Of a stretch of 32,509 nt of DNA, positions 1 through 32,509 are shown piece after piece; positions within the stretch are counted from its first letter, which is position 1, and every line of letters starts with the position of its first letter. Both the position numbers and the translations under genes were made by a program. The notes beneath the pieces are model-generated. The model ran no database searches and had not been told where the DNA came from. It was given only the letters and a program-made list of their open reading frames with translations. The stretch is taken from contig JBBQRQ010000056.1 in the NCBI GenBank assembly GCA_038214755.1, positions 1 through 32,509 on the forward strand, written 5' to 3'. The stretch comes from Verrucomicrobiota bacterium. Lineage in GTDB: Bacteria; Verrucomicrobiota; Verrucomicrobiia; Limisphaerales; CANJXF01.

Positions 1-1185
1 GGCTTGCGGAAACTTCTCGAAAGCGAAGCGCGGAATTTTCGTCACGACATAATCAATCGTCGGCTCGAAGCTCGCGGGAGTTTCGCGCGTGATGTCGTTT
101 TTAATTTCGTCGAGCAGATAGCCGACGGCGAGTTTGGCCGCGATTTTCGCGATGGGAAATCCGGTCGCCTTCGACGCGAGCGCGGACGAACGCGACACGC
201 GCGGGTTCATTTCGATGATGACCATGCGGCCATTGTCGGGATTGACGCCGAATTGAATGTTCGAGCCGCCCGTTTCCACGCCGACCGCGCGAATCACGGC
301 GAAACTCTGGTCGCGCATGATTTGAAATTCTTTGTCGGTGAGCGTTTGAATCGGCGCGACGGTGATGGAGTCGCCGGTGTGGACGCCCATCGGGTCGAAA
401 TTTTCGATGGAACAAATGATGACGCAATTGTCGGCTTTGTCGCGCATCACTTCCATTTCGTATTCCTTCCAACCGATGAGCGATTCTTCGATGAGGACTT
501 CGTTGACGGGCGAAAGTTCGATGCCGCGTTTGGCAATTTCTTCAAACTCTTCGCGATTGTAACCGATGCCTCCGCCCGTTCCGCCGAGCGTGTAAGCGGG
601 GCGAATAATGAGAGGAAATTTGCCAATCTTTTCCGCGACAGCGCGGGCTTCATCCATGTTGTGCGCGACGCCGGAAATCGGAACGTCGAGACCGATGGAC
701 AACATTAAATCTTTGAACACGAGACGGTCTTCGCCTTTTTGAATCGCGTCGGCTTTCGCGCCAATCATTTCGACATCGTATTTTTCCAACACGCCGGAAT
801 GATGGAGTTTCATCGCGGTGTTGAGCGCGGTTTGTCCGCCGAGTGTGGGGAGCAAAACGAGTTTGTGGGGAGTTTTAAGTTTTAAGTTTTCAGTTTTCAG
901 TTGGGCAGAATCGGGGACACCCATCCGTTTCATTTCGTTTTTTTCGCGCGCGATAATTTTCTCCACACATTCCGGCGTGATCGGCTCAATGTAAGTGCGG
1001 TCAGCGAATTCCGGATCGGTCATGATCGTGGCCGGATTCGAGTTAACGAGGATGACGCGATAACCTTCTTCGCGGAGGGCTTTGCAGGCTTGCGTGCCGG
1101 AATAATCGAATTCGCAGGCCTGGCCGATGATGATCGGACCTGCGCCAATGATAAGGACGGAATGAATGTCGGTGCGTTTAGGCAT
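1..1185 (-). CDS. carB: Carbamoyl-phosphate synthase large subunit, 5' part (runs off the window edge)
   Basis: Not in the ORF track. Manual minus-strand translation from ATG at 1185 gives [41 protein letters not shown]...[12 protein letters not shown]...[47 protein letters not shown], which are canonical CarB motifs. Confidence 0.98.
871..900. repeat. Heptamer tandem repeat (AGTTTTM) x4 inside carB, translated as [10 protein letters not shown]
   Basis: agtttta agtttta agttttc agttttc ag. Confidence 0.85.
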
Positions 1186-1190
1186 TGGCG

Positions 1191-1223
1191 AAATTAAAAA
1201 TTAAAAATGCAAAATTAAAAATG
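1191..1223. repeat. Heptamer tandem repeat (AAATTAA) x4.5 just upstream of the carB start
   Basis: aaattaa aaattaa aaatgca aaattaa aaatg. Confidence 0.85.
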
Positions 1224-1266
1224 GCCCGCGATTGGCGCGAGAAATTAAAAGCACTTCCTCGCCTTG

Positions 1267-2640
1267 TCATGGAATTTCTCGGACAGGTTTCGGCTCGTCG
1301 TATCCATGCGCCTTGGCCTGCCAGCCCAGCGCGAAAAGAAGCGTCCCGATGATTGCGCAACCGATCAAACAGGCAAAGCCAGCATCCCAACCCGAACCGG
1401 GATGTGTTCTCTCATAGTGCTGCACCAGTTTTCCCAAACCCCAACCGGAAAGAGTCGTGCTCGCGTAACCAAAAAGTCCGGTGAACCCCACGCTTGTCGC
1501 AGCGGCGCGTTTGGTGGCGAGGTTCGCGGCGGCGATGCCGATGAGACTTTGCGGACCGTAAATAAAAAATCCAGTCGCGCAAAGCAGGCCGGTGATGAGC
1601 AGTTCCGATTGCATTTGAATTTTCCAGAAAAGAAAAAGGGAAACGCCCGCCAGCGCCATGTAAACCAGGCATGCGCGCAAGGCGCGTCCGCCGAGAAACC
1701 GGTCGGTAATCCAGCCGCCGAGAAGCGAACCCAACAGACCAAAAACTTCGAAGCCAGCGATCATCCCCGCGGCGTGCATAATTTTGACGTGCTTGGCTTC
1801 CAGCAGCATCGTCGGACCCCAATCGAAGACAGCATAGCGAATCGCATAAACGAAGAAATTCGCCGTCGCGACCAGCCAGATATATTTATTCCGAAAAACT
1901 TTTTCGATGACGAAGGCTTTGAAATCTTCGCGCGATTCCTTTTGCGGCATTTCCACGTGCGATCCCTCGACTTCCGGCAAGCCAACCGACCCCGGCGTGT
2001 CCGGCAACATGAACCAGAGCACAACGGCAATAACGAGCGCGATGGCCGCCGGGATTAAAAAACAGAGCCGCCAGTTGGGCGCGAAAAGAATTCCGCTGAC
2101 CAGAAATCCGCAGAGCAGAACGATGAGAATGCTGCCGATGTTGTGCGACGAATTCCAGATGGAGAATTTCGTCGCGAATTGTTTTGGCGGAAACCAATGC
2201 GTCATCAATCGCGCGCACGGTGGAAAACCCATTCCTTGAAACCAGCCGTTCGCCATCCAGATCAGACCGAATGCGATGACTGCGGAACTGAGGCCGAAAC
2301 AGATATTGAGCAGTGCCGAAATCACCAGCGATACAGCCATGAAAGCGCGGGCATTGGCGCGGTCGGCGAGAAAACCATTGGCGAATTTGGAGATCCCGTA
2401 GAGAACGCCGTGCAGCGTGAGGAACAAACCGAGCTTCTCCTTGGTGATGCCAAGTTCTTTCCCCATGAGCGGCATGGCGATGCCGAGATTTTTGCGCACG
2501 AAATAAAAGGTGGCGTAACCGACAATGGAAAAAATCAGGACGCGTGTCTGCCAATGTCGAAATTTCGGTGCGAGTTCCGCGGGATCGGTCGATCTAACGG
2601 GCAACGCGGGTGCGGGCTTGAAGATGGAAAACAAATTCAT
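1267..2640 (-). CDS. MFS organophosphate:Pi antiporter, GlpT/PgtP/UhpC (OPA) family
   Basis: About 12 hydrophobic segments, with GYATFYFVRKN, NGWFQGMGFPPC, WNSSHNIG and FFIYGPQ motifs of GlpT/UhpT-type carriers. ATG at 2640 chosen; the ORF extends to 2655. Confidence 0.92.
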   Translation of the reverse strand: MNLFSIFKPAPALPVRSTDPAELAPKFRHWQTRVLIFSIVGYATFYFVRKNLGIAMPLMGKELGITKEKLGLFLTLHGVLYGISKFANGFLADRANARAFMAVSLVISALLNICFGLSSAVIAFGLIWMANGWFQGMGFPPCARLMTHWFPPKQFATKFSIWNSSHNIGSILIVLLCGFLVSGILFAPNWRLCFLIPAAIALVIAVVLWFMLPDTPGSVGLPEVEGSHVEMPQKESREDFKAFVIEKVFRNKYIWLVATANFFVYAIRYAVFDWGPTMLLEAKHVKIMHAAGMIAGFEVFGLLGSLLGGWITDRFLGGRALRACLVYMALAGVSLFLFWKIQMQSELLITGLLCATGFFIYGPQSLIGIAAANLATKRAAATSVGFTGLFGYASTTLSGWGLGKLVQHYERTHPGSGWDAGFACLIGCAIIGTLLFALGWQAKAHGYDEPKPVREIP

Positions 2641-2642
2641 CG

Positions 2643-3995
2643 TTACATCGTCCACACTCCACCCGGGCCAAAAATCCTGTCGAGGCAGGAATCCAAAACG
2701 CCCGCCCGCTTCGCCAAGTCGAGGATCGTGAAACGACGACGAATAAAATAAGCCTGAAGAAAACCGCGTCGCAGTCGCTCGCGTGAAATTCCGATTTGTT
2801 CTGGCTCACTTGGGGCACCCGCTGCGGCCAACATTTTTTTCAATTCAACGAAAGGCAGTAATTGTTTTTGCAGGCGCGGTTTTAGTTCGGGCCAGATTTT
2901 TTTAAGCAACCCCAATTGTTCTCGCAATTTGTCCGGCGAGATTTGTTTCGCGCGAGTCTCTTCAATGGCTTTGTCGGCGACATCTTTCTCACGAAAAAGT
3001 TGGCGGATCGTTTTCTCAAAGTCGTCGCGCAAGAAAATTTCGCAGTAGCGGTCGGCGTCGAGATTTTCAAGAGGCAATTCAAAAAGTTGTTCGTAGAGCG
3101 CGGCGACGGCGAGCGTGCCAATGCCGACTTTGAATCCATGAGAAGGCGCGGCGCCGTTGTGCGTGTGATGCTCCATGTCCCAAAGATGACTGAACTGATG
3201 CTCCGCGCCCGCCGCCGGACGGCTGGACTTGGCCCATTGCATGGCAAACCCGCCCATCATCAATCCTTCGGTGAGTTGTGTGATGGCGTTTTCTTCTCCC
3301 CGATTTGCGCCGCGCGGATCTTTCAAAGCATCGCGCAAACCGCCTTGCACAATATTCCACGCCTGTTCATCAATCGGCTCAACACCCAGCGCGTCGGCCA
3401 GCAACCAATCCGCTCCCGCCGTAATTTTCGCGAGCAAATCCGCGTAACCCGAAGCGGTCATTTCCGAAGGCGCGCCGCGAATAATTTCGATGTCAGCCAG
3501 AACCGCCCTTGGCGCGGGGCAATCGAAATTTAACTTGGAACCCTTGAAGGTGATCGATGCGCCGAACGCGGTGTAGCCATCCATCGACGCGGCGGTGCCG
3601 ACACAGAAGTAGGGGCGGCCCAGTCGATGCGCGGAAAATTTCACGAGGTCATTGATGGTGCCGGAGCCGATAGCGATGGGAACGGCGTCGTGCGCGCCGA
3701 GCGAACTTTGCAACTGCTCCACGAATTTGAATTCAGCGTAAAGTTTTGGGTCGGAAAAAATAAACGGCTCGCGCAATTTTTGCCCCGCATTAGCAAAGGC
3801 CAAAGCGACTGCTTTGCCGGCGACCTTAAAAGTGTTGTCATCGGACATAATCACGCCCTCGCGCGCGGGGAATTGTTGGCGAAAAATTTCCGGTGTTTTG
3901 CCCAAAACGTTTTTGCCAATTTCCAGAGCCTTTGTTTCGCGAGCGGCCCGCAATGCGTCGGCCAGGGAAATTTTTTCTGGAGGAATGGAAATCAT
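2643..3995 (-). CDS. sn-glycerol-1-phosphate dehydrogenase (AraM/EgsA-like, DHQS/Fe-ADH fold)
   Basis: GSGTINDLVK, TAASMDGYTAFGASI, ASGYADLLAKITAGADW, SRPAAGAEHQFSHLW and HGFKVGIG motifs. The start ATG at 3995 overlaps the upstream stop (ATGA). Confidence 0.88.
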   Translation of the reverse strand: MISIPPEKISLADALRAARETKALEIGKNVLGKTPEIFRQQFPAREGVIMSDDNTFKVAGKAVALAFANAGQKLREPFIFSDPKLYAEFKFVEQLQSSLGAHDAVPIAIGSGTINDLVKFSAHRLGRPYFCVGTAASMDGYTAFGASITFKGSKLNFDCPAPRAVLADIEIIRGAPSEMTASGYADLLAKITAGADWLLADALGVEPIDEQAWNIVQGGLRDALKDPRGANRGEENAITQLTEGLMMGGFAMQWAKSSRPAAGAEHQFSHLWDMEHHTHNGAAPSHGFKVGIGTLAVAALYEQLFELPLENLDADRYCEIFLRDDFEKTIRQLFREKDVADKAIEETRAKQISPDKLREQLGLLKKIWPELKPRLQKQLLPFVELKKMLAAAGAPSEPEQIGISRERLRRGFLQAYFIRRRFTILDLAKRAGVLDSCLDRIFGPGGVWTM

Positions 3996-4948
3996 TTGGC
4001 AGATTTTTTCTGATAATATTTTTTTATTTCTTGCCAGGCCACATCGGGATGATCGGTAGCGAAGGACATCAATCCGAGGTCCAGGAGTTGCGCGTAAACC
4101 GCCGGGTCGCCGGTGTAGGCCAGCGCTTGAAAAAGAATGTGGCGGGAGCGCAATTCCGCGCCGAGTTCTCGGATGAATTTCGGCGAAGGCGTGTAGGCGA
4201 ACGAATAGGTTTTGTCTTTGAGCGGACGGACATGAATCTGCAATTGCGTGATGCCCTCGAAATTTTCCTTTTTCAAAACTTCGATGCGGTCGCGTTTCGA
4301 TTTTTCGTCGCCCGACATCCAAAGCAGCGTGTCAGATTCCGGCACCAGCGTTTTCCATTCGCGGATGATTTCTGGTTTGGGCGAGGCGAGAATTACTTGC
4401 CGCGTGACCTCGTTGGATTTCACTTCGCGAGCAAGTTGTTTCAAGTCCACGTTCTTGATGTCGAGATAGAGATGACGCTCCGGTTTCCCGCGCATTGCCG
4501 CAAAGACTTCCGTCATTCTTGAAACATGGCGCGGGAGGAAGTCGTTGGTTTGCCAGACTCCGACATCGAGTTTACTCAACTCTGCGAACGTCAAATCTTT
4601 CACCCCTTTCTTCTTCAATTCTTCGCTCGCCCCTTTGACCACACGGCTGAAATCATCATCGTGAAACGCCACAATCACGCCGTCGCTCGTGGTGCGCAAA
4701 TCCGATTCGGGATACGTGCCTAATTTCCAGCCGAGTTCAAAAGCTTCGAGAGTATTCTCCGGGGCGAGCACGCCTGCGCCGCGATGACTCTGAATAATAA
4801 ATTTCTTAGGAGGAACATGACCGGTCACATTCCAGACGTTTTCGGATGAAGCGCTTGTTTCGGATTTTGAGGAAGCTTTTTCGTTTTGCGCGAGACAGGC
4901 GCAAGAAAAAATTCCTACGAACGCACTGAGGCAGAGGACGTTTTTCAT
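3992..4948 (-). CDS. Exported glycerophosphodiester phosphodiesterase (GDPD family)
   Basis: N-terminal signal peptide, SHRGAGVLAPENTLEAF, ESDLRTTSDGVIVAFHD, YLDIK and C-terminal ATDHP. Confidence 0.92.
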   Translation of the reverse strand: MKNVLCLSAFVGIFSCACLAQNEKASSKSETSASSENVWNVTGHVPPKKFIIQSHRGAGVLAPENTLEAFELGWKLGTYPESDLRTTSDGVIVAFHDDDFSRVVKGASEELKKKGVKDLTFAELSKLDVGVWQTNDFLPRHVSRMTEVFAAMRGKPERHLYLDIKNVDLKQLAREVKSNEVTRQVILASPKPEIIREWKTLVPESDTLLWMSGDEKSKRDRIEVLKKENFEGITQLQIHVRPLKDKTYSFAYTPSPKFIRELGAELRSRHILFQALAYTGDPAVYAQLLDLGLMSFATDHPDVAWQEIKKYYQKKSAK

Positions 4949-5196
4949 TTCTATATTTTACTTTTAATCCTGGGAGGAAATCGCCGGCGCAATATTTTTG
5001 GCAAATCGATGACGGCCACCAGAATGGGCATACATACCCAATATCGCCGGATGAATTGTTTTCGCGCTGCGCGGGGCGCAGCAGCGTAGCAGATTCAATC
5101 ACGACTTAGCATCGTGCCCCAACCGTGTGGCGACGGGAAGCGGACTGAAGTCCGTGCCCTTTGCGCCAGCAGCCTCCCTCGCCACTTCGTTCTGAT

Positions 5197-6201
5197 TTAA
5201 AAAATCAGCAGGTCCAGCAAACGAATTCCATGGTTGGCCAATTCCCAGCGACCGCTCCGGTTGGTGACCAACTTCCCGCACGGATTCCTTTTGTATTCTT
5301 TTTCATTCACCGACAGCAGCCGATACTTCGCCGAACCTTTTAGCTCGGACGCAGCGCGCGGGATGACTTGAAACGGCAGTCCATTGAAGTTGAGGACCAA
5401 TTCGTAGGCGGCAATTCCTTCTTTTTGCGCAAATGTATTTTCTTGAATCAACGGCGCGTAACGTTTCAGCCAGGGAAATTTTTTGGCTCGCACCACCACG
5501 CGGCACAATTCGGTTTGGTTTTGCACCGCGGTCAGCAAATTAAATTTCCCTCTCAGTTCATGGTCGTCCAACAGGGTGGCGCGCGGATCGATTCCAATCA
5601 TATTCTGCCCGTTCCATTCGCCATGATCGTCGCGCTGGCCAGGAAAATTTTTTTTATGCCAGGCGGAAAAACGTTCGTTGATAAGAAAGTCCAATTCAAA
5701 ATGGACATGCGCGCGCTCTTTGGAAATCCGCTCGCGCGTGTTGCTGGTGCGGCCCATGAGAGCGACAGCCTCCCCCGATTTCACGCTCGAACCCATTTTC
5801 AAATCGGAACGAATCTCGGAGAGATGGGCGTAAAGGGAATAAATTTCCAACCCATCAATACGATGTTTCAACACAAGATAATTTCCATAATTGGAAAGCG
5901 ACGGCTTCTTGTTCAAGTAGGCCACGGTTCCGTCGGCGGTCGCCAGCACCGGGTCTTTTGGTTCGCCTTTTTTGTCGCGTTCAAGGCAACGCACATCCAA
6001 GCCTTCGTGAAATTGTCCGCCGTCGGAACGAACGCAACCGAACGTCCCGCTCGTCCACGGTTTGCCCGTCGTGCCGACAAAATATTTTTCTTGAGCGCCG
6101 GGGTAAAACAAGGCGCGATTTGCGGTGGGCAGGTGAAATGTTTCCGCCGCGAGGAACTGCGTGAGTCCGAGGGAAAAAGTTAAAAAAAGTTTGCGTATCA
6201 C
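5197..6201 (-). CDS. M23 family metallopeptidase, exported
   Basis: Signal peptide, HEGLD (HxxxD), YGNYLVLKH, YSLYAHL and HVH (HxH) zinc motifs. The GTG start overlaps the upstream stop. Confidence 0.9.
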   Translation of the reverse strand: MIRKLFLTFSLGLTQFLAAETFHLPTANRALFYPGAQEKYFVGTTGKPWTSGTFGCVRSDGGQFHEGLDVRCLERDKKGEPKDPVLATADGTVAYLNKKPSLSNYGNYLVLKHRIDGLEIYSLYAHLSEIRSDLKMGSSVKSGEAVALMGRTSNTRERISKERAHVHFELDFLINERFSAWHKKNFPGQRDDHGEWNGQNMIGIDPRATLLDDHELRGKFNLLTAVQNQTELCRVVVRAKKFPWLKRYAPLIQENTFAQKEGIAAYELVLNFNGLPFQVIPRAASELKGSAKYRLLSVNEKEYKRNPCGKLVTNRSGRWELANHGIRLLDLLIF

Positions 6202-6740
6202 AAACCGAGTAAGTTTTTCTTTCGCAGTTTGTCGGAAGTATTATTGAGTCCGCGAACGATGCGAATCGCTTCTTCACGCGTGGCGTCAGGAGTGAAGGTG
6301 AAGACGCCATCGCTGATGCGCCGCAAAATTATGGGCGCGGCGAGCCAACGCCGGTCGGTTGCTTCCGTCATGATCGCGAAACGTTTTCCTTTGTTGGACG
6401 CGCTGACTGTGTCCAACACAAATGTCCCGTGATCATCGAATTGAATTTGAATAGAAAATCCGCCGACGTTATCCACCAACATCGCTTTGATCACATCGCG
6501 TTCATCGAGAAACGAATCCTTGATCACGTTGACCAGAACGGGCGCAGCGCGAAAAATCGGCACTGGCTCGGCGCGGCCTGTCGTGTCCCCGGCCGCTTCG
6601 AGATGAAAGCGGATGGTGGTTAATTCTTTTTTTTGTTTGCGCGATTCCGCCGCTTCCCGTTTTTCTTGAGCGGACTGGCATCCAGCGAAAAGCAAAGCCG
6701 CGAGCAAATAGGTATTGAAGGTGACCAGACGAATCTTCAT
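6198..6740 (-). CDS. Lipoprotein with a stand-alone SecD/SecF P1 head-like domain
   Basis: Lipobox LFAGC. The segment IQIQFDDHG...SASNKGKRFAI...AAPII...ISDG...EEAIRIVRGLN resembles the SecD periplasmic head. Confidence 0.7.
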   Translation of the reverse strand: MKIRLVTFNTYLLAALLFAGCQSAQEKREAAESRKQKKELTTIRFHLEAAGDTTGRAEPVPIFRAAPVLVNVIKDSFLDERDVIKAMLVDNVGGFSIQIQFDDHGTFVLDTVSASNKGKRFAIMTEATDRRWLAAPIILRRISDGVFTFTPDATREEAIRIVRGLNNTSDKLRKKNLLGL

Positions 6741-6949
6741 ATTCCGATAAACAAATTAATCACTCGGAAATATAAAGACACTCTATGGGACAGCAATCCA
6801 ACAAAGTTCAAAAACGTTCACGCCGCAAAGCCTACCTGAAACGAAAAAGCGAAACGGTGAAAAGCAAGACCACAAAGAAAGCGACCTGACAGCGGAGATT
6901 CCGGTGGATTTTTCTTGGTGGAAAATCGACGCGCAAATTTTTCAATACG

Positions 6950-7107
6950 AAATCCGAATCCCCGAAATCCGAAAGAAATCCGAAATCCGAATTCGGAAAA
7001 CGATTTCCCGCAATGGCAAAGACAAGCGCTTTCGCCACACGCACAGTTCCACGACATTTTCGACCTTCGGGTTTCGGATTTCTTTCGGATTTCGGATTTC
7101 GGATTTT
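6950..7107. repeat. Inverted pair of (AAATCCG)n heptamer arrays around a spacer of about 75 bp
   Basis: The left arm aaatccgaatccccgaaatccgaaagaaatccgaaatccgaa (6950-6991) is a near reverse complement of ttcgggtttcggatttctttcggatttcggatttcggatttt (about 7066-7107). Confidence 0.9.
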
Positions 7108-7112
7108 AATCA

Positions 7113-7919
7113 TCACGCTCTGCGAATAAATTTCGCAGCAATCCAACCCGCCAAAACAACTCCGGAAAGAATCAGCCAGCCATAACGTTCGTTGCCGTAG
7201 AGAAGCGGGAAATGATTGCTAATCATAATAAACACAACGGGCACCGCCATGAAAGTGTTGTGGCGTGAAGCATTTTTGGCGCGGCGAGCTTCGTCTTGAT
7301 TCGGAGTTTTTCCCTCCTTGAGCGCGGCGACCATGCGGCGTTGCGCGGGTAGAATTCGCATCCAGACATTCGCGACCATAATCGTGCCGAACATCGCGCC
7401 AAGTTGCAGATACGCGGCGCGGCCACTGAAATAGCGATGGAGAAACCAGTTGAGCGCGAGAATCAAAATGAAGGCGACAATGGGAAAAGCGATTTCATTT
7501 CTGACCAATTTACCGAGAACCAGATCGTAAATAAGCCAACCGCCGATGAGAAGTCCGAGACTAAGGCCGATGGCGGCGTGATTGGAAATGGGCGATTCCT
7601 CGACGCTGATCATCAAGCCGCCCATATAATAAACCACGCCGAACAACAGGAATCCGCTGAGCCACGTCAGCGCCGCTTCCCAGCGAAACCAGTGCAGAAG
7701 TTTCGGCATGACTTGGGGGACTTTCTGTTTTTCCACACGATAAAATCCGCCGCTGTGAACCATCCACACTGGTTCGCCGGCAGTGTCATTTTTTTCCAGT
7801 TCCGCGAAACGCCCATCGAGCCAGGTAAAAAAATAAGTCGTGCCGACCCACATGATTCCAGCGAAGACGTGGACCCAGCGCAGAATGGCGTCGAGCCAGG
7901 TGGATATTTCAGCGTTCAT
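7113..7919 (-). CDS. PuuD-like membrane protein (urate oxidase N-terminal domain only)
   Basis: LRWVHVFAGIMWVG, WMVHSGGFY, LHWFRWEA, GAMFGTIMVANVW..ILPAQR and SRHNTFMAVPVVFIMISNHFP. No C-terminal CxxCH. Confidence 0.82.
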   Translation of the reverse strand: MNAEISTWLDAILRWVHVFAGIMWVGTTYFFTWLDGRFAELEKNDTAGEPVWMVHSGGFYRVEKQKVPQVMPKLLHWFRWEAALTWLSGFLLFGVVYYMGGLMISVEESPISNHAAIGLSLGLLIGGWLIYDLVLGKLVRNEIAFPIVAFILILALNWFLHRYFSGRAAYLQLGAMFGTIMVANVWMRILPAQRRMVAALKEGKTPNQDEARRAKNASRHNTFMAVPVVFIMISNHFPLLYGNERYGWLILSGVVLAGWIAAKFIRRA

Positions 7920-7995
7920 TGATTTGGGCGAATTGCGAACTGCCGAAAAAACTGAACAGCGTTTGCGCGTTCGTTCAAGATTTAATTCCGCGACG

Positions 7996-8063
7996 GTAGC
8001 CGCGGAGGTGAGGAAGCGGATTCTTTATCGAAGCGTAATCCGCCTCCTCACGTCGGCGGCTAC
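7996..8063. repeat. REP doublet (REPIN-like palindrome), GTAG family A, intergenic
   Basis: gtagccgcggaggtgaggaagcggat ... atccgcctcctcacgtcggcggctac; same family as 16561-16634. Confidence 0.9.
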
Positions 8064-8070
8064 AAAATAT

Positions 8071-11000
8071 TCATCCGAGCGCAGCCAGAGCAGTTTCGAC
8101 GTGCTGTTTTTTCGCCTGCCAATCCGTCAACCGCTTTTGATGTTCTTCCAAAACGGCGGGCGGAACTTTTTGAGTGAACGCGGGGTTGTTTAATTTCTGT
8201 TCGACCTTCACGATTTCGGCGTTGTTTTTTTCCAGTTCTTTTTTCAGACGGACTTTTTCGGCTTCGACATCAATCAAGCCTTCGAGGGGTAAAAACAATT
8301 CTCCGAGGGGCGAAAGCGCCGAAGGCGTTCCTTTCGTCGCCGTGAAAGTGGGATTCACTTCGAGCGATTCCGCGTTGAGCAGGATTTTCAAAACTTCGGC
8401 GTCGTGTGATTTGAAATCACGCGACGGTTTGAAAATAAATTTGACGCGTTTGCTGGAAGGAATGTTTCCTTCGCGCTGAAGGTTGCGCCCGTGAGTGACG
8501 AGTTCGTATTTCGCATCGACCAATCGCGCGTCGCTTTCATTGAGGCGGTAGTGGGATTTGAAATCGTCGTCGAAGGGTTTCGGCCACGGCGCGAACATGA
8601 TCGAATCGCCGCCCTGCCCTTTCGGCAAATCGCGATTGAAATTCATGCCGTGCCACAGTTCCTCAGTGATGAACGGAATGAACGGATGAAAAAGCCGCAG
8701 CGTGTTCGAGAGAATAAAATCCATCACGGCCAGCGTGTTGATTTTTTGAGTCGTTGAATCGTTGACTGGTTGAATCGTTGAACCGGCTTCCGATTTAACG
8801 TTTTCACGTTTTAACGATTCAACATTGTGTGACAACACCGCTTTGCTCGCTTCGATATACCAATCGCAATACTCGCTCCAAAAGAAACGGTAAAGCGCGG
8901 TGGTGGCTTCGCTGAATTTGTATTCGGCCAGTGCGCCGGAAACTTCGCGAATGGCTTGATCGAGTTTCAGCAAAATCCATTGGTCGTCGCCGGTGAGAAG
9001 TTCAGGACGAATTTCGCCTTCAGTTTCCCATGTGCTGGCGATATTCTGTCGGCTGTTCTGGTTCTCGTCTGCGCTATTTTCTGCCGACAGAATGTCGGCA
9101 GCACTTTGGTTCTGCATCTGGCGGAAGCGGCAGGCGTTCCAAAGTTTGTTACCGAAGTTGCGACCGAGTTCGACATCTTTTTCATCAAACAAAACATCCT
9201 GTCCGATGGGTGCGCTGCGCATCGTGCCGAAACGCAAAGCGTCCGCGCCGTATTTGGCGATGAGTTCGAGCGGGTCGGGCGAATTGCCGAGCGTCTTCGA
9301 CATTTTGCGACCCTGTTTGTCGCGAATGATGCCGGTGAAATAAACGTTCTTGAACGGCAGATCGCCCATGAATTCGTAGCCCGCCATGATCATGCGCGCG
9401 ACCCAGAAGAAAATAATGTCCGGCCCGGTGACGAGATCGGTCGTCGGATAAAAAGCTTTGAGCGTCGGCGTTTTTTCCGGCCAACCCATCGTGGCGAACG
9501 GCCAGAGCCAGGAACTGAACCAAGTGTCGAGGACGTCGGGGTCTTGCTCCCAGTCGGCGCCGGGAGACTCAATCTGGCAACGCGTCAAAAATTGTTCCGA
9601 GTTGACGTCCGCCAAAACGTCGGACAATTTAATTGATGAGACCGGTGTAGGCCGGGTGACCAACTTCTCTTCACGGAGATGCGTTCCCGGAGACTTGATA
9701 CCATCGGTCTCGTTTTTTTGTACTTCAACCGCTTGATGATCATAGAGCAGCCGGCCATCTTCGCGTTCCTTCACCACAATTTTAACGCGGTGCAATCGGC
9801 CTTGGTAGCGATAGCCCGCGAAAAACAGATGGACACATTTCCAAGGCGGAGCGGGCGGATCATGCGGGAGACTAACCAAATGAATTGCCCCTTCAATTAA
9901 CATGGGCAAGTGCGGCAGGAGTTTCACATTGGCAACGCCGAAATTTGAAAAAGCATGTTCGAGACTCGAGGCCCGCACCTCAATTTCCCAACCGGTATCT
10001 CGATTTAAGAATGAACGATTGAGCAGGTGGTGGGTTTCTGCCCAATGCCAAGCGGACGCACGCAATTCTTTTATATTTTTGCCGGTGATTTCGCTGTCAG
10101 AAAAATCCGGTATCTCCAAATCTTTTTTTAAATTATCCGCCGCAGTTTTCGCGTACCAAACCGGAATCCGATGCCCCCACCAAAGCTGACGACTGATGCA
10201 CCAGTCCTGAATGTTCGTCAGCCAATGATCGTAAACTTTCGCCCAGCGCTGCGGATGAAAGCGCATTTTGGTTGTCGCCCGACTCGAATGAAGTTCTTGT
10301 GTCCAGCCTGGTCCCGGTGATCCGATTTGACAACGGACCAAAAGCGAGGGATTGACCACGGCAACAAGATCAGCCAACTTAATTGCGGAGACCGATGCAG
10401 GCCAGGGGGCAAAGCTTCCCGAAACGGAAGCCTCCTCTGGAGAATACTTACCGTCGGTCTCTATTTTTTTTACCTGCACGGTTTGGTGATCATATAAGCG
10501 TAATCGGTTGTGAAATTCCTTTACGGTGAATTTGACGCTGAACAACGTGTGGCCCAGGTGGATCGCAGCGTAAAAAACATGCACACACACGATTTCACGC
10601 GCCGGAGGGTCGTGCGGCACAGTGGCCACCCTCACCGCATGACGCAGCAAAGCTGGCAGTGACGGAACCAGTTTTATGTTTGCCAATCCCTTGTTGGAAA
10701 AAGCGTGTTCCAAACTCGACTGTTGCACCGTGATGTCGAAACCCGCGTCCAAGTTTGGGAAATCGCTATTCAGAAAACCGTGTTCTTCCGCAAAACGCCA
10801 AGCCTTGGCGCGAATTTCTGATGCGCTTTGGCCGGAGATCGCGTGCCAATCCTGTTTGATGATGGGAATGATTTTCTCAGCCGCCTCATGCCATCGGGAG
10901 TTATGCCAGACGGGAATCGTAACCTCCATTCCGTACGGCTTGTCGGAATCAGCGCCCTGAATAGCCGCCTCCTCGTTCTGCTCCACGCACTCCTTGGATT

Positions 11001-12252
11001 CCTTCACCACCGGATATTTCAAAAACCATTGCTCGCTCAGGCGCGGTTCAATCGGCACGTCGGCGCGTTGACTGTAACCGACGTTGTTTTCGTAAGGCTT
11101 TTCTTCGACGAGCGCGCCGAGTTCGCGCAAACGATCCACCGCTTCATTTCGCGCCTCGAAACGGTCCAGACCGGCGAGCGATTCGCCCGCCAAATCGTTC
11201 ATCGTCCCGTTCGGATTCATGATGTCGATGAGCGGGAGTTTGTGGCGCGCGCCAATCTCGAAATCGGCTTTGTCGTGGGCGGGCGTCACCTTGAGCACGC
11301 CGGTGCCGAATTCAAAATCGACCTGTTCATCGCCAATGATGGGAATGAGTTTTTGCTCGTGCGGAATCTGAATCGGCAGCGGACGAATAATATGTTTGCC
11401 GATGAGATGCGCGTAACGCGTGTCTTTCGGATTCACGGCGACGGCGGTGTCGCCGGGAATCGTTTCAGGCCGCGTTGTGGCGATGGTGAGCCAGATGCGT
11501 CCTTGATCGTCGACTTCCGCGCCGCGTCTTTTGTCCTTCGTAGCAGCCAACGTGAGTTGGCTCTGACTTTTCTCGGAAGGAATATCAGCGGACTCATGTC
11601 CGCTGCTACCAGTAGCGTCTGCAACCTGAACTTTGAAGTGATACATGAAACCTTTTTGCGGTTTCATTTCGACTTCTTCGTCGCTAAGCGCGGTTTGCGA
11701 AACAGGACACCAATTCACCATTCGTTTGCCGCGATAGATGAGTCCCTTCTTGTAGAGATCGACGAATACGCGCTGCACGTGGCGCACGTAGTCGGCGTCC
11801 ATCGTAAAACGCTCGCGCGTCCAGTCGCACGAGCAACCAAGCTTTTTGAGTTGTTCGATGATGATACCGCCGTGCTTTTCCTTCCACGTCCACACACGCT
11901 TGATGAATTCCTCCCGCCCGATGTCGCGCTTGGATTTTTTTTCTTCCTTCCAAATCTGTTTGGACACCATGCCCTCGGTGGCGATCCCGGCGTGATCGGT
12001 GCCGGGGAGCCAGAGAACTTCCTTGCCGTCCATGCGCGCTTTGCGACTGAGAATGTCCTGGATGGTGTTGTTGAGGACATGGCCCATGTGGAGCATGCCA
12101 GTGACATTCGGCGGCGGAATGACGATGGAATAGGCGGGGCGTTTTTCACTGACGCGCGTTGGATCGGCGACAAAACATTTTTGCTCCAGCCAAAATCGAT
12201 ACCATTTTTCCTCCACGGATTGAGGCTCATAGGCTTTGGGAATTTCAGACAT
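8071..12252 (-). CDS. valS: Valyl-tRNA synthetase (about 1393 aa) with multiple in-frame insertions
   Basis: PPPNVTGMLHMGH (HIGH), ATTRPETIPGD, DWCISRQLWWGHRIP, DPDVLDTWFSS, KMSKT, YCDWYIE and a C-terminal coiled coil. Start at MSEIPKAYEP (12252). Confidence 0.98.
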   Translation of the reverse strand: MSEIPKAYEPQSVEEKWYRFWLEQKCFVADPTRVSEKRPAYSIVIPPPNVTGMLHMGHVLNNTIQDILSRKARMDGKEVLWLPGTDHAGIATEGMVSKQIWKEEKKSKRDIGREEFIKRVWTWKEKHGGIIIEQLKKLGCSCDWTRERFTMDADYVRHVQRVFVDLYKKGLIYRGKRMVNWCPVSQTALSDEEVEMKPQKGFMYHFKVQVADATGSSGHESADIPSEKSQSQLTLAATKDKRRGAEVDDQGRIWLTIATTRPETIPGDTAVAVNPKDTRYAHLIGKHIIRPLPIQIPHEQKLIPIIGDEQVDFEFGTGVLKVTPAHDKADFEIGARHKLPLIDIMNPNGTMNDLAGESLAGLDRFEARNEAVDRLRELGALVEEKPYENNVGYSQRADVPIEPRLSEQWFLKYPVVKESKECVEQNEEAAIQGADSDKPYGMEVTIPVWHNSRWHEAAEKIIPIIKQDWHAISGQSASEIRAKAWRFAEEHGFLNSDFPNLDAGFDITVQQSSLEHAFSNKGLANIKLVPSLPALLRHAVRVATVPHDPPAREIVCVHVFYAAIHLGHTLFSVKFTVKEFHNRLRLYDHQTVQVKKIETDGKYSPEEASVSGSFAPWPASVSAIKLADLVAVVNPSLLVRCQIGSPGPGWTQELHSSRATTKMRFHPQRWAKVYDHWLTNIQDWCISRQLWWGHRIPVWYAKTAADNLKKDLEIPDFSDSEITGKNIKELRASAWHWAETHHLLNRSFLNRDTGWEIEVRASSLEHAFSNFGVANVKLLPHLPMLIEGAIHLVSLPHDPPAPPWKCVHLFFAGYRYQGRLHRVKIVVKEREDGRLLYDHQAVEVQKNETDGIKSPGTHLREEKLVTRPTPVSSIKLSDVLADVNSEQFLTRCQIESPGADWEQDPDVLDTWFSSWLWPFATMGWPEKTPTLKAFYPTTDLVTGPDIIFFWVARMIMAGYEFMGDLPFKNVYFTGIIRDKQGRKMSKTLGNSPDPLELIAKYGADALRFGTMRSAPIGQDVLFDEKDVELGRNFGNKLWNACRFRQMQNQSAADILSAENSADENQNSRQNIASTWETEGEIRPELLTGDDQWILLKLDQAIREVSGALAEYKFSEATTALYRFFWSEYCDWYIEASKAVLSHNVESLKRENVKSEAGSTIQPVNDSTTQKINTLAVMDFILSNTLRLFHPFIPFITEELWHGMNFNRDLPKGQGGDSIMFAPWPKPFDDDFKSHYRLNESDARLVDAKYELVTHGRNLQREGNIPSSKRVKFIFKPSRDFKSHDAEVLKILLNAESLEVNPTFTATKGTPSALSPLGELFLPLEGLIDVEAEKVRLKKELEKNNAEIVKVEQKLNNPAFTQKVPPAVLEEHQKRLTDWQAKKQHVETALAALG
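8746..8823. repeat. Inverted octamer arrays (TTGAATCG / GATTCAAC) translated inside valS
   Basis: ttgagtcg ttgaatcg ttgactgg ttgaatcg ttgaaccg ... gatttaac gttttcac gttttaac gattcaac; protein VESLKRENVKSEAGSTIQPVNDSTTQ. Confidence 0.8.
9032..9104. repeat. REP-like doublet (family B) in frame inside valS
   Basis: gtgctggcgatattctgtcggc ... ctgccgacagaatgtcggcagcac; near-identical arm at intergenic 14149-14172. Confidence 0.85.
9712..10089 (-). other. LPD3-like domain inserted in ValRS (copy 2)
   Basis: N.DTGWEIEV..SSLEHA...LP.LIEGA...VHLFFA......HRVKIVVKE..DGRLLYDH, resembling large-polyvalent-protein domain 3 (recognised by eye). Confidence 0.7.
10465..10839 (-). other. LPD3-like domain inserted in ValRS (copy 1)
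   Basis: Aligns without gaps to copy 2; 66/130 identical residues by hand count. Confidence 0.7.
11540..11609. repeat. REP doublet (GTAG family A variant) in frame inside the valS editing-domain region
   Basis: gtagcagccaacgtgagttggct ... agcggactcatgtccgctgctac; each arm is GTAG plus a hairpin; protein GSSGHESADIPSEKSQSQLTLAAT. Confidence 0.82.
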
Positions 12253-12286
12253 AGTTAAACTGTAGAAACGCGGAGGCGCAGAGAAA

Positions 12287-13942
12287 TCATCTTTGTAAGA
12301 GCGCGTATTCCAAGGAATCCTCCAATGCTTGCAAGCTGGCCTCGATAATATTTTCGCTGACACCCACGGTACCCCATTCATTTTTGCCATCGGTAGATTC
12401 TATCAGAACACGGGTCCTGGCAGCCGTGCCGGGACTGGTCAAAGAAAACAGATCGTCGAGTGCTGGTTTTAGAAGGTCATTTCTTTCGCCAAGTATCCGC
12501 CGCGTTTCCCTCACTCCTGATTGGAAGGAATCACCTAAAATTCGAACTTTATAATCGGTGAGTCGAATTTTTTTGAGTTGAGGGAAGGACTTAACTAAGG
12601 CGGCCCGCAGAGCGGCGTCTAAAGCGTTCACTGGCCCCTGACCTTCAGCGACTTCGTCATGAACCACTTTTCCTACGCGCACACAGACGCTCGCGGCGCA
12701 GACAGACTGTTTAGCATCGCGCCGCATCGAAACGTGATACTTCTCTACCGTGAAGAATAGTTCCGGATTGTGATCCAATATACCGCGAATCAATAACGCC
12801 ATCGAAGCCTCGGCTGCCTCATATTCATACCCGTCGTGCTCACGTTGTTTGATGGTGCTGAGAATTTGTTTCAGTTCCGGAGTCTCGTTCGTGATTTTGA
12901 AACCCAGTTCCTGCGCCTTCATCACGATGTTGCTGCGGCCCGACAAATCGCTGACCAAGACGGTGCGTTCGTTTCCAACTAACTCCGGTTCGATGTGCTC
13001 ATAGCTGGCGGAAAGTTTTTGCACCGCATTTACGTGGGTTCCTCCCTTGTGCGAAAATGCGGCCGAACCCACCCACGGCAATCGCGGATTGTGCCGGATG
13101 TTGGCAATCTCATCGACGAATTGGGAAAGCTCTTTCAATCGGCGCAATGACGATATTGGCACGCAACTTTTTTTTAACTTCAGCGTCACGCAGGGAATCA
13201 CGCTGGTCAAATTGCAATTGCCCGTGCGCTCGCCGTAGCCATTGATTGTTCCTTGCACATGGACCGCGCCAGCGTCCAGCGCCGCCAACGCGTTAGCCAC
13301 ACCCAGACCAATGTCGTCGTGAGTGTGGATACCGATTTTACAATTTAATTGACTCCTGGCGAATGCGGTGATGTTCGCAATTTCCTTGGGCAAACAGCCG
13401 CCGTTGGTATCGCACAGCACGACAAGATCCGCCCCCGCTTTTTCCGCCGCCTGCCATGTGGCCAAAGCGTATTCCGGATCAAGTTTATATCCGTCGAAAC
13501 AATGTTCCGCGTCGTAGATGACAAACTTCCCGTGGTCTTTCACGAACCGAACCGTGTCGCTAATCATCGCGAGATTTTCTTCCGGCGTACAGCGCAGAAC
13601 TTCCTTTACGTGCAACATGGAAGTCTTGCCATAGATCGTCACCACAGGCGTGGCCGCGTCGATGAGCAAACGAACTTGATCATCCTTCTTCACCGAAATG
13701 TTTTTGCGTCGAGTGGAACCGAACGCCGCCAGCCGCGCGTTTTTGAATTTTCTTTTTTTCGCCTGGGCAAAAAATTCAATGTCTTTCGGATTCGATCCCG
13801 GCCAGCCGCCTTCAATGTAATGAACGCCAAAAGAATCTAATTTTTCGGCGATGCGAAGCTTGTCCGCCACCGAAAAATTCACGCCTTCACCCTGACTGCC
13901 GTCGCGCAAGGTCGTGTCGTAGATTTCAACTTCAGGTTTCAT
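12287..13942 (-). CDS. cimA: Citramalate synthase (LeuA/CimA family)
   Basis: YDTTLRDGSQGEG, IEGGWPGSNPKD, YDAEHCFDGYK, LCDTNGG, HTHDD, GYGERTGNCNL, AFSHKGGTH and WGTVGVSENIIEAS. Start at MKPEVE. Confidence 0.93.
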   Translation of the reverse strand: MKPEVEIYDTTLRDGSQGEGVNFSVADKLRIAEKLDSFGVHYIEGGWPGSNPKDIEFFAQAKKRKFKNARLAAFGSTRRKNISVKKDDQVRLLIDAATPVVTIYGKTSMLHVKEVLRCTPEENLAMISDTVRFVKDHGKFVIYDAEHCFDGYKLDPEYALATWQAAEKAGADLVVLCDTNGGCLPKEIANITAFARSQLNCKIGIHTHDDIGLGVANALAALDAGAVHVQGTINGYGERTGNCNLTSVIPCVTLKLKKSCVPISSLRRLKELSQFVDEIANIRHNPRLPWVGSAAFSHKGGTHVNAVQKLSASYEHIEPELVGNERTVLVSDLSGRSNIVMKAQELGFKITNETPELKQILSTIKQREHDGYEYEAAEASMALLIRGILDHNPELFFTVEKYHVSMRRDAKQSVCAASVCVRVGKVVHDEVAEGQGPVNALDAALRAALVKSFPQLKKIRLTDYKVRILGDSFQSGVRETRRILGERNDLLKPALDDLFSLTSPGTAARTRVLIESTDGKNEWGTVGVSENIIEASLQALEDSLEYALLQR

Positions 13943-14044
13943 TTCTTCGCCGTGGCGGAACGAAATCTCTACGACACGAATCCCGGATTGCAAAGCCCAA
14001 AGTCCTCCACACCAAGCGCTGAGTCGCACCTCGCCATCGGCACC

Positions 14045-14172
14045 GTAGCGCAGGTTTCTAACCGGCAGCGCTTAAAACATTCAAGCATCTGCGGACCGGA
14101 AATCCATGATCCGGCAGATTAAGAAATCTGTGCTCCGAGGCTGGCGTATGCCGACAGAATGTCGGTAGCACT
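14045..14172. repeat. Decayed REP cluster (GTAGCGCAG family plus one family-B arm)
   Basis: gtagcgcaggtttctaacc...gcagattaagaaatctgtgctcc followed by tgccgacagaatgtcggtagcact. Confidence 0.65.
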
Positions 14173-14182
14173 CTTCTGCGCA

Positions 14183-14380
14183 TCACCAACGCGGCGTCAA
14201 CTTCATGTGGACTTGTTCAGGCCGCGCGTTGGGCGATGGTTCCCAATCCAACGCGCAATCCACCGCGCGGCGCATCTGGGCGAACCACCATTGCGCGCGG
14301 CTCAACCGGCGTTGGCGTTGATTGTTCACAGCGCAGCGAATCGTTCCGTTCAATCCGAGTTCCATTTGTTCTTTATTCAT
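14183..14380 (-). CDS. Small hypothetical protein (65 aa)
   Basis: ATG-initiated ORF filling the gap, divergent from the pseudouridine synthase; protein-like RRLSRAQWWFAQMR...W.P...RPEQ. Confidence 0.6.
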   Translation of the reverse strand: MNKEQMELGLNGTIRCAVNNQRQRRLSRAQWWFAQMRRAVDCALDWEPSPNARPEQVHMKLTPRW

Positions 14381-14507
14381 GCGCCAAGATTATTCGCATC
14401 GGTCAGACAAAGACTGTCTAAGCGGGAGAAAGTTTTGAGGAATTCAAAAAAATTTCGCTTCACAGAAAAGTCGGGTTGATCGTTCATACTGTCGGAAACA
14501 TTTCTTG

Positions 14508-15083
14508 ATGCTCATCGCCTTCAACAAACCCTTCGGCGTCATCTCGCAATTTTCCGACGACGGGTCGGGAAATCGCACGCTCGCTGAATTCGGTTTTCCG
14601 AAAAATGTTTATTCTCTAGGACGTCTGGATGCAGATTCGGAGGGGTTGCTTCTACTAACCGACGAAACAGAGTTGAACGGAAAATTGCTGAACCCTATTC
14701 ACCGCCATCCACGAATTTACTGGGCGCAGGTGGAACGAATCCCCACCGCCAATTCACTCCAAGAATTTGCAGAGGGTGTGGTCGTGCAAAATCGTAAATC
14801 TCTTCCGTGCCGCGCTTGGATTCTTGACCCGCAACCGAACATTCCGCCGCGCGATCCACCGATTCGTTTTCGGAAATCTGTTCAGGAATGCTGGATTGGT
14901 TTGGAATTGGTCGAGGGGAAAAACCGTCAGGTGCGGCGAATGACCGCTGCCATTGGGCACCCCACACTGCGTTTGTTGCGCGTTCAAATCGGCCACTTGC
15001 CCGTGGGCGATTTGCCACGGGGCAAATGGAAAATTCTCAACGTCACGGAAAGGCAACTAGTCTTCGCATCGAAAGAAAATTGA
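14508..15083 (+). CDS. rRNA pseudouridine synthase, RsuA/RluE family (no S4 domain)
   Basis: FNKPFGVISQFS, GRLDADSEGLLLLT, PPRDPPIRFRK and EGKNRQVRRMTAAIGHPTLRLLR. Confidence 0.93.
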   Translation: MLIAFNKPFGVISQFSDDGSGNRTLAEFGFPKNVYSLGRLDADSEGLLLLTDETELNGKLLNPIHRHPRIYWAQVERIPTANSLQEFAEGVVVQNRKSLPCRAWILDPQPNIPPRDPPIRFRKSVQECWIGLELVEGKNRQVRRMTAAIGHPTLRLLRVQIGHLPVGDLPRGKWKILNVTERQLVFASKEN

Positions 15084-15097
15084 CTTGCCCAACTCGG

Positions 15098-15166
15098 TTA
15101 GAAGCGCGGACGTTCTCGTCCGCGAGTTGTTTTGATACACGCGGACGCGAACGTCCGCGCTCCTAA
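15098..15166. repeat. REP doublet, GGAG family C, ending 1 nt before the GT2 start codon
   Basis: ttagaagcgcggacgttctcgtccgcg ... cgcggacgcgaacgtccgcgctcctaa. Confidence 0.88.
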
Positions 15167-15167
15167 C

Positions 15168-15923
15168 ATGTTTCACGGAAAAAAAGTCGTCGTCGTCATG
15201 CCCGCTTACAACGCGGCGAAAACCTTGCGCCAAACTTACGACGAGGTCATGCAACAAGGCGTGGTCGATTTAGTCATCGTTGTCGATGACGCGAGCCGCG
15301 ATCAAACCACCTCCATCGCCCACGACCTTCCGAACTCGAAAGTTTTCACCCACCCAAAAAATCTTGGCTACGGCGGCAATCAAAAAACCTGTTACCGTCT
15401 GGCGCTCGAAGCCGGCGCGGACATCGTGATCATGGTGCATCCCGATTATCAATACACACCGAAGTTGATTCCCGCGATGGCCGCGATGATCGGTGGAGGA
15501 CTTTATTCCTGCGTTCTCGGCAGCCGAATTTTGGGCGGACACGCACTTAAAGGCGGGATGCCGATTTGGAAATATATCGCCAACCGTTTTCTGACGCTGG
15601 CAGAAAATATTTTGCTCGGAGCAAAACTTTCCGAATACCACACCGGCTATCGCGCGTTCTCCCGCCAGATTCTGCAACGTCTTCCCCTCCACGAAAACTC
15701 CGATGATTTTGTGTTCGACAACCAAATGCTCGCGCAAGTTTTGTGGTTCGATTACACGATTGCGGAAGTCAGTTGTCCCACCAAATATTTTCCAGAAGCG
15801 TCTTCCATCAACCTCAAGCAAAGTATTAAATATGGGTGTGGCTGTTTATCCACTGCCATGAACTTCCGGCTGGCCAAAATGGGATTGTGCCAGACCCATT
15901 TATTTCCGAAGAGGCTTGATTGA
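15168..15923 (+). CDS. Glycosyltransferase family 2 (DPM/DPG-synthase-like)
   Basis: VVVMPAYNA, VVDDASRD, NLGYGGNQKTCY, HPDYQY, VLGSR and EYHTGYRAF. Confidence 0.92.
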   Translation: MFHGKKVVVVMPAYNAAKTLRQTYDEVMQQGVVDLVIVVDDASRDQTTSIAHDLPNSKVFTHPKNLGYGGNQKTCYRLALEAGADIVIMVHPDYQYTPKLIPAMAAMIGGGLYSCVLGSRILGGHALKGGMPIWKYIANRFLTLAENILLGAKLSEYHTGYRAFSRQILQRLPLHENSDDFVFDNQMLAQVLWFDYTIAEVSCPTKYFPEASSINLKQSIKYGCGCLSTAMNFRLAKMGLCQTHLFPKRLD

Positions 15924-16036
15924 TATCCATCGACAATCCGGCGGACACGGTTTGATTTTCTTCACTTCGGCTTTCAACGGTTTTTTTGTGAGTTGAAAAG
16001 CCGGGTTGCGGCATTACTCTCAACCCAGCAGAAAAA

Positions 16037-16855
16037 ATGATTGAGTTGATTCAATTTCCCTGGAGTCCGTTTTGCATCGTACAGCGCCGGATTTTGGAAT
16101 ACGGCAGAGTTCCATTTAAGATCACCAACATTCCCAACGGCGACCGTTCCCTCGTCTGGCGCGTCACCAAAGAACGTTACTATCACGTGCCGGTCATCCG
16201 GGATGGCAAAAATGTTATTTTTGAGACGGGCGAAAATTCGCAGGTCATCGCAAAATATTTGAACGAAAAATTTCAACTGGAATTATTTCCCCAAAAATGG
16301 CGCGGACCCCAGGCCATCCTCTGGCAGCACATCGAGAATGAAATCGAAGGGCCTTGCTTCAAGCTCAATGATATTTTTTGGCGGGAGTTTGTTCCAAAAT
16401 CCGATCAGCTTCGTTTTCTCCGTCACAAAGAACGGAAGTTTGGCCGGGGCTGCCTCGATCAGTGGCGCGAGCAGAAAAACGATTTGCTCGCTGAACTTTC
16501 TGAGAAATTAATTCCCTTTGAACAAATGCTTTTGCACAGGCCGTTTCTCCTTGAACCCGCCAGTAGCCGCCGACGTGAGGAGGCGGAAACTCGCGCGCCA
16601 AACCAAGTCCGCCTCCTCACGTCGGCGGCTACTGTCCCAAGGGTTCAAGACGCGAACGAATTTTCGGGGAATTCTCTCCTCGATCCCGAGCCATGCTTCG
16701 TTGATTTCGATTTGTTCGGGATGCTTTCCAATTTTCTTTATTCCGGCCATTACCAATTGCCCGCCGCCCACACCCAATTAAAAAAATGGTTCGAGCGCAT
16801 TTCCAAAAACAAACTGCCCATCGCAAAACTCACTCGTGAAAAATTACGTCCTTGA
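16037..16855 (+). CDS. Glutathione S-transferase family protein with a 43-aa repeat-derived insertion
   Basis: SPFC N-terminal motif, VPVIRDG, SQVIAKYL, C-terminal PFLL..P.FVDFDLFGML and LKKWFERI. Confidence 0.82.
   Translation: MIELIQFPWSPFCIVQRRILEYGRVPFKITNIPNGDRSLVWRVTKERYYHVPVIRDGKNVIFETGENSQVIAKYLNEKFQLELFPQKWRGPQAILWQHIENEIEGPCFKLNDIFWREFVPKSDQLRFLRHKERKFGRGCLDQWREQKNDLLAELSEKLIPFEQMLLHRPFLLEPASSRRREEAETRAPNQVRLLTSAATVPRVQDANEFSGNSLLDPEPCFVDFDLFGMLSNFLYSGHYQLPAAHTQLKKWFERISKNKLPIAKLTREKLRP
16546..16680. mobile_element. 129-bp MITE/REPIN-like element inserted in frame in the GST-like gene
   Basis: TCTCCT direct repeats at 16546-16551 and 16675-16680, outer inverted repeat cttgaaccc/gggttcaag, and a perfect 27-bp stem 16561-16587/16608-16634. 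Confidence 0.85.
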
Positions 16856-18134
16856 TACCAATGTCATCCTGCACGACCCAAACTCGCTGCTGAATTTCAA
16901 AAACAATTGCGTCCTCATTCCCATCGAGGTCATCGAAGAGATCGACCGCTTCAAGCGCGAATCTTCTGAACTTGGTCAGAACGCGCGGACTTTTTCCCGC
17001 ACGCTGGACGCGCTGCGCAAGAACGGCCATTTGAACGACGGAGTGAAACTCGCCAACGGCGGGAAACTGCGCGTGGTGTTTCACGAGAATAACGGGCACG
17101 TTGTTTTCGGAAATAAAACAGTGGACAGCCGCATCGTCGCGATCGCATTGGAAGTGCAAAAAGCCAATCCAAAAGCACCGACCATTCTCATTTCAAAAGA
17201 CATTAATCTTCGCATCAAAGCCGACGCGCTGGGACTGGAAGCGGAGGATTACGAAAGCGACCGCGTCTTCCTGACCGACCTTTATACGGGCATGATCGAG
17301 CAAACGATCAGCGCCGAAAAAATGGCGAAGTTTCGCACTGAAGGTGAACTCGAACTCAATGGCGGGAAATATTTTCCAAACGAATATTGCACCTTGACCG
17401 AAGAAACAAATACGAAGCGCCCTGCTCTGGCGAAAGTCGATTCCACCGGCACGAAACTCATTCCCATCCTCGATTGCCGCGAAGGCGTTTGGGGAATCAA
17501 GCCACGAAATAAAGAACAACATTTTGCTTTCGATGCGCTGCTCGATGATCGCGTCAAGCTCGTCACGCTCATGGGAAAAGCAGGCACTGGAAAAACTTTG
17601 ATGGCGATGGCCGCGGGTTTGAAACGCGTCGTGCTCGATCGGGAATTTCGCCGGCTCGTCGTGGCGCGTCCCACCATTTCAGTTGGGAAAGAGTTGGGAT
17701 TTTTGCCCGGTTCGCTTGAAGAAAAATTGGCGCCGTGGATGCAACCGATTCACGACGCGTTGGAAATGTTGAGCGATTTAAACATGGGCAACGAACATCG
17801 CCGCACCAACGACCTGATGCGCTCCGGCAGCATTGTCGTCGAGGCGTTGAGTTACATTCGTGGACGCAGCATCGCCAACCAATTCATGGTGATCGACGAA
17901 GCGCAAAACCTGACGCCGCTCGAAGTCAAAACCATCATCACGCGAGTCGGCGCCGGGACGAAAATAATTTTCACGGGCGATCCGTATCAAATCGACAATC
18001 CGTACGTCGATTCGTCCTCCAATGGATTCAATTTCATCATCAGTAAATTCCGCTCGCACGCCATCGCCGCGCACATCGAGTTGCAAAAAGGTGAGCGCTC
18101 GGAGCTGGCGGAGTTGGCTGCGGATATTTTGTAA
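16836..18134 (+). CDS. PIN-domain PhoH family ATPase (PhoH2/YlaK-like)
   Basis: YVLDTNVILHDP, EEIDRFK and SKDINLRIKA (PIN); GKAGTGKT, GFLPG, YIRGRS, IDEAQN and GDPYQID (PhoH). Confidence 0.94.
   Translation: MKNYVLDTNVILHDPNSLLNFKNNCVLIPIEVIEEIDRFKRESSELGQNARTFSRTLDALRKNGHLNDGVKLANGGKLRVVFHENNGHVVFGNKTVDSRIVAIALEVQKANPKAPTILISKDINLRIKADALGLEAEDYESDRVFLTDLYTGMIEQTISAEKMAKFRTEGELELNGGKYFPNEYCTLTEETNTKRPALAKVDSTGTKLIPILDCREGVWGIKPRNKEQHFAFDALLDDRVKLVTLMGKAGTGKTLMAMAAGLKRVVLDREFRRLVVARPTISVGKELGFLPGSLEEKLAPWMQPIHDALEMLSDLNMGNEHRRTNDLMRSGSIVVEALSYIRGRSIANQFMVIDEAQNLTPLEVKTIITRVGAGTKIIFTGDPYQIDNPYVDSSSNGFNFIISKFRSHAIAAHIELQKGERSELAELAADIL
18063..18134 (+). repeat. Direct repeat copy 1 (last 72 nt of the phoH-like gene)
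   Basis: 64/72 nt identical to 18873-18944 by hand alignment. Confidence 0.92.
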
Positions 18135-18199
18135 CTCAATCGAACACAAATCCTCGTGTCTGTTTCAGTGAATCCCTTCAATTCTATTGCTATCGCCGG

Positions 18200-18643
18200 A
18201 TGTCCATCCCCGACTTAAACGAGAACGGCTTTTTGCCTCCAGGCGTTCATCTCTGCACGTTGGAGGAAATGAGCCGCCGCTTCGGTTCGTTTCGTCGCAG
18301 CGACCGACGGCCAAGATTATTGGCTCGCCTCCTGGAGTTAATTCGTGAAGTCCAGCGCAGTCGTTTCTTTATCGCGGTTATCATTGATGGCAGTTTTGTC
18401 ACCGACGAGCCGACACCAAATGACATTGATCTCATTCTAATTGTCCATGAAAACCAAGATCACACTGCGGACGTGTCGGTTGCGGATTACGCGCTCATGG
18501 ATCGCAGCGCGGGGCGGCGATTGGGATTCGACCTTCTTGTTGCCCGCGAAGGCAGTTTGGAGTATCGGGAATACGTCGGGTTCTTCGCGCAGGTGCGCAA
18601 TGACCGACGCCAAACCAAAGGCATGTTGCGAATCAACCTATGA
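18200..18643 (+). CDS. Pol-beta-type nucleotidyltransferase-like protein (DUF6932-like), putative toxin-antitoxin component
   Basis: IPDLNENGFLPPGVH N-terminus and IIDGSFVT...PNDIDL (GS + DxD) motif. Confidence 0.75.
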   Translation: MSIPDLNENGFLPPGVHLCTLEEMSRRFGSFRRSDRRPRLLARLLELIREVQRSRFFIAVIIDGSFVTDEPTPNDIDLILIVHENQDHTADVSVADYALMDRSAGRRLGFDLLVAREGSLEYREYVGFFAQVRNDRRQTKGMLRINL

Positions 18644-18837
18644 GTAAAGAACAGGAAATTTTGGTGCAAACCATCGAGCAGCTGGAACGCATGAATCGCG
18701 TGCTCGCCCATCTTCGTCAAGACGTGCTGCCACAAAATCCGAAACTTTTCAAAATAATGATTGAGGGTCCGCTCGATGAAATCTCCCGGCTGAAAGACCA
18801 AATCGAAATGCAAAGTCGCGCACTCGTGTCGGCATAA
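18640..18837 (+). CDS. Small helical protein, putative partner/antitoxin of the upstream gene
   Basis: ATGA overlap with the upstream gene; 65 aa with two amphipathic helices separated by PQNP. Confidence 0.7.
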   Translation: MSKEQEILVQTIEQLERMNRVLAHLRQDVLPQNPKLFKIMIEGPLDEISRLKDQIEMQSRALVSA

Positions 18838-18944
18838 TGGCGCAGAGCGGCGCGACAATTTTGGCAGCGTTCGTCGCTGCGCAAATCGATTTGCAAAAAG
18901 GTGAACGCTCGGAGTTGGCGGAGTTGGCGGCTGATATTTTGTAA
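18837..18944 (+). other. 35-codon mini-ORF containing direct repeat copy 2 (duplicated phoH 3' end, 18873-18944)
   Basis: MAQSGATILAAFVAAQIDLQKGERSELAELAADIL*; TAATG overlaps at both ends (18835-18839 and 18942-18946). Confidence 0.7.
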
Positions 18945-20629
18945 TGAAACTTACATCCTCGATTCGGTTTCTGTTTTTTTTCCTTTTACTTTTCTCGCTC
19001 TGTTCTCTTCGTGCTGATTTTGCTGCGGGCCAGCTGGGGGTTGTCGCCAGTGTAAACGAGATCGCCACGCGCGCCGGAATCGATGCGATGAAAAATGGCG
19101 GCAACGCGGTGGACGCCGCCGTCGCCAGTGCGCTCACTCTCGGCGTGGTGGACGGTTACAATTCTGGAATCGGCGGCGGTTGTTTCATGTTGATCCGTCG
19201 GGCCAATGGAAAATTTCTCGCCATCGACGGACGCGAAATGGCCCCCGCCGCCGCGACGCGCGACATGTTTCTGCGCGATGGAAAAGCCGACCCAGACTTG
19301 AGTCAACTGGGTGCGTTGGCCAGCGGTACTCCCGGTTCCCTCGCCGTTTACGACGCTGCGATTCGGCGCGCCGGAAAATTATCTTTGCGCCAACATCTGC
19401 TGAACGCAGCGAAAATTGCGGAGGAAGGTTTTGCCCTCAATCGCGGCTACGCCACCACCCTCCGACAGATGGCGGCGGACCTCTCGAAATTTGAAAGTTC
19501 GCGGACCAATTTTCTCAAGGATGGAAAACCGTTGGCAACGGGAGAAATTTTAAAACAGCCCGACCTCGCAAAAACTTATCGCGAAATCGCCACGAATGGA
19601 ATCGGCTGGTTTTACGGTGGGCCGTTCGCCGAGGCGACGGAACGATGGATGAAGAAAAATGACGGCATCATGACCGCCGACGATTTCAAAAATTATCGCG
19701 TGGAATTTCGCGAGCCGATTTTTACGAAATATCGCGGCCACAAAATCGTCAGCTTTCCACCGCCCAGTTCCGGCGGAGTTCACGTCGCGCAAATTTTAAA
19801 TATCCTGGATCAATACAATTTGAAAAAGTGGAAATCAAATTCGCCGGAGATGATACACGTCGTAGCCGAAGCGATGAAACTCGCTTTTGCCGACCGCGTG
19901 TTTTGGCTTGGAGATCCGGCTTTCGCAGAAGTTCCTCGCGGCCTGGTCGGCGAAAAATACGCAAAAAGTTTGGCGCGCAAAATTGATTTGAACCATGCAT
20001 CGACCGCTGAACATGGCATGCCGGAAAATTCTACTACCGACATTTTTGGAAAACACACTACCCATTTTTCGACTGCGGATGCGGAGGGAAATTGGGTCGC
20101 TTGCACCGCGACGGTGAACACGAGTTTCGGTTCCAAAGTGGTCGTGCCGGGGACGGGCGTGGTGTTAAACAATCAGATGGATGATTTTTCCGCGCAACCC
20201 GGCGTCCCGAATTTCTTTGGACTCGTCGGCGCGGAAGCCAACGCCGTCGCGCCGGGAAAGCGGCCATTGTCCAGCATGAGTCCCACGATTGTTTTAAAAA
20301 ATGGAAAACCAATTCTCGCCGTGGGCGCGGCGGGCGGCCCGACCATCATCAGTCAAACCGTGCTCACGATTATCAATTTTCTGGATTACAAAATGTCGCT
20401 CGACCAGGCCATCGCGACTCCGCGTTTTCATCATCAATGGAGTCCCGACGAATTGAAAATCGAGAACACGATTGACTCGACCCTTGTTCCCGAGTTGGAA
20501 AAACGAGGTCACAAAATAAAAAAAACGGAATCGATGGGCGTCTGCCAGGCCGTGGCAAAGAATCCAAAGGGGAAAGGTTTTGTCGCGGGGTCAGACCCGC
20601 GCGTTTCTGGAAAAGCCGGCGCATGGTGA
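18944..20629 (+). CDS. ggt: Gamma-glutamyltransferase
   Basis: Signal peptide, GGNAVDAAVA, SGIGGGCFM, IDGREMAP, PPPSSGG, HTTHFS (catalytic Thr), LNNQMDDF, PGKRPLSSMSPT and SDPR. Confidence 0.96.
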   Translation: MKLTSSIRFLFFFLLLFSLCSLRADFAAGQLGVVASVNEIATRAGIDAMKNGGNAVDAAVASALTLGVVDGYNSGIGGGCFMLIRRANGKFLAIDGREMAPAAATRDMFLRDGKADPDLSQLGALASGTPGSLAVYDAAIRRAGKLSLRQHLLNAAKIAEEGFALNRGYATTLRQMAADLSKFESSRTNFLKDGKPLATGEILKQPDLAKTYREIATNGIGWFYGGPFAEATERWMKKNDGIMTADDFKNYRVEFREPIFTKYRGHKIVSFPPPSSGGVHVAQILNILDQYNLKKWKSNSPEMIHVVAEAMKLAFADRVFWLGDPAFAEVPRGLVGEKYAKSLARKIDLNHASTAEHGMPENSTTDIFGKHTTHFSTADAEGNWVACTATVNTSFGSKVVVPGTGVVLNNQMDDFSAQPGVPNFFGLVGAEANAVAPGKRPLSSMSPTIVLKNGKPILAVGAAGGPTIISQTVLTIINFLDYKMSLDQAIATPRFHHQWSPDELKIENTIDSTLVPELEKRGHKIKKTESMGVCQAVAKNPKGKGFVAGSDPRVSGKAGAW

Positions 20630-20649
20630 AAAATTCCACGAGGCGGAGT

Positions 20650-20774
20650 GCATCTTGAGAGCGTGTTGCCAAAAGGGAAAGGAGCGCGGACAGCCTTGTC
20701 CGCGCGAATCCCCATGGAGAAACGTTTGGGTTTTTGTCTGTCTCGAAACTCGCGGACAAGGCTGTCCGCGCTCC
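20650..20774. repeat. REP doublet family C with the left flank of the composite element
   Basis: ggagcgcggacagccttgtccgcg (20681) ... cgcggacaaggctgtccgcgctcc; the flank gcatcttgagagcgtgttgccaaaagggaaa matches 22874 onward. Confidence 0.9.
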
Positions 20775-20858
20775 CCGTAATTATTTGTTTGCCTGACCCG
20801 AAATTGCGCCTAAAGTTTTTGCGAAATCAGTCAACCAACTACCCCAAAAAAAGTTCTT

Positions 20859-21212
20859 ATGGCCGCTAAATTATTCGTCGGTAATCTCACCTTCACCGCC
20901 ACAGAAAACGATTTGCAGGATCATTTTTCGCAGGCGGGAACGGTCGTCTCAGTCAATGTTATGCAAGATCGAACCACCGGGCGTTCGCGCGGTTTTGCCT
21001 TCATTGAAATGGCCACGAAAGAAGAGGCGGAAAAAGCAATTTCCATGTTTCACGAAAAAGATTTTCAAGGACGTCCGCTGACGGTCAACGAAGCTCGCCC
21101 CCGCGAAGAGCGGCCTCCGGGCGGCGGCGGTGGTGGTTATCGTGGGGGTGGCGGCGGTGGCAGGGATGACCGTCGTGGCGGTGGTGGGGGCGGTTATCGG
21201 GACCGACGATAA
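20859..21212 (+). CDS. RRM RNA-binding protein with Gly/Arg-rich tail
   Basis: LFVGNL (RNP2), RGFAFIEM (RNP1), VNEARPREER and GGGGYR repeats. Confidence 0.95.
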   Translation: MAAKLFVGNLTFTATENDLQDHFSQAGTVVSVNVMQDRTTGRSRGFAFIEMATKEEAEKAISMFHEKDFQGRPLTVNEARPREERPPGGGGGGYRGGGGGGRDDRRGGGGGGYRDRR

Positions 21213-21233
21213 TTTTTGAGAAAAAATTTTGCG

Positions 21234-21264
21234 AAAAAGCCGCTGAGAAATCAGCGGTTTTTTT
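21234..21264 (+). terminator. Rho-independent terminator, probably bidirectional
   Basis: aaaaagccgctga-gaaa-tcagcggttttttt between convergent genes. Confidence 0.85.
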
Positions 21265-21269
21265 TATTC

Positions 21270-21373
21270 TGAGGATAGTCCCGCGCTTGGGACGTTCGAC
21301 GTCTCGGGAAATGCTTTTGGGGGGATGATTCCGGCGTGATGAGCGAACTGGGTAGGCGAGACGCCTGCCCTCC
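21270..21373. repeat. Degenerate GGAG-type REP doublet
   Basis: The right arm ggtaggcgagacgcctgccctcc is GGAG plus hairpin on the minus strand; the left arm ggaggatagtcccgcgcttgggac is diverged. Confidence 0.55.
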
Positions 21374-21374
21374 T

Positions 21375-22751
21375 CTATTCTACAAATTTTCCAGGGTTCA
21401 AGATATTCTTCGGATCAAGGGCGTGCTTGACGGTGCGATGCAGCGCGCGAGTTTTGTCCGAAACGGCCAGCGGCCACCAACGTTTTTTCGCCAGACCGAT
21501 TCCATGTTCGCCAGTGATGACGCCATTCCACGCGAGAACTTGTTGGAAAAGCTCGTCCAAAACTTTTTCGCTGCGCTCGACGATGTTGGGCAGTTTATCG
21601 TCATACATCACGTTGCAATGAATATTTCCATCACCGGCGTGACCGAAACAGGCCAGCGCGAGGCCGTGTTTTTTTTGCAGAGCGGCGGTAAAGCGGAACA
21701 AATCCTCAACGCGACTGCGCGGCACGACGATGTCCTCATTTAATTTAACCAGCCCGGTGTCGCGCAGTGAAAATGAAAATTCACGGCGCAATTGCCAAAG
21801 GAGTTCAGTCTCTGCGCAGCCCAAAGCGCGTTGAATAAAAACCGGCCCCTGTTGCAGAACAATTTTCTCCAGATCGCGAATTTCATCCCGACACGATTTT
21901 TCCTGTCCGTCCAATTCCACGATGATCAAGGCGTGGCAGCCGTCGAGGCGTTTGCTGCCCGTTCGTTTTCGCGTCGCGGCCAAGGTGAAATCATCGGCCA
22001 CTTCCAAAGCGCACGGCAAAAATCCGGCTCGAAAAATTTCCCGGATGGTTTTCACGGCGGGTTTCATCGAATCGAATCCAACCGCCAAACAGACGCGGAA
22101 TGGCGGAAGAGGCAAAAGTTTCAAAGTCGCTTCCGTGACGACGCCGAGCAAACCTTCCGAGCCGACAAAAAATCGCGTGAAATCAAATCCTGTTTTATTT
22201 TTGTGCGTGCGACTGCCAACGCGCACGATGATTCCATCCGCCAGCACTACTTCGAGGCCCAGAACGTAATCGCGGGTCACACCATATTTCAAACAGCGCG
22301 GCCCGCCCGCGTTCGTTGCGATATTTCCGCCGATACTGCAATCCGCCCGACTCGCCGGATCGGGCGGATAATAAAGTTTTTTGCGTTCGACCGCCTCCTG
22401 CAAAGTTTTTGTGATGACTCCTGGTTCCACCACCGCGACGAAATCTCCGGAATGAATTTCTTTAATTTTGTTCATTCGTTCCAGCGACAAAACAATTCCG
22501 CCACGAATGGGCACACAGCCGCCGACGTAACCAAATCCCGCGCCGCGAGGCGTGACTGGAATTTTATTTTGATTGGCGAATTTTAAAAGAGTCGCGACCG
22601 ATTTTGTGCTGCGAGGCAGAGCGACGGCGTCGGGGAGATGGGAAACGAGCCATTTATCGCCGGAATATTTTTCGCGAAGCTTCACCGCGAAACCAAGTTC
22701 GTCTGGAGGGAGGATCCTTTTTAGTGCGGCAAGAATTTTGGCGTCTTTCAC
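21375..22751 (-). CDS. FAD-linked oxidase, GlcD/D-lactate dehydrogenase family
   Basis: PRGAGFGYVGG, YPPDPAS, GGNIATNAGG..CLKYG.TRDYVLGLEVV, GSEGLLGVVTE, FGHAGDGNIH, GEHGIG and DPKNILNPGK. Confidence 0.92.
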   Translation of the reverse strand: MKDAKILAALKRILPPDELGFAVKLREKYSGDKWLVSHLPDAVALPRSTKSVATLLKFANQNKIPVTPRGAGFGYVGGCVPIRGGIVLSLERMNKIKEIHSGDFVAVVEPGVITKTLQEAVERKKLYYPPDPASRADCSIGGNIATNAGGPRCLKYGVTRDYVLGLEVVLADGIIVRVGSRTHKNKTGFDFTRFFVGSEGLLGVVTEATLKLLPLPPFRVCLAVGFDSMKPAVKTIREIFRAGFLPCALEVADDFTLAATRKRTGSKRLDGCHALIIVELDGQEKSCRDEIRDLEKIVLQQGPVFIQRALGCAETELLWQLRREFSFSLRDTGLVKLNEDIVVPRSRVEDLFRFTAALQKKHGLALACFGHAGDGNIHCNVMYDDKLPNIVERSEKVLDELFQQVLAWNGVITGEHGIGLAKKRWWPLAVSDKTRALHRTVKHALDPKNILNPGKFVE

Positions 22752-22869
22752 GAATCAGATTGGGCTGAAATTTTTCTATTGGCACCGTGCTTTAACGCGG
22801 GGGGAAAATCACGATAAAATATTGAAAACCATTTTAGATGCGAGACACATTGTTCAGCCGGAAACCCAA

Positions 22870-23034
22870 GGGCGCATCTTGAGGGGGTGTTGCCCAAATG
22901 GAAAGGAGCGCGGACAGCTATGTCCGCGGGAATCAGCAGGGTGAAAAAGCTTGGGATTTTGTTCATTTCGAAACGCGCGGACAAGGCTGTCCGCGCTCCA
23001 CTTGGTTTGGGCAACACGCCCTCCAGATGCGCCC
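22870..23034. mobile_element. Composite MITE-like element: outer inverted repeats of about 29 bp enclosing a family-C REP doublet
   Basis: gggcgcatcttgagggggtgttgcccaaa ... tttgggcaacacgccctccagatgcgccc, with inner ggagcgcggacagc...gctgtccgcgctcc. Confidence 0.85.
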
Positions 23035-23095
23035 AAACCCAAAAGTCAGGACGATAATCGTCAATCCCCCTTTCGATTCTCGGAAAGAGGTGGCG

Positions 23096-23172
23096 ACGGA
23101 ACGCCGATCTCCAGATCGGCATCGGAAGCGCTCCATATTTTCCGTGAGCCGATCAGGAGATCGGCGTTCCGT
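23096..23172. repeat. REP-like doublet family D
   Basis: acggaacgccgatctccagatcggc ... gccgatcaggagatcggcgttccgt. Confidence 0.88.
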
Positions 23173-23325
23173 TAATTTTGCAGAAATGGAAATACGCCCC
23201 CCTCTGAAACCGAGCACATTTCCACGTTGAACCTGGAAAGGATTTAGGGATAATCGATGAACGGATCGAAGCCGACTTTGTCTGTTAAAAATAACGCGAT
23301 CATCCTCGAACCTGGAATTAATAAT

Positions 23326-23739
23326 ATGAGACTCAGACTTATCCCTTTTCTTTTGGCGGCGCTTTTCACCATTTCACGCGGATGGAGCGACGAGAAACCT
23401 CCCGGCGCTGCTGCCGTGACAATAGTGAAACGCGTCGAGGTGGAGGAATTCGATAAGTTGCGCGCCAACACGAACAACGTGCTGCTGGACGTGCGCAGTG
23501 CGGCTGAGTTTGAAAAAGGCAGAATTCCCGGAGCCATTAACATCGATATCAATTCGAGCAAGTTCGTCGAAAAAGTTTCCGCTCTGGATAAAAATAAAAC
23601 TTATCTGGTCAATTGCGCCGTCGGCATGCGGAGCGCCAAAGCCTGCAAGAAAATGGAGACGATGGGTTTTAAAAATCTTTACGATCTGGGAGCGGGATTC
23701 GACGGCTGGCAAAAAGCCGGCAAGCCGATCGAAAAATAA
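23326..23739 (+). CDS. Exported rhodanese-like domain protein
   Basis: Signal peptide, LLDVRSAAEF.KGRIPGAINI, CAVGMRS active loop and GFDGW. Confidence 0.9.
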   Translation: MRLRLIPFLLAALFTISRGWSDEKPPGAAAVTIVKRVEVEEFDKLRANTNNVLLDVRSAAEFEKGRIPGAINIDINSSKFVEKVSALDKNKTYLVNCAVGMRSAKACKKMETMGFKNLYDLGAGFDGWQKAGKPIEK

Positions 23740-23894
23740 CTTTGAGATTGGCTAGTGGCGCGGAGTCGCCCCGAAATGACAAGAGCGGTCAACGCCGCCC
23801 GCATTTCCAATTAAAACCGCCCAAAAGTCCTAGCCAAAAATTGAAAAGCTGCCAACGATAAAGCCATGTCACCGACGAATTGCTTTTCTGCCCA

Positions 23895-24866
23895 ATGATT
23901 ACACGACTCGCCACCGCTTTTATTTTTTCTCTGACTTTTTTCGCGCTCAATTTCGCTGGGAATATTTCTTTGGCAGCGCCCGATCAATCTGTCCAAATCG
24001 CGCAACTGACTAATCGACTGCGCGTCACCATCGGCGGCCAACTTTTTACGGAATATTTTTTCAAGGACGTTCCAAAACCTTATTTATATCCCATTATCGG
24101 GCCGGGCGAGAGCCGGATGACGCGCGATTATCCGATGAAAGAAACAGAAAATGAGGAGCACGACCATCCGCATCATCGCTCGCTCTGGTATGCGCACGGC
24201 GACATCAACGGCCAAGATTTTTGGACGGAGCGCGGCAACGCGGGAAAAACAGTTCACGAAAAATTTGTCGAAATTAAGTCTGGAAAAACCGGCGTCATTC
24301 ACTCGCAAAATAAATGGGTCGCACACGATGGGACGGTGACGATGACCGATGATCGGACGATTCGTTTTTCCGGGAATGCGCAACGCCAGATTATTGATTA
24401 CGACATTACGCTTCACGCCTCAAACGGGGAAGTTAAACTCGGCGACACCAAAGAAGGAACGATGGCGATTCGTGTCGCGGAAACGATGCGACTTTCTCTC
24501 GGCAAAGACAAACCAGGAAAAGGTCATATCGTCAACAGCGAGGGCATTCGCGATGGAGAAACCTGGGGCAAACGCGCGAAGTGGTGTGATTATTACGGCC
24601 CGGTGAATGGAAAAATTGTCGGCGTCGCCATGTTCGATCATCCGAAAAATCCGCAGTATCCAACCTGGTGGCACGTGCGCGATTACGGATTGTTCGCCGC
24701 CAATCCGTACGGCTTGCATGACTTTGAAAAGAAGGCAAAAGGCGCGGGAGATTTCGTCATACCCGCTGGAAAAAGCGCGACGTATCGTTACCGTTTTATT
24801 TTTCACGAAGGCGACGAAAAACAGGCGGGCATCGCGGATCTTTTCAAAAAATATGCAAGCGAATGA
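23895..24866 (+). CDS. Exported PmoA-like (DUF6807) beta-sandwich protein
   Basis: Signal peptide, KPYLYP, DHPHHRSLW, GDTKEG, DHPKNP and WHVRDYGLFAANP. Confidence 0.8.
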   Translation: MITRLATAFIFSLTFFALNFAGNISLAAPDQSVQIAQLTNRLRVTIGGQLFTEYFFKDVPKPYLYPIIGPGESRMTRDYPMKETENEEHDHPHHRSLWYAHGDINGQDFWTERGNAGKTVHEKFVEIKSGKTGVIHSQNKWVAHDGTVTMTDDRTIRFSGNAQRQIIDYDITLHASNGEVKLGDTKEGTMAIRVAETMRLSLGKDKPGKGHIVNSEGIRDGETWGKRAKWCDYYGPVNGKIVGVAMFDHPKNPQYPTWWHVRDYGLFAANPYGLHDFEKKAKGAGDFVIPAGKSATYRYRFIFHEGDEKQAGIADLFKKYASE

Positions 24867-24908
24867 CAGCGCAGAATTTAACCATTTAGTTTTTCCCAAT
24901 CCAAAATT

Positions 24909-26360
24909 ATGAACAACAGCAATCAAATCAATCGGCGAAACTTCCTAAAAAGTTCTTTGCTCGCTGGCGCTGCGCTCAGTCTGCCCGTTCATTCGTGGTC
25001 GCAAGTCCGCGGCGCGAGCGATGACATTCGCGTCGCGATCATCGGCTTCAACGGCCAGGGCAAAGGAGACCTCGAAGATTTCCGCAAAGTTCCGGGCGTG
25101 CGCGTGGTCGCGCTCTGCGATGTCGATAAAGAAGTGCTCGAACGCGAGGCCAAGAAATTTCGCGACCGCAATGAGCCAATCGAGACCTACACCGATGTCC
25201 GAAAATTGTTGGAGAACAAAGATATTGATGCGATCTCCACCGCCACACCGAACCATTGGCACGCGCTGATTTCGATTTGGGCGATTCAAGCGGGTAAAGA
25301 TGTGTACGTGCAAAAACCTGTCTCGCATAACGTGAGTGAAGGACGGCGTATCGTGGAAGCCGCGCGCAAATATAAAAAAATGGTACAGACCGGCACGCAA
25401 AGCCGGTCCAGTGAAGGATTGCGCGAAGCGGTTGAGTGGGTGCGAGCGGGTAACATCGGCAAAATAAAAGTGTCACGCGCGATTTGTTACAAACCGCGCG
25501 GCAGCATCGGGAAAGTCGGCGCTCCACTGCAAATTCCCGTGAACATCGACTACGATTTGTGGTGCGGCCCAGCCGCGAAACTTCCGATCATGCGGAGCAA
25601 ATTACACTATGACTGGCATTGGGTCTGGAACACCGGCAACGGCGATCTCGGCAATCAAGGTATTCATGAAATGGATGTCGCGCGCTGGTTTCTGGGGGAA
25701 AAAGAATTATCGCCGAAAGTTTTCTCCGTCGGCGGACGCCTGGGTTATATCGACGATGGAGAAACGCCGAACACGATGGTGATTTACCATGAGTATCCAA
25801 AGGCACCGCTGCTTTTTGAGTTGCGCGGCTTGCCAACAAAGGCCGGTTCGAAAGAAATGGATGCCTACAAAGGAATCAAAATTGGTGTGGTCGTTGAATG
25901 CGAAGGAGGCTATGTCGTCGTTTCGAGTTACAGGAAGGCCACCGCGTATGATACGGATGGCAAGGAGTTGAAAAAATTTGAAGGAGAAGAAAATCATAAA
26001 ATTAGTTTTATCAAAGCGATGCGGAGCCGGAAGACGAGCGACTTGACGGCAGACATTTTGGAAGGCCACTTGTCGAGCGCGCTTTGCCATACCGGCAATC
26101 TTTCCTATCGACTCGGCTCGCCGCATTCCCGCGACGAAATTGCTGACGCGGTGAAAAACAAAAAGAAGGTGAGCGAAGCTTTATTGCGCGTCGAAGAACA
26201 TCTGGCCGCTAATGACGTCGATTTCACAAAAACGCCTGCCAGGCTGGGCGTGCTGCTGGAGATGGATCCCAAGACCGAACGTTTTGCGGATAATAACGAG
26301 GCCAATCAATTGCTGACACGCGAGTACCGCAAACCGTTTGTCGTGCCGGAAAAAGTTTGA
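24909..26360 (+). CDS. Tat-exported Gfo/Idh/MocA oxidoreductase
   Basis: NRRNFLK Tat motif, Rossmann fold, ATPNHWH, GKDVYVQKP, YDLWCGPA and GDLGNQGIHEMD. Confidence 0.92.
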   Translation: MNNSNQINRRNFLKSSLLAGAALSLPVHSWSQVRGASDDIRVAIIGFNGQGKGDLEDFRKVPGVRVVALCDVDKEVLEREAKKFRDRNEPIETYTDVRKLLENKDIDAISTATPNHWHALISIWAIQAGKDVYVQKPVSHNVSEGRRIVEAARKYKKMVQTGTQSRSSEGLREAVEWVRAGNIGKIKVSRAICYKPRGSIGKVGAPLQIPVNIDYDLWCGPAAKLPIMRSKLHYDWHWVWNTGNGDLGNQGIHEMDVARWFLGEKELSPKVFSVGGRLGYIDDGETPNTMVIYHEYPKAPLLFELRGLPTKAGSKEMDAYKGIKIGVVVECEGGYVVVSSYRKATAYDTDGKELKKFEGEENHKISFIKAMRSRKTSDLTADILEGHLSSALCHTGNLSYRLGSPHSRDEIADAVKNKKKVSEALLRVEEHLAANDVDFTKTPARLGVLLEMDPKTERFADNNEANQLLTREYRKPFVVPEKV

Positions 26361-26468
26361 TCGTTGCACCGTCCAATTCGCCTCAAGCCGCATTCCTCAA
26401 CCATCGCAATTTTGGCGACGCCGGTTCAATAAGAGTAGAATTCCGCGGTTCATCTAAACGCAGACCGA

Positions 26469-28493
26469 TCAATGCGTATCTGTCAGTTTAATTTCGTCCC
26501 ACGATTTTATAATGTAACCACGGGATGCACCTTTTTCACCGAGAGCTTCGTCGTAATGAAAATTAAAATGCCCGTTCATGTGGACAGTTTTAGTCACACT
26601 CGATCCAACAAAATCGTATGTGTTATTGCCGCCTCCCCCTAAATGGAAATCTGCCTGAGGCGCATAAACGACTCCAGTGAAGGCGGCATTGCCACCAAAG
26701 CTCAGATCGGTGTTGCTCGGCAGGCCGAAGTAATAAAAATTTGTAGCGTTGCCGCCGTTGTTGACCACTCCATTTCCGCTGATCCTTGCCGTAGATGCCG
26801 CCACGTATATTTTCAGGCTGGCCCCTGGAAGAATCCAGATGCCGCTCTGGCCCGTAAATTGGACGCTGTCCGTTACATAAAGGGTTGCGTTGCCCCTGAT
26901 TAACACCTTGCCTCCAATGCTGGAAAGACCGTAGTTACCGGAATCAAGGACGTAGTCGTAGGTCACCGTGCCCGAATTGTTTGTCGTGTAAACAGTCTGC
27001 ACCCGACTGTATCCGGAAATTAAAGCATAAGTATAACCCGTGATCCTCCTGTAACTGTAACCAGCTATTTGCTCGTAACTGTAACCTGAAATTTTTCGGT
27101 AGGTATAACTGACAATTTTGTTGTAGGTATAACTAACGATTGAATTGGCGTTGGCGCCGTTTCCCTTGGTGTTTGTTATTACATCTCCCAAGTAGGTTCC
27201 CGCCGCGGGATAGGTGGCATTCGGGGTTGTTGTGACCACGGTATTCGTGGTTATCGAACCCACATAGGCGCCGCTGGACGGAGGGGTATTACTGGTTACG
27301 GTGGCGAGGTTTGTGCCAACTGTTCCAACATAAGAGCCGACAGTAGGAACGTTCGAGCTGGTAATGGTGGCCGTGTTCGTCATTAAAGTACCGAGGTAGG
27401 TTCCACTCGATGGAATCGTTGTGGTCGTCGTTAAAGCAGTATTCGTATTAGGAGTGCCCAAGTATGCGCCGCTGGAGGGATAAGTGGTGGAAGTAGTAGT
27501 AGTGGTATTTGTATAAATAGTTCCGGACCCCGACGGATAACTGGTGCTGGTATTTGTGACACTTGCCATAGTGACCACTACATTGGTCACGGTTTCTCCC
27601 GGCGCACCGGTAGAATAACCGCCGGTAAAAGGGATCTTCACATTCGGAAAGCTGACATTCATATCGTCTCTGGAACGGCCCGGTTGAATTCCTGTCTTGG
27701 ACGTGTCGGCCATCCATGCTTTGTCTCCCACTTTACCGTTCGGTCCAATGGATATGCTCCCGCCCGGCCCAGTTGCAATGTGACCTGAAATATTGGCGTT
27801 TCCCAAGGATAGAGTGTCAACCACTCCATAGTTGACCGCCACATCTCCGCTGTCCTTGGTCTTGAGCGGATTCGGATCGTACTGGCCCAGCGTGCTATAA
27901 GAAGGGTCTTGTGAATCAAAACTGTCGGTCGAAACATTTTGTCCATTAAGATCAATGGATTGTTTAGCCACCATTGCCTTGGTGAAAATTCCGTCGCGGA
28001 TGGTTGTTACTTTGACTTTTCGCCCGACATATTGTGGAGCTTGTTCTACGGTTGTCCCGACCGTGGCGAAAAAAACATCTCCTCCAATCCTTGCCAACGA
28101 GGCCGGCACGTATCCTTCGGAAGTGATTGCGGGGCGCGATTCTGAAAACGGAGAAACAATCATGATCGTAACGGTATAACGATTGTCTCCGAGCCACCGG
28201 GTCATTCGGTAGCCATCCGCAACCGTAGTCCATCCGTCGGCGGTCCAGTTGGGCGTAGAGCTGGTGATATCGCTCTGCAAGCAGTTCTTGTTCAGATGGG
28301 AAATGGCTTCTTCAATCCCAGCCTCGGAGATCGGAATAGAAGAATTCCAGGTCTGCGAGCGCATCACTGAACGATTCTGCGTGCCAATCAAAGTCAGATA
28401 ACTCGCCAGGGTAAAACCAAGGATCCCAATAATAATCAGGGTGACCAGGAGAACACTGCCGTTTCGAGTTTGGTGGAGGAAATTTGTTTTCAT
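26469..28493 (-). CDS. PilX/GspK-like minor pilin or adhesin with internal Thr/Tyr-rich repeats
   Basis: NG|SVLLVTLIII hydrophobic N-terminus lacking E5, SEAGIEEAI helix and C-terminal FTGVVYAPQA...FHYDEAL. Confidence 0.8.
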   Translation of the reverse strand: MKTNFLHQTRNGSVLLVTLIIIGILGFTLASYLTLIGTQNRSVMRSQTWNSSIPISEAGIEEAISHLNKNCLQSDITSSTPNWTADGWTTVADGYRMTRWLGDNRYTVTIMIVSPFSESRPAITSEGYVPASLARIGGDVFFATVGTTVEQAPQYVGRKVKVTTIRDGIFTKAMVAKQSIDLNGQNVSTDSFDSQDPSYSTLGQYDPNPLKTKDSGDVAVNYGVVDTLSLGNANISGHIATGPGGSISIGPNGKVGDKAWMADTSKTGIQPGRSRDDMNVSFPNVKIPFTGGYSTGAPGETVTNVVVTMASVTNTSTSYPSGSGTIYTNTTTTTSTTYPSSGAYLGTPNTNTALTTTTTIPSSGTYLGTLMTNTATITSSNVPTVGSYVGTVGTNLATVTSNTPPSSGAYVGSITTNTVVTTTPNATYPAAGTYLGDVITNTKGNGANANSIVSYTYNKIVSYTYRKISGYSYEQIAGYSYRRITGYTYALISGYSRVQTVYTTNNSGTVTYDYVLDSGNYGLSSIGGKVLIRGNATLYVTDSVQFTGQSGIWILPGASLKIYVAASTARISGNGVVNNGGNATNFYYFGLPSNTDLSFGGNAAFTGVVYAPQADFHLGGGGNNTYDFVGSSVTKTVHMNGHFNFHYDEALGEKGASRGYIIKSWDEIKLTDTH

Positions 28494-28495
28494 AC

Positions 28496-29077
28496 TTATT
28501 GATTCCTTATGACAATTTTTGCGGTTTGGACACTTTCAGAATTGATGAGGTCGGTGGGTAAAAGTTTGCGGGAACAAATCCAATTTATCTGGATCACTTT
28601 GCAAGTCAGTGAAGCATTGGTCCCGCTGGCGACTTGATATTGGTTGAAAGTATTGGAGACGTTGTTTCTCTGATAGAGGTTAAAGTTCAGAAGGGTACAG
28701 TCTTTAAGCAAAGTTTCTGACACTCCGCTCTTAACCCTTTTCAAGGTCTGCTCCGTCTTGTCGTATCTGAAGTAAAGGGGCTGACCATCATAATCGACCA
28801 ACGCCAATTCCTTCTGGCTTGAGTTATCGGTATAGGTATTCAACCCCTGAACTTGTCGAATTTCTCTGGTCATTCTATCTAAAGCATTCCGGCTGGCATT
28901 ATCCAGGTCGGAATAATTCGCCATCGCCGCAAAACTTTGACCACTCCAGAGAGTCATCGAACCGATGACGGCTAAAATGACACAGCCTATGCCCATCGCG
29001 ACCATGATCTCTATCAAACTCATGGCAGAGATGTCCCTTGTTGAGCCGATTTTAATAAACATAGGCTTGAAGTCCAT
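28496..29077 (-). CDS. Prepilin-type protein (PilW-like)
   Basis: SA|MSLIEIMVAMGIG class III signal and ALDRMTREIRQ; the start may be 29062. Confidence 0.85.
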   Translation of the reverse strand: MDFKPMFIKIGSTRDISAMSLIEIMVAMGIGCVILAVIGSMTLWSGQSFAAMANYSDLDNASRNALDRMTREIRQVQGLNTYTDNSSQKELALVDYDGQPLYFRYDKTEQTLKRVKSGVSETLLKDCTLLNFNLYQRNNVSNTFNQYQVASGTNASLTCKVIQINWICSRKLLPTDLINSESVQTAKIVIRNQ

Positions 29078-29504
29078 GCCGTGCGATCAAGGTACTCATT
29101 GCCCTTGTTCTCAAGAGGCCGGTCGAGGTCCAGGTCACTCTTACATCCACCAGCTTCAAGTCATCGCTGTAGGACGTTGTCATGGGCGCATTTGAAATCG
29201 TGACGGTCACCGAATAGTTGAACCCTCCATTGTCATTTGAGTTGACCGCGTAATAAGGCTCATTGACAGCTTGCGTGGGAACGAACCCGGGTGAATTCAA
29301 CTGATCAAACGTATTGAGGCGAATCGACTCGAGTCGTTCAACCATCACTTGGGTTGCCCGAAGGTTTTCTCGTGAGATTTGCGTGACCTTGAACCCTTGA
29401 GACATTCCAGCGTAGAGCGAGATGAAAACTATCCCGCAAACGAGGATGCTAATTACAACTTCGATGAGGGTAAACGCACCCCGTATAGATGGATTGATCT
29501 TCAT
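29052..29504 (-). CDS. Prepilin-type protein (PilV-like)
   Basis: MKINPSIRGA|FTLIEVVISILV, RENLRATQVMVERLESIR and VDVRVTW. Confidence 0.87.
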   Translation of the reverse strand: MKINPSIRGAFTLIEVVISILVCGIVFISLYAGMSQGFKVTQISRENLRATQVMVERLESIRLNTFDQLNSPGFVPTQAVNEPYYAVNSNDNGGFNYSVTVTISNAPMTTSYSDDLKLVDVRVTWTSTGLLRTRAMSTLIARHGLQAYVY

Positions 29505-29539
29505 GGCGACGACAGCTTTAGAACCGGCGTAATTGGGAT

Positions 29540-29555
29540 AGCAGGCCAGATGCCA
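29540..29555 (-). promoter_or_regulatory. Candidate sigma54 (-24/-12) promoter for the prepilin cluster
   Basis: Minus strand TGGCATCTGGCCTGCT, with GG and GC at the exact consensus spacing (TGGCAC-N5-TTGCW), about 35 nt upstream of the ATG. Confidence 0.62.
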
Positions 29556-29887
29556 TTTGGGATCATCGGCTGAGCGATCTTGAAATAGAAGAACAACTCT
29601 CCCTTTAAACGAGCCTTTCTGTGCAACGATTTGCGTGTGAATCCCTCGTGACCACCCAGAAAGAATATTTGCGCCACTTCGCCGATGGCATCCCGAGGTC
29701 CGAACTTCTCCAGTAAATAGACACTGCGTATCTATTTGGTATCCCGGTACACCAGCCAGCCAGTGGTTATGGCCTTTATCGGGAATTTTCGGAAAAAAAC
29801 TCCGAGACCTCCGATACTGAAGGCGACGCAAGCTTGCTACGATTGGATATTTCCTGTTATTTTGCCATCGAAAATTCCGGACTAGTT

Positions 29888-31177
29888 ATGAATCAAATCA
29901 CTTCTCGCCGAACTTTTCTCAAGAGCAGCTTAGTCACTGCTGCCGGTGTGTGGGTTGGAACCACCCCGGGTTTCGGTCGAAGACTTTCCGCCAATGACAA
30001 ATTAAATCTGGGCGTCATCGGCACGGCCAATCGCGCCGCAGCGAATATCAAAGGCGTGCAAAGCCAGAACATCGTCGCCATTTGTGACGTGGATGAAACT
30101 TATCTCGCGGCCGCCGCGGAAAAATTTCCCGACGCAAAAAAATACAGCGACTTCCGAAAACTCCTCGAACAGAAAAATATTGATGCCATCGTCGTCGCCA
30201 CGCCCGATCACATTCATGCGTTTGCCGTCGTCGCCGCGTTGCAATCCGGCCGACATGTTTACTGCGAGAAACCGCTGGCGCACGACGTGCATGAAGTTCG
30301 CGTGATTCGAAAAATTGCCGCGAAAAATAAAAAGCTCGCCACTCAAATGGGCACGCAGATTCACGCCGGGAAAAACTATCGCCGGGTGGTCGAGTTGGTT
30401 CAGAGCGGCGCGATCGGTCAGGTAACGGAGTGTCACGTCTGGTGCCAAAAAAGTCAGACGGCGCAACCCCCAACAGACAACGTCCCCGTTCCAAAAAATC
30501 TGAATTGGGATTTGTGGCTCGGTCCTGCTCCCGAACAGCCTTATCACAAAATTTATCATCCACACGATTGGCGGGCCTTCTGGGATTTCGGTTGCGGCAC
30601 GCTGGGCGACATGGCTTGCCATTATGTTGATTTGGTTTTCTGGGCGCTGAAGTTGCGCGCGCCGCTGACGATTTCCGCCGAAGGGCCGGAGGTTGATCGA
30701 AAAATTACGCCGGCCTGGATGATCGTTCACTCCGAGTACGGCGCGCGCGGAGAACTGCCGCCGGTAAAAGTGCAGTGGTATGACGGCGAGAAACATTCCG
30801 TGCCGACGCGCGAAAGAAATTTGCCGGACTGGAAGAACGGCGTTCTCTTCATCGGCGACAAAGGAATGCTTTTTGCCGATTACAACTCGCACAAATTGTT
30901 GCCGGAAGAAAAATTCAAAGACTTTCTAGCGCCCGCTCCCTCCATCCCGGACTCCATTGGACATCACGAGGAATGGATCGAAGCCTGCAAGACCGGCAAA
31001 CCAACCACGTGCAATTTTGATTACTCCGGCGCTTTGAGCGAAGCGGTCCTGCTCGGCAATGTCGCTTATCGCTCCGGAAAAAAGTTGGAGTGGGATTCCG
31101 CAGCGATGAAAGTGACGAACACGCGGGAGGCTGACCAATTTATTCAACGCTCCTATCGCAAAGGTTGGAAAATTTAA
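29888..31177 (+). CDS. Tat-exported Gfo/Idh/MocA oxidoreductase
   Basis: SRRTFLK, VATPDHIH, HVYCEKPL, QMGTQ, WDLWLGPAP and GTLGDMACH. Confidence 0.92.
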   Translation: MNQITSRRTFLKSSLVTAAGVWVGTTPGFGRRLSANDKLNLGVIGTANRAAANIKGVQSQNIVAICDVDETYLAAAAEKFPDAKKYSDFRKLLEQKNIDAIVVATPDHIHAFAVVAALQSGRHVYCEKPLAHDVHEVRVIRKIAAKNKKLATQMGTQIHAGKNYRRVVELVQSGAIGQVTECHVWCQKSQTAQPPTDNVPVPKNLNWDLWLGPAPEQPYHKIYHPHDWRAFWDFGCGTLGDMACHYVDLVFWALKLRAPLTISAEGPEVDRKITPAWMIVHSEYGARGELPPVKVQWYDGEKHSVPTRERNLPDWKNGVLFIGDKGMLFADYNSHKLLPEEKFKDFLAPAPSIPDSIGHHEEWIEACKTGKPTTCNFDYSGALSEAVLLGNVAYRSGKKLEWDSAAMKVTNTREADQFIQRSYRKGWKI

Positions 31178-31252
31178 AACAAGGATGAAGGATTTGAAAC
31201 AGAGTGAGTCGGCCTGCGGACTCCCGCCGCTCGCCGGTCTGCCTGATTTTAT

Positions 31253-31445
31253 CCGGAACTATTCAGTGAAGAGAAACGCTCGACCTCACCCCAGCCCTCT
31301 CCTCCGAGGAGAGGGAGAATATTATTCAGCGCTGGAAAATATTCACCGTTTAATGCCTGATGGCGGACCCTGCTGGCAGGTTCCCTCTCCTCGGGGGAGA
31401 GGGTTAGGGTGAGGGCGAACAATCTGTCCAACTGAATCGTTCCGG
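31253..31445. mobile_element. Composite palindromic MITE-like element (CCTCACCCC..CCCTCTCC family with outer inverted repeat)
   Basis: Outer ccggaactattcagt/actgaatcgttccgg; inner cctcaccccagccctctcc...ggagagggttagggtgagg. Confidence 0.82.
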
Positions 31446-31450
31446 TTTAT

Positions 31451-32242
31451 ATGAATAACTCTTTTCTCTTTTTCATTCAGGAGTTGCGGCGTGGAGCAGC
31501 GCGCGGCGTTGGGTTCATCCTTCTATTTCTTGCGGCCGTGTCGGCAACGGCAGCGCCAGCGCCCCTGAAAATTTGTCTGCTGTCTGGGTCCGCGGAATAC
31601 GATTCGGAGAAATCTTTGACCCAACTGCAGAGTTACCTTGAATCTCATTACACCCTGAGGTGCCAGCGCATCAGTGGACAAGACAAAGGGAACGGACTTC
31701 CCGGGCTGGAGGCGTTGAACGATGCGGATGTGATGGTGGTGTTTACGCGCAGAGTAAAGCTGCCGCGCGAACAGCTTCAGATCATCCAAAAATATATCGC
31801 AACGGGACGGGCCATCATCGGCATCCGCACGGCGAGCCACGCATTCGAGAATTACATGGAATTTGATCGCGAAGTTTTAGGCGGCGGATACAAAGGACAT
31901 TATTCCGATGAACCCGCTGAAGCGCAAATCGCTCCGGGCCGCGCGCAGCATCCCATTCTCGCGGGAGTTACTTCCTTCACCACTCGCAAGCTCTACAAAA
32001 ATCCTACTCTGGCGGATGATGTCCTCGTTCTTATGGAAGCCGCGACCCCGACCTATCGCGAACCAGTGGCTTGGGTGCGTCAGCATAATGGTGCTCGGGT
32101 CTTCTATACCTCGATGGGTATTCAGGAGGATTTTACTCAGGAACCTTTCCTAAAGTTATTAGCCAATGCCGTCTTCTGGACCACGCGACGTGATGAAGTC
32201 ACCAGTCGTCGCAATTTGCGCCCAACGCTGACAACGGATTAA
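31451..32242 (+). CDS. ThuA-like (class I glutamine amidotransferase-fold) exported protein
   Basis: LPGLEAL.DADV.VVFTRR, IGIRTASHAF, EPVAW, RVFYTSMG and LLANAVFW; exact start uncertain. Confidence 0.82.
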   Translation: MNNSFLFFIQELRRGAARGVGFILLFLAAVSATAAPAPLKICLLSGSAEYDSEKSLTQLQSYLESHYTLRCQRISGQDKGNGLPGLEALNDADVMVVFTRRVKLPREQLQIIQKYIATGRAIIGIRTASHAFENYMEFDREVLGGGYKGHYSDEPAEAQIAPGRAQHPILAGVTSFTTRKLYKNPTLADDVLVLMEAATPTYREPVAWVRQHNGARVFYTSMGIQEDFTQEPFLKLLANAVFWTTRRDEVTSRRNLRPTLTTD

Positions 32243-32251
32243 TCCCACAAA

Positions 32252-32509
32252 TCATCTTCGGCATCGGCGGTTTTGGTGGCGGTGGTTCAATGCCCACAGT
32301 AATAGCGCGCTGCTGATAGCAACAAAGCACTGGTTGGTTCGGGGATGGAAACCACGAGATTATCCAGTGACCAGCCGTAGGTGGGAATTTCCACGCGGCT
32401 CAAACCGGTGAATCCTTGGAAATTGAACGTCTGGAAATCAGCAAGCGGGCCAGTGCCGTCAATGATGCCATCAGTTGTTACGTCTAGGGTGACCATGCTG
32501 CCGTCCGGC
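32252..32509 (-). pseudogene. 3' end of a PEP-CTERM protein gene with an apparent 1-nt frameshift in the sorting signal (5' part outside the window)
   Basis: ...SLDNLVVSIPEPTSALLL then stop at 32287; the shifted frame reads ISSALLLWALNHRHQNRRCRR* ending at 32252. Confidence 0.7.

Follow-up and report, generated by a model that had tools for sequence, protein, structure and literature searches.

A conserved three-gene cassette was identified on the minus strand of a Verrucomicrobiota contig (JBBQRQ010000056.1, assembly GCA_038214755.1), where it encodes a putatively exported GDPD-family phosphodiesterase, an AraM/EgsA-type dehydrogenase and an OPA-family carrier. The triplet is more than a chance arrangement, and we give about an even chance to the reading that it imports sn-glycerol-1-phosphate (sn-G1P) and oxidises it to DHAP. 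In this scheme, for which we infer the reaction direction, the stereochemistry and the substrates of both the GDPD and the carrier, the secreted GDPD would cut glycerophosphodiesters outside the cytoplasm, with deacylated phosphatidylglycerol, lipoteichoic-acid-type poly(glycerol phosphate) and archaeal polar lipids as candidate substrates. The antiporter would then take up the glycerol phosphate set free in this way, in exchange for phosphate from inside the cell, and the dehydrogenase would use NAD(P)+ to oxidise the sn-1 enantiomer, which GlpD would be unable to use, to DHAP destined for glycolysis. The sn-3 enantiomer, as well as phosphate release or overflow, may be handled by the sole GlpD and HAD-IIA phosphatase of the genome, which are located on contig C64, away from the operon, and belong to the same operon in close relatives. 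In favor of this reading, every component, including the GlpD-like neighbor seen in related loci, has its nearest characterised relatives among proteins that act on glycerol phosphate; the HAD-IIA phosphatase, a frequent partner with no clear role in a G1P scheme, counts against it.

The window, i.e. the whole stretch of 32,509 nucleotides that was analysed, contains all three open reading frames on the strand and at the positions given in an earlier sequence-only reading of this DNA, and the tight junctions described there were found as well. An ATGA overlap, 'gccaaATGAtttcc', superimposes the GDPD stop codon (3994-3992) on the dehydrogenase ATG (3995-3993), while the dehydrogenase ends in TAA (2645-2643), separated from the carrier ATG at 2640 by the 2-nt gap 'cg' (2642-2641). 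The three family assignments were likewise upheld. As the window scan returned 12 terminator-like sites against 11.4 expected from shuffles, it is position alone that favors the hairpin downstream of the carrier. Neither a minus-strand sigma-70-like site nor a terminator-like site was detected by the site scan in the intergenic region 5' of the GDPD gene.

Table 1. Features of the cassette and its flanks, with positions in the window.
Feature	Position	Strand	Basis
GDPD-family phosphodiesterase P0001, 318 aa	3992..4948 (stop codon 3992-3994; coding without stop 3995-4948)	-	PF03009; N-terminus read directly
AraM/EgsA-type NAD(P)-dependent dehydrogenase P0002, 450 aa, predicted G1P-dehydrogenase clade	2643..3995 (without stop 2646-3995)	-	PF13685
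OPA-family (MFS) organophosphate:phosphate antiporter P0003, 457 aa	1267..2640 (without stop 1270-2640)	-	MFS_1, NCBIfam
Terminator-like hairpin and T-run, between carrier stop and carB	1225..1241	-	Hairpin scan, weak evidence
248-nt intergenic region 5' of GDPD, presumed promoter/operator region	4949..5196	-	Gap from M23 gene stop to GDPD start

The dehydrogenase (P0002) matches Fe-ADH_2 (PF13685) with 105.8 bits (cut-off 28). By far its best NCBIfam family is the G1P dehydrogenase NF002022, at 171 bits and thus below the equivalog cut-off of 413, while the glycerol dehydrogenase model scores 33 bits. Bacillus subtilis AraM (9h4x), a proven G1P dehydrogenase, is the best sequence match of the single protein (E 2.3e-38), and the family profile reaches AraM with E 2.6e-57 versus 8e-13 for the glycerol dehydrogenase 1jpu. 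AraM is also the top Foldseek match of the AF2 model (pLDDT 92; E 7e-22, TM 0.74 by query and 0.83 by target), with an identity of just 25% over the structurally aligned chains, and is followed by 3ce9 and the M. jannaschii G1PDH. Residues D186, R259, H266, H270 and H286, which we take to bind metal or phosphate, are invariant in the family alignment of 23 sequences, AraM and the archaeal G1PDH chains have the same residues at the aligned positions, and the SRPASG.EH motif of these enzymes is retained. P0002 is placed in the Fe-ADH/DHQS-like superfamily, closest to the known G1PDHs, and its membership of the G1P-dehydrogenase clade, with AraM as nearest relative by sequence, profile and predicted structure, is supported, in keeping with the AraM/EgsA-type identity proposed earlier. 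That specificity for G1P would be carried over by analogy from AraM, at this low identity, and that the equivalog cut-off is missed both weigh against the G1P-oxidation reading. Also counted against that reading is that the substrate can change within the dehydrogenase family. The haloarchaeal glycolaldehyde reductase is reportedly a G1PDH paralogue, and P0002 scores 21 bits on the corresponding model (NF053832). Furthermore, the NAD-linked oxidation of a glycerol phosphate runs uphill in energy, and classical pathways rely on the flavin-linked GlpD for this reason.

The GDPD (P0001) matches PF03009 with 78 bits (cut-off 23.6) over profile positions 1-243 of 244, and its HRG, PEN, E.D and HD motifs align to identical letters in the nearest solved relative, 5t91 (E 1.3e-11). 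It matches the GlpQ-type model NF008354 with E 8.6e-5 and is only 24% identical to the other GDPD of the genome (contig C94). Read by eye, the N-terminus (MKNVLCLSAFVGIFSCACLAQ) is signal-peptide-like, suggesting that the enzyme is exported, and the 23 GDPDs of the neighbor cluster mostly start with a similar hydrophobic leader. Against the G1P reading, all characterised GDPDs known to us release sn-G3P. B. subtilis GlpQ, too, is described as unable to release G1P from LTA (PMC7086022, excerpt).

The carrier (P0003) matches MFS_1 with 154 bits, and its NCBIfam scores for the PgtP subfamily (342.9 bits), UhpC (335.8) and GlpT (319.9) are all under the cut-offs, including those of the GlpT equivalogs (TIGR00712, 319.9 vs 632.55; NF008433, 311.3 vs 748). 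In the tree it belongs to a clade (SH-aLRT 99) made up of 49 dehydrogenase-linked carriers, from which E. coli GlpT, UhpT and UhpC are excluded, as is the GlpT-like paralogue in the same genome (contig C88), which reaches 432 bits with the glpT model and shares 44% identity with E. coli GlpT. Conservation of the GlpT binding-site columns places these carriers in the OPA family: R45, R269, Y266, Y362 and Y393 of E. coli GlpT are invariant in 49/49, H165 is kept in 48/49, and the K80 column is K or R in 49/49, the paired arginines R45 and R269 together with H165 and K80 presumably being binding-site residues. Since the GlpT-like carrier and the only GlpD of this genome are located elsewhere, a distinct role for the cassette is plausible.

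Synteny was analysed in 80 related loci, which represent five or more phyla, including Verrucomicrobiota, Bacteroidota, Planctomycetota and Acidobacteriota. Among cultured bacteria, the cassette is carried by, e.g., Pedobacter, Sphingobacterium, Dysgonomonas, Gaoshiqia, Singulisphaera and Opitutaceae EW11. A carrier gene was found downstream of the dehydrogenase, on the same strand and within 1.5 kb, in 50 loci, i.e. 50 of the 73 with enough downstream sequence for this count. A GDPD occurs in 32 of the 80 loci, in 26 of them directly 5' of the dehydrogenase (at most 400 nt away, same strand), and the exact GDPD-dehydrogenase-carrier triplet, whose conservation the sequence-only reading had left to such a search, in 19. 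Besides the carrier, the dehydrogenase is most often paired with the HAD-IIA phosphatase (51 loci), while 22 loci have a GlpD-like gene; neither of these two members had been noticed in the sequence-only reading. One or more of the four partners (carrier, GDPD, HAD-IIA, GlpD-like) were identified in 68 loci, and the 12 loci with none of them count against the G1P reading. Flanking regulator genes in relatives are of the SorC (24/80) and DeoR (9/80) types, repressors typical of catabolic sugar-phosphate operons, and two genomes of the same class have the gene order SorC-DH-OPA-HAD-GlpD. The M23 peptidase, which had earlier been suggested as a possible assistant of the cassette, is linked to it in none of the 80 loci, and that link is dropped.

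With regard to the genomic background, the search for a GGGP synthase, previously put forward as a check on a biosynthetic role, was negative, with 0 matches to GGGPS/PcrB (PF01884) in a 96.96%-complete genome; the control was positive in 7 of 14 named genomes. Nor did a search of 151 genomes from the phylum recover a full-length PcrB; only marginal partial matches appeared (profile positions ~160-220), in 2 of the 31 genomes carrying the dehydrogenase. An archaeal-type ether-lipid pathway (G1PDH plus GGGPS/PcrB) was not recognised in this genome, in which no GGGPS partner was found. Profile searches of the same 97%-complete genome revealed neither a Dak1 DHA kinase nor a true GlpK (best GlpK-model score 131.7 bits vs a cut-off of 590); this gives no support to a pathway via free glycerol or dihydroxyacetone, and a phosphorylated substrate must be imported. 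A classical glp regulon was not recognised either: GlpD is present once, GlpK was not found, and neighbor-derived profiles matched no SorC or DeoR regulator gene in the window or in the genome.

Among the known systems closest to the cassette are B. subtilis AraM and E. coli glpTQ/glpD. P0002 has the fold and clade of B. subtilis AraM, along with the motifs GSGT.xD, TAxSxDG, GxxDxxxK, SRPASGxEH and HG, and the HAD-IIA phosphatase and occasional ribulokinase-like kinase in related loci recall AraL and AraB, which we take to be adjacent to AraM in the ara operon. It differs from AraM in length (450 aa vs 395 residues in the 9h4x chain), with extra helices predicted at ~305-378, and in its locus, which has no PcrB/GGGPS partner and couples the enzyme to an importer and a putatively secreted phosphodiesterase. 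This coupling would imply the opposite direction to AraM, i.e. a catabolic and not a biosynthetic one. With E. coli glpTQ/glpD, the glp regulon for sn-glycerol-3-phosphate, the cassette shares a phosphodiesterase gene near an OPA antiporter gene, the conserved GlpT columns and, in related loci, a GlpD-like gene along with repressors of the DeoR or SorC type, and the proposed logic of release outside, antiport and oxidation to DHAP would be the same. Unlike in E. coli, however, the carrier belongs to a clade apart from GlpT and scores under the glpT cut-off, the GDPD is only distantly GlpQ-like, the operon contains an NAD(P)-type AraM-like enzyme, and no GlpK was found in the genome.

The main rival explanation, which we consider unlikely, is that the cassette serves a longer D-configured polyol phosphate (D-ribitol-5-phosphate, erythritol phosphate), e.g. 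from ribitol-type teichoic acids. In that case a polyol-phosphate dehydrogenase would be the role of the AraM-like enzyme, and the GlpD-like partner would deal with the L-configured form, the part played by EryB in the breakdown of erythritol. The erythritol pathway of Brucella and Rhizobiales comprises the EryA kinase, the GlpD-like EryB and the SorC-type EryD, and since erythritol loci are also marked by SorC-type regulators and GlpD-like genes, the related loci resemble them in both respects and, in a minority, in an FGGY kinase. The window, in contrast, has no kinase, isomerase or regulator, and the AraM-like enzyme, OPA carrier and GDPD are not known to be parts of the erythritol system. 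Support for a polyol substrate also comes from 11 of the 80 loci, in which the dehydrogenase is co-directional with a ribulokinase-like kinase (478 and 644 bits vs the NCBIfam ribulokinase cut-off of 428) and/or an RbtT/DalT/CsbX-family polyol carrier of the MFS type (556 bits vs 375), these contexts being interleaved with the carrier-linked ones in the tree of one dehydrogenase orthogroup. E. coli AraB is reported to phosphorylate ribitol to Rbo5P (bioRxiv 10.64898/2026.07.27.741123, excerpt). Moreover, sn-G1P is D-glycerol-3-P (PMC7086022, excerpt), from which we infer that its local configuration is that of D-polyol omega-phosphates. Nevertheless, the kinase and polyol-carrier contexts are in the minority, no kinase, polyol carrier or RpiB gene is found in the window, and GDPD, GlpT-like carrier and AraM together indicate a three-carbon substrate. 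The 49 carriers also keep Y or F in the GlpT Y270 column and Y in the Y362 column, where UhpT has I and F. Finally, no GDPD is known to us that hydrolyses poly(ribitol phosphate).

Quite improbable is a role in ordinary sn-G3P scavenging of the GlpQ/GlpT type, with the dehydrogenase working reductively from DHAP to G1P, either for a G1P-containing product or, together with HAD-IIA, for glycerol as an electron sink or osmolyte, for which yeast Gpd/Gpp is an analogue. The frequent dehydrogenase/HAD-IIA pairing would agree with this, as would reports that the characterised G1PDHs are biosynthetic, with DHAP reduction as the favored direction (PMC4244643, excerpt), and that G1P is accepted by PlsY and PlsC (PMC13400652, excerpt). 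However, no GGGPS partner was found in the genome, and translational coupling to an importer and a predicted secreted hydrolase, with catabolic-type repressors in relatives, fits uptake and breakdown, while a co-operonic GlpD oxidising G3P beside a DHAP-reducing enzyme would be futile. The patchy spread of the dehydrogenase, found in 31 of 151 genomes and 14 of 79 genera of the phylum, likewise fits an accessory nutrient trait and not a core lipid step. We see only a very slight chance that the dehydrogenase acts on unphosphorylated glycerol or a GDPD-released alcohol, after dephosphorylation of the imported glycerol phosphate by HAD-IIA, since this phosphatase, although a neighbor in 51/80 loci, is encoded outside the operon in this genome, dihydroxyacetone would be a dead end with no Dak1 or GlpK found, and, despite a fold common to glycerol dehydrogenases and the deposition of clade member 3ce9 as 'glycerol dehydrogenase', the far better profile match to G1PDHs and the retained SRPASG.EH motif point away from such a substrate.

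Import and oxidation of G1P is thus the preferred reading, in a form that departs from the mirror-image glp pathway first proposed. The conserved cassette and the G1PDH-clade enzyme agree with that proposal, but the operon in relatives often includes GlpD and HAD-IIA, and a combined glycerol-phosphate operon is therefore favored over a separate mirror pathway. Somewhat short of even confidence, we suggest that members of the PVC group, Bacteroidota and Acidobacteriota carry a stereo-complete cassette, in which an AraM-type enzyme would serve sn-G1P (perhaps also other D-polyol phosphates) and a GlpD-type enzyme the sn-3/L forms. This cassette would be fed by an OPA antiporter clade of its own and, in some of the loci, by a secreted GDPD able to release sn-G1P from lipoteichoic acid, archaeal lipids or the head groups of phosphatidylglycerol.

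The same role, bacterial use of G1P as a carbon/phosphorus source, is proposed for GpxB/UgpB of marine Phaeobacter, which are ABC substrate-binding proteins for G1P/G3P and as such unrelated to the MFS antiporter of the cassette (PMC12718374, excerpt). G1P recycling is stated there to be unexplored, and the available sections name only transporters and no intracellular G1P-oxidising enzyme; in one supplement file of the same paper, 'dehydrogenase' occurs once (chloroacetaldehyde dehydrogenase) and 'iron-containing' is absent. If our reading is true, the cassette would supply the intracellular step still missing from G1P recycling in bacteria and would give the 'archaeal' lipid-divide enzyme its first catabolic role; the wide occurrence of G1PDH homologues among bacteria without ether lipids would then also be explained.

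Examination of the ORF coordinates and Pfam families confirmed the three tightly coupled minus-strand genes of the sequence-only reading, i.e. a GDPD (P0001), an AraM/EgsA-type dehydrogenase (P0002) and an OPA-family antiporter (P0003, the carrier). The GDPD gene ends, and the dehydrogenase gene begins, within ATGA at 3995-3992; the carrier ATG follows the dehydrogenase TAA after two bases. As read directly from its translation, the GDPD begins with a signal-peptide-like leader, MKNVLCLSAFVGIFSCACLAQ, and its motifs HRG, PEN, E.D and HD align with identical residues in the solved GDPD relative 5t91. A promoter scan found no minus-strand sigma-70-like site 5' of the GDPD, and terminator-like sites in the scan were no commoner than in shuffles. 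No RNA run was among those listed as containing the stretch, the only such run being of DNA and perhaps the one from which the sequence came.

Features of the cassette, its flank in the window and related genes on other contigs of the assembly (C64, C88)
Feature	Length (aa)	Position	Strand	Match
MFS carrier P0003	457	1270-2640	minus	Pfam MFS_1, 154 bits
Dehydrogenase P0002	450	2646-3995	minus	Pfam Fe-ADH_2, 105.8 bits
GDPD P0001	318	3995-4948	minus	Pfam GDPD, 78 bits
Lipoprotein-like ORF	180	6198-6740	minus	SecDF_P1_head, weak, 26.5 bits (cut-off 27)
Membrane protein	268	7113-7919	minus	Urate_ox_N, 289 bits; no NCBIfam family
Valyl-tRNA synthetase ORF	1439	8071-12390	minus	LPD3 (PF18798), 95.5 bits
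GlpD and HAD-IIA phosphatase, adjacent		C64:189-2560		neighbour-derived profiles, 723.9 and 434.9 bits
GlpT-like carrier		C88:182-1477		glpT model, 432 bits

Among NCBIfam models, sn-glycerol-1-phosphate (G1P) dehydrogenase ranks first for P0002 at 171 bits, below its equivalog cut-off of 413. The best solved relatives by sequence are likewise G1P dehydrogenases, namely 9h4x (E 2.3e-38), 4rfl and the DHAP-bound 4rgq from M. jannaschii (E 4e-24) and 5fb3. An AlphaFold model built from a 23-member alignment (mean pLDDT 92, pTM 0.91) had as its top Foldseek match the same 9h4x (TM 0.83 by target), entitled 'Ni2+ dependent glycerol-1-phosphate dehydrogenase AraM from Bacillus subtilis'. All 23 aligned sequences have D186, R259, H266, H270 and H286, and so do AraM and the archaeal enzymes at the aligned positions. 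The segment by which P0002 exceeds AraM in length, at about residues 305-378, is helical. The family is large, with 6937 of 8000 scored candidates at E <= 0.001. The top 120 relatives show 60-75% identity and measure 439-514 aa; where a database name is given, it is 'sn-glycerol-1-phosphate dehydrogenase', with a few called '3-dehydroquinate synthase' or otherwise.

For the carrier, the PgtP-subfamily, UhpC and GlpT models rank highest in NCBIfam (320-343 bits), each under its own cut-off. A tree of 56 OPA proteins, made by a quick method and with long outgroup branches flagged, unites P0003 and 48 dehydrogenase-linked carriers in one clade (SH-aLRT 99), which leaves out E. coli GlpT, UhpT and UhpC as well as the second carrier of the window genome, on C88. 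The C88 paralogue shares 44% identity with E. coli GlpT and exceeds the 320 bits of P0003 with the glpT model. All 49 clade carriers have the same residue in the columns of GlpT R45, R269, Y266, Y362 and Y393; 48 have H165, and the K80 column always holds K or R. These residues have functional roles in GlpT. Given the conserved GlpT columns and the separate clade, P0003 is predicted to be an intact organophosphate:phosphate antiporter with a GlpT-like type of pocket, yet of a separate orthogroup.

By scanning one genome per species, we found a relative of the dehydrogenase encoded in at least 589 stretches, of which the best 80 (53-65% identity) were kept: 34 from Verrucomicrobiota, 33 from Bacteroidota, seven from Planctomycetota, two from Acidobacteriota, one each from a Lentisphaerota bin and an Actinomycetota-labelled bin, and two unassigned. 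Among cultured bacteria, the cassette occurs for instance in Pedobacter, Sphingobacterium, Dysgonomonas, Gaoshiqia, Singulisphaera and Opitutaceae EW11. Neighboring ORFs were clustered, the clusters were named by Pfam and NCBIfam, and the loci were rescanned with one HMM per cluster and score thresholds. An OPA carrier lies downstream on the same strand within 1.5 kb in 50 of the 80 best loci (50 of the 73 with that much sequence), and a HAD-IIA phosphatase within 5 kb in 51. A GDPD occurs within 5 kb in 32 loci, directly upstream on the same strand in 26. GlpD-like flavoenzymes (DAO + DAO_C), whose best NCBIfam matches are sn-glycerol-3-phosphate (G3P) dehydrogenase models slightly below cut-off, are found in 22 loci, and SorC-type and DeoR-type regulators in 24 and nine, respectively. 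The exact order GDPD-dehydrogenase-carrier, read in the window as one operon, recurs in 19 of the 80 best loci, in Verrucomicrobiota and Bacteroidota, and SorC-dehydrogenase-carrier-HAD-GlpD occurs in two genomes from the same class as the window. One or more of the four partners (carrier, GDPD, HAD-IIA, GlpD-like enzyme) are present in 68 loci, leaving 12 with none. Eleven of these (L078 left out) were examined together with the GDPD-bearing L064, and Pfam identified no common alternative theme in the 39 neighboring ORFs of the 12 loci so examined: inositol monophosphatase-family genes appeared in two, and RpiB, a DeoC-type aldolase and proline dehydrogenase once each.

The flank of the cassette is not part of this pattern. 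The upstream M23 peptidase, for which a supporting role had been suggested, has no tblastn match in the 80 loci and was rejected as a cassette member; the lipoprotein-like ORF and the Urate_ox_N protein also recur in none of them. Further along, the valyl-tRNA synthetase ORF is roughly 500 aa above what we take to be the usual length. It contains two stretches of LPD3 ('large polyvalent protein-associated domain 3'), the best of which (residues 771-883) is flanked by the tRNA-synt_1 pieces and the anticodon-binding domain, and its translation has two similar segments, each with SSLEHAFSN...PHDPP...LYDHQ. Such duplication of a mobile-element-type domain within an essential synthetase is unusual.

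Other neighbors bear on a different substrate. A ribulokinase-like kinase and/or an RbtT/DalT/CsbX-family polyol carrier is co-directional with the dehydrogenase in 11 of the 80 best loci: FGGY kinases in L071, L079, L080, L024, L066 and L008, and the MFS carriers in L025, L043, L051, L065, L071, L074, L079 and L080. The kinase passes the NCBIfam ribulokinase cut-off (478 and 644 bits vs 428), as does the carrier that of the RbtT/DalT/CsbX family (556 vs 375). The dehydrogenase tree places these loci among the OPA-carrier-linked ones, within one orthogroup (FastTree, local support 98, 83-row group). Kinase and MFS carrier also share a single run of same-strand genes with the AraM-like dehydrogenase and a HAD-IIA phosphatase, and the B. 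subtilis ara operon, which we take to be ordered AraB-AraL-AraM, resembles the kinase/phosphatase/dehydrogenase part of this run; by this analogy, the three may be a conserved trio of some pathway. E. coli AraB turns ribitol into ribitol-5-phosphate (bioRxiv 10.64898/2026.07.27.741123) and sn-G1P is D-glycerol-3-P (PMC7086022), so that D-configured polyol phosphates in general might be substrates of the enzyme; this is the chief rival reading, which we consider unlikely.

The window genome (5.1 Mb, 175 contigs, 96.96% complete) holds its only GlpD and its only HAD-IIA phosphatase side by side at the start of C64, both scoring like cassette-linked orthologues. The usual larger cassette is thus split in this genome. 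A GlpT-like carrier is found at the very start of C88, and a second, UgpQ-like GDPD on C94. The C64 pair and the C88 carrier could lie next to each other with an assembly gap between them, as a G3P module of their own; no k-mers of 15-31 nt were common to the ends of the two contigs. Neighbor-derived profiles gave no match to SorC or DeoR regulators in the genome, nor was Dak1 or a true glycerol kinase found in it (best kinase score 131.7 bits vs 590), and the phosphorylated substrate must be taken up from outside rather than made from glycerol.

A reductive or biosynthetic role of the dehydrogenase appears improbable. The search for GGGP synthase (PcrB/GGGPS), proposed earlier as a check on biosynthesis, was negative in the window genome, for which an ether-lipid role was rejected on that ground; among 151 sampled genomes of the phylum, PcrB gave marginal partial matches only, in 23 genomes, two of which also have the dehydrogenase. 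The latter is present in 31 of the 151 genomes and 14 of 79 genera, mostly as a more distant subfamily of about 40% identity. No carrier was found at the 18 loci of this subfamily examined, and a few of them had HAD-IIA, GDPD or a weak GlpD-like or DeoR match nearby. Other classes of the phylum commonly have a second subfamily of the dehydrogenase, with about 36-44% identity and 425-450 aa (L099-L114, 16 loci in 15 genomes), and its neighborhoods mostly lack carrier, GDPD and GlpD. A glycerol-dehydrogenase role is highly improbable, glycerol dehydrogenases ranking behind the G1P dehydrogenases among solved structures (E 1e-8 or worse), and the 23-member family profile giving 9h4x E 2.6e-57 vs 8e-13 for the glycerol dehydrogenase 1jpu.

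We give about an even chance to import of G1P and its oxidation to DHAP within glycerol-phosphate scavenging. In the simplest scheme, the secreted GDPD would cut diesters outside the cytoplasm, the carrier would take up glycerol phosphate in exchange for phosphate, and the AraM-like enzyme would oxidize the sn-1 enantiomer, unusable by GlpD, to DHAP. The nearest characterized relatives of the GDPD, the GlpT-like carrier, the AraM-like enzyme and the GlpD of related loci all use glycerol phosphate. The cassette seems to be a nutrient-scavenging trait, because the dehydrogenase is coupled to an importer and a secreted hydrolase, relatives have SorC- and DeoR-type repressors, a partner for lipid synthesis is missing and the distribution is patchy. 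The mirror-image glp pathway of the sequence-only reading thus survives in substance, as G1P scavenging, but not in its separateness, since the operons of relatives also hold GlpD. As the enzyme normally accompanies GlpD in one operon there, 'stereo-complete glycerol-phosphate operon' fits better than 'separate mirror-image pathway'.

Several points speak against G1P. NAD-linked oxidation of glycerol phosphate is uphill, the characterized GDPDs yield, to our knowledge, G3P, and P0002 falls short of the G1P dehydrogenase equivalog cut-off. The HAD-IIA partner is without explanation in the scheme, and GlpQ is unable to free G1P from lipoteichoic acid (LTA; PMC7086022).

The cassette may best be described, from its gene content, as a glp-type scavenging system around an AraM/EgsA-type dehydrogenase with its own carrier clade, and may supply the step missing from bacterial G1P recycling. 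G1P is the phosphatidylglycerol head group. Since it is also the archaeal lipid backbone and the repeating unit of type I LTA (PMC7086022), sediments, soils and guts should be rich in it. Growth on G1P is shown for a marine bacterium, two ABC binding proteins having been identified, and the available text of that report (2025 PNAS, PMC12718374) terms G1P recycling unexplored and names uptake proteins only, with no intracellular enzyme. Our literature search, with subscription journals mostly outside its coverage, found no account of the cassette or of a catabolic G1P dehydrogenase. In their available portions, papers on the lipid divide place bacterial G1PDH/AraM in 'a few bacteria' (PMC7852524) or 'notably within the Bacillus genus' (PMC13400652), i.e. 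as rare or Bacillus-centred, and others give the bacterial homologues for phylogeny only (PMC6431249, PMC5059525). The present family has thousands of members and its context is catabolic. If the proposed function is true, the cassette would serve as a set of marker genes by which metagenomes could be surveyed for G1P turnover, bacterial G1PDH homologues would have to be read differently in lipid-divide arguments, and the GDPD clade would be a candidate for the LTA-degrading activity absent from GlpQ.

Follow-up and report, generated by a model that had tools for sequence, protein, structure and literature searches.

The valyl-tRNA synthetase (ValRS) gene valS of this Verrucomicrobiota bacterium encodes two 208-residue modules, each with a Pfam LPD3 core (PF18798), and the region 10267-10980 probably represents an ectopic second hairpin-plus-LPD3 module, which was derived from the valS allele of another lineage and became fixed in frame in a tolerant loop. 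All positions refer to the window, i.e., the whole stretch of 32,509 nucleotides that was analysed (Table 1). The genome is a single metagenome-assembled genome, and the double-insert arrangement is a singleton.

The valS product is a class Ia valyl-tRNA synthetase by its signatures (HMGH at residue 55 and KMSKT at residue 983), its Pfam families (PF00133, PF08264, and PF10458, for the tRNA-synt_1, anticodon-binding, and C-terminal arm domains), and its likeness to the solved ValRS 1GAX (E=4.9e-185). Its catalytic motifs are preserved, and the reading frame stays open for 4.2 kb, with the modules lying between stretches of ordinary ValRS sequence. No other ValRS gene was detected in the genome, which is 97% complete. 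The neighbours of valS are housekeeping genes; no mobile neighbours were found around it, and no Rfam family was matched in 7000-14500. Insert 1 (residues 446-653) lies upstream of insert 2 (residues 696-903), with the module starts 250 codons apart. When aligned to 1GAX, the site of insert 2 (site 2) is the variable hairpin between IPVWY and CQxxSPGxGWxQD, corresponding to residues 420-445 of the Thermus enzyme, which we take to be the zinc hairpin. The site of insert 1 (site 1) is another surface loop and a second gap relative to 1GAX, between its residues 368 and 379. Segment M, which separates the two modules, is 97-100% identical in the nearest backbones.

Table 1. Features of valS and its two modules in the window
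Feature	Position	Strand	Basis or remarks
valS	8071-12252	minus	1393-residue ValRS (P0001), HMGH and KMSKT motifs
Linker X, residues 426-445 (NEEAAIQGADSDKPYGMEVT)	10918-10977	minus	Left junction, between conserved ECVEQ and the copied module
Insert 1, ectopic hairpin-plus-LPD3 module at site 1 (upstream loop)	10294-10917	minus	BLASTP, tree, unitig
Copied N-terminal arm of the ValRS hairpin, IPVWH	10903-10917	minus	Same register against insert 2 and against P0002
Pfam LPD3 core, insert 1	10492-10821	minus	45.3 bits (cut-off 27); 47.2 bits in genome search
Copied C-terminal arm of the ValRS hairpin, CQIGSPGPGWTQE	10294-10332	minus	Motif and module alignment
Linker Y, residues 654-662 (LHSSRATTK)	10267-10293	minus	Right junction, ahead of the native core
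Segment M, native catalytic core (MRFHPQRW...DWCISRQLWWGHR)	10168-10266	minus	Separates both modules; aligns to 1GAX 379-419
Insert 2, resident hairpin-plus-LPD3 module at the native site (site 2)	9544-10167	minus	Pfam, BLASTP, alignment
LPD3 core, insert 2	9742-10080	minus	57.8 bits (Pfam); 59.2 bits in genome search
Native C-terminal hairpin arm, CQIESPGADWEQD, running straight into the native core	9541-9579	minus	Motif comparison

Both inserts score above the LPD3 gathering cut-off, and both carry R39, N58, H74, K136, Y145, D146, and H147, which are held by 70-100% of 20 non-ValRS domains. Free-standing members and the valS inserts also have in common the N-linker and the tail as far as '...LL.DVN'. 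LPD3 is the large polyvalent protein-associated domain 3, described from the polyvalent proteins of phages and conjugative elements, with a function given as elusive (Iyer et al., 2017; PMC5512222). Neither 'tRNA synthetase' nor 'valyl' appears in that paper (Iyer et al., 2017), and a limited full-text literature search found no published description of LPD3 inside an aminoacyl-tRNA synthetase. In contrast to the polyvalent proteins, the host of the domain here is an essential housekeeping enzyme, and the only two LPD3 loci of the genome are both in valS. Many ValRS of this bacterial order have LPD3 at the tip of the site-2 hairpin. The structure model of the module is a confident one (pLDDT 84, pTM 0.79) and has strands predicted in both flank pieces. 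A Foldseek search of this model against the PDB gave no match at E<=0.001. The best match in a wide VIA-align search was 6cp9_A (Z 5.5, rmsd 3.3, 89 residues), with every Z under the noise level of 7-8. About 15 of the 50 matches listed there were toxins of RelE, BrnT, CdiA-CT, or colicin D type by entry title, all with Z below noise.

The two modules are homologous over their whole length, flanks included. BLASTP of insert 1 against insert 2 returned one alignment, with 94 of 209 residues identical (45%), one gap, and E=3e-57, which begins exactly at IPVW and stops at W.Q[ED]; this bears out the original prediction that a diverged IPVW-to-W.Q segment is repeated upstream. The similarity of the flanks is significant. 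The prediction had also placed the two motifs of the upstream copy rightly, IPVW at 10917-10906 (ATT CCC GTC TGG) and CQIGSPGPGWTQE at 10332-10294, both on the minus strand. The codon-aligned DNA identity of the inserts is 53%, with 38% at third positions, and the copy is therefore old. When 24 modules are aligned, the invariant flank columns P5, V6, and W7 as well as R198, Q200, P204, W208, and Q210 are retained in insert 1, which has EVT and ELHS in place of the native GHR (before) and DPDV (after).

The flanking motifs point to the synthetase as their owner. IPVWY is present in 16 of 16 insert-free relatives, and the exact CQ..SPG..W.Q in five of them. The latter motif is missing from all 144 non-ValRS LPD3 proteins (234,219 residues), these being the proteins without ValRS motifs among the best 150 of 1590 matches at E<=0.001; IPVW occurs in one of the 144, distant from its LPD3. 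Across all six translated frames of the genome (10.2 million residues), CQ..SPG..W.Q and IPVW[YH] each occur twice, solely at the two valS sites, and no second copy of either motif was detected in 64 other valS frames or 37 database ValRS. As judged from sequence comparison, both motifs belong to ValRS and not to LPD3, as had been predicted for CQ..SPG..W. Since the flanks are native to ValRS and their second copies occur nowhere else examined, insert 1 reads as the native hairpin-plus-LPD3 module copied into another loop that tolerates insertions.

The original prediction had further proposed a phylogeny of both segments together with the modules of relatives, and this phylogeny separates the two. 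The best matches to insert 1 are P0002 (72% over 100% of its length), P0003 (69%), and P0004 (68%), each of which is the single native-site module in the ValRS of another lineage. In the tree built without the flanks, insert 1 nests among the ValRS site-2 modules as sister to P0002, inside the starred set with P0003 and P0004 (97/87), and the flank-less class found at site 1 of other genomes forms a separate clan (99/93). A grouping of the two inserts as one clade was rejected (delta lnL 65.9, AU p=0.0002 with 77 rows; p=0.047 only with 39 rows), with insert 2 on a long, unsettled branch (0.85) that can distort the AU test. The backbone tells otherwise than the insert. The nearest backbones are those of same-genus genomes, which are without LPD3 and whose N-terminal parts are 84-88% and M 97% identical, whereas the P0002 backbone is 76% identical in N1, 57% in N2, and 76% in M; generally, LPD3 trees and backbone similarities disagree widely. 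These comparisons make a diverged valS allele from another lineage, rather than the resident insert 2, the most likely donor. The identity of just 72% to the closest relative counts against pinning the time or direction of the transfer. A near-length search for close free-standing relatives gave one match, a partial ValRS. Metagenome contigs, scanned for closer relatives and for the same arrangement, yielded 190 pattern matches with no relative among them, and genome contigs yielded three loci (best 52%). In a phylum-wide sample, one of 400 other genomes matched, with a non-ValRS protein. A soil contig of 160 nt is 93% identical to 10319-10478.

Site 1 tolerates insertions. In relatives it holds a flank-less LPD3 class (16 genomes), deleted-insert remnants, and in-frame palindromic repeats; one such repeat of 129 nt lies in frame at site 1 and also in the editing domain of relatives' valS, and it is absent from the valS studied here. 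The flank-less class roots inside the site-2 diversity (SH-aLRT 90). The mobile unit had been predicted to be the domain together with host-gene flanks. This holds for insert 1 and fails as a general form, as 17 other site-1 LPD3 inserts lack both flank motifs; an ectopic copy with flanks has so far been seen in this genome only. The expectation that no transposase or intein machinery would be needed is consistent with what was found. No Hint or homing-endonuclease Pfam family was matched at E<=1 in the valS product, and the residues at the module borders (I at the start, QE at the end, then L) are not those of intein splice junctions. Neither a transposase nor terminal inverted repeats or target-site duplications at the insert borders were found; the repeats in 9400-11100 are internal only, the longest being an in-register LPD3 stretch of 56 nt at 75%.

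An old internal duplication, in which the resident insert 2 was copied and both copies diverged in place, had been predicted as an alternative to recombination with a diverged valS allele. The two modules do share one gene, equal limits, and 45% identity. However, insert 1 matches a foreign native-site module at 72% identity and the two-insert clade is rejected, and this plain duplication is therefore disfavoured and considered very unlikely; the copies of a simple intragenic duplication would be mutual nearest relatives, and the sister of insert 1 is P0002. The foreign-allele route is favoured by the same comparison. A duplication followed by replacement is another form of this route. According to this account, a P0002-like module at site 2 of an ancestor was duplicated into site 1, perhaps as a tandem of M and module with loss of the redundant core, and homologous recombination through the conserved core later exchanged the site-2 module for today's insert 2. 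The order P-X-I1-Y-M-I2-S is what a tandem duplication would leave after loss of the first M, the wide disagreement between LPD3 trees and backbones makes cassette swapping plausible, and 'IQ' stands 13 residues ahead of IPVW in both contexts. Yet three events are needed as against two for the foreign-allele origin, same-genus backbones have no LPD3 at site 2, and no remnant of the first M was detected. Linker X as a decayed copy of segment M gave an ungapped BLOSUM score of -16 (protein shuffle p=0.10), and at the DNA level, compared with segment M of this valS alone, a local score of 14 that equals the shuffle mean, with only ATTCAGG shared. Duplication followed by replacement is accordingly regarded as unlikely, with some chance left to it. 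Linker Y was also compared with the native DPDVLDTWF and rejected as its remnant (score -12).

The remaining accounts concern the assembly and the phages. One Logan unitig covers 10193-11046 with 0 differences and bridges N2, X, insert 1, Y, and M. The unitigs of the probable source run break inside segment M, where they overlap by 30 nt (depth 116-246 from other alleles) at a node common to several other valS alleles of that sample (depth up to 246-361), and two co-occurring alleles might have been joined there into a chimera. The unitigs bridge insert 1 and its junctions only; what ties insert 1 to insert 2 is the original assembly together with similar depths. Against a chimera, the depths of the insert 1 and insert 2 sides (22.5 and 17.8) agree more closely than those at any of the other joints listed (3-11 or 34), the whole gene reads as one open frame, and both halves are nearest to the same genus; the artefact is thus quite improbable, and even if true, one unitig would still join the flanked insert 1 to a genuine M downstream of it. 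Alternatively, site 1 might have captured LPD3 independently from a polyvalent protein of a phage or plasmid, the flanks having arisen by chance or belonging to the domain. This reading could draw on the abundance of the domain in giant non-ValRS proteins, which supply the matches counted above. It is nevertheless refuted, with hardly any probability left, by the motif search (nowhere else in the six-frame translation), by the tree placement deep inside the ValRS site-2 modules, and by the comparison with the non-ValRS proteins, where the C-flank motif is absent.

Several known systems resemble parts of this arrangement. Class Ia synthetases have lineage-specific insertions, and site 2 is the same variable hairpin as in Thermus ValRS 1GAX; the difference here is a foreign domain of 180 residues which is present twice, the second copy with the enzyme's own hairpin arms. 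Inteins and homing insertions are likewise large in-frame insertions in conserved enzymes with a patchy distribution among relatives, but the valS product has no Hint or endonuclease domain, and the module stays in the mature frame with host-derived arms. Rickettsia palindromic elements are in-frame palindromic repeat insertions in coding genes, and the palindromic repeats in relatives' valS show that the same loops accept insertions; insert 1 differs in having no inverted termini and no such repeat, and in encoding a folded domain. Mosaic alleles form when imported DNA recombines with a homologous resident gene, and transformable bacteria also show homology-facilitated illegitimate recombination. 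The insert-backbone discordance, the near-invariant core DNA flanking both sites, and the lack of dedicated mobility genes here fit that pattern. In contrast to ordinary mosaics, the product is an in-frame ectopic module in the same gene, for which recombination is presumed, the junction traces being gone.

For the foreign-allele origin, we infer the course of events and the role of the domain as follows. Imported valS DNA would have recombined with the gene by using near-invariant core sequence as homology, and at least one joint of this recombination would have been illegitimate. Both LPD3 copies may since have been kept under constraint because the domain would be of use on ValRS. A wider and more speculative proposal, offered here only tentatively as one with a modest chance of being right, is that valS of this order is a cassette locus, at which distant lineages trade hairpin-plus-LPD3 modules and other inserts, with the invariant core as homology arms and with an occasional ectopic landing. 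In this genome, such a landing would have occurred at least once with the hairpin arms still attached, and one old ectopic landing would probably have given the flank-less site-1 class. LPD3 would then possibly be a RelE/BECR-like RNA-interacting domain from the polyvalent proteins of phages and plasmids, retained and even doubled as it acts on tRNA-Val or on ValRS in phage conflict.

The way in which a whole domain enters the interior of an essential enzyme is rarely visible. Here, one gene in one order shows the full series, from the bare hairpin and the hairpin with a phage-type domain to deleted remnants, an older second-loop class, and an ectopic copy with arms. The hairpin arms serve as a molecular tag, which identifies the source as another valS allele rather than a phage gene or mobile element. 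The valS case offers testable material on the tolerance of ValRS to insertions and on the role of LPD3.

The product of valS, the ValRS gene, shows in Pfam the ValRS domains and two copies of LPD3 (PF18798), each within a hairpin-plus-LPD3 module. Insert 2 is the resident module at the native hairpin site (site 2), and insert 1 is an ectopic module in an upstream loop (site 1). BLASTP aligned the two regions from IPVW to W.Q[ED] with 94 of 209 residues identical and 1 gap (E=3e-57). Their DNA identity is 53%, with 38% at third positions, and the sole repeat found by a DNA repeat search was a 56-nt in-register stretch (75%). Judged by these comparisons, the copy is real and old. The original prediction, that insert 1 carries copies of ValRS's own flanking motifs, is confirmed, with both motifs correctly located.

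Coordinates of valS, its two modules and the palindromic elements of relatives (loci L...)
Feature	Position (nt)	Strand	Residues of ValRS	Remark
valS	8071-12252	minus		1393 aa, starts MSEIPKAY
Insert 1	10294-10917		446-653	site 1
IPVW of insert 1	10917-10906	minus		N-flank
CQIGSPGPGWTQE	10332-10294	minus		C-flank of insert 1
Core segment M			663-695	native, MRFHPQRW...WWGHR
Insert 2	9544-10167		696-903	site 2
Palindromic element	L012:228-356, 894-1022			
Palindromic element	L008:883-943, 1486-1546			
Palindromic element				also in L015, L014, L018

On the Thermus ValRS structure 1GAX, site 1 (aa 418-662) falls between residues 368 and 379, and site 2 (aa 704-900) takes the place of residues 420-445. 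Three further stretches lack a 1GAX counterpart: aa 211-250 of the editing domain (window 11503-11622), a low-complexity insert of 40 residues, and aa 1048-1086 and 1142-1171, both of the anticodon-binding region. As no other ValRS gene was found in the genome, which is 97% complete, the doubly inserted enzyme must work. Third-position G+C is 0.52 in insert 2 and 0.56 in insert 1 against 0.66-0.73 in the adjoining conserved core; this is only weak evidence of foreign origin, because the C-terminal third of valS is also low (0.575).

The flanking motifs belong to the enzyme and not to the domain. Among 58 distinct site-2 segments (DWCISRQ to DVLDTWF) from the valS genes of relatives, a short form without any insert accounts for 16. 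Each of these has IPVWY and 5 have the exact CQ..SPG..W.Q; in 22 of the 58, an LPD3-sized insert lies between the same two motifs. Among 1.84 billion representatives, a 24-module profile matched 1590 proteins at E<=0.001. Within the best 150 of these, 144 had no ValRS core motif, many being of 2000-5800 aa; none of the 144 non-ValRS LPD3 proteins had the C-flank pattern, and one had IPVW, distant from its LPD3 stretch. ValRS modules and non-ValRS LPD3 proteins have in common the N-linker and the tail as far as '...LL.DVN'; hence the LPD3 domain proper occupies about positions 17-195 of the profile, and what lies outside is ValRS sequence. Across the six-frame translation of the genome (10.2 million residues), CQ..SPG..W.Q and IPVW[YH] are confined to the two valS sites. 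Neither of the doubts attached to the prediction, a non-significant flank similarity or a C-flank native to the free-standing domain family, was borne out.

The closest database relatives of insert 1 are modules of the ValRS proteins P0002 (72% identity, 100% coverage), P0003 (69%) and P0004 (68%), all with the module at native site 2 and site 1 empty. For insert 2, the database search gave no relative above 52%. A 160-nt soil-metagenome contig from another study is 93% identical to window 10319-10478; it covers the tail and the C-flank start of insert 1 and is nearer than any protein match, and it is too short for context. A maximum-likelihood tree was built from 77 modules after removal of the ValRS flanks. 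It places insert 1 beside P0002 on a short branch (0.2), within a set that also contains P0003 and P0004 (97/87), groups the 17 flank-less site-1 inserts in a single clan (99/93), and leaves insert 2 on a long branch (0.85) with no resolved position. The backbone has other neighbors. Its nearest are genomes of the same genus (identities of 84-88% over the N-terminal parts and 97% in M), which have no LPD3 match and a different stretch of 90-117 residues at site 2. P0002 matches this backbone at only 76% in part N1, 57% in N2 and 76% in M; hence its module resembles insert 1 more closely than its backbone resembles the adjoining one. These placements support a diverged valS allele as the source of insert 1.

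IPVW and W.QE mark the ends of the copied unit, and directly outside it stand EVT and ELHS in place of the native GHR and DPDV. The mobile unit is thus supported as the domain plus host-gene flanks, the enzyme's own hairpin arms having been taken along. DNA of a diverged valS allele would have entered the cell, and one module would have been joined in frame into the site-1 loop in this lineage, one or more of the joints being illegitimate. Homology arms for cassette exchange may have been provided by the near-invariant core on either side of each site, which would account for the discordant insert and backbone trees. As had been proposed, no transposase or intein machinery need be invoked: Pfam found no intein or endonuclease domain in the product, no border repeats were found around insert 1, and no mobile-element neighbors of valS were found.

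Of the two routes originally proposed, the diverged allele is supported. An internal duplication would group the two inserts, and a tree constrained to do so is worse by 65.9 log-likelihood units (AU p=0.0002; only p=0.047 in the first data set of 39 rows). The same map is expected from a tandem duplication of M plus module with later loss of the redundant M; sequence comparison found no core remnant in X and Y, the linkers left and right of insert 1. A further possible route to this map is a duplication after which the site-2 cassette was replaced.

Among 401 genomes of the order searched with insert 2 (E<=1e-5), 38 matched. A site-2 LPD3 module is present in 23 genomes, this one included, and a site-1 LPD3 lacking both ValRS motifs in 16 (G009 among them); four (G012, G085, G391, G113) have both kinds. 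A second IPVW-type or C-flank-type motif was found in none of 64 other valS frames and none of 37 database ValRS. When 20 non-ValRS domains served as outgroup (a quick tree with a weak root), the site-1 class fell among site-2 lineages (SH-aLRT 90), which hints that an older site-2-to-site-1 copy gave rise to the flank-less class. Three matches were weak: tail-only remnants in L067 (site 2) and L069 (site 1), and G199. Tail remnants at site 1 also occur in L039 and L053. In all four remnants the LPD3 core is gone and the tail peptide (GGK.P.AH...KL...P.P...) is kept, that of L067 between an intact IPVWY and VQSDSPGPGWEQD; such remnants are evidence of insert loss by deletion as well. Sampling across the phylum gave a match in 1 of 400 other genomes, to a large non-ValRS protein; the source names of database matches point to Verrucomicrobiota, including Limisphaerales, Pedosphaera and Chthoniobacterales. 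The flank-less insert of G012 (L049/L006) has an internal tandem repeat of the tail (LYDHKAKK...LLADVN x2). In G113, valS pieces with LPD3 inserts lie on two contigs: C330 (L064) has a site-1 LPD3 at the contig end, and C238 (L045) begins with the tail of a different one, followed by a site-2 module; two strains may have been binned together.

Other sequences also enter these loops. An in-frame palindromic repeat of about 129 nt occurs at site 1 and in the editing domain of relatives' valS, with copies 92-95% alike within one gene; the element is MITE-like, with 42-nt arms 83% complementary. It is absent from the valS of this genome, and related copies lie on at least nine of its contigs. Site 1 is clearly permissive, because the LPD3 class, its remnants and the palindromic repeat are all found there. 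At site 2, 20 distinct valS segments (L010, L013, L015, L007, L008, L009 and others), 60-190 residues long, have a different insert without LPD3; in the examples read it begins after IPVW[TSRH] and the CQ..SPG arm is replaced.

The assembly was checked against Logan unitigs of the probable source run, which is possibly the genome's own source and so not an independent sample. One unitig matches 10193-11046 with 0 differences (from the last part of N2 through X, insert 1 and Y to 74 nt of M), so that flanked insert 1 upstream of the real M is independently supported. Another matches 9400-10222 with 0 differences (M, insert 2 and the backbone part S). They have 30 nt of conserved core in common, a stretch at which other valS alleles of the sample accumulate. 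The first unitig has a depth of 22.5 and the second 17.8; alternative joints among the records listed have 3-11 or 34. For the linkage of the two inserts, the basis is the original assembly.

All columns invariant across the 24-module alignment are conserved in both inserts, as are the polar residues common to non-ValRS LPD3 (R39, N58, H74, K136, Y145, D146, H147). AlphaFold gives a confident model of insert 1 plus arms (mean pLDDT 84.2, pTM 0.79), in which only the tail linker (156-179) falls below 50 and strands are predicted at VWHN (6-9), VRC (197-199) and WTQ (208-210). Foldseek found no solved relative. The best VIA-align rows were toxins of the RelE, BrnT, CdiA-CT and colicin D types and NTF2-like domains (Z 3-5.5, the tool's background), so a RelE/BECR-like RNA-binding role is only a lead. 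The 2017 paper naming LPD3 describes the function of LPD1-40 as elusive, and tRNA synthetases do not figure in it (PMC5512222). The processes behind the case, domain insertion and mosaic alleles in synthetases, are known; for its setting, an essential ValRS with a phage-type domain at each of two sites, literature searches found no published description.
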